A DNA stretch of 64,000 nucleotides from Vicugna vicugna (Eukaryota), in NCBI GenBank assembly GCA_013265495.1, contig MU060970.1, forward strand, positions 10,369,063 through 10,433,062, written 5' to 3'. A model generated the notes under the pieces. That model searched no databases. It was given only the letters and a program-made list of their open reading frames with translations, and was not told the DNA's origin. A program made the translations under genes and the position numbers. This document shows, in pieces, positions 1 to 64,000 of the stretch; positions within the stretch are counted from its first letter, which is position 1, and each line of letters starts with the position of its first letter.

Positions 1-372
1 ACAGCCAAGGAGTAGGAACTGAGGACGGAAAGGTGCAGCTGGTCATGGAGAAGGAAGGGGATGACAAGGACAATGATCATAAAAAAAAGAGGATGAAAAT
101 GAGGGTAAAAGAAAAGCAGAAAAGATAAAGAGGCAGAGATGGGGTGGAAATGGCAGAGTGACAGGTACAGAGGTCTGGCAGACAGGCAGCCTCCCCAGAG
201 CCCTCCGAGTGGCCGTGGCTGCCAGGCCCCAGGTCCAGCCCCTGCGGGTGGACTGGCTCCAGAGCAGCCCGAGGCCGCTCTGGGCATGAGGGTGGCAGTG
301 TTGACAGGAGTCTCTATAAAGAGTTCAGGGTGTAGTGAGGCGAAGCCAGTCAAATGGGGTCTCCAGACTCAC

Positions 373-506
373 TGTGGAGCTGAGTGGGGGTACCCCCCTG
401 TCTCGAGCACAGATGGTCAGGTTGTAGAAAGAAATGGTCTCCCGGTCCAGCTCCACATCCTTCCGGACTCGCAGCACCCCCTCCACGGGAGAGATCACAA
501 ACTCCC
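373..506 (-). CDS. CDH23: CDH23 exon 42 equivalent, GEFVISPVEGVLRVRKDVELDRETISFYNLTICARDRGVPPLSST, 134 nt
   Basis: acccag|GGGAGT...TCCACA|gtgagt; DRE motif; not recovered by the ORF track. Confidence 0.96.
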
Positions 507-1149
507 CTGGGTGCCGCCCAGGAGAGGCCAGAGTTAGTAGAGAACGGCCACGAGTCAGGCTGCTTCTAAAAAGTCCTACTTGCCAGGGTCAGGGGACAGC
601 CAGGGCATGGGCCCTCCAGTGTCCCCAGCTTCAGATCCTCACGAGACCCGCCAAGGGCTGAGAGGTGCAGGAGGTAGAGGGGCAGATACTACTAAGGGTG
701 CAAGCAGGCAGGGACCTGCTCATGCCCTGAGGTGCATGAGATGCCAGGCCATTTTCCTTCCCTGGGCCCTGAGCAGGCCAGGGACCCACCCTGCGTAAGA
801 AGGTTTTGTTGAAAAGTGGGGCTTCCCTTTCCACACAAGCACCCTCTTTCTTACTATTATTGATCAGAAATCAATTAATGAAGGCGTTGGAAACTTCATA
901 ATGTGTGATCCTTCCCAGATACCATGCCCTGTAAACAGGATGTTGGGGAAGGGCAAAGTTTACCCCAAAGGAATACAACACTAATGGTGAGGCACTGGGG
1001 CAGGGATAAAGTTGGGATGGGGGTGGGGGACGGGGAAGCCCCCAAGTACCTTCCGTTCAGCCCTGATACTGAGCCAGCTGGAGTGCAGCCAGGGTGCTCC
1101 CAGGCCTGTGGCCTCCCTTGGCCCCTAGTTGGCCATGATTTCCTTTCTT

Positions 1150-1497
1150 TTTTTTTTAATTGAAGTATAGTCAGTTTATAATAATGTGTTACTTTCTGGT
1201 GTATAGCATAGTGATTCAGTTATACATACACACACATACATGTATACATGTATATATTCCTTTCCATATTTTTTACAGGCTATTACAAGGTATTGAATAC
1301 AGTTCTCTGTGCTATACAGTAGGAGCTTGCTTCTATTTTACATGCAGTAGCTACTGTCTGCAAATCTCAAGCTCCCAATTTATCCCTCTACCCTACCCTT
1401 TCTCCCCCGATAACTATAAGTATGTTTTCTATGTCTGTGAGTCTGTCTGTTTTGCAAATAAGTTCATTTGTGTATTTTTTTTTTTAAGATTCCACAT
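1150..1497 (-). mobile_element. 5'-truncated LINE-1 3' end with poly(A) tail and target-site duplication
   Basis: Plus strand shows poly(T) then attgaagtatagtcagtttat...ttaagattccacat, typical of an L1 3' UTR reverse complement; 14-bp TSD with 1 mismatch at 1136-1149 and 1508-1521. Confidence 0.85.
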
Positions 1498-1694
1498 GAA
1501 AGGGATTTGATTCCCTTTCTTCGAGGTTTCTGAGGACCCTCAGCTGGACCCCTGGCTTCAATCCTTATCTTGGCCTGGCTGAGGGATCAGACGTCTAAGA
1601 GTGCCTAGAGCAAGAGCCTCAGATTTGCAGTCTCTGCACTGGCAGGGACCTCAGAGATCGGCCGGTGTCCTCTGGAAAATTGAATGGCAAAGAA

Positions 1695-1790
1695 GGGTGA
1701 TGACTTGTTTGAGCCCCCACAGCAAGTTAATGACAGAACCTGGACTTGAACCCAGGGCTCTGCATCTCAGCCCACTGCAGCCATGGGACT
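1695..1790 (-). mobile_element. MIR fragment
   Basis: gacttg...cacagcaagttaatgacagaacctggacttgaacccagg resembles the reverse-strand MIR core; boundaries approximate. Confidence 0.6.
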
Positions 1791-2654
1791 CACCACTCAG
1801 AGCTGACTAGGGCTGGAGGGGTGGGAGGGAAGGGGCTGGAGGGGAAGAGCAGAGAGGCAGGAAGCCAGGAAGGTTAGCAGAGGCCCAGCTGGATGGAAGC
1901 GCTCAAGGGGCCAAGGCAAGTGAGGGCGGATGAGCGAGGGAGGTGGGGAGAAGGTGAGGAAGAGGGGGTCATCTCTGTGCACTCTCCCAGGAACTGGAAA
2001 CAGGGAGAAAGTTAGTTCCTTCACTGGCCCTTTTGACAGCTGGGGGAAGAGGCTCCGAGTAGGGCACTGACTTGCTCACAGACACACAGCACACAAGGGC
2101 GCGGCAAGGACAGAGGCCCAAGCTACCCAACAGTTTTCTCTGCCTGATTCTTCACATCCTCCCCAAGTCTCTGCTCCCAACTCCTACTGCTCTGATTTAC
2201 CAAAACTGCCTTTTCTTGGCCCACCTGCAGCTGGGATTTCCCACTAGCCCTTCTGCTCCCAGCAGCCCTATGGCTACATCCAGCTGAGAGAGGCGGAAGC
2301 TGCTTGAAACTGGATTTCCTGATACTCCAAGGTCTCCAAAGAACTGGGGATTCCCTTTCTAGGGGTTTCCCAGCCCTGTGTGAGCTCCTGGCCATAAGCA
2401 AGCAGATGGTCTGATGCCTTCTCTCCAAAGCCAGCCACCCTCTTGAAGGAAAGGAAGAGGTTCTGAAGGCTCAGGGAAGCAAGCCTGAGGGACTGGGGGC
2501 TAGAGTCCCATGAGGTGAGCTCAGTGGGGGAAGTGGGCAGGTCAAAGGCCCCCACACTACAAATTACCCCCCTCAGCAGCTGGGGCCGGAACGCCCCCTG
2601 CCCCACTCCACTCCTTCTGGAGATTGGGGATAAAAGCATCTAATCAGAACCAGG

Positions 2655-2765
2655 TATGCATCCTGATTTCACTCCTATACACCCTTGGGCATGTGACTGA
2701 TTTTCACCTTGATGTTCTAATCGGAAAAATGGGCTAATAAAGAGGTATCATCACAGGGCTGTGCT
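2655..2765 (+). mobile_element. Degenerate MIR fragment
   Basis: cttgggcatgtgact...aaaaatgggctaataaagaggtatcatcacagggctg; approximate. Confidence 0.5.
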
Positions 2766-3759
2766 GGTGCTGGCCCAGTTCACCTTGTGTGTGTTGGACC
2801 CACGACAGCTCTTGGCATCATCAGGGAGATCCTGAAAGTGAGCCCAGGCAGCCCTCCAAAGGAGCTGGGGGCTTTCAAGGAGGATGTGGATGTAAGAAAA
2901 GGGTCCAAGGAGCGCTCCAGACCAGAAGGGGCAGTTGGAGGTTCTGAGAAGATGGGCTGGTGGGAGAGGTGCGAGTGATAATGGCCTTCTCTCCCAACTG
3001 TTCTTTGCGTGTCTCCTCACAGCTTAGTGGGGCTTGTGAGAGCCGTCAGCCCTGACGTCTCCCCACCAACAGAAGCCCCCTCCAGGTTCAGGCTGCAGTG
3101 GTGGAAAGGTGGCCTTGAAGCCAGGCGACCTGGAGCACATCCCTTCACTGAACCGGCTCTCCACGTAATTTATAGTGTTTGCCAATTTTTTCAAGTTACC
3201 GACATGGTGTCAGTGAACCCGGGATCGAGAAGAGAGGTGAGGAGTGGGTGTTGTGACCCGTACAAGCTGCTGCAGCACACCGCTAGGTCATCCACCCCAC
3301 CCCACCCAGCCTTTGCTCTCTCTTCTGGAATGTGGGGAGTGCTCAGTGAGCCCCAAGTTATCTTTGGACTCTGAATGTCTACTCTTCCTTCCCAGAGGGG
3401 AGGGAGCCCCAGGCCACGTGTGAGCCCTGCACCCTAGAGCCGGATACAGAGAGGGCTCCTTTCTGGGAGGGGGGCCAGCTGCCCACCCAGCACCCACCTG
3501 TCAAGCAGGCCTTGGCATCCTCCCAAACAGGAGCAGGACTCCTGTGAAATGCCGCAACTGCTGTGCGTGCATGGCAGCAGCAGACGAGAAAGGCCCATGC
3601 TCTGCTGGTTTCAGAGCAGAAAGGCACAGTGCTTGGCCAGACAGAGGACTTTGGGGGCACAAAAGGGTAGCATGTCAGAACAGAGTGAGCCACCACAAGT
3701 TCTGAACAGCAGGGGCTCCAAGTCTGGCCCTACAAAAAGAGTTTGTTTTTTAGCATCTT

Positions 3760-4872
3760 AAATGCAAATTCACCCCAGGTTCTATGTTCTATCCTTGGAC
3801 TTCTCTGTCTCCTGCCTCAGTATACTTCTTCCATCTTGTGCCTTTAAATATCTCTAGGATGACTACTCCCAAATACCTCTCCTCAGTGCAGATTTTTCTC
3901 CTGAACTTCTGGCTTGAACATCCAAGCCCATTCTGACATCTCAAACCCAACCTCATCCTTCCCCCTACTTTTCCTGCTCCTGCCGCTGTCTTCCCATCGT
4001 CGGCTAACAGCAATGCTGCCTCCCTAGTTGCTCAGGCCAAAAATCTTGGTGCTATCCTTCGACTTTTGTTCACATCCCACATCTGATCAGTCAGTGTATC
4101 CTCTTGGCTCTGTCTTTGAAATAGATCAGAGCTCTCACCACCTCCAGTGCCACCTCCCTGGTCCCAGCTACATCACCTCTAGCCCAAGTGTCTGCCATGA
4201 ACTCCTACCTGGTTTCCTTGCTCACATTCCTGAACCTCTATGGTCTGTTCCAAACTCAGGGACTGGAGTGGCCCTGTTGAAATCTAAGTCAGATTACATC
4301 CCTCCTCTGCTCAAAGCCCTCCTACTGTTCCCACATCACTTGGAGGAAAAGCCAAGTCCTCACAGTGGCCTGCAAAGCCCGACAACATCTGGGCCTGCTC
4401 CCTCTCTGATCTGACCTCTTCCTACGCTCCCCCTCATTTGGCTTCATGCCAGGCACAGGGCTTTTGGCTCCTCTGTGAACATGCCAGGCACATTGCGACC
4501 TCAGGGCCTTTGCATTTGCCACTCCCACTATCTGTCATACTCCTCCCTGGATGTCCACATGACCCACTCCTCACCTCCTTCAGGTCTTTGCTCAAATGTC
4601 ACCTCCGTGCACAGATCTTCCTTGAGTACTTTCTAAAATTGAGCCGTCACCCTGGCACTCTCCATCTCCTGGCTTTACATTTCTCTGTAGCACTCAGCAC
4701 CTCCCAACAGACTAAGTTGTCTACTTAATCAGTTATGCTCATTGCCTGTGTCTTCCAACTGGAACATATGTTCTCTAAGGGCAGGGATTGGTGTCTGTTT
4801 TGTACCATTCTGTATCCTCAGCATCTGGAATATGATCAGCAAATATGCTCAATAAATGTTTTTTGAGTGATC
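3760..4872 (+). mobile_element. LINE-2 3' portion (about 1.1 kb)
   Basis: aaatctaagtcagattacatccctcctctgctcaaagccct, cagggcctttgcatttgcc, terminal atgctcaataaatgttttttgagtga. Confidence 0.85.
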
Positions 4873-5596
4873 AATTAAAAATCAAATGCTTCACAAAGAT
4901 TTGGATTTCCAGCTTTTCTCTAAACAATGGGAAGGCCTCCCCCATGGGCCTGCATTTCAACCTGACCGCAGTTGGCAGGAGTGAAGCTGCAGCTGCCACA
5001 GCCCCCACTGCTCCCTACTGTCTTGCCCAGACCTTTTCTCCCATGTATGCTCCCTGCCTGGCCCCAGTAGGCCTTGAGTTTGGGATTCCTACTGGACAGA
5101 AATAAGTAAAAACTGTCTTGAGAAATCTCTCTGGCCAATCAAACCCCTCTCTTCAACTGAGGCGAACAGCCAAGGTAGCTGTGAAGGCTACTAAGGGTTG
5201 ACAATGAGATGTGCAGAGAAATCCGGGTGCTCCCTGAATGTGCGTATTTGGGGGGTCCTGAAGGTCTGGGCCAAGGATGCTCATCCCTTCTCTTCTCCAG
5301 AGCCTACTTTCTGGATATGACATAGGGGCACTTTTCTATCAGGTTCTCAAAGGGGTCTGTGACCTTCCAAGGCTACCAGCCTCTGATCCCAGATTTCAGG
5401 GTTCTCACTATATTCCTGGGGGAAGATTATTCCCATCATATTACAGGCAGGGAGACTGGGGCCCAGAGAAGGCAAGATCACACAATGGTGGGGCTAACCG
5501 CCTCGAGACCTCCTTTCTCATCCTGTTCCGGAGCCAGGCTGGGGAGAGGCCCTCTGGATCATGCCACCCCTATCACCCAGCTCAGGCCCCACTCAC

Positions 5597-5777
5597 CCAG
5601 AGGGTCTCCATCCACGATGCTGTACTCCACCTGTCCATTAGGACCCGAGTCCCGGTCATGGGCCAGGAAGGTCCACACTCTGGGTCCTGGTTGGCCCTCG
5701 GTGACATCAAATGGCCCCTCGTAGTCTCGGGGGAAGGTGGGCATGTTGTCGTTGATGTCATTCACATTCACAAGCAC
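5597..5777 (-). CDS. CDH23: CDH23 exon 41 equivalent, VLVNVNDINDNMPTFPRDYEGPFDVTEGQPG...DRDSGPNGQVEYSIVDGDPL(G), 181 nt
   Basis: ccccag|GTGCTT...CTCTGG|gtgagt; within ORF 5559..5810. Confidence 0.97.
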
Positions 5778-5979
5778 CTGGGGATGATGAGCAAGTTTGG
5801 CCAGAGCCACCCCCAGTCAGCCCTGCTCATCTGTAAACTGGACCGGATAATTCTGCCTCATGGGTCGATGCGAGAATCACATTGGATAATAGATGCAGGA
5901 GGGCTTTTTAAGCTATGCATGTGCGTAAGTCACTGTTATTGTCAAAGCCTCTTTATGGGCATAATAATATGGGCATAAA

Positions 5980-6190
5980 ATTATTAATAATAATGCTAAG
6001 AGCTTCTACTTATTGTTGTACTGGGGTCATTTTACCTGGTGTCACTTGGTCTTCCAACATTGTGAAACAGTTTTTATTCTCCCCCTTTTACTCAGGGAGG
6101 TTAAGTTACTAGCCCAGAGCCACACAGGTAGGAAACAGAAGATCAAGGATGTGAACCCCTGTTGGTTTGACTAGAGTCTGTGCTCTTCCC
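5980..6190 (-). mobile_element. MIR
   Basis: ttattctcccccttttactcagggaggttaagttactagcccagagccacacag. Confidence 0.7.
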
Positions 6191-6424
6191 ACAAAGTGGG
6201 GGAAGACAGGTGTCATTATCTAGCTGATGGTTGCAGCCACACAGAGAGGTTCAGTAACCTCCTCAAAGTCACAAAGCAAGTTTGGGTGAGTTGTGGAGAC
6301 CAGAACAGGGCTTTTGGATTGAGATGTTTCTCCTGGATAATCTTTCTCTACAATACTTCCCCACTGAACTTTCTGTGACCTGTCCTGCCCCAACCCCAAA
6401 TTGGGGCTGTGCCCCACCACTCAC

Positions 6425-6544
6425 CGTGGTGGTAGAGGTGAGGCGGTGGGACAAGATGGGGCACTGGTCTGTGGCGGTGACAGTCAGGGTGTAGTGCCCG
6501 TGGCTGATCTCGTAGTCCAGCTCCTTGGCAGCACGGATGACGCC
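6425..6544 (-). CDS. CDH23: CDH23 exon 40 equivalent, GVIRAAKELDYEISHGHYTLTVTATDQCPILSHRLTSTTT, 120 nt
   Basis: ccacag|GGCGTC...ACCACG|gtgagt; DYE motif. Confidence 0.96.
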
Positions 6545-6858
6545 CTGTGGGATACGGAGAGGGACAAGGGTGGATCAGTGGGTGGTGGGTCTGGGCCACC
6601 CTAGGGACTAGCTCCTTCATGAGGTACCCTCTGACCACCCCAGGAGGTACGCCCTGACATCCTGGCCATGATAGGGAATGCTGCTGTCCTCTAAACCAGG
6701 CCCCACCCATGCTTTTCATACTCCTGCATGCGCTGCCCCGTTGGTTTCCTCCCAGACTCCATCTTTGCTCTGTCCTCAACCCCATGATGTCACTGAGCTC
6801 CCCTCTAATCCCTTTAGCCAGCTGATCCTCCTCCTGGACCCTGCTACCAGCTGCTGAC

Positions 6859-7080
6859 CGTGTGCCTGTTGATATGAAAGGTGTCGATGATGTTGCCTGC
6901 AACGATGGTGTAAGTAACGGTGCCATTGGGCCCCTCATCCAGGTCTAGCGCCTGGATGGTGACCAGGCTGGCGTTGATTGTGTCTGGGCCCTCATCCAGT
7001 AAGATCTCGTAGTGGGGCTGCTGGAATACAGGTGTGTTATCATTCTCGTCCATGATGGTCACGTACACGTAGGTGGTAGC
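6859..7080 (-). CDS. CDH23: CDH23 exon 39 equivalent, ATTYVYVTIMDENDNTPVFQQPHYEILLDEG...DTFHINRHT, 222 nt
   Basis: ccacag|GCTACC...CACACG|gtcagc; overlaps ORF 6844..7068. Confidence 0.97.
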
Positions 7081-7869
7081 CTGTGGAAAAGAGTAAGGTC
7101 AGGTTCTGTGGTCAGCTGGCTGGAGGATTTGAGGTGGACCCAGCTGGATGTTCTCCTAGGCTGAACTTACTCAGTGGGATTCAATAGAGTGAGGGAAAGG
7201 GAGAAGGATGAGAGTGAGGGAAGTCCCAGGCTGATAGAGGAAGAAATCACAGAGGCTCCACCGAAAGCCAAGCTAGGTAACTGCTTTAGGTCCAAGTTAG
7301 CACTTGCACCACCACCCTTCTGTCCATGCCCATGGCAGACATCACTAATCAATCATGGCACTGCTGGGGCCAGATGCAATCCCAGGATTCCTGTCAGCAT
7401 GCTGATCTAGTGATTAAAATTGGTATATGAGATGAACCCCAGTAACTACCTCCAGCCCATAGCTTTGACTGGGCCTGGGTCTTCCTGACACTGGGCCTCC
7501 TTCTAGATCACAAAAGGCAAGAATGTGATGTACTCAGTCTACGCATTCAAGCTTTACCCATTATTCATGTAAGTGAAAGAAATACCCATTTTCAGCATTT
7601 TTGAGAGGAACAACACTGGGTTTGAGGCAATTACATGGGCATAATTTGTTGAACTGTGAAAAGTAAAGCTCTCAGCACATGACTTCACTGCAAGAACAGT
7701 TTGTGCACCATGTTCTCCTGTCAGTGGCCATTTTTGGCTGATTTGGTCCAATCAGACCACAGGTAAAACTTAGCCAATCGGAACTCAGCAAGTAGCACTC
7801 AAGAACCACTGAGAAATGGTTGATGTGGCACTTCAAAAGCAGAGTAGATAAATGGAAGAAGGAAATTAG

Positions 7870-8311
7870 CCATGTGCTGGCATTCTCTGTCCCCCTGCTG
7901 CCCTCCTCCCTTCTCTGCTTCTGTGCCTGGGAGGATATCCCCTGTGGACTGCCTCACCTAGGCTCCCTTGACATCTGGCTTTCAGACGGTTTGGCCAATG
8001 GAAGGTCCCAGCAGAAGACAGGAGAGGAGGGTACTTCACTCATACTCCCTCCTTTCCTCTCTGCAGTTCTGCCAGCAGCTGTGTTTCCTGTGCTGCGTGG
8101 CCCCTCTTTCAGGGTCTAGCCCTCAACGGGCTCCAGGTGCCTCACCTCCTCTTCTTGTCCTTCTGCACCCCTGGGCGGGTAATGGCTTCCTGTGGTTGTT
8201 GATCTACGGGTGCCTCACTAGCTCTCTGTAAATGATCTCCCATTAAACTCTCTTCAGCTGAACCCTTTCTGAGTGTGCCATCTGTTTCCTGTCAGGACCT
8301 TGACTCATACA
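7870..8311 (+). mobile_element. ERVL-class solo LTR (LTR16/LTR33-like); 5' boundary uncertain
   Basis: 3' end attaaactctcttcag...gagtgtgccatctgtttcctgtcaggaccttgactcataca resembles ERVL LTR termini. Confidence 0.65.
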
Positions 8312-10384
8312 AACTATAATTAGTGACTAATATAAAATAATAAGGTTACAACAACTGCGAAGACGTCTGGGTAGAGAGAATGTGACCAGGCCATTGCCAA
8401 GGGCAGGGAACAGAAAGCAGGTAGTGCAAAAAGCTGGATGTAGACAAATTGTGTGCACCTTTTGCTTGGCACTGGCTGGCTCTGGAACCACCTGTGGGAG
8501 GATGGACAGAAGGACAGGAGACCTAACTGCAGAAGACTGTCACTGCCCCTGTGGAGGCCATGAGTCCCCGGAGCTGCAGCTCTGGTTGGGGGGGCGGGCA
8601 TGCTAGGTAGTTGTTGGAACTGTTTCCAAAGCTGGTAGGGTTGGCAGCCTTGAGTTGAGGCTCTGTGACCTTGGTCATGTCACATCTCTTCTCTGGACTT
8701 TGTTAATAAAGGACCTGACTTGTTCTTTAACATCCTTTCTGGCTCAGGCATCCCGAGGTTCTGGTCTGTTATCATTAGTCTAAATCTCTTCAATAGGAAG
8801 CTATTCCTTTGGGTCTTAGAGTCTCAACGAATATTTATGACAATAAGCACACAGAGTGGGAAAATGTATTATTTTAACATTTCTCAGACTTCCCCACTGG
8901 AGTGGAGCAGGAACTTGCACTGAGTTGGGGAAAAGCCTGAAGTGTTTGTCTCAAGAATGTAAGATCTTTGAGACCTCTCATTATCTTTGAAAGCTCAGAT
9001 AAATTCCACAGTCTTCTCTATAACGTGTTTGTATTGGTTTTCATTAAAAACAGTGGTGGGGTCTCCAAATATCTGAGTACAGATGACTGTCAAGGAAGGC
9101 CACTGTGTGCATCTTGTGGCTCTTCATGGTCCTGGATGCAGCTAAGAGCACTCACTACGGAGGAGGAGCTCAGCATGGCGTCCTCCTGAGCCCCCTTCTG
9201 CCAGTAAGAGCACACGAGCACCGCCCTACAGGAAGGAGGCCAGATTCCAGACCCGCTGACATGGTGGGGGTGCTGACATTTCCCACTTCCCTAGACTCCT
9301 GGAAGTGGTTCTCACCATCGTGCAGGCTGCGGGGGCTGAGAGGGGTGGGGGGAAGGGCTCTAATAGAGCCCCCTGTCTCCAAGACCAGGCCTAGCTTGGG
9401 AGGCAAAGGTGGGTCTGACTTCCCCTGCCCTCTGGAGTGAGGAGGAAGTCAGCACCCCAAAGGCCCTCTCAGTCAAGCCCTTCCTGCCCTGGCACTGAAG
9501 AAAGAGTTCTTGAGGTTTCTGGACCATGCCCACACCTTGGGCAATGCCTCTGTGTCTCACCCTGATGCGAACTCAGGAGGCTGAGTTGGGGACAATGTGG
9601 TGGGGAGGGGAGGGAGACTGAGCCCAGGTCAGGTGTTCTCGCCCTCTGGGGAAGGGGGCGGTGAGGCAGTTGCTCCCCTCCCCTTATCCAAGGCTTTCTG
9701 CACTTACCTTCTAGGCCCTGGGGCAGAGAGTCTGGTTTCAAGGGTGGCCTGGGCAAGGCCAGGCAGGGGTGGGGAGAGGGAAGGCAGGTGCTCCAGAGTC
9801 TCACTCTTCAGTGACCCCTCCTCACCGCTGCCAGAGGATGGCCAAGGTGGGGAAAGGGCCCAGCACCCACCTGGTTTCAGTTGGCTTTGTAGCTTCCCTG
9901 GGTGGAAGAACTCATACTCTGCCAGCAGCAAGGGCCCTGGGCTGTCTCCCAAAGTGGTGCCATAATCATGATCAAGGACCTGGGTTATGTCCTGGAAATC
10001 TCTAGGGCAGCCCTCCCAGGGGGCTCCGTGGCTCCAGAAGGCCTGGGCCTGTGCAAGTTCACGTAGTAATAGCATGATGCCCACTCTTCCTCTGTGGCCC
10101 AGGAATGAGAGCTGGGAACTCTCAGAGAGCCTCGGACTTAGAGCAGCCCACCTACGGGTCACCCAGAATTCCTGGCTCCCCTGAGTCTTACCGCCTTGAT
10201 TCCTGACCTACATGGACTCTGGCTGTCCTCTGTCCTTCAGCCTGGGTGACGCCTGTGAGCTCAAGATCTCTAACAGGCCAGCAAAGCCCTTGGAAGCTTT
10301 ACCCAGGCTGGGGTAAACTAGGTACAGTTGTAGTGCCCTCCCTCTCCCCTGACCCCTGGCACTATCCACTGTCACCTACACTTC

Positions 10385-10860
10385 TATTTGGGAGATCACT
10401 TACTCACTTATTCATCAATTTGTCTATTCAGATAAGAGTGTATTAAACATCTTCCCTATGTCCAGTTTTGTGCCAGGGACTCAGAAACATCAGGGAGAGG
10501 CCCTAGTCCCCAAAAGCTCATAGTCCAGCTCAGGAAGGCAGATAAACCCAGGTGGAGATCAGCTGGTTGGAAACCTCAGGCTTGGTGTGATAATCAAAAG
10601 GGCTGCGGACTGGAGGAGGACCCTCAGGGGAATTTCAGGGTACTTTGTGAAGAAGGACTTCACTTAAGCCCTAGGGGATGAGAAGAACTGGGAGGAGAGG
10701 AGAGAGACATTACCAGTGGTGCCAGTGCTGGGGGGAGTGCAAGAGCAGAGGACCAGAGGTGGGGGCTGTGAGAGAGTCCTGCAGACATCTACGTGCAGGA
10801 AGTGAGAGAGACTGCAAGGCAGGAGGTGAAGCTATGGCCTGGGTGAGAGGAGCCCTGATT
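10385..10860 (-). mobile_element. LINE-2 3' fragment
   Basis: ttattcatcaatttg...tattaaacatcttccctatgtccagttttgtgccaggg; approximate. Confidence 0.6.
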
Positions 10861-11070
10861 TTCCATGAGACACACTATCTGAAGATGCACGTGCACATGC
10901 ACAGATACACACGTGTGTGTGTCCCAGTGTAGAGATGTGCCAAGCCTGCTGTGTACTCCTGCACCTGTGCCGAATCTGAGAATGTGTGCATGTGCATGGG
11001 GGTGTTGCGGGCTCTGGAAGCTACAGTCAAGCCTGCTCTAACTCAGCTAGCTCTTTACAAAAGTCAGATT

Positions 11071-11126
11071 TCATTCATCCATTCATTCATCCATCCATCC
11101 ATCTGTTTATCCATCCATCCATTCAT
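11071..11126. repeat. (CATC/CATT)n tetranucleotide repeat
   Basis: ttcattcatccattcattcatccatccatccatctgtttatccatccatccattcatt. Confidence 0.85.
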
Positions 11127-11359
11127 TCCTCTACTGGGTGGGAGAATGCTGGGTACAAGCCCCTGCTGGTGGGTGAGGGCTGATAGAATCTATGATGACT
11201 TTTTATCATGCTAAATTAGACACAGATATACTTCTCAGGCTTTGCAACAATATGACTCCTCTGCAAACAGGAATGGAAGAGAATAGAAAAGGCTTTAAAC
11301 TGGCAATAAAGTGGCGTTGACTCTCTGGGACACTGCCTGGCTCCCCGATCTACAGGGCC

Positions 11360-11720
11360 AGCCCAGTGTGAGTCAGCAGGAAGCCCCTCCCACGGGGCCC
11401 TTGGGGAGCCAGTCCCCTCCATGGCCGCTCGGGGGCGCTGTGGGAACCCCGGAGCGGGCCGCTCTCCGGCCGCCCGCTGCGCTCACTCGCTCGACACTCA
11501 CTTGTTTGGAGGTTTCCCCGCCAGCCGCGTCCCGTCCTCTCCCTGCGAACCAGGAGTGCCTCCTGCGCACCCCGGGGCCCCCGCTCAGGCCCGGCTGTCC
11601 TAGACGACCCTCTGCCCGACGGCGACATGGGCGTCCCCCAAGTCCCGGAGGCTGGCAGCCGGCACTGGGGGCCTGTGCTCCTTGCCTTCTTCCTGGCTGC
11701 CTCCCGAGGTAAGGTTGGTG
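11360..11720 (+). promoter_or_regulatory. VSIR CpG-rich promoter, 5' UTR and exon 1
   Basis: Sharp local rise in CpG density (ccggccgcccgctgcgctcactcgctcg) in otherwise CpG-poor DNA, directly upstream of the ATG; no TATA box seen; AP-1/ARE plus ETS motifs at 11369-11384. Confidence 0.85.
11627..11708 (+). CDS. VSIR: VSIR exon 1 coding part (signal peptide MGVPQVPEAGSRHWGPVLLAFFLAASR(G))
   Basis: Strong Kozak gacATGG; donor CGAG|gtaagg. Confidence 0.97.
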
Positions 11721-14700
11721 GGAGCCTGGGTGCTGGGGAGAAGTACCGGGAACACAGCGGGCAGGGTGGGGTCACAGGTCGGATGGGGGCGCCCTGGGAG
11801 TCCCCTTCAGCATGCCGTGACTCCCATCCCGCGGCAGGGAGGCTGCTGGGACTGCTAGGCAGGGGGCAGCCGTTCTCTGCCAAGTGCCCTGGCTAGGCAG
11901 TCGGCATATCTGTATGCTCGGACAGCTGCCAAGCAGCTGCCTTTCCAACCCTTCCCTGCTCAGAGAGCCCGGGCATGAGCACCTTCTGTAAAATAGGAGA
12001 TAAACACAGTGGAGACAGACCACTGTGTTCTAGTGGGTGTCACTAACTTTTGACACCTGTGGCATCTCCCTGCCCCGCCTCAGGGCTCCAGGATCTCACA
12101 TGGTGCAGGAGTTGTGTACTTTTTAGCCAGTGCCAAGTACCTTGGTGACACTCCTGGTTGAGCTTTGGAGGCCACTGGTCTGCTTCTGCACATGGGCACC
12201 CATCTGGTCCTTAACCTGAGGGTCTGATGGCTGAGAGTTGTGGTCATCTGGTTCCTGGCATCCTAGCAAAGCTGTAGCTCAGGGACCAGTGTGGGGCACT
12301 GGGGAGAATGTGGGATACTTCCCAGCTTGGCTCTGAGCCCCTTCTAGGTCCTTGGATAACATATAGCATCTTTCTGGCCTCAGTTTCCTGAGCTCAGACA
12401 CAGAAGCCATATACATGGAAATGCCAGTTTCCTTCTCCAAAGTCTAGACTGTCATAATACCAGGTAGTCTCCTTGTCAGAACACAGGGGGTCCTTGGTGG
12501 GGGTGGGAGGGGCAAAGGTCCTTGTACTCACAGCCTGGCCCCTAGTTCTTGCCTGCCCAGAACTGAAGAAGCTGGATCTCATGGGAAGAAGGGGCCAGCA
12601 GGCAGCCTATGGAACTAAACGTCAAACTTTTTCCCTGGGAAGGCTCAGGGAAAGTGTGAGTCATGCAGGGAGTCTGAGGAAGGCAGGAGGGAGGTGGGGA
12701 GCTTGGCAAGGGACCCAATGGGTGAGCCAGAAGAATAGGAGGATGGGCAGGACAGGGTGAGAGCAAGAGGAGGAGTCTGAGAGAATCTGGAAAACACCTG
12801 AGAAACAAACTGGGGAGCCTGCAGGCAGCAGGTTGTCTCTGCACTTGGAAGCTGGCCTGGGTCTGCTCTAAGGAGGAGGGAGCCCACAACCCCCGGCAGA
12901 GCTGCCTAAGCCCTGAACTGGATGCTCCCCAGGAAGAGCAATAGGGGGTGAGGGAGCAATGTCTGCACCAAAGCCATGGCTCATGGTGGACACTGCTTCC
13001 CAAAGGAGCAGGGCACGGTGGCAGGCAGGAAGGCCAGCGTCCCGCCCACCACAGACCACCTGCCCTGCCCCATACTTTCCAAGTGACCCCCCCAAGAGGC
13101 CCTTCAGTTTTCTTACCCTAACCTGTCCTCCTCTGGCTGGGCTGTTCTCTGTTCAGCAGCCCCAGTTTGAGAAACTGAGTCCTAGAGAACTAGGGCTAGG
13201 GAGCCAGCCTGCAGAGCACCCGGTAGCAGAGAGGCTCAGAGCCCCTCACTGCATATCGTCTACACAGCCAGGAGACTTCGCCCCTAGAGGTCCGGGCTAC
13301 TTAATCAGCTTGGGACTCCATCTCTTCCTGGGCCCAGCTCAGGGACATAATTAGGGTTTGAAGCAGCTTTCCACTGAAAGGAGTCAGGAGAATTCTCTTA
13401 GTTTTGAACTACCCTGGACTCAGTATTCTTAACTGTAATATGGGTATACTAATCAATGTACATCCTATTCTCCAGTACAGTGTGCAGCAAGGGGGACAAA
13501 AGATGGGGAGGCCTGGTTGCAGGTATGGCCAAGAGGGTCCGTGAATAGGAAAGACCCGCTCACCAGTGTGCTGAGGTGCCCGGCTGCCCTGGGCAGGATT
13601 GCTCAAGGTTAAACAAAGCCTTTACGCTTTTGGAAGGTGAGATGGAAGTGGCTGGTGCAGACCTGTTCTCTAGCTCTTGGGGCTGGGCCCACACCATGGA
13701 GAATGGTGGTGGTGAGCATGGCGCTCAGGAGCCCAGGAAAAGTTGCAGGTGGCCCTTTCCTGGGCCTGACTCAGGATGAGATGGGTTGAGGAGGCACATA
13801 GGGAGCCAGGACCCAGCAGACCCCAAGGGTGGGAGAGCCTCTCCTTTTCCTTTTGGCATCCCTAGGACCTGTGGAAGTTACTGACTTTGCCACGTCCTCA
13901 CAGGCTGACCCAGGAGTCCCAGATTCTGGTGCTAGCCCACTGAGGCACACTGGGGCCAGGGAGGGGAGAGTCCATCTTCCCCTCCTAGTAAACAGGGTTG
14001 CAGGACCTTGTTGAGTAACCCAGTGGTGCAAGCTTCTGATACATCAATGATCAGCTCTTAGGAAATCCACAATCCTCTGCCCAGAGGCCTTGGGATGGAG
14101 AGAAGCAGGCTTGAGGCCAGCCCACGGGCCTAAGGAGGCATCTACTCAATGCCGGGGCACCCAGCAATACTGGGGAGCCCCTTGCTGAGCAGGGCTGGTT
14201 GCTCCTGCTTTCCCCCAAGCAGGGCAAATGTTCCTTGCTGGGGTCTAATCTCCCCAGGAGAGGGTGGCCCAGGTGGGAGGTACGTGGCTGGGAGGCTGAA
14301 AGAGGCTATCTTCCTACACGCACACACACATGGGATCTTAGTCCAAGCAGACAGAGGGGAAGAAGAGAGGAAGGAAACGGTCCTCGGTGCCCATCGGGTC
14401 TACCGGCTGTGCCCCTCTCAACCAGCATTGACCAAGCCCACAGACTGAGTTTGAGGCCCCAGGTTTTAAGCCAACTGTTCATCCAGGAGCAGTCTGGCCT
14501 TACCAGGGGAGGATTAACTAGACATCCACGGTACAGCTTCTGATGGACCCTCAGATCCCCTTAGCAGCAGCACTGGCACGCCCAAGGCCTTCCTGAGGCC
14601 AGCCTGTGTGGGAACGGTGAAGTGAGAGACCTGGAGTTGTGTGCCCTGCATGCCTGCATTCCCGTACAGCCTTGGTACTTAGCAGTCTGGCCTGGGGGGT

Positions 14701-14754
14701 CAGTCAAGACCTACGCTCAAATCCCAAGATGGCCTTAGGCTGTCTGTGGCTTTG

Positions 14755-14890
14755 GGCAGGTTATTCAGCATCCCTGAGCAAGTTCTCTCATTTCTCCAAT
14801 AGGGGTGATGATAGCACCTCCCTCAGAGGGCTGCTGTGAAGTCAGTGCACACTTAACCCGGTGCCTGGCACCTGGTGAACGCTGTGTAGT
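14755..14890 (+). mobile_element. MIR
   Basis: tttgggcaggttattcagc...gatgatagcacctccctcagagggctgctgtgaag...gtgcctggcacctggt. Confidence 0.6.
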
Positions 14891-15544
14891 ATGATCCTGC
14901 CTCTTGGCTTTTGGAGACCGCATGCCATCGGCTCACCATCTGAGCTCCTTGCTGTCTGTAGGGTCTGGCGGAGTGCCCTGAGCATGGGAAGGCATTGACT
15001 GGTTTCCCTGGGATAGGACTCTCTGGAACCCTGGAAGTCTGAAGGTTTGCATGCTGGGCCCAGTCCCCTCTAGGCACTTAGTGTGAAATATCCATGGAAG
15101 GGCCTGTAGATTCTCCTCGTAAAGTCCCCAGAGATGGGGACTTTGCAGCTTCGAGGCAAGCTGGGCCCAGAGTTTGCTGGACTCATTGGGGTCCTTCTTG
15201 CAACTGATCTTAACATTCAGCATATTTTCTTTGGCTGACCATCCCCAGAAAGACATGGGCCACCATTGTGCCCATCAGGAATTCAGTACTGAAGTTGCTC
15301 TGCTCTGACCAAGCCAGCCTAGTCCCCTAACCTTTCTACATAGGATCTTATTTCCCATGCAGACCGAAGGTCAAGTCCTGCTTCTGCTGTTCACTTACTG
15401 TGGGACCACAAACCCACACACCCCCTCTATCTGAGCCCTGGGCAGGCTGGGTGCCATGGTCTCAGCAAGGCTGACCACTCGCATCTGAAGGGTAATTCTA
15501 TGATGATGTTTCCTGACCTTCAGTCATTTGTTCATCACTCTGGG

Positions 15545-15945
15545 GATTTCTACAGTGTCTGCCTATCACCATATGTACTTTCTTGAAATCTATTCATTTA
15601 CTTAAGTAAATAGATTTTTGAAGGAAACTTTATATCACTGCCATAAATGGAAAGCCAGTATCACTTGCCATAAATAGAACAAAACCATAAAAGTACATAA
15701 TAGGAAAACCAAATAAGGTAAATTTTAGTTGGAAACTATAGCCTGGGGAAGGCTCTAAGCCGGCTGTACCTTGCAAGAAAGGAAAAAAAAAGAGCTTAGC
15801 AAGTAACAGATGCTTTGAAGACATATTGGCATCAAACTGGGACTTTCTCTTTGATGTAATCAGGACTGAAAGAGAATCGAAAAGGGAATAACCTTCTCTC
15901 TATGTGATTCAGTATTATTTAATGCCATAAAACTGAAAGTAAAAC
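15545..15945. mobile_element. hAT-Charlie-type DNA transposon relic
   Basis: AT-rich block with ggaaactttatatcactgccataaatggaaagccagtatcacttgccataaataga, recalled as Charlie-like; family not certain. Confidence 0.55.
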
Positions 15946-16334
15946 TACCTACCCTACAGACGCCGTCAGCTCCCCTCCCTCACTGCAGAAGCAGACGCGC
16001 ACCATCGTGAGGAGTGGCAGCTGGTGGCAGGGGGACAGTTCTGCTCTCCTGAGAGAAGGGAGCAGTGCTCATGATCCTAAGAAGTCAGGACAGAGTCGGC
16101 AGGCCTTTCTGGGCTTCTTCCTGTCCCTAATTCTCCTAGCCTCTGTCGCCTCCCCCAGATAAATATAGTGGCTCGAGCTGGGTCGTCTCCCGACACTGGG
16201 GCCAAGTTGTTGTTCCAACAGTCACAGGGAGAGCGGGAGAGGGAGTTGCAGCCTCGCTGGCCAGGTCATCCTGTCCATCTGCAGGAAGTAGGTGGAGCAT
16301 CCAGCAATCCCTGGCTACTTCTACACTCCAGACT

Positions 16335-16535
16335 TCTGGAGCCAGATGGCCTGGGTACCACCACTTACTATTCGTGAGACTCTGTACAAGTTACTTAACC
16401 TGTTTGTGCTTCAGTTTCCGCATCTGTAAAATGGAGATGATAATAGTACCTACCTCTTAGGAAGGGAGGATTAAATAAGCAAATACATGTGAAAGTGATT
16501 AGAATGATGCTGGCACAGAGTAAGTGCCAGCTACT
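16335..16535 (+). mobile_element. MIR
   Basis: caagttacttaacctgtttgtgcttcagtttccgcatctgtaaaatggagatgataatagtacctacctc: MIR core. Confidence 0.85.
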
Positions 16536-17924
16536 ACCACTACCCCTGAGACTCCTCAACTGAGGTTAGAGCACAGAAAGATGTGAATCTGAACCTTAGA
16601 AAGTCTTTACAGCACAGGATCTTGAGGGTAGCTGGCTGGGGCTGGTAGTCTGGGCTACGTACAGTCGTCCTTAGGGAGGGCATGGGATAGTTGGGGAAAG
16701 AGTCGTCCAGAGAAGCATCCACTGGTGTGGTTCTGGCCAGCCGCCCAGGCCCTCCCCGAGGAGGTGTGCTGACCAACAGCCTCCAGCCCCGGATGCATCG
16801 ATGCTTTCCCAAGGTGCTGGAAGTGCCGCTTCCTCCCATAGAGCCTGGCTTCCCCTTCCCGGTCTCCTTGGTCTGATGTGAATGGCCACTTCCTGCCGGG
16901 GCAGGTATCAATAAACACATCTGAGATACCCTTTGTCCTCACTAGCCACGGAGCCCTAGGGGTGGACCTGCCAGCTTTGGGCCCTCAGCCCCTCACCCCG
17001 GGGTTACTTCCTGGAGCCTAGCACTGGAATCAGGACCAGTCCTGATTGGTCCTTGCCTCTGTTTCCCGCTGCATTCTGCATTGTGATAAAGACAAAGCCT
17101 AGCCTTTCCTTATACCCTCCATGGACTGTCCTGGAGGACAGGACCTGGCAGAGAGCTGGAGACCAGGTCCATGTCTTTTTGGGGCCCCCTCGGAGGGTGA
17201 GGGTATCTCTGAGGGCCTTTTGTACCTAGCCCAGGGCCAGCAACAGCAGGCCATCAGTGACTGTTTACTTACAACCCCTAACAGCTGGACAGAGTTCAGC
17301 TGTTTGGGTGGGGCCTCAACTGATTACTCAGGCCTGGGACCCACCTCCAAAGGCTGGGCTGTTTCCTTGGCAACTGCAGGCCAAGCTCACGCCCCATTAG
17401 GGAAAATATACAGGCCTGTCCACACCCACACACACCCATCCCATGCACACCCACAGGGTTTCACAAGGTGCCTGCTAGAGGGAAAGAGATCACAAAAACT
17501 TGCATCCTGAGATGAAGCCAAACAAGAGCTCCTTTCCTCTGCCCTGGAACAGAAACTATTACAAGAGGCTTAGCCCATCTGTGGCTGAGGATCCCACTGC
17601 TAGAAAGCGGCAGAAGCAGGACTAAATTCTGAGCAGAAGTTCCTTAAGGAACTCTGCACCCCCATGGCCTCTCTGCCTTGGGCCTGGCTCACGTTGGGAC
17701 CTTGGTAAATATTTATGGAATGAAAGATGTTTTCAGTTTGGGTCTGAGGCAGAGTAAGGATGGCTGTGTGGAAAGTGCAGAAGTCAACTGGAGGTCAGTT
17801 CACTCTCTAAGTAGCTGGAGGATGAGGCGTCAGCCCCACCTGCTTGGGGGCGGGGGGCTCTTCCTGTCTGCAGTGCTGGCATGTCCAGGGTGTGGGCCTC
17901 AGTTCAGCCGCATGGGGCCTTATG

Positions 17925-18085
17925 GCCTTGGGCAAACCGCTTAACTTCTCTTGAGTCTATTTCTTTAAAATAATCTTTAAAATATGGGGATGATAATACC
18001 TACATCAGGGGTGTTATGAGGATTAAATGAAGTGAGTATAAAGTGCTCAGCATGTCCGAACCGTAAGAAGCGCTCACAAATGCCC
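17925..18085 (+). mobile_element. MIR
   Basis: ccttgggcaaaccgcttaacttctct...gataatacctacatcaggggtgttatgaggattaaatga. Confidence 0.8.
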
Positions 18086-19929
18086 ATGATCACCTTTGTG
18101 GCTCATTTCTGCCTCCTTCCTCTGCTCTGAGGAAAGACAATCCTTCTCACCTGCCACAGGGTTTCAGAGCTGGAGGGGGCCTAGGAATGTGGGGAGTCTC
18201 TCAAGATAGGATGAAGAAAGGGAGGATCAGAGAAGGATGGGACTTGCCCAGAGGTGCACAGCAAGGGCATGGCTAAGTGAGGACTAGGGCCTGGGGATCT
18301 GCCTCCTCAGGCCAAAGTAGTAATCCTGAGACCCAGAATTTCCCAGGTTCACAGCATTCTTCCTCCAGCTGCTTCTGCCACCTTACCCAGCAGCTGGTAG
18401 GAGCTGGGGTTGGGTGCTGGGCCCCAAGTACAGCACAATGATGCATGGCTCCCATACGGACACAGGCTCAGACCGAGGGCGGGGGGCATTTTCCTGTCCC
18501 ACATGCCCTTGGCCACCCTGGAGCCAGGGGCCTTCCTCCCCACCCACTCCCCCTACTCTCTGACAATGCCCCAGGTGTCCAAAAGGATCTGCTCCTGACA
18601 ATAAGCAACATCCTCCTGTCGAAGAATTGTAATTCCAGATGGGCTATTTATAGGCCCTGATAACACACGTGCGCATGTGCAGTTGTGGATGGTGTGGGGC
18701 ATGTGTGCTGTTTTCTCTAAGGCCGTGCCCTTGAGAGTCCCCCTAAGGACAGGCTGCCTCCACGCCTTGTCCTGGCTGGAGTCTCAGACACAACAAACAA
18801 GATGTTTTCTCTCCTCCAGGACAAACCCTGTGGATGCCTGGCCCGCTCTTGTCTGGCCTTTTTGCTGAAATTGAACTCCCTCTCGTCCACACCCAAACCT
18901 AAAGTCCAATGAAGCTTCTCCTTTTTCTAAAAGGGGAAGAGATCCTTCTGGGGCATATGGGGTGCTAGGGATTGAGCAATGCTTCTCCCCACCTCTAACT
19001 CTTAACTCTCTGTGAGTCCTCAAGTAAATTGCCTCTCGGGCTTAAAATCGCCTCATTCTGTGGTTGTTAACACCATTGCTTGGACCCAGAGGGCTCCGGG
19101 CCTGCCGCCTTGCTGGAGGCCCTGCTGCTTGCTCCTACCCTGCCCCACCTCCCTGTTCTCACGACACCTACCCCACCCACAAGCTAGCTTCATCTTGCCA
19201 GCATCTTGGCCCCACCCCAACCACACCTCTGTCCACTTAGCATCCCCACCCCACTCAGCTCTGTGCTCCACTTCTTCCTTCTGTCTCCATCTCTAACTCT
19301 GCCTGTCCTCCTCCACCCACCCCAGACTTACGGCCCTAGCTTTTACTGAGCCAGCCTCCCCATAGCCCCCAAGGTGTGTGTGCATGAGCAAATGCTACTG
19401 AATCTGGATTCAGCCCCCACCCCTGGGGGCAGCTCTGGGACTGAAGATTTTGGGAAAAGGGAAAACCAGCTGGGAAAGATGCTGGTGGGAGCTGCCACAT
19501 GGCCTGCTAAGGAAAGGGGGTGTGCAGGGCAGAGATAATCCGGGGTCTACTCTTTGGGTAGGTTTTTGCTCTTCCTCAGAAGAGCCTTTCTGTAGCTACT
19601 CCCCACCTCCATTTACTGGCACAGCCATAATTCTACAGCTACGCTTCCACTGGGGACCTTGGGTAGGTCAGCTCCTCTCTGAGTCTGAGGGTCACATTTG
19701 TAGGACAATGGGCTTGGGCAGTAGAATTCCTCCCTGGTTAGCCCAAGGAGCCACAGTCATGGATCAGAAACTCAAATGTCCACGGGGCATTTATGGTGAG
19801 GGTGTGAAGCAGGCCAGGTGGAGACACTAGGGAGTAGTGGGGACTGTGGCAAGCTGGAATGGCAGTTCCCCATCTAAAGGGGAGGCTGCTACTCAGCTTA
19901 AGCTGATGACTGCCTTGTAGGAAAGTTGG

Positions 19930-20100
19930 TTTAATGTTAATCTTTTGATTTTCAAAGAGAACCTAGAGGTCAGAGTTTTCATATCAAGTTCCCGGTTTCT
20001 AAATGTTGGTGATCTACAAAAAAAATGTAAAATACTTTCAGAGTCAAATAAAATATGTTTGAAGGCTGGGTATGGCCTGTATGCTGCCAGTTTCTGAAAT
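19930..20100 (+). mobile_element. hAT-type MITE relic (related copies near 25985-26110 and 47345-47478)
   Basis: Shared motif ttttcaa...ccagatttt...aaatgttggc...aaaa(c/t)a(c/t)(a/g)t(c/t)tg...ggcc in three dispersed copies. Confidence 0.55.
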
Positions 20101-20129
20101 TTTTTCTTTCAGTCAGTGTCTAAGTGCCT

Positions 20130-20295
20130 CAGTTTAATTCTGACTCTCATACTTATTTGCTATGTGATTTTCTGTAAGTTTCTTAACATCTCTGTGCCTC
20201 AGTTTCCTCATTGGCGAAACAGGAATAAAGATAACACCAACTCTACAGGGCCGTTAGACATGCCCATAAAGCACTTAGCATAGCACAATACATGC
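20130..20295 (+). mobile_element. MIR
   Basis: tttcttaacatctctgtgcctcagtttcctcatt...aaagcacttagcatagcac. Confidence 0.75.
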
Positions 20296-22415
20296 TATTT
20301 CTTCTTCTTCTAGTTCTAGCTAGATCCTGCTTTACCTGAAGCCCCTATACCCCAGGTTCTGAGTTCACACCCTCTGGAACTTCAGCAAACCACTTTCCCT
20401 TTCTGGGCTTCTACATTTTTGCCTGAAAAGGAGATCAGCATCTTGCTAAAGCAGTTCTGAAATCTCTGCTCACCTTAGCAATGACTTTCCAAAAATCTGG
20501 GGCTCCAAAACATGGCTCCCTCTCGCATGTGGGTAGAGTGAATGGGAGGCTCTGGTGTGTATCTGCTGTCCTTGCCTTCTGGGACTTAAAACTCCACCTT
20601 TGCGGAACTATCCTTTCAGGCCATGACTTTGCTGCCTCCTTGCACTCTGCTTTCAATATGCCAAGATTGGGTTACAGCTGTTGTCAGTCATTCACACCTT
20701 AGTAGGAAAGAATCTGAAGCTGGCTTCTCCATTCTATTGTGTAGAAGGAATTATCTCTTGAATTGCAGAAATGAGTTAGCTCCCAGGTATCAAGGACCAA
20801 CTTTCAGAGCATTCCACGTAAATTATCTGTAATTCTGTCTCAGCTCTGACAGGACATGTTTCCCCTTCTGTGCTTTACAGTGAGGAGTCTAAGGCTCAGA
20901 GTCTAAGTAATGCACAGCTGTCGGGCTCCAGTGCAGGTTGGGTCAATGCCAAAGCTACACCAGGCTGCCTCTCTCCTGACTGAACCAGGATTTCAGCTCT
21001 GCAGGGGAACTGGGGTGGGGGGTGGGTACTAAAGGCAGTGAAGCGGCATTTGGAGAAGGAAGTGACCTTGTTATTTTGGGTTCAGGCAATGGCAATGGAA
21101 AGGACACACCTATTTGGGTCCTGTACCTATTTCCAAATTCTTCCCTGTCTGCCCACAACAGCCCCTAAGATGCCAATCAAAATTAAAGTACCACTAATAT
21201 CTAATCATCACAGCTATCCCTCCTATGTCTGCAGAGGGCATGAGAGCTCACATCTCGTGTCCTCCTCTTTCCCTCCTCCATCCTCTCTCAACCCTGTGTT
21301 GTAGCTAATATTTCCTGCATTGCACACAAGAGGAAGCTGAGGCTCACAGCTAGATAGAATTTTCTGTTAAGGGCTAGTGCTTTTGGGGGTCAACATGGTT
21401 AAAAGCTGGGAGATTGGGGTAGGGTAAAGAGAACGAGGGGATTGCTTCACTTGCTTATTGAAAACAATGAAAAAGAAAATATTTCTGAGATTGGGTGGCA
21501 GGCAGGAGCCTGGATGAGATGACCTTTCTGCATTCCCCAACCCTGCCCTTGAGACACCTTGGTTTTCCTGCTTCCCCATTACCTTACTCAGGGCACCCTC
21601 TCTACTTGCTGGAATCCTGTCCATCCATCAACCTCAAAGACCCTCCCTCCTTCAAGAGTCCCTTGACCATCCCCAGGAAGGCCATGTCCTCTCTAATCCA
21701 AGTGCCCTGAAGGCTGGCACCAGTTTACCCTTTAGCCTCTGGGGTTACTTGGTCAAGACGCAGGACTTGTCTGCCCAGCTAGGTCATAAGCTCCCAGGGG
21801 AGGCCACATCTTCAGCATCCAAGTGAGATGTAGCACCTGGCATAGGCTTCACACAGGGAGATGCTCCATTAGTACTCACTGATGAGGAGGTGGGGAGGCA
21901 CGGCCAGCCCCAGGAATGGGAAGGCCCAGAGGTGCTGATGGCCCCTAGACGGGTGGTCAAGAGCAAAGGACCACTGTTCCCAAACAGCCTTCTACTCCCC
22001 AACCTGCCTCCCACCTGACGGTGCCAGGCACGGAGGCTGGAAGTGCCAGGGGCCAGGCCAGGGCAGAGCCACAGTGCCTGTAGCAGAGGGGTGGGAGCTG
22101 GGTCCAGGGCACATGAGCCACCGGGCAGAGGGACGCATACTGGCTGGGCCCAGTCCACTGCCTGCCTGGGGTCTCTCTACCTTGTCCAGCTTCACCTGGG
22201 GAAGTTCCTGTGGTTCCTCCCACACAGCCTGGGACGGAGTCGGGTTTGTGAGCTAGTGAAGAAGCTGAGGCTTGCGGATGTCAGCTGACTTGCCTGGAGC
22301 TTGTGGCTGGTGAACTTGCATCTTTGAAACCCTAGGCCAGTGTTCTTCCCTACTCAGAGGGCACTGGGAGTGGCGCTGTCTCAAGCAGGTGACATGTTCT
22401 CATCTCTCTGAGCAG

Positions 22416-22841
22416 GTCTGGTGACAGCATTCAAGGTCGCCACGCCATATTCCCTGTACGTGTGTCCCGAGGGGCAGAATGTCACTCTCACCTGCAGACT
22501 CTTGGGCCCCATGGCCAAAGGGCACGAAGTGACCTTCTACAAGACCTGGTACCGCAGCTCGCGGGGCGAGGTGCAGGTCTGCTCGGAGCGCCGCCCTATC
22601 CGTAACCTCACATTCCAGGACCTTCACCTGCACCACAGTGGCCACCAGGCCAACTCCAGTCAAGATCTGGCACAGAGCCACGGGCTGGAGTCAGCCTCGG
22701 ACCATCACGGCAACTTCACCATTACCATGCGCAACCTGACCTTGCTGGACGGCGGCCTCTACTGCTGCCTGGTGGTGGAGATCAGGCACCACCACTCAGA
22801 GCAGCGGGTCTATGGAGCCATGGAGCTGCAGGTGCAGAGAG
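22416..22841 (+). CDS. VSIR: VSIR exon 2, IgV domain ([27 protein letters not shown]...[27 protein letters not shown])
   Basis: gagcag|GTCTG...AGAG|gtgagg; ORF 22421..22978; VISTA-specific Cys pattern and His clusters. Confidence 0.98.
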
Positions 22842-23135
22842 GTGAGGGCTTCCTCTGCAGGACAGCTGGGAGGTGTTGTTCCTGTGGGTGTGGTTCTGTG
22901 CTGGACTGGAAGGGTGAGCAGAGAGAAGGACAGTGTGACTGTTGGGGGTGGCGCTGCTACTACAGGGTGAGTGAATGAGATGGGGTGGGATGCTGTCTCA
23001 GTCTCTCTGGTTAGCTCGTTGTGATGGAGAGGAAGGGTGTAGGTGGCTCTATTTATGATGGTGGGACTTTTAAATGGGAGAGGGTATATGATCCTGGGCT
23101 GGGAGTGTGACTGCTCATGACAGTTCCACAGCAGC

Positions 23136-23175
23136 GTGTGTGTGTGTGTGTGTGTGTGTGTCTGTCTGTCTGTCT
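23136..23175. repeat. (GT)12 microsatellite followed by (TCTG)n
   Basis: Directly visible in VSIR intron 2. Confidence 0.95.
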
Positions 23176-23464
23176 AGGTGAGAAGGCAAGGGGTAGTGGA
23201 CTAGACAGAGGTGTGGGTGAGGGCAGGTATCCACAGGCCCCTGGGGTGGCACGACAGTGGGCAGGGCATGCCTGGCCGTGCAGTGAGAACATGCCCTTGT
23301 GCGTGCATGTGTGTATGTGCCTGAAGGTTCCAGCTCGGCCAACACTGCCAAGGGGACACTAGCACGAGTACTTGTGACAAAAGTGAGGCACGCCAGCCTG
23401 GACAAGCCTCCCTGGCTTCCTGAGCCTGACGCCCACCTAATGACCCTTTTCTTCGCTCCCACAG

Positions 23465-23521
23465 GCGAAGAAGCACCATCCAACTGCATCGCGTACCCAC
23501 CCTCCTCCAAGGAGAGTGAAA
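23465..23521 (+). CDS. VSIR: VSIR exon 3, stalk (GEEAPSNCIAYPPSSKESE), 57 nt
   Basis: ccacag|GCGAA...GAAA|gtaagg. Confidence 0.96.
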
Positions 23522-24019
23522 GTAAGGAACCACCCTCTTGGTCCTTCTGGGTTCTCTATTCTCCTGTCCTCCTCCTGGACCCAGACCCCATCCTGAACTT
23601 TGACCTCATCACCCCAAGCCCACAGAACCCCTATTCCTCCTCCTTTGCTGCTGCCCCTCCCTTTTGTTCCCTCCTCCACCTGAGCCATTGGGCTGCAACC
23701 CCCAGAAGCCCATGCTCTGTCTAAGGCCCAAAGCCTGAGGAAGCTGCATCCTGGAACCCTAGCTCCTGACTCCCTGGGTGGGGCTGTGCCCTGGCCGTGA
23801 CCTTTGGCCAACATGACAGGTCCTGGGTGTCACAAGCTGTCGAGCTCGTTTTCTGTGGGCACTGCTCCTACCCACCAGCCCTCTGCCACATGGGAAGGTT
23901 GGAGGGCTGTGTGTAGGGGGATCCTCTTGGCTTGGATTCAACTACTTAAAATTTCTTTGTTCTGCTTGTGGGGGAGGGAGGAGGAAGAGGCTCAGAAAGG
24001 GAACAGAACTGCCTTTTCT

Positions 24020-24170
24020 AGAGCTCCTACTATGTGCCAGACACCATGCCAAGTCCTTCCAAGTATCAGTGGTTTCTTGTAAGAACCCTGTGAAGTAGGT
24101 GTCACCATCTTCACTTTATATACATGGACACAGAGGCCCAGAGAGGTGACATAACACCTCAACTCACACA
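24020..24170 (-). mobile_element. MIR
   Basis: tactatgtgccagacaccatgccaag...aagaaccctgtgaagtaggt...acagaggcccagagaggtga. Confidence 0.75.
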
Positions 24171-25182
24171 GCCTACGAGGGAAGCATGCTGGGAATGTCA
24201 CCTTCTTCCCATGGTTGGGGAGAAGCCTAGATGTGCAGTGCCATGGGTGGCAGTCAGCCCCCTGGTGTTGGTCCAGAGATGCCCTACAGGGGATGGGGGC
24301 ACTTGCCAGGCAAGAATGTCCAGCAGCTTGGAGACAGCAGGCAAAGGGTACACGTCTTAGGGGCACCCCCTCTTCTGAGAGCTGAAGGTCTTGGCTTCCT
24401 CAGCCTTCTCTTCATTAGTGTTTATAGGGTATCTAGTGTGGACCAGCTCCTGCTGAGTCCCCAGGGGTACAAAAGTGCAGGCCTCCTTCCTGCCCTCCAG
24501 GAGGACATACACGAAAACAGAGGCCAGGACTGGGAACAGCTCAACTACAGCCCCTGCCAAAGCCCTACTCAAAGGCCGTGGTGACTTTCTACTCAAACTA
24601 TTCTTTTTTCTTTGACCCAAACAATGGACCAGCCAGGAACAAAATTAGAACACACAGTTCTATCTGAGCCAGACCCACATGGAGCTAAGAACAAGCCCCT
24701 CTGCCTGCACACCACAGAGCTCACGTGTGGCCTCGGCACCAAGCCACTGCCTTCCTCACTTTCTCCACCGGCAACTCCCTGAGGAGGGTGGAGAGGGAGC
24801 CCCCAACAGCCCCTCCCTTCCCATACAGCAGTCTCACGACTGTGCAAACACACGTCCCTGTGCATAGGACCGGGTGAGCCTCACCTGGCGGGCCCCACGA
24901 GTGTTCACTTCCCCATGACTCCATCTATCTGAGCAACCGCTAGCCCCACTTCTGCCTCCAGGAGCTTCTGCAGAAACAGGCACCTCTGCTACTGTCCCCA
25001 TTTCACAGATGTGGAAACTGAGATTCAGACAGGTGAAAGGACTTGTTCCCAGTCTCTCAGACTCCCTGAGCCAAGAGGAGAAGTCAGAGTGCCTGATTCT
25101 CAGTGTGCAAACCCTGCCTGAGTGCTGGGGCCCTCTCCTCTATAAATGCTAATTTTCTGAGAATAAGGTGTGTGAGTTAAGT

Positions 25183-25345
25183 CTTGGAGACAGAGATGAG
25201 AGATGCCGGAGGGGATGATGGTAAAGAAATCAGGTGTGAAATGGAGGAGTAGAGATTCGGGTCATTTTTCTTGATCTAGATTCTAGAGAAGCAACTGCTG
25301 GAATTAAGGGAACAGAAATCACCTGGGAAATGCCAGGAGTCTGGC
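25183..25345 (+). repeat. Local duplication block B, copy 1 (VSIR intron 3)
   Basis: Aligns with 31234-31387; 29-nt identical core gagattcgggtcatttttcttgatctaga at 25252-25280 and 31306-31334. Confidence 0.9.
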
Positions 25346-25984
25346 TGATAAGAGCCCAAGGGTGAGGCAGAACCTTGAACTTGACTGTTAAGAGTGGGTC
25401 AAGTTTCCTTTGCTGGGTATATCGGCTCTCACGTTTTGACATTTTCCTTCCTCTCCAATTCACAGGGATGTGCAGCCTCACTCTGGCCTCTGCTTCCCAA
25501 GCTGTAGGCTGTAGGAAATTGGCTCCTTACGGGCCAAAGGGACATGTCTGCTTCTGTCCCAGTTGTCAAGGGCAGGGGGATAGTTTCAGTGAGCTCTGGA
25601 CTCCTCTCTCAGTCCCCTTCCACACTCTTGGTTCTGGAGGTCTGGAGACTACAGCTGTGGTGGAGTCTTGGCACTAAAGCGGAAGTGGTCTCAGATGAAA
25701 AGGAACCTGGCTGTACTTTCGGGTGGGGTGTGGGGCTTTGGTAAGTGCTTCCATTCTCTGGGCACCATGTGTCCATTGAGCAACTGGGAGCAACTGAGTC
25801 CCTCCCCTGCCAGCAGAGAGATAATCGGTGCTACCTAAGGTGCTGAGTCAGGGATCAAAACTCTAAATGCCCCCAGGGCCAGAGAGCTGGTGGGTGAGAC
25901 AGAAGGGAGAGACAGAGACCTTGGCGAGCAGGCAGCTGCATCTGTAAGTGCAGCTCCAACTGCTGTGCGTCAGGCGAGGGGACC

Positions 25985-26110
25985 AGGGTTGCCAGAGCCA
26001 CTGAATTTTCAAGCAAAGCCAGAAGTCCAGATTTTACATGAACTTTCCCAATTTTAAAATGTTGGCAACTAATTTAAAAAAATTAAGTACTCTGTTGGCC
26101 ATATTTGCAA
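25985..26110 (+). mobile_element. hAT-type MITE relic
   Basis: ttttcaagcaaagccagaagtccagattttacatgaactttcccaattttaaaatgttggcaact. Confidence 0.6.
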
Positions 26111-26134
26111 CTTGATTCCATTCCGGTGAAAGGC

Positions 26135-26348
26135 AGTACAGTGAAGTGGTTAAGAGCACAGATTCTGAAATAAGCCAAGGTGCTTAACCTCTCTGTGCCT
26201 TAGTTTTCTCATCTATAAAATGGAAGTGATGTTTATAATCATACTCTCCCAGTTGTTATGAGGCTAAAATGGGTAACTATGTAAAGAAAGCCCTAAGAAC
26301 CATCCCTGGCACCAAGTAAGTGCTATGTACCTGCTAGCTATTATTATT
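26135..26348 (+). mobile_element. MIR
   Basis: gtggttaagagcacagattctg...cttaacctctctgtgccttagttttctcatctataaaatgg...ctggcaccaagtaagtgct. Confidence 0.85.
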
Positions 26349-28139
26349 TCTAATGCAGAATTCTAGGTCTGGCTTCATGAGTCATCTCATCCTTTCCCCT
26401 GTGCCAAGGCAGGATGGCAAGTGGATGGCAATGGACAGTGGATACACATCCTGTTTTCTAATGGTTAGAAACAAGTGCCTGGTGACCCATGTGCTTAGTA
26501 GGCCCCAGGGCTGGCTACTGGGTACTGCCCCCCACTGCCCTTTGGAAAGAGCCCAGTCCCTGCTGCAAGACAGGTGTCTCACAGCTAGCCTTGGCACCTG
26601 ATCAGTTCATGACACTTACAGCCAAGAAGCTCTTTGAATTTTCCTTCTCTAACTGCAGCCCCAGTCTCCTAATGTTATCTTTGGGAAGTAGGAGGGGAGT
26701 TGGTCTATGAAATCATCTGAATGCCCACATCGGCTTCCGGCAGCAGGGGAGGTGACAAGAGAAGAGTAGGACTGAGGAAGGTGGTACCCAAGGAGCCCTG
26801 AATTGCTGAGGGGCTGTGGTTTTTCACTGAATCCAGGAAAGGGGGCTGGGCAGCCCATCTCCCTGAGATGCAGCCTCCCCAGCCTCCAGTATAGCAGGAT
26901 GTTTGGTTTGCTTTCATCCAACTGTCTTCCTGGGGAACCAGGCAGTGTCACGGAACTCCCTCCTCCATATACACCCTCGGGGTGCTGGCAAGCCCAGGAC
27001 AAAGACTTACTGAGCAGGCCAGGCCCTCCCATCCCACCCAGCTGTGTAAGGGCCTGGCACACTGCTTGGTGCTGGCCAGGCAGCTGCCTCTGCCAGTGCC
27101 TGATCACCTCCTCAGCAAGAGCCTGGCTCTGGTGGCTACGCTCCCGCCCCGACCCCCCAGGGACTGGCCACATTCATGGAGAGGAGTGGGGAGGCTGCGT
27201 TCTGCAGTGGAGCCTGTTGCCTCAGAGGGCAGCTGGTCCACAGAGCTGTCCCCAGACCCCTGTCTCTTGGCCCTAGCCTCAACTCCCAGCCCAAGTTGTA
27301 AGGAAACCAAGTCCTGATCCCATAGCAGGGCCACAAACAGGGAGTCTTTGCCTGGGGACAGCAGTCAGGCAGAGAGGCTGCGCCAAGCCGACAGGGAGCC
27401 GGATTCAGTGGTCACTGACTGACTACACCAAATACTGCTCAGTACCAGTCCAGAAGAGACCTGCTTTGATGACCAGATAAGAGCGCTTTGCAGCCAGCTT
27501 CTCCGTGCCCACAATAAGGTCCTGTGTTGGGGTTTAGAGATACTCAAATGTCTGAATTATAGACTATTTTACTTTCAGTACTCCACGTCAAAGTGCAGCC
27601 TTGCTAAGATCTGCGGGGAACCTGCTTTAATGTGGAGTTGAACTTGCTTTGTAATGAGCACAGCAACTGTTCCTGTACCAGCGGGTACTTCTAAAGCGCC
27701 TGAAAACAGCTTGTTCTCTTCCTCGGTATGAACAAACCCCTGAAAGCTTGTTTACACCGCTGGGTTGTTCAGCAACACAATGAGATATAAAAACAGCCTT
27801 TATTCCCAAATAAGTAGTGCAAAGGCAACACTGAGGCCTGTCCACCTTTCCAAAGCTCCCTGGGGCCAAGTAAGGTATCCCAGCCCATCTTTCTTGGTCA
27901 GAGGGAAGGGCTAAAATTGGGAAGGAAATGCGTTTACGCTGGTTGTGGTTCTGAGGGCACGTCTGTTCCCAGCTAAACTCCTGGAGTCAGCAGATGGACT
28001 GAAATAAATCAAACCCCCATGCTGCTGGTGGGATCGTGAGGTGGTACAACTTTTTGGGGGAGGACAATTTAGCAATAGCCTGAAAGAAAATACACATATG
28101 CTTTGGCTCAGCACTTTCACGACTAGGGTTTTATGTACG

Positions 28140-28435
28140 GATGTACTTGCCCCAGTGAGCAAAGATGCCTACGTGAGGAGTTCACTGCTACGTTATTAGT
28201 TATGTTGAAAAATGCAAACAACCTACATACCCACCAATAGGGGACTGTTTCAGTGAATTTGGGGTGAGCTATGTGATGAAGCCCTAGGCAGAATAAAGTG
28301 GATCTCAGTGCTGATACAGAGAGGTGTCCACGCTGTGCTAAGTGGGAAAAGCACTTGTCACGTGACCCCATATATGCTGTATATGCAGACGGTGTATCTA
28401 GACTATACACAAGAAAACTGCAGACAGTGATTATG
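28140..28435 (+). mobile_element. Old LINE-1 (L1M-type) 3' fragment
   Basis: aaaaatgcaaacaacctacatacccaccaataggggactg...aagaaaactgcagacagtgatt. Confidence 0.6.
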
Positions 28436-28674
28436 TCTTTCCAGGGGGCCCAGGAAGAGGGGGAGGAGGAAACTTTTGAATATTTTTTTTAACTTGTACT
28501 TTTTTTTTGTCATTTATAAGGTTTAAAAAAATTTTAAATGTTGGGCAAGGATTCACATTTCCCTAGTTCTCACCCCAAGCTTTTTTCCTTGTGAATTATA
28601 CATGTGAGATCATTTTCAGAGGCCCTGTTCTGGAACTAAGGAATCTCTCAGGGGATAAATAGGGCTTTTTATTC

Positions 28675-28812
28675 ATTTTTTTATTGTGATAAGACATATA
28701 TAATAAAAAAGGTTAAAATGGCAAATTCTGTAAGTATACAACTCAGTGGCATTAATTACACTTAAAATGTTGTGCAATTATCACCACTATTTCCAAAAGT
28801 TTTTCATCACCT
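28675..28812 (-). mobile_element. LINE-1 3' end fragment
   Basis: ttttttattgtg...aagtatacaactcagtggcattaattacac...gttgtgcaattatcaccactat. Confidence 0.75.
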
Positions 28813-29158
28813 GGGCTCCTTTTGACCCTGAACTCTGTGGCATGGGGTCTCTCTCTTTTTAGGGAACCACCTGTAGCCCAGGGTGGTCAAGCTGTTCCCA
28901 GTGGGCTGGGATGAGGACCCTTCTCTCTCTTCCCTCGAGCTGCCTCAGCTGTAAGCGTCTGGCCTAATTTCTGGGTGCTCTGGCCCGCCTTGGGGTCCCC
29001 AGACCTTTCATGCCTCTGTGAGTTATTGAGGGTCTGGCTGTGGGGCCTGGATAGAGATGGGTCCCCCTGCTCCCTGGCCTCATCTGTGGGCTTCAGCTTC
29101 CCCTCAAGAGGAACAGTGGTAATGGGGCCTCACTTGGGCTGCGTCTCTGTCCTTTCAG

Positions 29159-29266
29159 GCATTACGGCTGCCGCCCTGGCTACCAGCGCCTGCATCGTGG
29201 GCATCCTCTGCCTCCCCCTCATCCTGCTCCTGGTCTACAAGCAAAGGCAGGTGGCTTCCAACCGCC
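29159..29266 (+). CDS. VSIR: VSIR exon 4, transmembrane ([36 protein letters not shown]), 108 nt
   Basis: tttcag|GCATT...CCGCC|gtgagt; hydrophobic helix followed by a basic stop-transfer segment. Confidence 0.97.
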
Positions 29267-29849
29267 GTGAGTATCCCTTTCCTCCCTGCCTGTCTGGGTT
29301 ATGTGTGAGTGACCTGCCCCAGCCCCCTGGTCAGCCCCAAAGGCCAAAGACAGGCATAATTCTGCTCTTCAAGAGACAGGAGCTGCTACAGTCCTTGCAA
29401 GGAGCTGGGCTCCGTGGTGGAGAGAGGAGACCCAGGTGTGCCACTTCTAGGGTGTGAGTGCCCACCAGCCCCTGGCAGTGCTGCCTTGGTGCTCAATAAA
29501 TATCTGCTGAACGACTGACTAATCATATGGAGTAGCTCAAATTGGTTTATAAAAATGTGGAAACTTGGAGATCTTTGGGGACCTGATTTAATGTGTGGGT
29601 AGGCTTGTTTTGGTAGTAATTTTGGGACAAAATGACCTTTGGATTTTCAGAACTGGGAGGGATCTTGGAGACAGTTTGGTTCAGATAATGGGTGAGAAAC
29701 CAAAGATCAGCCAGGTTAAATAACTAACAAAACGTTATGTAACTCAGTAAGTGGCAGAGCTAAGATTCAGAGAGCTCTCAACTCTCGCTTCTCAGGGAAT
29801 ATAATCCTGAGAATCTGCATAATAAAGATGCACATGAGCATGAGCTTCA

Positions 29850-30060
29850 AAGCCAACAACCCCTAACCCATAGGACTGCTGTGCCAGGTACCATGCCAGG
29901 CTTGCTGTATACATTCTCTCATGACTCCTCATAACACCTCTAAGAGTCTGATCCTACCATTGTCCCCATTTTATGGCTGAGCAAACTGAACCACAGAGGG
30001 AGTAAGTAACTCACTTAAGGAACCGCCCAGTGAGGACGTGGTAGAGCCAGGTTTCAAGTC
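29850..30060 (-). mobile_element. MIR
   Basis: tgtgccaggtaccatgccagg...ccccattttatggctgagcaaactga...gtagagccaggtttcaa. Confidence 0.75.
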
Positions 30061-30934
30061 ATGGCCACAAATACCTTTTCGCCCGTCTCTTTGGGTGACA
30101 GTGCCCCTTGCCCTTCCTTTGACCCCACCCCTGAGCCTCGGCCAGTCTTAGTCTTCCAGGAGCAGGAAGGTAGGGGCCTTTGCATCGCCTCCCTGACCTC
30201 TTCCCCTCTGTCCGCTGCTCTGTCGCCAGGTGGCTTTGGCTCACACCTGACTTCTTTGGCTGGACGGTAACAACTTGATACCCCTCTGTGCCTCTGTCTG
30301 TGGGTTACTCAGGGGCTATGGCCACCTCTCCCTTCCTCTCAGGATGCCCTTATTCCTCTCACAAAACCCTAGGGCAGCCTATCTATAGAAACACCCCAGA
30401 GTGTTTGGGGGTAGGGGAGGGTAAAAGGCTTGGAGCAGAAAGAGGAAACCAGGGGCTCAACCAGGGAGAGAAATTGCTGCAGAGCTGTGGTTAGCCTGCG
30501 GTCAGCCCTTGCTCATCCTTGTGGCACTTCCACAGAGATGGGGAAGGGACGAGGAGGGAGACGTGCCCAGCTAGGCTTGGCTCCCAGATAAAGAGGTGCT
30601 TTCTGGCCCCCTTACTCCAGACCACAAGGCTAACTCCATCAGGGAGCAGGAACTGGGAAACAAATTCCAGGCAGAGGCTGGTGTTGGGTAGGGGCAGGGG
30701 GCTTTGGTGCCTCACAGCATTCCTTTCAGGGTCCCCAGGGATTGGATCAAGACTCTGCTCATGTCCCAGGCTGGAGGGAGGAAAATCAGAGGGGACATCC
30801 CCAGGCCAAAACGCTGTGGGTGTGTCCTTAGGACATGGAGAGCCTGGGGTCAGCACACAGTATCTCCTACTCCAAGCATTGGGACACCTGAAGTCTGAGG
30901 GCTTCCCAGAGGAGGGGACAGAGGAACTGGATGC

Positions 30935-31101
30935 TGAAGAACTGCACTGAGAGATGGGTCAAGGGTGTGCAGTGGGCCATTTGGGGCTGTGCTATGACCA
31001 GTGTTGAACACATCCTCTGAAACCCTACATGAACCCTGTTTCTGTAATGGGTGGCTATCACAGTACTTTATCCCCAGATTTAATATATGTGGTAACAGAA
31101 A
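30935..31101 (+). repeat. Local duplication block A, copy 1 (VSIR intron 4)
   Basis: Aligns with 33637-33805; 32-nt identical core tcctctgaaaccctacatgaaccctgtttctg at 31013-31044 and 33715-33746. Confidence 0.92.
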
Positions 31102-31156
31102 GGTATCAATAATTTATCTAATAAAAATTTTTTGAGGCCAGTCCCCTGCCCTCTCC

Positions 31157-31214
31157 AAAAGAAAAAAAAAAAAAAGAAAAGAAAAGAAAAAAGAAGAAGA
31201 AGAAGAAGGAAAAA
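31157..31214 (+). repeat. A-rich tract grading into (GAAAA)n and (GAA)n
   Basis: Directly visible between blocks A and B. Confidence 0.9.
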
Positions 31215-31233
31215 TGAGTTGTATAATCGAAGG

Positions 31234-31387
31234 CTTAGAGACAGACACAAGAGATGCCAGGGGGGACGATGCTAGAGAAACTAGGTACAAAATGGACAGA
31301 GAGTGGAGATTCGGGTCATTTTTCTTGATCTAGACTCTACAAGAGCAGTTACTAGAATTATGGGAACAGAAGGGCCAGGAGTCTGGC
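31234..31387 (+). repeat. Local duplication block B, copy 2 (VSIR intron 4)
   Basis: See 25183-25345. Confidence 0.9.
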
Positions 31388-32472
31388 CACAGGGCAGAGG
31401 CTGAGCAGCCTGGAGCGGGGCAGCAGGTTGGGGATGGAGTGGATGGGGAGTGTGTGTGGTGCAGTCTGGGCAGGACAAAAAGAGAGAAAGAGGATTGGGA
31501 GCACTGAGGAAGGCAGTGCGGAGGCAATGGGTGTAGCAAACCCTCTTGTATTAGACGGGGACTCGGCTTCCCTTGGGCAGAGGAGAGGGGAACTGAGGGA
31601 ACGTGGAGACCTGCATGGAGCCTGACGCAGTCGCCCAGTAAACAAGGAGCCATGATTCCGATACCTCAGAGATTTCAGGAACTTTTGTGCAACTTCCTCC
31701 TGGGGGTTCTGTTATTGTGCCCCTCCCCTAGTGCTTGTTTCCTCATCGTAATCAGCAGGGAAGCTCTCAAAAAAACGAGAAGAATCTGTGGGAGTACGTG
31801 GGGGAGCTGCAAGAAAGAGGGAAGTTGGGGTCGCTGCATCTGGTTGGTTTGGGGGTGGGGAACTACAAAAGTGGGGCAGGATGACAGCAGTTTAGATGCA
31901 AAGTAGAGAGTAGCAGAATGGCTGAGAAGTGAAGGGGTCTGAGGCCCCCATGGTTCGTCTAAGAAATGTTGCCTTGGAAGCCACACTATTGGGCAATGTG
32001 GAGGATGGGACAGAGGACCAGGAACTCTAATTAGGAAGTGATCTTGCAACACTCCCACACGGTAAATCATGGGTGACCACCAGAACGTGACAGATTTCCA
32101 AACAGCAAATTCTGGAGGCAGGCCTTTGGTTGGTCCTGAATGCCTAATATCACCAAGTTAAGCCCTAGGAGTAATCACTGGCTGCCTTTGGTCTCCTGGT
32201 AACAAATGTTTTCCTATATACTTGTAAAATGCAGTCCAAATTTCACTTATCCTTGGTCAAACTGAGCTGTTTACGGAGGCCTCACCTGCTGGGTAGACAC
32301 GCAGAGAACTGCCATTCGGGCTTCCTGAGCCAATGGAAGTAGGATCCGGGACTGAGCACGGCCCTGCCCGGGCTTGCTCCTGCTCCCCCAGGGGCATCGG
32401 CCAGTGAGGGCAGCGATACTGTCTGGGGAAGCCTTCTCTTTCTGACTAGCTTCTCTGTCTGTCTGTCCTTAG

Positions 32473-32500
32473 GTGCCCAGGAGCTGGTGCGGATGGACAG
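32473..32500 (+). CDS. VSIR: VSIR exon 5 (RAQELVRMD(S)), 28 nt
   Basis: ccttag|GTGCCCAGGAGCTGGTGCGGATGGACAG|gtaagg. Confidence 0.95.
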
Positions 32501-33636
32501 GTAAGGCCCTGGAGACCTTCCCAAGAACACTTCCCACAGCTGCCCTCACCCTGACTCAAGGCTTGGCAGGCTCTCTCTTTTCTTGCCTCTCCCTGGACTG
32601 CTGTCTTTGTAGGTTAGCGTCTACATCCGAACTATTTATGCAGCAGTTAATGCATAAGGGGGAGGGGGAGCTATTAGCCAGGACAGATCTACTCTCCTGC
32701 CTTCACCAGGATCTTTTCTCCTCTCCTCCGTGGTCACTGGTTAGGGCTGAGAACACAGATATGGCCTCCCTGATGGCATCCTGATCCTTCCTGGGCCCTG
32801 GACCAGCTGTCAGGAAAGAGATAGTTCTCTGCAGTAGGGCCCCTGTTTAGCTGCCTGGCACAACTGGTTAGAAGAGCATTTGCCATCTGCCACTGAGGCT
32901 GGCACATCTGTGCCGATGGGCTGTTCTCCCTGCCACTCCCCACCCAGCAGGCTGAGCTCCAACACTGCCTGGATGAGCAACGCACCCACCTCTGGGCCTC
33001 AGTGGTCAGCCAGGCTGGCGTGGGGGAGTCGGGGGGAAGCAGCTGAGCCTGAACAGACACTGAAACATGCAAAGGAGGCCAGCACACCTGGAGTTGTGGC
33101 CTCTCTCAGCACAGTGCCCCAAGGAGAAAGCTGTCAGGCCACTGCAAACCACAAAGGCAGAGGCTGACTGGGGCTCAGAGCAGGGTGGCAGGTTGGGGAT
33201 GGAACAGACAGGGAACATGTGTGGGTGCACTCTGGGCAGGAAGCTGGCAGGGAGCCTAGCACACAGGGGATGCTTGGGAATGAGCCACACTTAGGAACTT
33301 GGCTCCAGTACCGGCAATGCCAGATTCAGAGCTCCCCTGGGTGTTTGAAAGGGTGTTTCAAGACTGGTCACAGGAAGTCCTGCTACCAATCCTGCTAGAA
33401 TCTCAAAGTGGGAAGGGTCCTCAGACGTTGTCCTACTCCCAAGCAGGAAGAGGGGAAGAGAATGCCTCCCCTTCAGCTCTAGACAAGCTGTGGGGACATC
33501 CAGTCCTAATGCTATTAACTCTACTGACCAAAGAAAGACTTGTCCCCAGATTCCTGAGGCCAGTGTCCTGAGTGCCTGACCTTGGGCTTCCTGCCTGGGC
33601 CTGGGGCAGATGGTCAGACCACAGGGTGGAGCTAGG

Positions 33637-33805
33637 TGAAGAACTGCACTGAGAGAAGGGTCAAGGGGGTGCAGTGGGCCGGCTGGGGCTGTGCTACGAC
33701 CCTTGTTGAGCATGTCCTCTGAAACCCTACATGAACCCTGTTTCTGCGATGGGCAGCCACTTCATAGCGCCTTATCCCCACATTTAACATATGTAGTAAC
33801 AGAAA
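33637..33805 (+). repeat. Local duplication block A, copy 2 (VSIR intron 5)
   Basis: See 30935-31101. Confidence 0.92.
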
Positions 33806-34023
33806 TCTGACTTCCCTGGTGGAGCATCTGAAAACGCTCGGGATGCCCGGAGAGGTTTTGCAGTGTGTCTCCTGAACACTGAGAACAAGCAAGCCCCTTA
33901 TGTGATCACCCTTTTGTAAAATTCGCCAATGCTTGTTGCCTAATATAAATCATGCTCTTATTTCTAGATTAGATTTAAAATCAGGATAGGTCATGAAAGC
34001 CTAGCAAACACACTTTCCCCTAC

Positions 34024-34044
34024 AAAAAAAAAAAAAAAAAAAAA
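34024..34044 (+). repeat. A21 homopolymer
   Basis: Directly visible about 200 nt upstream of the exon 6 acceptor. Confidence 0.95.
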
Positions 34045-34245
34045 GGGGGTCACATGCCCTCAGCTCAGGGCAGGTGGGAGAGTGCAGCCCGTGGCCTTTC
34101 TCTCTGGTCCCAGATCCTCCCTTCCTGCTATGGCTTGGGTGGGAAGGCAGGTGAGGAGAAGGGAGCAGAGAAGTGGGGCTGGTGGGGAGGGCGGAGGTCA
34201 AGTCCCATGCAGCACAGATAACCTTCAATTCTGATTTTCCAGCAG

Positions 34246-34439
34246 CAACATTCAAGGAATTGAAAATCCTGGCTTTGAGATCTCTCCACCCTCCCAGAGG
34301 ATGCCGGAGGCCAAACCCAGGCCCCCACTGTCCTACGTGGCCCAGCGGCAGCCTTCTGAGTCTGGGCGGCACCTGCTCTCTGAACCCAACACTCCTCTGT
34401 CTCCGCCAGGCCCTGGGGATGTCTTCTTCCCCTCCCTAG
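34246..34439 (+). CDS. VSIR: VSIR exon 6, cytoplasmic ([23 protein letters not shown]...DVFFPSL), 194 nt (197 nt with the upstream tandem acceptor)
   Basis: ttttccag/cag|CAACATT...CCCTAG|gttggt. Confidence 0.96.
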
Positions 34440-34622
34440 GTTGGTGCTTCTTCCGCCTTCACAGCATGATGGCTTGCAAGGTCATGACCTCTCCATGGCC
34501 TGCAGGGCAGGAGTTTCACTCCCTACCCTTCCTGGGAAGTCCTCACAGCCTCATGGTGTGGGGTTGGGGGATGAAGGACAGAGGAACTCCCCCCTTCACT
34601 CTGCTTCTCCTTTTTTTTGCAG

Positions 34623-34660
34623 ACCCTGTTCCTGACTCCCCAAACTCTGAGGCCATCTAG
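34623..34660 (+). CDS. VSIR: VSIR exon 7 coding part ([12 protein letters not shown])
   Basis: ttttttttgcag|ACCCTG...ATCTAG. Confidence 0.97.
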
Positions 34661-37150
34661 ACCAGCCGGGGGCCAGTGGGCCGTTGTGGCTGGGCCTGGG
34701 GCAGGTGCATTTAAGGCAGGGCTGGCCCTCTGAGTGGTCCCTTGGCCTTGGCCCTGGTTTCCTCCTTCTTGCTCTAAGCCCAGACTCTGAGATTCCCCTG
34801 ATGGCCAGACCCTCAACCCCTCTGGATGCTACACAACAGAAGGGAGGTGTTGGATTGCTCAACTCCTGTCTCAAGGATGCTGGGGTGCTGAGATCCGACT
34901 CCAGAGACTGGAAATTCACCAGCTACTGTGCTAAATGACCTACATCCCAGAATTGCCAGCTCTGTGGCAGCTTCTCTCCCTGGGACATGAGCCTTGGGAC
35001 CGGACAGCATAGCTGGGCTCCGGGCAGACCTCCCAGTGCTATCCTCCCAGGCAAGAGACACAGGACAGGATGTGGAGAGACTCCTCCCAACTGTGGCGGA
35101 CCAGCTCTCCCACCTTGCCTGGGGCTGTGCATCTGTCAGACCCACTCTTTGTAACCCTGGGGCTCTGGGGCTGGGCCTTCCTGGCCCCAGGCCATGGGAG
35201 CCTTCCACAGCTGCCTCCTGCCAGCAAACTCTCTGAGGATCTGTCAACAGGTTAAGCAAATCTGGGGCTCTCACCGCCTGCACTCCGGTCCCCAGAGCCC
35301 ATTGGCCAGAGGCCCCCAAACAGGAAGTACACACTGGGGCACGGTGGTCACTGTGAGCCAACTGGCATCTTGGGCAATGGGAACCAGGCTAGAGGTTGCA
35401 CTACTCACCGCAGATGGGGGTAAGGGCGAGCCAGTGGGGCCTGCTGGGAAGGTAACAGAGAGGGCTCCACCTCCCCTCTTCCATGTAGTCAAGAGAGATG
35501 GTGACCACATAATGTACTGCCTGAACTGTGACACTTTTGAGGAGGAAGAGGGCGTGCTATTAACAACTACGTGGGCAGCAGTGCCAACCCTGTGGATGGA
35601 TTGTAAGGGACTGTTCAATCCCTGCTCTGCTTCCGAGGTGCCTGAGGCCTAGGGAGCCCTCCTCCCCGACCCCCCCCCCACCAGTCTTTAGTCCTCTCCA
35701 TTCAGTCAGTGCTGAGCCTTCACTGCAGAGTGACCCTGTCAGGTGGGAGGAGCCGGCACGTCCATAGAAAGGCTTGTGTCTGCTCTCCTCCCATCTCCTG
35801 CTTCAGGGCATGACCTGGGTTTGTTTTATACGCATATATGAAGGGAGTCCTTTGTGGAATTTTGATTAAAGGTTTTAAAGCACAGAGAGGAGTATCTCTG
35901 TACACTCTGGGGTGAAAACGGGAGGTGGGGCCTGTTGGAGCTGGGCAGGACCCCAGGGCACCGCACTGCGGGGGGCATCTTTTCAACTAGGCGTTTCATC
36001 TGCCAGCTGCCTACGCTGGCTCTGCTGAGCTGGGCCTGGGGCTGACAACCAAGGCCTGCAGCTGAAGCCCAGGAGTCCCCCGGCTGCATGACATTGCTTC
36101 CAAGCTCCCTTCTCAGGCCCAAGGCTGTAGGCCAGTGTGGGCCTCCTGCTGTGCCTGGGGGCCTTGCGGAGAGGGTGAGTGTGGGCCTCTGGCCTCAAGA
36201 CCACACTGACACCTCCAGCGGCCAGAACCCTGAACCCTGGCTCCTGCTTTGTCCCAGGGGGTCCACTCTTCTATTCTCACCCGCTGCCATGGACACTCAG
36301 TGCCAGCTGCCACAGAAAGAGGGTGCTGTTCTCACAGTTTGTGGGGGCCTAGTGGGCAGGGATGGGGAGGGTGACACCTGCTTGGGTCAGGGCCAGGCTC
36401 CACCCAGGCTTGCAGGACATGCCCACAGACCAGACTCTGTCTCCCAGCTCAGAAAGAGTGTTCCTGTGCAATGGGGAGGCTACACTGGCCCAGACCCCAG
36501 CTTCTGACCTCAAGACAGAGACAACTTCTAAGAATCTGGCTGCCATACCCCAGGCCCAGCTGCCTCTGTATAGAGAGAGGGAGGAGGCCCCAGAGCAGAA
36601 AGCCACCACATTTCCTCCCCAGCTTCCTCCTGCATGGCCTCAAGCTCTTGTCTCTGGACCTTTACTAGTGAATGCACCTCGGCTTCGTGGTTTCCTGTTT
36701 TCAGTAAAATTTACTCTGAGCTCCAGGCTCCATCTTTATCCATGACAAAGTGCCCTCCCTGACATGGCAGGGAGAGGCAGGTTGCCAAGGTGTCCCTCCG
36801 TGCTGGCCCTGGGCTGGTAGTGCCTCTGCAGATGTCAGCCCTGGTGGCTGAGCCCTACAGGCCCCAGTTCAGTGCTTGCCGATGGAGGTGCCTGGATCAG
36901 AGGAGAGCAGCAAGTACGTGGTGCTTGCCTCCAGGGGGCTGGGGGGAGCCCCGGGGCCGCTAGCACTTTGGCCTCTGCGCAGGGTGGGACTGAGGCAGGA
37001 CACATGGATCACGGCACCATCTGCAGCCCTGGGAGGGAAATTCGTGCTTTAAAGCACTAAGTCATCGTTAAGAGATGTATCAGGAATTGGGGGACCTGTG
37101 ATATATCTCCCGATGTTCACATTTAATAAAGGCCTCCTGCCTTTATTCCC
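34661..37150 (+). other. VSIR: VSIR 3' UTR (about 2.5 kb if the AATAAA at 37125 is used)
   Basis: Follows the stop codon; ATTAAA at 35865 and the first AATAAA I found at 37125; 3' end position is inferred. Confidence 0.6.
37125..37130 (+). terminator. Probable VSIR polyadenylation signal AATAAA
   Basis: First canonical hexamer I found downstream of the stop codon; no strong GU-rich element follows, which lowers confidence. Confidence 0.6.
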
Positions 37151-39639
37151 ACAAAGGGAGAGGCTAAGAGAATGGAATTGACACTCTCTGAAAACACACC
37201 ACAGAGGCCTGTGGAGATGCTGCTGTTGGATCAGGCTGGCCCTGCCTGGGGGTCTGTGGTGATGGGCACTAGGGCAGGTGTGCAGAAACACTGGGGCCTG
37301 CTTCTCAAAAGACCAGCCCTGGGGCTGCTCTCACTGCTACCTGGCCAGAGCTCCCACCTATACCAGCAGCCTGGGACAGAGGGGCTAGTGCCTCCCCTTC
37401 TTCAGGGTGTGCTCTGTGGCGGGGGAACTGGGAGGACGTGGTGGGGCTGGAGGCTGCAGGGGCCCTGTCACCTTCCACCCCAGCGTGGGCACTGTCACCC
37501 TGCCTCCTGGAAGAGGCCTTCCTGGGTGTCAGCTAGAGCTCTCCAGGGCTGGCCTGACTATGCTGGAGGTTGGGCTAAGATTTGCTCAGGGAACTCAAAG
37601 AGAACAACAGTGGCAGAAAGAGGAACTGGGGTTGCCAGCCAGGATGCTAGGTGCAAAGTCCTCTTGAGAAGCCAGCACTCACACAGCCCACATGAGCGTT
37701 TGCCCCAGCCCACTGAGCGCACTGACCACCTAGCCCCTTCACTGGGCATTCACTGTACCCACTTTGCATGGTCCCTTCTGCATGGACCCTGTGTCTACCT
37801 AACTATTCTGTGGGTTCTGTGGTGGGGGTCCAATAACAACCTGCCCTTTGGACCAGGTTGCAAAGTTGACCACGGATGCACAACACCATGGGTGATGGGT
37901 CAAACTAGGATGCCAGGGTTCTGTTCTCTGGACCACTCACAATCGGCAGGGCCACCTCTGACTTTCAACGAGCTCTAGTTCCCAGCAGCGTTGTCTGGGC
38001 ATGGTGGGATCTCCTCAACAGCAGTAATGCCCTGAGTTCTTGCAGGCCAAGGGGCAGAGGTTTCATTTTGTTTTGCAGTTCTGGTCTATTAGTATATCTC
38101 CCTGGAATGTGTGTTAAGAGGGATTCTGAAGTATCAATATAGCCTAATGAGACAGTGCTGACATCAGCTAGCAATGTCTGTCTTGGGCGTAGGACAGCGA
38201 AGGGCAGTATGTGTTCCACATCTTTGCCTCTTCTATACTCTGTGCTTTCCAAAACACTGTCATGTGTGTTATTACTTCTTTGATCTCCTCCTTCCTGAAA
38301 ATCCTGGGAGGTTATACTGTCTCTATTTAACCTATAGGGAAACAAGTTTGAAAAGGTTTTTATCTTGCCACAAGTGAATGTGGAACTTGGACTAAAGCCT
38401 GGGTCTCCTGCTTCCCAGGCCTGCGCTCCTTCCTCTTCACTGAAGCGAGTGGCATTACAGGCCAGAACTTGGACTTGCTAACAGTACATACCAGGGCCCT
38501 GGGGGATGAACCTGTGCCCACAAGCCCACAAACAGAGGCTCTGCTCCTTCCACATCAGTCTTTTCACTCCCCTTTCTGCCTGGCAGCCCTGAAGCCACAT
38601 GACTCCTGGTGGGCATGGGGGCCCACGTACCCAGCTTGCTTGCAGGAGGGGATGGGGAAGGGAGAAACTTATCTACCCACAGAGCCCCAGGGTCTCTTGG
38701 AGGAACCAAGTCAGTTGCATGTGTAGCATTTGAGCAGCTGCAGAACATTCTCAAGAAGCAGGGCTACTGGAAGGGCCTGAATTTAATCATGCTGGGCCAG
38801 AGAAGGTCGGCTTACTTGGCGTGCAGCACAGGGAGGGGGCCAGGCTGGGGGTTCCTGAGCTGAAGCCAGGGGAAGCAGCCTTCACAAACAGCAGCAGGGT
38901 CCAGCTTTAATCAACATAAGAGCCCTCAGCCCTAAAATTATGAGATGAGCTGCCAAGAGCAGTATCCCCTGCTCACAGACTTTCAGGAGGCTGTTGCTGG
39001 TAACTCTTGTACTGGAAGTGGGTGGTGGGAGATTTTTTGTCTTTCGGCCTGGACAGGTGTCTTCTGCAGAACCCACCAGCCTGAGAATCCAGGGTTGGTG
39101 ATCTGGGCTGTCTAACCTGCTGCCTGTGATTCGTATGGCAGAGAGGCTCCCTTAGGCCCTCCTCCTCCCCATCCCCCTGCAGCTGGGGCTCAGCGCCTGA
39201 CCTCCCAGTTGCCTTCCGTGCTTCCTCCCGGGGCCCAGCCCTTCCTCTTACAGGGCCCTCTCTGCCTGCCACGTAGACCCCTCCCCCAAGCCTGGCCTCC
39301 CTGCCTGAAGCCTGGAGCTAGGCAGAGGGCCGAGGCTGTACAATGACTTCCCCTGCTGGGTGGCACACCATTGTGTGACAGGCCTGGGCTGGCCCAGATG
39401 CCCCTTGCAGCACAGCTGTTCCTAGCTCTGGGTGATAGAGGCTGAGAGCTGGGTGGGGACAGCTCAGGCCGTTTGCAGGAATGTCCGGCTCTCAGGAAAC
39501 TGGGGGGAGGGAGGGAAGCCCAGGGAGAAAAGAAGAGATGGCAGGGCTCAGATACAGGATTTCTCTTGGTTTTGGGGAGACTTGGCAGCGAGTCTCATCC
39601 CTCTGCTTAGAAAGCCTCATCCTTTAAGACATGGATGCA

Positions 39640-39848
39640 AATGCCTTGTCCAGAACCTCCCCTGGCTCCTGGCTCTGAGCTCCTAGCACATTGCAGAGTG
39701 TCACCTCTCTATTAAGTGTCCATTTCCCCACTAACCATAGGCACCTTGAGGGCAGAACTGTATCCAACTCATCTCTGACTTCCTAGCCTCTAGCACAGGT
39801 CTGGTGCATATTTAGTGTTGAATGAATGAATGAGTGAATGAGTGAATG
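39640..39848 (+). mobile_element. LINE-2 3' end with (TGAA)n tail
   Basis: cttgagggcagaactgtatc...ctagcacaggtctggtgcatatttagtgttgaatgaatgaatgagtgaatga. Confidence 0.75.
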
Positions 39849-40434
39849 ACTCTTACTTGCCCTTGTCCTACAGGAAGTTTGGTCCTGCGCTGGTGAGGGC
39901 TGGCTTGAACCAGGTGGATAACTGTAGGTGTAGGTCTGCTAGGTATCTCTAGACAGATGTATACACCCCTCTTAGACCATGGGGACCTCTCCTGGAACCT
40001 CAGGGTGGCTGGTCTGATGCTTCTTGGGGCTTCGGCTGGAAGGGGCTGGAATGGTCCTACTTCCTCAAACACTCATCCGGTGAAATCTGCCCAATAGCAG
40101 AGAAGGCCCCTCCTGTGGTCACCTTTGGCTTGAGGGCACACATGACCCTAGGCGGGTTCACTGTTTAGAGGTGACAGTCTGGTCAGTGGAAGCAAATCTT
40201 CAGAGTGGAGGGCCCTTGCTTGCTAGCTTCTGCCCCATCCCTACTCTGGCTTAGCTGGGCTGGGAGGGAGTAGAAGGGGTGCTTGAGAAAGGACTCACCC
40301 TTGGGATCTGCCCCAGACAGCATGTCGTGGGGAGGATACGTAGACAGATAGCCCTGCTCTGAGCCCCGAATGCTGCCATGGGTCTGGACCACCTGTGGCT
40401 CCCTGGACCCACCCTGGATTATAACTTGCCCTTA

Positions 40435-40740
40435 GGCCTTTGTTCAGGCTCATGCCTGGATCCAGACCATGCTTTTCCCTTTGCTACGCTAACTGTGACT
40501 GACTGACAATACAGCCCAGGTGTCACCTGCCCCAGGAAGCCTTCCCCAAGGCCTTCTCAGTGCCCCATCCACACCTTGGCCCCGCACATGGATGTCCTCA
40601 TGGCCTTCCTTATCAACTGCACTTCAATTCATGGCAGGGCCCACACAGACTCCTTCATCTGTGTCTCTGGGTTCTGGCACACAGTGGGCATTCAGGGAAC
40701 ACTGGCTGAATGAATGAATGAAAAAACGAATAAACGAACA
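40435..40740 (+). mobile_element. LINE-2 3' end with (TGAA)n tail
   Basis: ctggcacacagtgggcattcagggaacactggctgaatgaatgaatgaa. Confidence 0.75.
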
Positions 40741-41564
40741 AATACAGTCCAGTGTTACCTTCAGAACAATGCTCCTGTGGTCACTGTAGTTCTTCACTCT
40801 GGTGTCCCTAACAAAAATTAAATGAAAGCGATATTTTCCCCCAACCTGAAGAAGCAGGAAAAAAATGGAAGGGATAGATTCTTTTTGACTGAAAATTTTT
40901 CTCCTATAAATGTTTTGCCAGCTGGTACCTGACACTGTTTGTCTGTACTATGGTATTCCAGCCCAGGAGCCATATGCATAATCCCCCAGTAATGGCCTCA
41001 GAGAACCTCATCCCTGATCCTGGTCATGAAGGTGTTTTCTGGTAGAAGAATTGGTGATGACCAGGATGAGAAAGGAAGACAAAAGGAGACTGCATTTCTT
41101 ACCACCCAACTTCCCACATCCCTACCAGGGAGCTGGTACAGGCCAAGACCTGCCTCCAGGAGGGCCAGAATGTCAGGGGCCCACATGTGAGGAGGCAGTG
41201 CTCATGGGTCTCCACCAGTCTAGGCTGGATCCCTACAGAGGGTTGGGTCTATAGATGAAAATTCTTTCTAGCCATAGGGACCCATCCCAAGTTCTGCAGG
41301 GACTGCTTGGGGAGTGGCCCACCCATTGTGGGTGGTTAAATGTGGCTAGGGTGATTTCACATTTCTCTAATTCTTGTTTCTTCTGGAAGCCAAAAGGAAG
41401 CCAGATGTTGCCTCCAAAACTCAGAATCTTAGAATATTATGGGTCTCACCAACTGCCTCTTTAGGAAACTCTAGGACTTCAGGGTGTGGGGAAGGGTGGG
41501 GAGTGGGGTGAGAGTAGTGTGTTCACTGGCCTAGGTCAGGATGAGGAAGAGCAGCATGGCAAAT

Positions 41565-42060
41565 GCTATCAGTCATGCACCCAAAATCTATTCTCCACTT
41601 CTTCCTCACTAGCAGAGCTCTGATTTTGTTTGAGACAGTGATATATCTGGTCCCCAAATAATAAGCCAATTCTGACAATCCTGTCCCTCATTTTTTTTCC
41701 AAACTCCTTTGTTCCAGAGTACCCATGTGAACCTCTTCTGGCCAATGAGGCACAATCAGAACTCTGGAGAATAGTTCTAGAAAACTTTTTACTTTCCTGA
41801 TAAAAGGGCAGAAGTGGCATGCATTGCTCTTTGTTTTCTTGTCATTTCCTGCCTTAAATGCCAACATGATGGCTGGAGCTACAGCAGCCATCTTGCAACC
41901 ATGAGGGAAAGGCCAAGAAACATTAGCTCTGACATCACTGAGTGTGAAATTAGCATTTGTAATTCTGTGGAACTCTTGTTATGTGAGAAAAATGCATTCT
42001 AATTTATTTATGTCTTCATAGTTAAGTTTTTTATTTGTAGCCAAACACATCTATAAATGC
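41565..42060 (+). mobile_element. MaLR LTR (old MLT1J/K/L-like)
   Basis: aaatctattctccacttcttcc, tgatggctggagctacagcagccatcttgcaaccatgaggga, cttgttatgtgagaaaaa. Confidence 0.8.
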
Positions 42061-42419
42061 TATTGGGGAGCTGACCAAGAAGATGATTCACCCTGAAGCT
42101 AGGTGCAGGTAGGGAGGGGTTATGTCACAACTGAGTCCCTCCATGTCAGCACAATAAATGATACCCCCCTGCCTGTCCTCCCCTGTTAGTGTGTCTCTGG
42201 CCCACTTGTGTGATTGGCTGAAGTGACAGTATTATCCTGGGCTCTTTAGAATGTGGGTCCACCATCCTCCCCAGAGACACACTAGATAAAGAGCCCAGCT
42301 CAGACCTGCTCCGACCGCACAGTCCACAGTACCATTGTCAAAAGAGAGGGGTCCAACAGAATCACATTTTGGGGACAGAGGGACAGAGTTGAGGCCTCAT
42401 TTACCATCAGGGGCCCTAG

Positions 42420-42939
42420 GGCAGACAGATTACAAAAATGTCCCCAATCCTCACACCTCCCTATATGTACACTCTGCAATGTAACTTTGTAGTTCAGTCC
42501 TTCAAAAGATAGAGTTTATTCCCCTACGTCTCCAACCTGGGCTGGCCTTGTGACTTGCTTTGGCAAACAGAATGTGGCAGAAGTAACCTTGTTCTGGGCC
42601 CAAGCCTGGGCCTCAAGAGGCCTTGCCTGCTCCTGCTGTCTCTCCTGGACCCTTTCTGGCTCCATATGAACCAGCACTGGCTAGCCTTCTGGGATAGGAG
42701 AGGTGGCCCAGTTGCCCTATCATTCTAGCTGACAGGCAGCTGACCCCCAGAAGAACAGCCAGCCAACCAACACATAGCTACCCACACGTGTGGGAGCCCA
42801 GTGGACAGCAGAAGAACCGCTCAGCTAAGCCAGGTCCCTACTGCCAGCCTGCAGAATTGGAGCTAAGTCAACAGCTGTTTTAGGTCTCTCTGGTCAGTTT
42901 GGTTTGTAAAGCAGGATTATGGTGGTGATAGCTGATACA
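42420..42939 (+). mobile_element. MaLR LTR (MLT1F/G/H-like)
   Basis: ggcagacagattacaaaaatg...gggctggccttgtgacttgctttggcaaacagaatgtggcagaagt...gatagctgataca. Confidence 0.85.
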
Positions 42940-43694
42940 GTCCTCCTCCTCATGGATAACCAAGCGCTTCCACAGACGTGAGCTAATTCAATTCCCCAAG
43001 CACCACCTCTGCAGGAGATCTTATCTCTCTTTTATAGATGACAACGCCAGTATTTGGAAAGGTTCTGACTTGCTCGTGATCACGCAGTCAGCTCACAGTA
43101 GAAATCATCCCACCTCAGCCCATCGCCCCAAATGACGTCACCATCCAGCCCCGCAGGCCCTATCTCCTTGTCCAACCTTACAGACCTTGCACATTGCTTT
43201 GGGCAGTGGCCTCACCCACGCAAGCATCAGACTGGACCACAGACATCAGCCCCTGCCAACCCTGACATGTTACCACAGAGCATCACACCGATACGATGTA
43301 GGGGAAGAGGCCAGAGGGCACCTTCTCCCATTTGGAACAGACAAACCACCATGTGGGTTAGCGCGGCTCCACAGGTACACAGCTTGGCAAGTGGAGTGAG
43401 GGTTGGCCAGACCCCAAGGCACAGACTCAATCTGGACCATCCTACAGAGCTGCCCTGGGTGAGCACAGAGGCCAAAATAGACTCTGAGTGGCCACAGAGG
43501 CAGATGAACCAACACCCTAGCTTGGCACACACCAGCCCCCCATAAATACGCATAACTGATGGACTCGAGGTGCAACAAAGTCGTCGAGGACTCACTCATG
43601 CATGGCATTCCATTCCCATCCATCCTGTCCCCTCACATAGAAGGTGGAGCTGCCCTCCTCCACCTCCCCTCCCTGTGGCCACCCCATCACTCAC

Positions 43695-43922
43695 CGACAG
43701 GGTAGGGGTGCCCTCATCCTCCACGGTGACTAGCAGGTGGTAGAAGCTCTGCCGCTCGCGGTCGGGCGGGGCAGGCCGCGTGGTGATCTCACCGCTGATG
43801 CGGTCCATGCGAAAGGTCATGTCCTTGTTGCCCTCGGTAATGTAGTAGGACAGGACGCTGTTGATTCCAATGTCACGGTCGGTGGCTCTCACCTGGACCA
43901 CGGTGGTACCCCCACCCACGTT
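43695..43922 (-). CDS. CDH23: CDH23 exon 38 equivalent, NVGGGTTVVQVRATDRDIG...PDRERQSFYHLLVTVEDEGTPTLS, 228 nt
   Basis: cctcag|AACGTG...CTGTCG|gtgagt; within ORF 43596..43949; last exon before the VSIR-containing intron. Confidence 0.98.
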
Positions 43923-44039
43923 CTGAGGGGAGAGCAGAAAGGCGGTCATTCCGGATTCAAGGCCTTTAGGGCAAAATCTAGCACCTGCTCTTGAGTGCCC
44001 AAGGGTTGCACCTGCCTCTGGAAAGCTCTGCTCTATCCT

Positions 44040-44230
44040 GGGTCCATGATAAGGAAGATAAAGATCATTGTGGTGAACATTCTGTGGGCACCGTGTCCAA
44101 GTTAACTCATCAAATCCTCTCTATAACCCTACAGATTAGGTCCTCTCCATTTACAGATGAGAAAACTGACCTGCAGGGGAGGAACGTGTGTGAGTCACAC
44201 AGCAGAGCCACGGTGTGAATCCAGGGAGGC
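44040..44230 (-). mobile_element. MIR
   Basis: ctccatttacagatgagaaaactga...tgagtcacacagc. Confidence 0.7.
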
Positions 44231-44561
44231 CTCTACAGCCCTGTGTCAACCTGCCTTCATGAACGTCCAGCCCAGAGTGATACCCAGCAGGGTCTGGACA
44301 AAAATTCTACCAGAGTGACTCGATCTTAGGACTGAAAAATGCGTGAGCTATTTTATTTAAAAGCAGCTCTCTCAGGGTAAACAGGTCCCTGTTGGTGGTG
44401 AAAGGCTACTTTCTTTATCCCCTCTCCTTTCCTCTCCTCTTCATCCGAACCATGAAGAGCTTTCCTCTGTAGGCAGACCTTCAAACGGGTGCTTCATGGT
44501 CAGCTCACACCCACTGTCCACCCTGGATGTTCAGCTGTATGGGCGCCAGAGCTGCCCTCAC

Positions 44562-44690
44562 CTCATTGACACTGACGTTGTATCCAAAGGCGCTCTCGAT
44601 CACTGGAGGGTTGTCATTGACGTCTAGGATGGTCACTTGCAGGATGTGGTCCTTCTTCCGTGGAGGGGTGCCACGGTCAGATGCCACAAC
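44562..44690 (-). CDS. CDH23: CDH23 exon 37 equivalent, VVASDRGTPPRKKDHILQVTILDVNDNPPVIESAFGYNVSVNE, 129 nt
   Basis: tcacag|GTTGTG...AATGAG|gtgagg; within ORF 44505..44804. Confidence 0.97.
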
Positions 44691-45642
44691 CTGTGAGGAG
44701 GGGATGACTGGAATCAGGGCTAAGGGTGAGGGGGGGATCAGGAATATGGAGTCCGAATGTGCTGTCTGCTCAGTGTGGAGGAAAGAGAGGGCAGAGGGAC
44801 TCACTGGCCCATCCCTGCCCCCTCGGTGGCCGCTAGCCTTGAGCCCTCCCCAAGGCTTTCAACATTTGTCCTACGCTGCAAACCACTGTTGCCCAATTTT
44901 CATCTGACTGGGGACCCTCCTTTGCAATCTAACTCCGATATGCCCAGTTTTTACCTCCTGACTATGACCTTGGGGGCCTGCAACCAGACCCAGGGCTCCT
45001 GCCTGTAGCTTCAAAGCCTCTGTTCCATGTCCTCAGATCTGGTCTCTGACAAACAGAGAAACAGTCTCAAATAATATTTTCAGTAATGATCTAGAGTCCT
45101 AGCATAGCCTGAGTCTGTCCTTAGGAGACTTGCTGGTTCCCAGATGCCTGCAAGACAGCAGAAAGTGCTTGAGAGCTCAGACTCCTGCAGAAGCATGGCC
45201 CTGGGGACCCCAGAGACTCCTTAGGAAACATGGCAGCCACAGCAACTCAGCAGTAATGGTGGCCTTCATGATTCCTTACTTGTACGTATTTCTCACCTCA
45301 GCAGAGATTTTCCTGCCCCATGCATGGTGTGGGGGAAACTAAGGCCCAGGGTAAACAACTTGCTCAAGGTCACACAGTGTCTGTGTGCAACAGCCAGGGC
45401 TCTTATCAGCTGGCAGTCTTTCTCTCCTCGCTCTTATAGCAGAGACAGATACCTCCCGTGTTTCCTGCCCTGGGTCCAGAGACCCCTCCTCCCAGGATGC
45501 CCTTTCCCAGGTCAACCTCACTCATGCTCTTGGCCCTTAGGAGTGCTGTCTGCCCCACGGCCCTTGGTGTCAGCAGCAAGCTGACTGCCCGGGTGTGCTG
45601 ATAGGCTGAGTTGTCTCTAGATGGAGGGGGGCTGGTTCCCAC

Positions 45643-45771
45643 CTTGAGGATATAGTGGTCCAGCTCTTCTCTGTCCAGCAGTCTGGCCACAAACACTTCA
45701 CCAATGGAGTCATTGGTGGTGATGATCTCAAAGGCCCCAGCGATGTTGCCAGAAGCCAGGGAGAAGACCAC
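45643..45771 (-). CDS. CDH23: CDH23 exon 36 equivalent, VVFSLASGNIAGAFEIITTNDSIGEVFVARLLDREELDHYILK, 129 nt
   Basis: ggacag|GTGGTC...CTCAAG|gtggga; within ORF 45406..45861. Confidence 0.97.
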
Positions 45772-46847
45772 CTGTCCGGGGGAAAGAGCGTGCCGAGTGA
45801 GGAAGTGTAGAGGACAGGACAAGGGGCGCTCCTCTGCCCACCTGGGCCTTCTGCTCAGCAAAGGTGTCTGAGAAGAATGTGTTTTAGGCAGAAGTGGTTA
45901 CAACCCTCAAAATGGGGGTAGTGGGTCCACTGAGGTGATGCAGGGTCTGTGACAGGCTCCTGGGTGGTGGGGGGATGTGAGCATACTGGCCTAGGGCCAG
46001 GAGGGCGGGTGAGTCCCAACACATGAAGTTTCCCAGGGCCAGGGGCGGGGAAGCACTGAACCCCCCAGCAAAGGAGCAGGCTTGGCCCTGCTGTTACAAG
46101 GACTCTATTGGGCTCTCCCAACAACCCCGTCACAGGGAGCCACTCTCTTCAGCTCAGAGAGGAGGCTGCGGACAGCGAAACCACTGGCGAGGTTACACAG
46201 CTTGTAAGTGCCCAGGAGAACAAGGATTTCAACCCACAGGCTTCTGACTCCAGAGCCAGCATCCCTCAGCTCCCTAGAGGTGTGCAAACATTTAAATAAA
46301 GGTAGAAACCTCCTCACACACAACCCAATTTGTAGCCTAGGTCAAAGTGGTGTGAAGACTGAAACATCTGTCACTCCTCTTCCTCGTGCTCGGGGGGAGG
46401 CCCAAACCTGCAGGGTTGGGGAGCACTTCCTGCTGTGGGACAGGTAGAGAGCCTGAGAAGCAGGGGTGCAGAGGAGCGTGGGGAGGGCTGCCCAAGGATG
46501 GCACAGAAGGTGAGATGCTGTGTGGTTTGTGGATGAGGTGACCCAGGATTCACTGGGAAAGCTAAACCCCCACTGGGTTCAGCTCGCTGTGGGGAATGAC
46601 TCTGGCCAGCCTTCAGCTCTGTGCTCCCTGGACCCAGGCAGGGCTGACAGCTTGAACAGCTCTGCCTCCTTTCCCAGACCACAGACTGTGGTGAGGGCCA
46701 GGCTCTCCTGCTCAGGACCAGGCAGAGCCTGGGGGACCCTGCTTCCTGCTTAGTGACAGGGATGGCTTGGGAGGCCCCCTCCAGCTGAGGGGCTGAGGGA
46801 ATCCCCTCCTGACAGGCCAGTTTTGGATTATTTCACCTGGTGCCCAC

Positions 46848-46997
46848 CTGCCCATTGCTGCCAGCGTCGGGGTCCCGGGCCTTGACGGTGGCCACGTGCT
46901 GGCCCACAGGGTAGTCCTCGGGCACACTGACCGCTGAGTCAGAGGTGAAGTCGAACCGGGGACTATTGTCATTCTCGTCCAGGACAGTGATGTAGAC
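46848..46997 (-). CDS. CDH23: CDH23 exon 35 equivalent, VYITVLDENDNSPRFDFTSDSAVSVPEDYPVGQHVATVKARDPDAGSNGQ, 150 nt
   Basis: ccccag|GTCTAC...GGGCAG|gtgggc; DENDN, PED and DPD motifs; missed by the ORF track in this frame. Confidence 0.97.
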
Positions 46998-47344
46998 CTG
47001 GGGATGAACACAGCCAGAGAACTCCCACCTCCTTCCCCTCCCTGGCCCCAGTCACAGGGTCTCACCATGGGCCCGGTGGAGACCAGACCTCCAGTCCATT
47101 CCAGAAGGTCAGCAAGCTTTCAGAGCCCACCTAGGCCAATCCTGATTTTACTCGGAGGCCCGAACACATTACTTCTGGGAGTCTAGTCGGGGAGGGCTGC
47201 ACACACTCAAATGCTGGGGGGCTGAGGAGGGGTGACTCAGAGGTGGTAGGGACTTGGAGAACCAGAAGGCACGGGCCCTGGCTAAAGGGAACAGAGGCTA
47301 CTCAGCTCCAAACTGGGGAGGGAGTGCCAGCATGGCATTGGCAT

Positions 47345-47478
47345 AGCTTCCAGGTTTTCAAAAGGAATTAGGAATCCAGACTTTTATGTGGAATTAGGTG
47401 TTGATTAATAAAACTTTAAAAAAAAATCATGTGCAGGCCAGTTAAAACACATCTGGCAGCCAGATATTGCCCGAAAGC
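47345..47478 (+). mobile_element. hAT-type MITE relic
   Basis: ttttcaaaaggaattaggaatccagacttttatgtg...gcaggccagttaaaacacatctggcagccagat. Confidence 0.55.
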
Positions 47479-48049
47479 CACTTTGTCCACACCTCTGGAT
47501 TAGAGGGAAGGAAATAGGGCTCAGGAGCAGGAGGGAGCCATGAGGTGACTTGGTGGTCCCAGCAGGGAAAGGGCAGATGGGGAAGGGAGGGAAATTTCCA
47601 ACTACCAGATAAAGAGGGAACATGCAAGCTGCATGTGAAGAGCATGTTGGTTTGTGTCTGCAGCTTGGGCTTCTGCTGCAGGGTCTGGATGGTAAGCCTG
47701 GAGAGAAGGCCTCCAGCTCATGGACGGCCACAGGTACCCCTTAGGTTCACTGATGAGGGGATGAAAATGGGGCAGAAGAGGCTCAGATTTTAGGAACCCC
47801 AGGCCAGGTCTCCCCTGACCCCTTCTCAGGCCAGACCCCATCTTCTCCTTCCCCAGGCCTGGGCCTCCAGGGCTCACAGGCCCATCTGCCTCCTAGTGTG
47901 CACAGGATCCCATGGGGAGCCTTGGGAACCTCACCACATTGCAGAGAAAATTCCATTTCATCCTCTCTCCTAATCAGGTCTTCCCTCTTCTTGGTCCTAG
48001 ACATGCTCCCGCATCTTAGGCAGCTGTCGGGACCGTACGCAACGAGCCC

Positions 48050-48200
48050 AGGCTTTGCAGCAGGACTGATTCCACCACTTACTAGCTCTGTGATTTGGCA
48101 AAAGTTACTCAACCTCTTTGATGTTCCATTTCCTCAGATGAAAGTAGGAACAAGAACACCTACGGCATCAAGATGCTGGAAGGAATAAATGAGCCAACAA
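48050..48200 (+). mobile_element. MIR
   Basis: ccaccacttactagctctgtgatttggcaaaagttactcaacctct...tttcctcagatgaaagtagg. Confidence 0.75.
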
Positions 48201-48394
48201 AAGTGGTCCCCATCCTGCTTCTGGCCTGGCTAAGAACTGCCCATGTATCATTTTGGATTTTGTTCAGGGAGCTCTGTGACGTCCCAGAGCCCTAGTCTGC
48301 TCTCCTGTGAAATGGGCATAATAATGTCTACCACGCTGTTCTCAGGGTGAAAACAAACAAGGCCCCTATCATCTGATCCCTCCCAAAATCTGTC

Positions 48395-48725
48395 ACTCGG
48401 GTCAAGGCCTTATATGGACTCCCCATGCTTCCTCCTACCACAAGGCCTCTGCACATGCTGTTCCCTCTTGCATAAAATGCTCTTCCTTTTTGGCTGTGCA
48501 AACTCCTATATTTTCTGGGGATCTCAGCTTGAGTCACTTCCTCAGGGAAACCCTCCTCGATTTCCCTGACATCTCATTATAGGCTCTCTCTTGGCATCTA
48601 GTGTGATAATCTGATCAATGTCTTTTCTGTTTGTGAAGGCAGAGGCTGCATCTGGTTTTGGTTTCCTGCCATATGTCCCCTGAGCCCAGCTCAGAGTCGG
48701 GCACATGGTAGGTACTCCCTCTATG
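48395..48725 (+). mobile_element. LINE-2 fragment
   Basis: ctctgcacatgctgttccctcttgcataaaatgctcttcc...gtgaaggcagaggc...gggcacatggtaggtactc. Confidence 0.7.
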
Positions 48726-50690
48726 CTACTACTCTCATCATGATCATGATGATGTTTGTGACATGCTCCCAGCACTAGGGAGTCTGCATCAGTGAGTGAG
48801 GAGGGAGGGCAGGTACCAAGGCCTGTGGGAATTAGCTAAGGGTCTGTGGCCCCACCCAGGGCCTCGTGGTCCAAATCACCTCCCCCATCAGGCAAAGGCC
48901 CCAGCGTGTTACTCAGAGCTCTTACGGCAGAGTCCCCCCTTCCACCAGCCCAGCCTGCCCCCTTCCTGCTGTCTCCCCACCCCTCTCAGGGCCACGGAGC
49001 TGCTGGGACTGGGAGGAGTCAGGTGTAGGTGAGCTGTGGTTTAGGGGTTCCGGCCTCACAGAGGAAATGGTGGCACCTTTAAAAGGTCCCTCAGCCTGCC
49101 TCCACCCCAGCACCTCCAACAAATTTGGAGCTAACAGAGCTGGTGTATCTGGGGCAGTGGCTCCTGGGAGCCTCTGAGAGGAAGCCGTCGGGTGGGTCCT
49201 GCTTCCTGGAAGAGGGTGAGGGACTGTGGAAACACAGGGGCCCTCCCAAGAGTATGTACTCTAAAATGCCCTCACTTGCCCAAGCAGGGGAAGGGGCCAA
49301 GGCTTCCACGGCCTCGGGAGGAGCGTTCCTCCTGCTTCTTGGGCTCCTCTTGGCTTCAGCTCCTGGACTCAGGACAAGGGTGAGGGGCAGCTGGGCCCAC
49401 TTTACAGATGAGGCTCAGTGAGAGGGCCTTCTGAAACTTAGATCCTCTGGCTGAGAAGGGCAGGAGCCCCAGCTGGGAGCTGCAGGACATGTGGCACCTG
49501 CTCACCATCTGCCCCCCGAGGGCTCTGCTCACTGGCTGCCCTCTGGGATCCCCAGGGAGCTGAGGGCAGCTGGGTGGGCTCACTGCTGCTTGTAGCCTCA
49601 CTCACCCCAGGCTGGCCCCATGGACGGAGGAGGCTTTTGGGTACAGCCAAGCCACAATCAGGGCCACTGGCACTGGGCACTTCTAGGGAGCCGTGCGGCA
49701 GAGGATGCTCTTTGCCTAGACACCGGGTTGGTCTGTACCCTTTGGCTAAGGTGAAAGGGACTCGGTGGGGGTGAAATTTGGCTATAACCAATGTTGATGA
49801 TGAGCTAGAAACCCTACATGGTCTACAGATGGCCTCAGGATTGTCCGGCTGGGGCCCAAGCTGAATCGTGGTTAAAAGTTCTCATTATCATGGCAGAATG
49901 CCACCCCATAAGCAGCCCCTGGGGCCCAACCCCTAGCCTGAGGTCACCACCTCTCTTATTCTTCTAGGAATCTTGCCTGGTATCTCCGACCTCAGCAGTC
50001 ACCCTTCCCAAAATGCATAAGGTCTTGGTGCCTTTACTTAGGGTCCTTGAGGGCAGTGACTCACACCGAGTGCCCACCGCTGCCCTTACCCAGCACTCCC
50101 CAGGCCCTGACCAGTGCCCCATTTCACACGACTTACTATAACACACTCCTTACACTGATCCCGAGAGAGGCAAGGGGTACCCTTTACAGATGCTACTCCT
50201 ATCACCCCTTCCTACAAAGGGTTTCCAATCTGCCATTTCTGTCACATCCTCTGAGGAAGGGAGAGCAGCTGGCATGATCCCCATTTGAGACCCAAGAAAA
50301 AGAAGCACAGAGAGGTTGAGCAACTAGCCTACATTACATGGCCAGTGAGGAGCAGAGCTGGGTAAGGCTTCAGTGTTTCCTCCACTGTTTGTTCCACGTA
50401 CTCCTTGTTAGTGCACCATTCACCCCAGGATCCCATGAGGGGCTCGGCAGGACATGCAGGGTAGAGAGAACAGAGCTGGATGTGGGGTACATGTCCAGGA
50501 GGGGCCTGGACTCAGGTGTGAGAGTGTATGGACTGGAGAGTTTGGGAAGGGTCTGAGCAGGGACCAGCTCCTGGCCTGCCATGTGCCCTCTCCCCAGGAG
50601 AGGCAGGAAGGCTCAGCACCATGCAGAGCCCAAGCCAGCACTGGCCACAGACAGTGCTCAGGGGAGAGCCCTGGTCCACAGACTACTCAC

Positions 50691-50693
50691 CTT
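50691..50693 (-). CDS. CDH23: CDH23 3-nt microexon (AAG = Lys), human exon 34 equivalent
   Basis: Minus strand reads ...tgctaaccaccttctttgccttttctctccctcggccgcttcctgccactctgcctacag|AAG|gtgagtag: branch-point CTAAC, long pyrimidine tract, CAG acceptor and consensus GTGAGT donor. Gives DSTV-K-VYITV between two phase-0 exons. Confidence 0.88.
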
Positions 50694-51011
50694 CTGTAGG
50701 CAGAGTGGCAGGAAGCGGCCGAGGGAGAGAAAAGGCAAAGAAGGTGGTTAGCAGTTCCAGCCCAGCACCCACTCCAAGCAGTGGTCTGCTGAGGATGCCA
50801 TCCTGCCCCACCACCTGTCTGAGGTCTCCTCCCTGGTCCAGGCTGCCAGGGAAGGTGTGGCATGGTTGGCCACAGTGCCATCCCTGGGCTACTGAAACCC
50901 TCACCCACTGCCTGGCCTGCATGTTGGGTGGCTGGTGAAGTTGTGGGTTTGGGGGCCATTGGGGCAGTGATGGGCTGTCCCTGTGGGGCTCTCACCTGGG
51001 GATCTACTCAC

Positions 51012-51113
51012 CACAGTGGAGTCTACTTTGGGGCCGCCGTCATCTGCCACCACTGTCAAGGTGTAGAAGTCACCTTTCTCCCTGTCCACCTGGCCCTTGA
51101 CTGTGATCACGCC
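51012..51113 (-). CDS. CDH23: CDH23 exon 33 equivalent, GVITVKGQVDREKGDFYTLTVVADDGGPKVDSTV, 102 nt
   Basis: ctgcag|GGCGTG...ACTGTG|gtgagt; DRE motif; overlaps ORF 50901..51110. Confidence 0.97.
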
Positions 51114-51289
51114 CTGCAGGGAAGGTGCCAGATGGGCAGTGACATCATATACACCAGGCAGAACCTACCTTGTCCCCAAGCAGTCCCATGCTCTGATCAA
51201 ACTGGATTCCTCACCAGCCCTGAGCATCCTGCCCACTTTCCCACCTCCACATCACTTCCTCTGCTGGCATAACTTCTCTGTGAAGCTCT

Positions 51290-51575
51290 GTCTGTTGAAA
51301 TCCTCCTTCTCTCCCAATCCTACTTGGACACCACCTCTTCCATGAAGGCTTCTTTCTCCCCTAGCCAGGTGCCACCACTCTCTTATATGGGCCCCAGAGG
51401 GGCTCCATTATATCTCTATTACAGTTCTTTTCATATCATCGCTTGGGGTGCTCTGATCTGCATCCTTGATTATTCCCACTGCTACTCCTAGCCTAGGAAC
51501 TCTTTGAGGGCCAGGAAGGGTCTTGTTCATCTTTGTATCCTCAGTATCCCCCAGGACAAGGCCTGGCACATCATA
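51290..51575 (+). mobile_element. LINE-2 fragment
   Basis: aactctttgagggccaggaagggtcttgttcatctttgtatcctcag...gcctggcacatcatag. Confidence 0.65.
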
Positions 51576-51589
51576 GTGATTACTGCCTT

Positions 51590-51870
51590 GCCTATTTACT
51601 TTTTCTTTTCACTTTGCCTATTTTCAAAGAAGGGATTCTGACTTGAAAAAAAAAAACACTAAAGAAAAGATGGAAGAGTAAGATCTAGGCAGTAGATAAG
51701 ACATAGCTGCACCAGACACCTAAGACTAGCTTTTGCAGTAAAGCACTAAATTTATATGTGAGCTTCCTAACAGCCAGGGCAAAAAGGGAAACATGATGAC
51801 TTGCATAGCTTTCATTGACTAACAAGAAAACACCAGGTTGCCTATGCATAATCTTTATCTTACCCTTAAA
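51590..51870. mobile_element. Ancient LINE relic, possibly L4/RTE-X
   Basis: tgtgagcttcctaacagccagggcaaaaagggaaacatgat resembles a recalled L4 consensus; family uncertain. Confidence 0.35.
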
Positions 51871-52028
51871 TATTAAACAGATGCATCACAAGGATGTTTA
51901 TCTTTATGACAATGAAGACAGTGCTATGCACATAGAAGGAACTCGATCAATACTGGCTAGCTTTAAAGGCACTGAGCAGCCTGCCCCCAGGTAGAGCCCT
52001 TGCTGTGCTTGCCCCTAGCCTCCCTCAC

Positions 52029-52417
52029 CGTGATGGCATCTATCTTGAAGAGGGCTTTGGCCTGGGCGCTGGTGTAGGCGTCGAAGCGGTAGGTGATCTG
52101 GTTGAGGTTGTCGATGGAGTAGGCCTGGACCCGCACAATCTCAGTGCCCAGCGCCAGGTTCTCCAAGATGGCAGCCTCATAGGAGGCATTGGAGAATTGC
52201 ACAGCCTCGTCCAGCTCGTTGAGCAGAGTGATGTAGACACTGCAGAAGCCCTGGTTGAAGGGGGGTGCCTGGTCAGTGGCGGATACGTTCATCAGGTAGC
52301 TGGTCTTGGTCTCATAGTCCAGGTAATCCACGGTGATAATAAGCCCTGTGCTCTCATCAATCTCGAACTTGCCCTCCGCGCCTGACAGGATGCGGTAGTT
52401 CACCAGACCACCATCCC
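52029..52417 (-). CDS. CDH23: CDH23 exon 32 equivalent, GDGGLVNYRILSGAEGKFEID...LDYETK...NELDEAVQF...FKIDAIT, 389 nt
   Basis: ctgcag|GGGATG...ATCACG|gtgagg; within ORF 51963..52541. Confidence 0.98.
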
Positions 52418-53956
52418 CTGCAGGAGGACACAAGGGGCTCGGCAGTCCCGGTCGGGGTGGGCTGCCTGGGGCTTTCCAAGCTGCCCCAGTGCTCCCCTTG
52501 CTGTCCCAGAGGGACAGGGCGAGGGGCCTTGACTGGCCCACCCAGTATACACCACCCCTCCCCCACTCCTGTGGACCAGGTTGTCCCGAGGGACAGTACA
52601 GAGGACAGGGTCAAGGGCTATGTGGACAGCAAATCCAGCACACTCTGTTGACCTCCTCTGGGGCCTGTCCTTGACATGAGGGGGTGGTTCTATTCCTGGA
52701 ACCTTAAAATTCAAGCTCAAGCACTTCTCTTGGGTATTTGGACAAAGAGAGGGTGGGGAAATTAGGGATCTCTTATAGTGGGGGCTTTGATCTAGAAAGT
52801 TTAGATGGTGCAGCATCTTTGGGGGTGGCTATGCCTTCATTTGGTCCCTCTGGCTGAAGGGTTCCAGTATCAGGGTTACCCTCCTCTGTTCTCCAGACTC
52901 CCTCCACCCCAAATTCCTGTGCTTTGTTGGAATACATCCTTCAACCAGAAGCTAGAGTTGGGATTCCTTAGCTGCAGTCCACATACTTCAAAGAGAATGG
53001 TTATAAAACCACTCAGGCAATCCCAGACTCCTTTGGAATTATTTGCAAAAGTCTGAATGGACATGCATTTTTTTCTGGGGAGGGATCCATAGCTTTCACT
53101 AGTTTCTCAGATTCCTGGCCCAGAAAAGATCAGGAACCATTGGTCCACAGCAGCATATAGGACCTGGACTGAGAAAATGTGCCATGTAAGGGAGAACAAT
53201 CACCTTGGAGTTTTCTGGCCTATTTCTCCCTCTATCCTATCCTGTGCCCCAGGTGAGCTGGGGATACTGACAGGGGCTGGGTTGGGAGCCACCAGAGCAG
53301 CTGACATGAAGGAAGGGCAGGAGCTGGGAAACTAGGAGCAGTTTAGGTTGCCCAGGACAGAGGTCCTCTCTGGCCATAACCCTGGCCAGGGGCATAGGCC
53401 CATCTAGCCAGGCCCCATGACCTAGGTTGGCCACCTTTTTCCTTCATGTGGCACTGCTAACTGTGGCCACCTCTAGGGCTTGGAGCCTTTGGAGAGGTCC
53501 GGGCTGCCTTCAGGGACATCCACTGCCCTGTAGAACAGGACACTGCCCTTGGTCAAATGTTTGTGTGCCAGGCCGTGAGCTGCGGCTGGCTGGCTGAGTA
53601 GCCCTCAGCCAGCTTTCAGACAAATCCTTTACCTTCCCCAACATCTGCCTAGTCCCTAGCCAGGCGGCTGGGAGCTGCCAGGACCTGAGGTGACAAATCT
53701 AGACTTTCCAAGCTGTGACCTCTCCTCTCTCCAGCCAGAGTCTGGGACAACTCTCCTTGACTCCAGACCTCCCAAGACTGAGAATCTGGTGGGGACACCA
53801 CCAAGACTGTGCCAGGAGCCACTCTCCAGCCTGGAAGCCACTGAATGGGGGAGCCCGAGGCATCCCAAGGATGACAACCCTACAGGAGAGGGAGGGATGA
53901 GCTGGGGTGGGTCACTCTAGGGAATGGACTCTCTGGTTTCCTCCTGCCGGACTCAC

Positions 53957-54092
53957 CAGTGTCTCGGTCCGTGGCTTGGACAACAATGACTGATGTGCCA
54001 ATGCCCGCCGTCTCGCGAAGCCCCAGGCGGCTGTACTGCTGCTGTGTGAACACTGGGGCCTCATCGTTGACATCTTCAATGTACACGATCAC
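53957..54092 (-). CDS. CDH23: CDH23 exon 31 equivalent, VIVYIEDVNDEAPVFTQQQYSRLGLRETAGIGTSVIVVQATDRDT(G), 136 nt
   Basis: ctacag|GTGATC...ACTG|gtgagt; within ORF 53880..54185. Confidence 0.97.
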
Positions 54093-54543
54093 CTGTAGAA
54101 GCCAAGACAGGGATGAAAGGTCAGGGTCAGGTGGGGACTGGAGAAGCCCAGGGCTGGGCCCGTCTGGATCTCTGTGTGTGGTCACTGCTCTCCTGGGCCA
54201 GCTATGAGCTTCCTATAGTCCAGTTGGTCACTACATGCCCCCATCTTGTACAGTACCTAGCATGTGGCAGGTGCTCAGATACCACATGTTAGGGAGCAAA
54301 TCTCGTCTTACTCTTGGCTCTGCTTCAGATCCTGGGGGAACCTGTGGCTAATCAGTGAAACGAGCCATCGAATTTCTCAGCTATGGAAGGGTAATATCAA
54401 CATAATAGTTCACAACCTGTGCCACTCCTGTTATGAAGACAAAATGAGCCAGGGCCTCGTAAAAGTGCTTGAAAAAGTTTAAAGAGACCCCATTCAAATA
54501 TCGACACACCTAGAAAAATAAACATGAAAATGTCAACCATGGT

Positions 54544-54947
54544 TGTAGCAGAGGAAGCTGGTGCTTAGACCCCTTTAGATGCTCACACAACGTACCTTCT
54601 CTGGCGCCCTCACTGCCAGCGGCCAGCACTGTGGCTCTTTGTGGGGAACTAACCCCAGCTCACCCCACTCCACCCTGGCTGCTGGAGCCTGCACACCCAG
54701 AGAGCCAGAAGTGCCTGGAAATTACGTCCTGCATTGGCTAAGGCAGCCCTTAGCCAATGACTGATGGGCAGCTGAGACGACTCTCTCCGGAGCTCCCTGT
54801 GGGACTGAGTCAGTGTCCCGTGTTCCACTTTGCTGGCTGCCTTTCCTTCCTGGTCCCACGCCCCTTCTGGCCTTTCCTGGGAACTCTTCCTACTAATCAC
54901 ACCAATCCATGTCTCAGGATTTGCTTCTGGAGACCCCACCCAAGACA
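54544..54947 (+). mobile_element. ERVL solo LTR (LTR16-like)
   Basis: Starts tgtagcaga, contains gcagcccttagccaatgactga, ends ctcaggatttgcttctggagaccccacccaagaca (TG...CA termini). Confidence 0.8.
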
Positions 54948-55503
54948 GTGGCTATGTCAGAATTGTGGAATTACATATGATTTTCATCACTGCTTACATT
55001 TTCTAATTTCTCTTTAATGAACATGTGTGTCTTAGATAACCAAAAACCACACAGTTTAAAAAATGTTTATGGAGAGAAATGTTATGGCTAGAGATCAGCA
55101 CCACCACCCTTCTTTTTTGCGCCCCCCTCCCCCAACACACATAGGCTCACAGAGGGGTCTGGCCCAGGTGTGGGCAGGACCAGGGCTATGTATAGAAGGA
55201 CCAGTGTGGTGGGAAGAGGAGTTATAACCAGAGTGGTCGTGCTCTAGGAGCCACAGGGAGGACCAGGGCTCCTGCCTCTTTTCCCAGATGAGGGGACAGA
55301 GGCCCAGAAACGGGGAAAGACCTGCCCATGGCCTCACTGTCACTGAGGGCTGGAAAGAGCACAGGGGTTCTGGTTCCCAATCTACCAACCCTACTGCTCT
55401 TTGCTGTATGCTGGGGATGAGCTGGCCCCAGAGCAGGAAAGACACCTCTTTTCAGCCTAACAGAGCCAGGGCCAGCAGGAACCTGTCAGCAAAGCAGGCG
55501 GGA

Positions 55504-55546
55504 AGCACATGGGGCAGGGGAGCACACGGGGCAGGGGAGCACATGG
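55504..55546. repeat. 17-bp tandem repeat (agcaca[t/c]ggggcagggg) x2.5
   Basis: Directly visible. Confidence 0.85.
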
Positions 55547-56811
55547 TTCAGGGACAATGATGCACAGCACAAACTTCACACATGGTCATCAGCACCAATG
55601 GTGGCACAAGGCCTCAGCTGAAAGCATGCATATTTGGTTTTTGATTGATCACTGCCACTCAGATCAGCCTCAGCTTCTCTTCTGGGGTTAGCTAGGAAAC
55701 AGCTGGACAGAAGTGAAGGGGCTTCTGTTGGTATAAGCGGAAATGATGGCCTGACCAGTGGAGGACTGGGAGGTGAGTGGGGTGGCAGAGCCAGGGGGAG
55801 GAGAGACTCATGCGGGTAAAGGCTTCTCTACTTCCCCGCTCTTGGGGTTCCTGTAGCCCTGCTAGGTCATCAAATCTTCATGTCCAGACATCTAGAACAC
55901 ACTATGCAAACTAGGGTACCCACCCCTGAGCACAGCTGCTCACAAGCCGGAACCTAAGTCTGGCTTTGCCAACAACTTGGCTGGGAGATCCTGGGTGGGG
56001 TGGGTGTGGGGGAGAATTTGCATGGATGAATTTTAGGAACTCTCTTGCTATAAACAGACGCTACCCATCCATCTTTCGAAACCGTGAGCCTTCCCCTTCC
56101 CGAGTCTGCTTGTCCAAATGACCTTGACTCCAAGAGTCTGGGGGAACAGGGCTACGCTGACAGTTCGATAAGAGGAGGGTGGCAGTATGGTGCCTGGGTG
56201 TGGCCCGTCCTCCATGAGGCCGGTTGCATGCCACTATCCTCTTGCCGGTTTCAACCTTGTTTTTAGCAGCAAAGAAAGGAGGCAAAATGGTGTGTGGTTT
56301 GCAAACCTGAGAGACACAGATGTACAGGAAACACCCAGATCTGCCAAGTTCTTACTGAGCAAGAGGGCTCAGCGACTGAGCTACTGGGCTCCCTGGAGAA
56401 CCAGCCCCACTTTCTGCCCAGTGCTGCGCCCTCCAACGGCGATGAGGCAGGAGATGTGAGATGTGTGTGCAAGCGCACGTGCGCAGGGCACATGTGAGGC
56501 CCCCAGTCTCTACGAGGCCAGTTCACTCTACGATCCCTAGCCCCTCATCTATGCTGCCCTGGTCTCTGAAGCAGGAACTGGAGAATGTAGGTGGTCCCTG
56601 CAAGTCAGCTCTGCTGCTGCGGAGAAAATGAGCCCAGGGCAAAGCTGGAGTCCCCACACTGTCTTCAGGAAGGTCCCTGGCTTTCCTGAAGCTCAGGGGT
56701 GTGGGGGCCATCAAGCCCTGGCCCCAAGGGCCAGCAGCCAAATTCCCACCTTAAAATCGATTCTTTGGGGATAAGGTAGCAGTAGTCTCTGTTCCGGAGC
56801 CCTCTGTGAGG

Positions 56812-57050
56812 CAGCATAGTGCAGTGGTTAAAACACACCTGAGCTGACTGCCTTGGTGTGAAGCCTGGTTCTATTGACCCTGACTGCTGTGTGACCCTAA
56901 ACACACTGGCCAAACCCATCTTGCCTCAATCTCTCATCTGTAAAGTGGGTATAATAACCGTGCCTATCTCAGAGGGCTGTTATGAGGGTTGAATGAGTTC
57001 AAGCAAATGAGGTAATTAGCAAAGATCATGGCACAGAGTAAGAACTCTGT
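56812..57050 (+). mobile_element. Near full-length MIR
   Basis: gcagcatagtgcagtggttaaaa...ctgctgtgtgaccct...tctcatctgtaaagtgggtataataaccgtgcctatctcagagggctgttatgagggttgaatgag. Confidence 0.88.
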
Positions 57051-58204
57051 GAGGGTTTAACACTCCTGGGTTCGAGGCAGGAGGTGCAGAGGGAGGGCGG
57101 CCGACCAGGGGCGGCTCTGGCGGCCCCACTCCCACACTGCTTGGCCCAGCCCGGCTACATGCTGTTTTACACAGGATCTGGAGCGCTGCATACTATTTTG
57201 TTTTAAAAGGTTTGCAGCCACGATGCTGAGGCAGTGACAGGAGCAGGTACTGGAGAGAGGTACCAACCTGCTTCTGGGGCTCAGGGTGCCCTGGAGGGCT
57301 GTGGTTAGGCAGCTTGAAGTCCAGGGGGCCAACCCAAGCTATGCTGATGTCAGCCACCTGGGGCCTGAAGCTAGCCCCACAAAGGGCACGCTCTGAAGTG
57401 GGTACACCACTCAGCATGTAACTAAGTAATTCGCTGTCATGCAGGTGAGCGTGGCCGTGTGGAGCTGCCCCAGTGCACATCCAAGTACCTGTCTGACCCT
57501 CAGTCACCAGAACCCTGGAATTGTCCCAAACAGCCCCAAGGTCTATAACCCAAGGGATCTAACCCCTCAGCCATCTCCACTGGGGCAGATCTTACTCTGA
57601 GGGGCGGCCGTAAGGACCCAGGTTTCTCTTTCCATCTCTTCCTGGGGCACAGCTGAAAGGGGGTCCACAGCAGGAGACAGGTCAGGGCTGAATCACCCTC
57701 TCCCCAGCACATTTCTTAGCGTTGGTCACCCCAGGCAGGCTTTTGTTCATTGTTTCCAGCCAGAGGGAAACAGTGGGGTGGAGATGGGGCTGATAAGAGT
57801 AGCTGATTCTGCCCCACTCAGTTCTGGGTAAAAGTCCCTGCTTGCTCCCCACCCCAACTTTTCCCGTCTCCCTCCTACTCTTCACCTTTAGGGTCTGACT
57901 CACTTTCCACTTGGTTAAGGGGAAGGGGCTGTGAGCTGCTAAGTGCGTGGGAGGCGGGTGGGGGTGGCCTTGAGAGGTCATCTCAGTCAGCCCCCCGCCA
58001 CAGGGCAGGAGAATGCATCAGCTCAGCCAGTGGAATGTCTGGGTGCATGTTTCTGAGCATCGGGAACACTGGAGTTGATGCGATTTCAGCTGCGTAGGGG
58101 AGAGGCCCGAGGTGAGTGAGGGCGGGCAGAAAAGAATGCACCTGATGAGGCAGCTGGGAGTGGTGACTGGAATATCTGGGGGACACTTTCAATGGAAAGA
58201 GTCC

Positions 58205-58300
58205 TGAACTTGGACTCAGAAGACCTGGGCTCAAGTCCTGGTTCTATCACTAGTGACTTCTCTGGGCCTCAGTTTCCTCATTTGTAAAATGAAGTTTGCA
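58205..58300 (+). mobile_element. MIR 5' half
   Basis: ggactcagaagacctgggctcaagtcctggttct...ctgggcctcagtttcctcatttgtaaaatga. Confidence 0.8.
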
Positions 58301-58705
58301 ACATCTACATTTCTAGGATCACTTACATGAAATTTCCTTGGCCCACCCTGGATTGTTGTGTGGATACAGGGGGTTAGTATTGTAAGGACACCTCTTAGGT
58401 ACCTTAGACATCAGTGTCACTGACCCCTTTCCACATCTGAAGAAACAGGCTCAGAGCAAAATGACATGTCCAAGATCCCAAGCTGGGCTGAGCCTCTGGC
58501 TGCTCCCCACTGCACCCTGAACTCCAGGAGTCATCTGGCACCTAAACCAGTGATGGTCCTGCCTCCTGCCCTGGGCTCCAACTGGTGGTCATCTTCTATC
58601 CACCTGTGGCCTTGGCCCAGCCCTGAGATCAGCACTGAAGAGGATGAAGGACTTCATAATGAGTCACCCCAATGCGCCCCCCTCCAACTGTGTCCCCAGC
58701 CTTAC

Positions 58706-58854
58706 CCTGACAGAGCTCCGCATAGGGCCCAAGTCGTGGTTGTAGGCCTCCACTATCAGAACGTGGGATGAGTTCAGCTCCCGGTCCAGGGGCCGGGGCC
58801 CTCGCATTAGGAGCCCATTGCTGATGTGGATCCGGAAGTTGTTGCCATGGTTAC
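58706..58854 (-). CDS. CDH23: CDH23 exon 30 equivalent, GNHGNNFRIHISNGLLMRGPRPLDRELNSSHVLIVEAYNHDLGPMRSSVR, 149 nt
   Basis: cccag|GTAAC...GTCAGG|gtaagg; within ORF 58664..58990; DRE motif. Confidence 0.97.
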
Positions 58855-59783
58855 CTGGGTAGAGAGACAGATGAGCTGCATGGGCTCTGCCCTGGAGAAT
58901 GATGCTCATGGGATCATGGGGGTCCAGACCCCCTAGAATGCTGACCCTGCCCAGAGGTCTTGGGAGCTTGGCCAAAGCCCACAATGGCAAGGAGGCTCTG
59001 CCTCATGCTGCCCTAGCCTGACAGGATTTGACAGAGGAGGCAGAAGCTCACCCTGTGTCCTCCTTATGGGAAGCCTGGAGGTCCCCTAAGAACCTAATAC
59101 CCAGAGGTATCAATGGATTCAATATTTCAGAGGAATCTGGGGCATTACAAAGAGAGGAACCTAAATTAAATTTTCTGTGGGGAGTTGAAACAAGTATTTT
59201 ATGGACATCTCTGGGCTGGTCCAGCACCCATTTCCCCATCTTGTGGTAACAGCACTCTGATTTTCCATTGGGGAACCACCCTCCTCCACTCTCGGCTTTG
59301 CATAAGGGTAAAGGGTGAAGGGAGCCAGCAGATCAGCATATTTTAGTTTCTGGCCCTAGTGACTCATTCTAGTTGGCCCAATGAGGCTTACTCTGGGGAG
59401 CTGTCCTATGTCCAAGGCCATAGTGATTGGTTCATGGGTGGGCATATGATACACGTTGGGCCAGTGGTACTCAATCGCTGGGGAGCTCGCTGCTGGGGGC
59501 TGCCCTGGTCCCTAAGGTTCCCTCCATCAGGGCGATACCCCACCATGGGACACCAGGAACTTCAGAAGCATAGCAATCAAATGCAGCATCCCTTACTTAA
59601 AATACATCCAACTTGGTGACATGCCTGGAGAATGTACCTGTTTCCTCCCTCTGCCCCTGACATGGGTATAGCACCTGGGGCTTCCTTGGCGCCCCACCTC
59701 CCAGACCCTTGGCAGCCTAGAGCAGCTCTGCTATCCCAGGGGCAGGAAGGCTGGCTCCTGCTGTCCTAGGGCAGCCCACTCAC

Positions 59784-59844
59784 CGTGAAGGATGCGGTAC
59801 CACACACGCCCAAACTCGCCTTCGTCTGCATCTGTGGCTTTTAG
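59784..59844 (-). CDS. CDH23: CDH23 exon (human exon 29 equivalent), LKATDADEGEFGRVWYRILH(G), 61 nt
   Basis: cttccctcag|CTAAAAGCC...CTTCACG|gtgagt; DxD motif; not recovered by the ORF track. Confidence 0.96.
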
Positions 59845-60844
59845 CTGAGGGAAGAGACACACAGTTACTCCTAGAATTCCACCCCACAGGAAGAGAAGGT
59901 ATTTGTGGAGTCCCTTCCATTTCCTTATACCACCCCAAGTCTGTCCTGCCCAAACCCACGGTTCCCCACGAGGCAGAGGGTGTGGGAGAGGAGAGGGCTA
60001 CATCTGTCTTTCTCAACCCCCACGAGGACACCTGACTGTTGACAGCCCTGTGTTGTCCTGTCTGTGGTGGCAGCTCTGCTCCCTGCTCCTCCTCCCGGTT
60101 CTTGGGGAGAAGGGGTAGGAGCTGGATGATAGCACTGCAGCTCTCTGGTTCCAGGCTTGACTCACTCAGCCCATTCCTCCACGGTTCCCTCCTTCAGCCT
60201 TTTGAGACCCCAGGAGCATCACCTGGGGTGGCTGGATTGCGTGGTTGCTTCTTGCCCAAACTTCCTTGGTCTGAAGCCATTCTGGCCACACCGGCTCCCA
60301 GTGGGTACTGAATACTATAAGAGCCACTTTGTGGAAACTGAGAAATCCCACCCCACAAAGGATGGCTCCACATTCATTCACATGCATGATCACTCCAGTG
60401 TAGTTCCAGCTCACTCCTGCTTGCTTGGCTGTACCTCAGGCTTATGTACTGTCTCCAGTGGGACCTGGGGATGTGCTATTCTCACTCTGAGGCTGCCCAG
60501 TGATTAGCCCTTTTTACAAGGAGTCTGACCTTGAGGCTGTTGGCAGAGCCACAGTTGGTGCCAAGATGGGTCCTACCAAACCAAGAACTGATTACCTCCT
60601 CTACCTGCCGTACCCCTGCACAGTGATGCAGAGAGAGGCCCGAGCCTGCAAGGCTGGGGAGGCTCCCATGGGGCCATGGTATGTGTGACTTGCTTTGTAA
60701 TGCTCAGGACCCTCCTACTTTTTCTGGGTCTGCCCTCTTGTCCCCACCAATCACTTCCATCCTGTGGTGTAAGAGTGTCTAAGGATTCTGAACAGCATGC
60801 TGATGGTGGGAAGGAGGGAAGTATGTTGGTATGAAAGGAACAGG

Positions 60845-61045
60845 GTGTCTGGGTCAGGCAGACTCAAGCACAAATCCTGGCTTTGTTACTTACTGCCTAT
60901 GTGGCCATGGATACGTAACCCCCCTGAACCTCAGCGAATAGGCACAACAATAAGCAGCCTTGCAGGGGTTGATGTGAGGATTAGATTATCATCTCTGCAA
61001 AGCATCCTGCCTGGTGTCTGGTGCAGAGTGATGTTGAAAGTTGAA
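60845..61045 (+). mobile_element. MIR
   Basis: tctgggtcaggcagactcaagcacaaatcctggctttgttacttactgcctatgtggcc...gtgaggattagat. Confidence 0.75.
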
Positions 61046-62610
61046 CATTATGAGATATGCCACCTTTTCCTGGAAGGCCCTCTTGATTTACACTGGAGTT
61101 GAGATACCGGGATTACCCCTTGCTGTGGAGTTCTTCCTCCTCCCTCCCAGCAGACGTGTTATGGGCTGGAAGGTGGAGGGAAGTAGTGGAGCACTTCAAC
61201 ATCTGAGTGTGGAAGGGACCAGGACAGGTGAGAAGGTTGCCTGGTGGATGCTCCTGGGCATCTCCACCCATGGTGGGACTTCCCAGATGTCTCCCTCCCC
61301 TGGCAGCCTGTACCACCCTGGGAGTGCAGGGAGTTGGCCCCTGCTAACTGAGAAAAGTGGGAGCCCCAGATGAGGTGTGCAGGCAGCTTGGGAAGAGAAA
61401 GTGAAGGAAAATGAGGTTCACTGAAGGGTGGGATGTAAGATGCAGGGATCACAAGAGGAGCTCTGGGCACTGGGAACATCTTTAGGTCAATGCTGCTCAT
61501 CACACTAGATTCCTGCTGCCCATGCCTGCCCACCCTTTTTGGGGAAGGCACCTAATCCCCTATCAGTAACTTGCTGAGTGACCCTGACCAGGCCACACCT
61601 CTCTGGACCTCAGTTTCATCCTCTGAAAGACAGAGGGCTGGACTGAGATGACCCTTCAGCCATCTAATGGACTTGGACAGTCCTAGGAAGGCTCCATCCA
61701 TTTGGGGCTATGCAGAGGATGCTTCTATTGTCAGCAAAGCCTAAGGCCAGGAGGGAGGAGCTAAATACAAAAAACTAGGGCTCCAGAAAATAGCAGGTGG
61801 ACCCCAGGATCAGGTCTTGGGCAGAGAGAGCCACAACTCCCCCTACCCATGTTATTCTTCTGGGAGCCTAGGGGTCCTTGATGGGAAAGCTGTTAAAGAC
61901 TTAGGCTCCTAAGCAGGCAGCTGGTTACCAGGGAAGCTCTGGCTTCTGGGAAGAAGAAGGCTGGGGGAGGGGTGCGTATGTGTGCGTGTCCACTGCCTGG
62001 AGTGTCTCCAAGGGCCCACTCAAACGGCAAGGAGCACAGCCCTGGCTGGCTGTCAATCCTGCGCTTTTTGCTCTGTGATCTCTCTGACCTTTGAAAATGC
62101 CTCTCACCCCTGCTTCTGCAGCCAGACACCCTCAAAGGGAAGGTGCTTTTCTGGGAAGCTGAGGGAGAGGCCTGGAGGGGAGCAGGCCTGGGGGCTGCCA
62201 GGGCCCATCTCTCTGCCTGTCCCCCTCCTGCTGCGTGGCTTGTAGCCCCTCTCCCCGGTAACCTGGAGGCTGGCAGGCACTGAATAGCAACCCGCTGGCT
62301 GCTCCCGACCATACCATTCAAATGACCAACGGGGGAAGGTGAGAGCCATGGGTACAGAGGCAGCGAAACCCTCCCTCTGCGTCCCCCCAGTGTCTCCGCC
62401 CCTCCAAGAGGGCTCCAAGGGAACAGGCTGGAGTGAGGCTGTGGGAAGGCTCAGGAGCTCCCAGCTCCTCTGCACGACTTCCCTCTCCCTCTTCCCAGCC
62501 CAGTTGCCATCCCTACCCTCCCCACTGTCCCCTCCTCCAAGGAAGGGCCCAAACTTTTCCAGACAAAGTCAGGTCCAGCGGGAGAGTGAGGGGCGGAGGC
62601 CACTCTGCCT

Positions 62611-62634
62611 GGCTGGCTGGCTGGCTGGCTGGCT
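62611..62634. repeat. (GGCT)6 microsatellite
   Basis: Directly visible. Confidence 0.9.
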
Positions 62635-63699
62635 GAGGGGCACAGGGCAAGGGAGAGTCCAGAGCAGGTCTGGGTCACAGTGGTGCCCGATGCTCCTGAG
62701 GCCCCCTTTGGACAGCTAAGAAGACCTCTGCACCTAGCCGAGGACTGCTGAACGCTGGCTCCGAGGTTAGTGCTGGGGGGCTGCAGGAAAGTGGGGCTGC
62801 ACTCTTGCTGGGGTACCCTGGGGGGGGATGTGAGAGTGTGTTCAGGTCTGGGGAATCCCTATGCTTCTGCAGAGAGTGAAAACAAGGCCTAGGGAGGGAC
62901 AGTGGTTAGCCCGATGTTACACAGAAAGATGTGCTGAGGTCAGACCCCTCTGCTCACAGCAGGCCCTGCTCTATGGAGCTCTAAATGAAGAAAGAAGGTT
63001 CTAGACTGAGCTTGCAGGGATATGTCCAGAGCAGGACCTGCTCCTGTGCCCTGGGCTCCAGGGCGCAGGGAGAGGCCTTAATTACCCTCAAGATCTTTCC
63101 TAGCCTTGGTCTGCTGGAGGGCTCCTTTCCCCAGAAACAGCTGGTCCCTGCTGGCTGGTCAGAGGGGAACGAAGGTGACCTGGCAGTTGGCCTTGCTGTG
63201 CATCCCAGGGAGGGTGGCTTGATGTTTTCAAGCACTTTGGAATCTCTTGCTTCAAAGGGAAATACTCAAATGCTAATTATAGCCTCATTTTTTTTTTTTA
63301 AAGCCTTCCTCAAGGACTGGAGCCTGGACCGGCTCTGCCAGCCTGATAGGATCTCCAGATCCATATGAAGTCCTTGAAATAACATTAGGACCAATAGGAT
63401 TGGGACTTCTCCCACTTCAGACTGCCCTTTTCTTACTTTCAGCCAAATACTGCCCAGGGTAGGATAGAGGGACGGTCAGTTTTCTCCCCAGAGAGATAGT
63501 GGTGGGCACACCCATCCCTCCTCCCTGCTCAGATTCAAGGGACAACCCACGTATGGCTGGGCCAGAGCGGTCTCTAGGCCTGACGCCTGAGAGGCGGAGG
63601 CCCTGGGCAGCTAGATGGGCATCAAAGTTTCCATCTGGGAGCTGGGAGGGGTCATGATATGTCTGGAAATGCTGGAAGGAGCGTGGTGGGGACTGGGTT

Positions 63700-63828
63700 G
63701 TGGGGTGTGTGCACTGGATGTTCTCAGTCTCGGGGCACTCGGGGCACACGGGGCTCAGAGCGAGGCTGCAGGCAGAAGGAGGCTGGGCACAGAGAGCCGG
63801 GAGTTAGGTCCTGCGGCGGCTGGTGAGT
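63700..63828 (+). other. Candidate non-coding first exon and donor of a second nested antisense gene (C10orf105-like); start coordinate approximate
   Basis: Local CpG enrichment ending in ctgcggcggctg|GTGAGT at 63823; the position in the intron upstream of exon 29 matches recalled human synteny. No coding sequence is in the window. Confidence 0.4.
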
Positions 63829-64000
63829 GCCTGGGGTGAGGCTGGGGGCTCAGGAGGATGGGGGTTGGGTGGCCCCTCTACACCCCTTGCAAGAACCCAA
63901 CAGAACACACCAGTGGGTCCCCCAGTTTGGACCACCGGCGTTAGATAATTACTAGAGTCCTTGCCTGCTGCAGTTTCCTGTAATCAACAACTCATTCCTG

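What the first reader, a model, noticed from the sequence alone, without database searches (positions are those of the whole stretch)
50691..50755. 3-nucleotide CDH23 microexon with SRRM3/4-type regulatory architecture
Seen: cctacag|AAG|gtgagt with a near-consensus branch point (TGCTAAC, branch A about 54 nt upstream), a long pyrimidine tract, and two UGC motifs 7-9 and 15-17 nt before the acceptor. Flanking exons are phase 0, so skipping deletes one Lys (DSTV-K-VYITV) in the last beta-strand of EC13, just before the DENDN linker. Established: UGC motifs at this position mark SRRM4/nSR100-dependent microexons, and Srrm4 loss causes hair-cell defects and deafness in mice. I recall the exon being annotated in human (c.4207-4209), so the exon is probably known. 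Inference: regulated inclusion would shift strand register and could switch tip-link mechanics between sensory and non-sensory CDH23; I do not know this to have been shown.
Basis: partly seen in the sequence, partly recalled or inferred. Interest (0 to 1): 0.75.

Follow-up and report, generated by a model that had tools for sequence, protein, structure and literature searches.

The report
Known 3-base CDH23 exon, conserved
The three bases AAG at 50693-50691 are a real, already annotated and deeply conserved exon of the deafness gene CDH23 that adds one lysine, but nothing shows that its use is switched between tissues.

Summary
On the minus strand, cctacag|AAG|gtgagt lies between a 102-nt exon ending DSTV (51113-51012) and a 150-nt exon starting VYITV (46997-46848), both in phase 0.

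- **The exon is real.** Solved CDH23 structures 5wj8 and 7u71 contain DSTVKVYITV. No two-exon join can produce the Lys. Seven other vertebrate loci (two mammals, a bird, a bird- or reptile-like contig, three fishes) all carry ag|AAG|gt at the same place.
- **It is known.** A review lists CDH23 microexons of 6 and 3 bp. A 2026 variant paper places an exon end at c.4209 of NM_022124.6.
- **The flanking signals are partly conserved.** A UGC at -18 to -14 and an AG-free stretch of 63-80 nt occur in all five amniotes. The -9 to -7 UGC is specific to this species.
- **Regulated inclusion is untested, and some evidence points the other way.** The donor is the only full MAG|GTRAGT match among the window's 13 donors. 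The branch point is near consensus. Every listed mammalian RefSeq isoform keeps the Lys, while the 6-nt microexon does vary. With the Lys, the strand has the canonical cadherin length.

Verdict: a known exon with an interesting but unproven SRRM3/4 hypothesis.

The parts
51012..51113 (-). Upstream CDH23 exon, 102 nt, phase 0/0, encoding GVITVKGQVDREKGDFYTLTVVADDGGPKVDSTV (strand F and F-G loop of the cadherin repeat)
   Evidence: It aligns to residues 63-96 of PDB chains 7u71 and 5wj8. Boundaries were resolved.
50694..51011 (-). Short upstream intron (318 nt), gtgagt ... cctacag
   Evidence: The orthologous intron is 291 nt in Otolemur, 308 in Mustela, 533 in Mimus, 304 in eel and 132 in the Logan fish contig.
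50747..50753 (-). Branch-point motif TGCTAAC, with branch A at 50748 (-55 from the exon)
   Evidence: CTAAC is conserved at -58 in Otolemur, -56 in Mustela and -50 in Mimus. No AG occurs for 78 nt upstream of the exon.
50721..50744 (-). CU-rich tract ccttctttgccttttctctccctc, including UCUCUC
   Evidence: The core CCTTTTC(T/C)CT is conserved in the three mammals.
50708..50710 (-). UGC at -17 to -15, between the CU tract and the acceptor
   Evidence: A UGC lies at -18 to -14 in all five amniote loci.
50700..50702 (-). UGC at -9 to -7, specific to this species
   Evidence: The aligned position is UGA in Otolemur and Mustela.
50691..50693 (-). 3-nt exon AAG encoding Lys (Lys1403 in the 3354-aa isoform numbering)
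   Evidence: PDB chains 5wj8 and 7u71 read DSTVKVYITV; no two-exon join gives the Lys; ag|AAG|gt is present in all seven orthologous loci.
50685..50690 (-). Donor gtgagt. With the exon it reads AAG|GTGAGT, the only donor of 13 in the window that matches all nine positions of MAG|GTRAGT
   Evidence: donor column.
46998..50690 (-). Downstream intron, 3693 nt
46848..46997 (-). Downstream CDH23 exon, 150 nt, encoding VYITVLDENDNSPRF...SNGQ (rest of strand G, the DENDN calcium linker and the start of the next repeat)
   Evidence: It aligns to residues 98-147 of 7u71 and 5wj8.

Best explanation
This is the annotated 3-nt coding exon of CDH23. In human NM_022124.6 the exon ends at c.4209 and encodes Lys1403. 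It has been kept as AAG since at least the common ancestor of teleosts and mammals.

The Lys is the fourth residue of the last beta-strand of a cadherin repeat (EC13 by position). With the Lys, the stretch between GP and DxNDN has the canonical 13-residue length.

An exon of 3 nt cannot hold U2AF/U2 and U1 at the same time, so I infer that it is spliced in order:
1. The short upstream intron (318 nt) is removed by intron definition. It has a near-consensus distal branch point (TGCTAAC at -55), a CU tract and a YAG acceptor.
2. That joins AAG to the 102-nt upstream exon.
3. The resulting 105-nt exon ends in a full-consensus donor (AAG|GTGAGT), which pairs with the acceptor 3.7 kb downstream.

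Inclusion is the default wherever the gene matters. SRRM3/4 may help through the conserved UGC at about -17, but a tissue switch is not shown and is not needed to explain the sequence.
For: - **The exon is real.** The flanking exons align to PDB chain residues 63-96 and 98-147, one residue apart. The chains read DSTVKVYITV. A two-exon join gives only DSTVVYITV.
- **The exon is known.** PMC8268283 states 69 exons plus microexons of 6 and 3 bp. PMC13510221 reports c.4209+794 as intronic and p.1404 as the start of the next exon.
- **It is conserved.** 51 vertebrate protein models carry the Lys, and ag|AAG|gt is present in seven other loci from mammal to teleost.
- **The core signals are strong.** It has the only 9/9 donor in the window. 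CTAAC is conserved. The AG-free zone is the longest of the window's 14 acceptors.
- **Strong donors can make microexons SRRM4-independent.** Minigene data in PMC13174390 show this.
- **Isoform records keep the Lys.** Cat, fox and guinea-pig RefSeq isoforms vary by NL (the 6-nt microexon), a 5-aa insert and exon 68, but never by this Lys.
- **The strand position fits.** The AlphaFold model (pLDDT 86) places the Lys in strand 96-105, before DENDN.
Against: - No transcript data could be examined, so constitutive inclusion is inferred and not observed.
- 49 of about 100 public CDH23 models lack the Lys. Real skipping would produce the same models, although annotation failure on a 3-nt exon is the simpler reading. 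Otolemur and eel models lack the Lys even though their DNA has an intact microexon.
- The conserved UGC and the extended branch-point-to-acceptor region are exactly what SRRM4-dependent microexons show.
- The order of intron removal is inferred from steric arguments and from other microexons, not from this gene.
Confidence: 0.62

Rival explanations
1. Inclusion of the exon depends on the eMIC-domain factors SRRM4 or SRRM3. These would bind the UGC at about -17, between the CU tract and the acceptor, and recruit early spliceosome components. Hair cells and photoreceptors, which express these factors, would include the Lys. Other cells, or Srrm3/4 mutants, would skip it and make CDH23 with a strand one residue shorter.
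For: - A UGC lies at -26 to -14 in 7 of 8 loci, against 3 of 15 neighbouring acceptors in the same loci. Fisher p = 0.006, but the species are not independent.
- A UGC lies at -18 to -14 in all five amniotes.
- The AG-free zone is 63-80 nt in amniotes, against 12-51 nt at neighbouring acceptors. This matches the extended branch-point distance reported for neural microexons (PMC12871342).
- The position of the UGC at the 3' end of the pyrimidine tract is as described for Srrm4 targets in the inner ear (PMC3464207).
Against: - Cdh23 is not among the Srrm4-dependent exons in the text or held supplements of PMC3464207. That study's method (comparison of exon composition between bv and control mice) may not have resolved a 3-nt exon; this is my inference and was not checked.
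- No paper combining CDH23 with microexon terms reports regulation of this exon.
- The donor is a full consensus, and such donors made test microexons SRRM4-independent.
- UGC is also present upstream of about half of the longer neural exons used as the comparison set, so it is not specific.
- The eel has no UGC within 60 nt, and the second UGC is lineage-specific.
- All listed mammalian RefSeq isoforms retain the Lys.
Confidence: 0.3
2. The AAG is a chance AG-NNN-GT in an intron and not an exon. The Lys would then come from some other splice-site choice.
For: One AGAAGGT heptamer is expected about 0.25 times in 4 kb by chance (arithmetic).
Against: No alternative donor or acceptor at the flanking exons can produce a Lys codon. 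The same ag|AAG|gt is present in seven other vertebrate loci, including a 226-nt interval. The literature counts a 3-bp exon in this gene.
Confidence: 0.01

Closest known systems
Human CDH23 3-bp microexon (exon ending at c.4209 in NM_022124.6, Lys1403)
   Same: It is flanked by the same exons (DSTV and VYITV). The same residue is present in the CDH23 sequences of PDB entries 5wj8 and 7u71 (which of them is human or mouse is from my knowledge of the entries, since the tool gave only 'Cadherin-23'). The phase is the same, and the position before the DENDN linker is the same.
   Different: The species is different: an unidentified placental mammal whose exons are about 90% identical in protein to cat, fox and guinea pig. 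Human DNA was not examined here.
SRRM4/SRRM3 (eMIC)-dependent neural and sensory microexons, such as the Srrm4 targets of the Bronx waltzer inner ear and retina-enriched microexons such as the 3-nt CLTC exon
   Same: The length falls in the 3-27 nt class. There is a UGC between the pyrimidine tract and the acceptor, a UCUC-rich tract, a long branch-point-to-acceptor distance, and expression in hair cells and photoreceptors.
   Different: No evidence of tissue-dependent inclusion or of dependence on the factors. The donor is a full consensus rather than the non-consensus donors described for dependent microexons. The exon is not in the published target lists that could be searched.
CDH23 6-nt microexon (Asn-Leu, residues 379-380)
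   Same: It is in the same gene, is also a very short in-frame exon, and is counted in the same sentence of the review.
   Different: That exon is recorded as alternative. Cat and fox RefSeq isoforms differ by NL, and a retina long-read study reports skipping of 'micro exon 12', which I take to be this exon. No such record was found for the 3-nt exon. The 6-nt exon lies outside this window.

Membership tests
Annotated CDH23 3-nt coding exon | AG/GT-flanked 3-nt segment between the exons ending DSTV and starting VYITV, in phase 0 | tested here: met
Annotated CDH23 3-nt coding exon | The encoded residue is present in the mature protein at that junction | tested here: met
   PDB chains 5wj8 and 7u71 read DSTVKVYITV. 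51 vertebrate models carry the Lys.
Annotated CDH23 3-nt coding exon | Orthologous exon conserved in other genomes | tested here: met
   ag|AAG|gt is present in Otolemur, Mustela, Mimus, a bird- or reptile-like Logan contig, eel, a Logan fish contig and trout.
Annotated CDH23 3-nt coding exon | Described in the literature or in the reference transcript | tested here: met
   PMC8268283. PMC13510221 places the exon end at c.4209 and the next exon at p.1404.
SRRM3/4 (eMIC)-dependent microexon | Exon length of 3-27 nt | tested here: met
   The exon is 3 nt.
SRRM3/4 (eMIC)-dependent microexon | [quoted passage not shown] | tested here: met
   UGC at -17 and -9 in the window. The -18 to -14 copy is conserved in five amniotes. 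It is absent in eel.
SRRM3/4 (eMIC)-dependent microexon | Extended branch-point-to-acceptor region | tested here: met
   CTAAC at -50 to -58 in the three mammals and the bird, and an AG-free zone of 63-80 nt in all five amniotes. The reference values come from PMC12871342.
SRRM3/4 (eMIC)-dependent microexon | Weak acceptor and non-consensus donor, so that inclusion needs the factor | tested here: inconclusive
   The donor matches 9/9 of MAG|GTRAGT and is the strongest in the window, which argues against dependence. Acceptor strength could not be scored because MaxEntScan was not available.
SRRM3/4 (eMIC)-dependent microexon | Higher inclusion in neural or sensory tissue than elsewhere | not testable with these tools
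   No RNA-seq access. Mammalian RefSeq isoforms all include the Lys.
SRRM3/4 (eMIC)-dependent microexon | Inclusion lost in Srrm3/4 mutants or gained on SRRM4 expression | not testable with these tools
   Cdh23 is absent from the text and held supplements of PMC3464207. The supplements of PMC9303857 are not held.

The most novel reading that the evidence does not exclude
The Lys1403 microexon of CDH23 is an SRRM3/4-dependent exon. Its conserved UGC at about -17 and its 55-nt branch-to-acceptor spacer would be the binding platform. Srrm4-deficient hair cells and non-sensory cells would then make CDH23 lacking one residue in the last strand of EC13. That would be a previously unnoticed molecular lesion of the tip link in splicing-factor deafness.
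Probability: 0.25. Interest if true: 0.6.

Novelty: already known. Interest (0 to 1): 0.27.

Why it matters
The exon itself adds nothing new, because it is in the human reference transcript and in the solved structures. Three practical points follow from this work.

- **Annotation.** About half of public CDH23 protein models omit the Lys, or misjoin or split the gene at this point, because pipelines cannot place a 3-nt exon. Comparative and variant-interpretation work on this deafness and Usher gene should not trust those models here.
- **Variant interpretation.** The conserved elements around the exon are candidate sites for deep-intronic pathogenic variants. These are the CTAAC at about -55, the CU tract, the UGC at about -17, and the AAG that serves as both codon and donor context.
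- **A testable hypothesis.** If inclusion did depend on SRRM3/4, it would link a splicing-factor deafness model directly to the tip-link protein. The test needs only junction counts and one minigene.

Tried and rejected
- **Representative search with the 50-aa downstream exon.** The top 150 were giant cadherins ranked by summed repeat scores. Only one CDH23 (P0029, sea bream, lacking the Lys) was usable as a handle.
- **First homology search on P0029.** It was swamped by FAT4. I fixed this by querying a 1950-aa part, so that the length filter excluded FAT4.
- **Full-length CDH23 loci from compact fish genomes.** No DNA was returned because the gene spans 117-164 kb. I used fragment gene models instead.
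- **Single-sequence AlphaFold.** pLDDT was 35, so the model was discarded. I repeated the run with a 41-sequence alignment.
- **Supplement searches.** Those for PMC9303857 are not held. PMC3464207 has no Cdh23. PMC7935315 lists CDH23 only in tables of genes with numeric values, not among microexon events.
- **Lys made by an alternative donor or acceptor of the flanking exons.** Rejected, because no AAG or AAA is reachable there.
- **A second AAG candidate in the window (ag|AAG|gc, 1581 nt into the interval).** Rejected because it has a GC donor, 50% pyrimidines and no conservation.
- **Caveat on the UGC statistic.** The Fisher test treats eight loci as independent, but they represent about five lineages.

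Full report
**What is in the sequence**

The gene runs on the minus strand. Reading that strand:
- A 102-nt exon (51113-51012) follows cctgcag and ends ...GAC TCC ACT GTG | gtgagt, which translates to ...KVDSTV.
- After 318 nt comes ctgctaacc (TGCTAAC at 50753-50747, branch A at 50748).
- A CU-rich tract follows (ccttctttgccttttctctccctc), then ggccgcttccTGCcactcTGCctacag, then AAG (50693-50691), then gtgagtag.
- The next exon starts 3693 nt further on, at 46997, after tcatccccag. It reads GTC TAC ATC ACT GTC CTG GAC GAG AAT GAC AAT..., which translates to VYITVLDENDN.

The UGC motifs are at -17 to -15 and -9 to -7 from the first exon base. The branch A is 54 nt before the acceptor G. Both flanking exons are in phase 0.

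**It is CDH23, and the exon is real**

- The two flanking exons match Cadherin-23 chains in the Protein Data Bank. The upstream exon aligns to residues 63-96 of 7u71 and 5wj8, and the downstream exon to residues 98-147. Exactly one residue lies between them.
- A 30-residue peptide spanning the junction with the Lys matches both chains perfectly: ADDGGPKVDSTVKVYITVLDENDNSPRFDF.
- Against a 3354-aa cat CDH23 isoform, the window covers residues 1123-1835, and the Lys is residue 1403.
- I mapped the 14 exons in the window. When only the two flanking exons are joined, the best solution is DSTVVYITV. No alternative donor or acceptor yields a Lys.
- In the 4014-nt interval there are 25 AG-NNN-GT sites. 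The AAG site is the only Lys codon with a GT donor, and it has the best pyrimidine tract and the best donor.

**It is already known**

[quoted passage not shown] This is repeated in PMC12752033.
- A 2026 report describes a deletion named c.4209+794_4825del in NM_022124.6 that removes exons 35-38 and gives p.1404_1605del (PMC13510221). So an exon ends at c.4209, and residue 1404 starts the next exon.

**Conservation**

From a search restricted by length to exclude FAT4, I tabulated the junction in about 100 vertebrate CDH23 models.
- 51 models have the Lys. They include teleosts, a bird cluster of 282 members, snakes, lizards, amphibians (Spea and the caecilian Rhinatrema), echidna, and every listed mammalian isoform.
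- 49 models lack it. These are mostly homology-based or Ensembl-type models, plus some RefSeq fish and reptile models.

I then fetched DNA for fragment gene models. All seven loci have ag|AAG|gt between the flanking exons. The loci are Otolemur, Mustela, the bird Mimus, a bird- or reptile-like Logan contig, an eel, a Logan fish contig and rainbow trout.

Otolemur and the eel are species whose protein models lack the Lys although the microexon is intact in the DNA. The Mustela model reads into the intron. The Lys-less models are therefore best read as annotation failures. They cannot, however, exclude real skipping.

The codon is AAG in all eight loci. AAG is the only Lys codon that also satisfies the AG|GU donor context. 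The idea that this is a dual constraint is my inference.

**The flanking signals**

In the three-mammal alignment, CT(G/A)CTAAC, the CU tract, CTCTG..TACAG|AAG|GTGAGT and about 20 nt downstream are conserved.

| Feature | At the microexon | Comparison |
|---|---|---|
| UGC at -26 to -14 | 7 of 8 loci | 3 of 15 neighbouring acceptors in the same loci |
| UGC at -18 to -14 | all five amniote loci | no UGC within 60 nt in eel |
| UGC at -9 to -7 | window only | UGA in Otolemur and Mustela |
| AG-free zone upstream | 78 nt in the window; 63-80 nt in the five amniotes; 42-55 nt in fish | longest of the window's 14 acceptors; neighbouring amniote acceptors 12-51 nt |
| CTAAC | -50 to -58 in three mammals and the bird | |
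| TGC count in -20 to -3 | 2 in the window | 0-1 at the other 13 acceptors; 2.8-4.6% of background AGs reach 2 |

For the UGC comparison at -26 to -14, Fisher p = 0.006, but the loci represent only about five independent lineages.

This arrangement is what the literature describes for SRRM4-responsive exons:
- a UGC at the 3' end of the pyrimidine tract (PMC3464207; PMC9303857);
- an extended branch-point distance, with a median of 45 nt against 34 nt (PMC12871342).

So the architecture is present, and part of it is conserved. It is not specific, however. UGC is found upstream of about half of the longer neural exons in that same study.

**Evidence bearing on regulation**

Nothing found shows that this exon is ever skipped.
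- Papers that combine CDH23 with microexon terms mention only the count of exons or skipping of 'micro exon 12' in retina, which I take to be the 6-nt exon.
- Cdh23 is not in the text or held supplements of the Bronx waltzer Srrm4 study.
- Cat, fox and guinea-pig RefSeq isoforms differ by NL at 379-380 (the 6-nt microexon), by a 5-aa insert and by the 35-aa exon 68. They never differ by Lys1403.
- The donor AAG|GTGAGT is the only one of 13 donors in the window that matches all nine positions of MAG|GTRAGT.
- A 2026 preprint shows that a consensus donor, alone or together with a stronger pyrimidine tract depending on the gene, makes SRRM4-dependent microexons constitutive even in fibroblasts. 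It also shows that the upstream intron of microexons is removed first (PMC13174390).

**Structure**

- A single-sequence AlphaFold model was useless (pLDDT 35).
- With a 41-sequence alignment the model reaches pLDDT 86.
- Strand F spans residues 80-88 and the last strand spans residues 96-105 (S T V K V Y I T V L), followed by D E N D N. The Lys is the fourth residue of that strand.
- With the Lys, the stretch from P to the D of DxNDN is 13 residues. This equals the length in another CDH23 repeat (the third of chain 7u71) and in a CELSR1 repeat, both seen. Without the Lys it would be 12.
- Deleting the Lys would therefore shorten the F-G hairpin or shift the register of the first three strand residues. 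This is inference.
- The name EC13 follows from the residue number and from my knowledge of the PDB entries. The tool output gave only 'Cadherin-23'.

**Most likely mechanism**

A 3-nt exon leaves no room for simultaneous recognition of its two splice sites. The sequence suggests ordered splicing:
1. The short upstream intron is recognised across the intron, using its strong donor, the distal near-consensus branch point and a long AG-free pyrimidine-rich region.
2. Removing it turns the upstream exon plus AAG into an ordinary 105-nt exon.
3. That exon ends in a consensus donor, which is then used with the acceptor 3.7 kb away.

The signals and their conservation are shown here. The order of removal, and independence from SRRM3/4, are inferred.

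My estimates:

| Reading | Probability |
|---|---|
| Inclusion is essentially constitutive wherever CDH23 is expressed | about 0.6 |
| Inclusion needs or is boosted by SRRM3/4, with skipping elsewhere | about 0.3 |
| The AAG is not an exon | about 0.01 |

**Verdict**

Useful by-products are:
- the conservation map of the intronic elements;
- the finding that public gene models often lose this residue.

Noticed in passing
window 22421-22978 (+ strand), inside the 36.6-kb CDH23 intron (43694-7081): An open reading frame on the opposite strand matches the immunoglobulin V-set domain (Pfam PF07686, E 2.6e-08). A V-set gene is also nested on the opposite strand inside the fugu (Takifugu) CDH23 locus. 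This is probably a conserved nested VSIR-like gene. That name is from memory and was not tested.
   Followed up: partly
Protein models P0029, P0382, P0387, P0381, P0363 and 40-odd others; loci L001, L002, L004: About half of public CDH23 models lack the microexon Lys (49 of about 100). Others patch the junction with intron-derived residues (Mustela DSTVVSGTPGESPTGRVYITV; Nesospiza DSTVPCAPSQVTITV). In Mustela the CDH23 model is split into a separate 'cadherin-23-like' gene, with the rest of CDH23 called as the next gene. A separate 'cadherin-23-like' fragment model also exists in Otolemur. The DNA of Otolemur, Mustela and eel has an intact ag|AAG|gt.
   Followed up: yes
Proteins P0374 against P0364, and P0377 against P0368 (residues 379-380): Cat and fox RefSeq isoforms differ by the dipeptide NL. 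This is the signature of the 6-nt CDH23 microexon being alternatively used, in line with the skipping of 'micro exon 12' reported in human retina. That exon lies outside this window.
   Followed up: partly
window 50691-50693 and the orthologous positions in L001-L007: The Lys codon is AAG, never AAA, in all eight loci. This would be expected if the three bases must also serve as the -3 to -1 positions of the donor.
   Followed up: partly
It may belong to a nested gene. I did not examine it.
   Followed up: no
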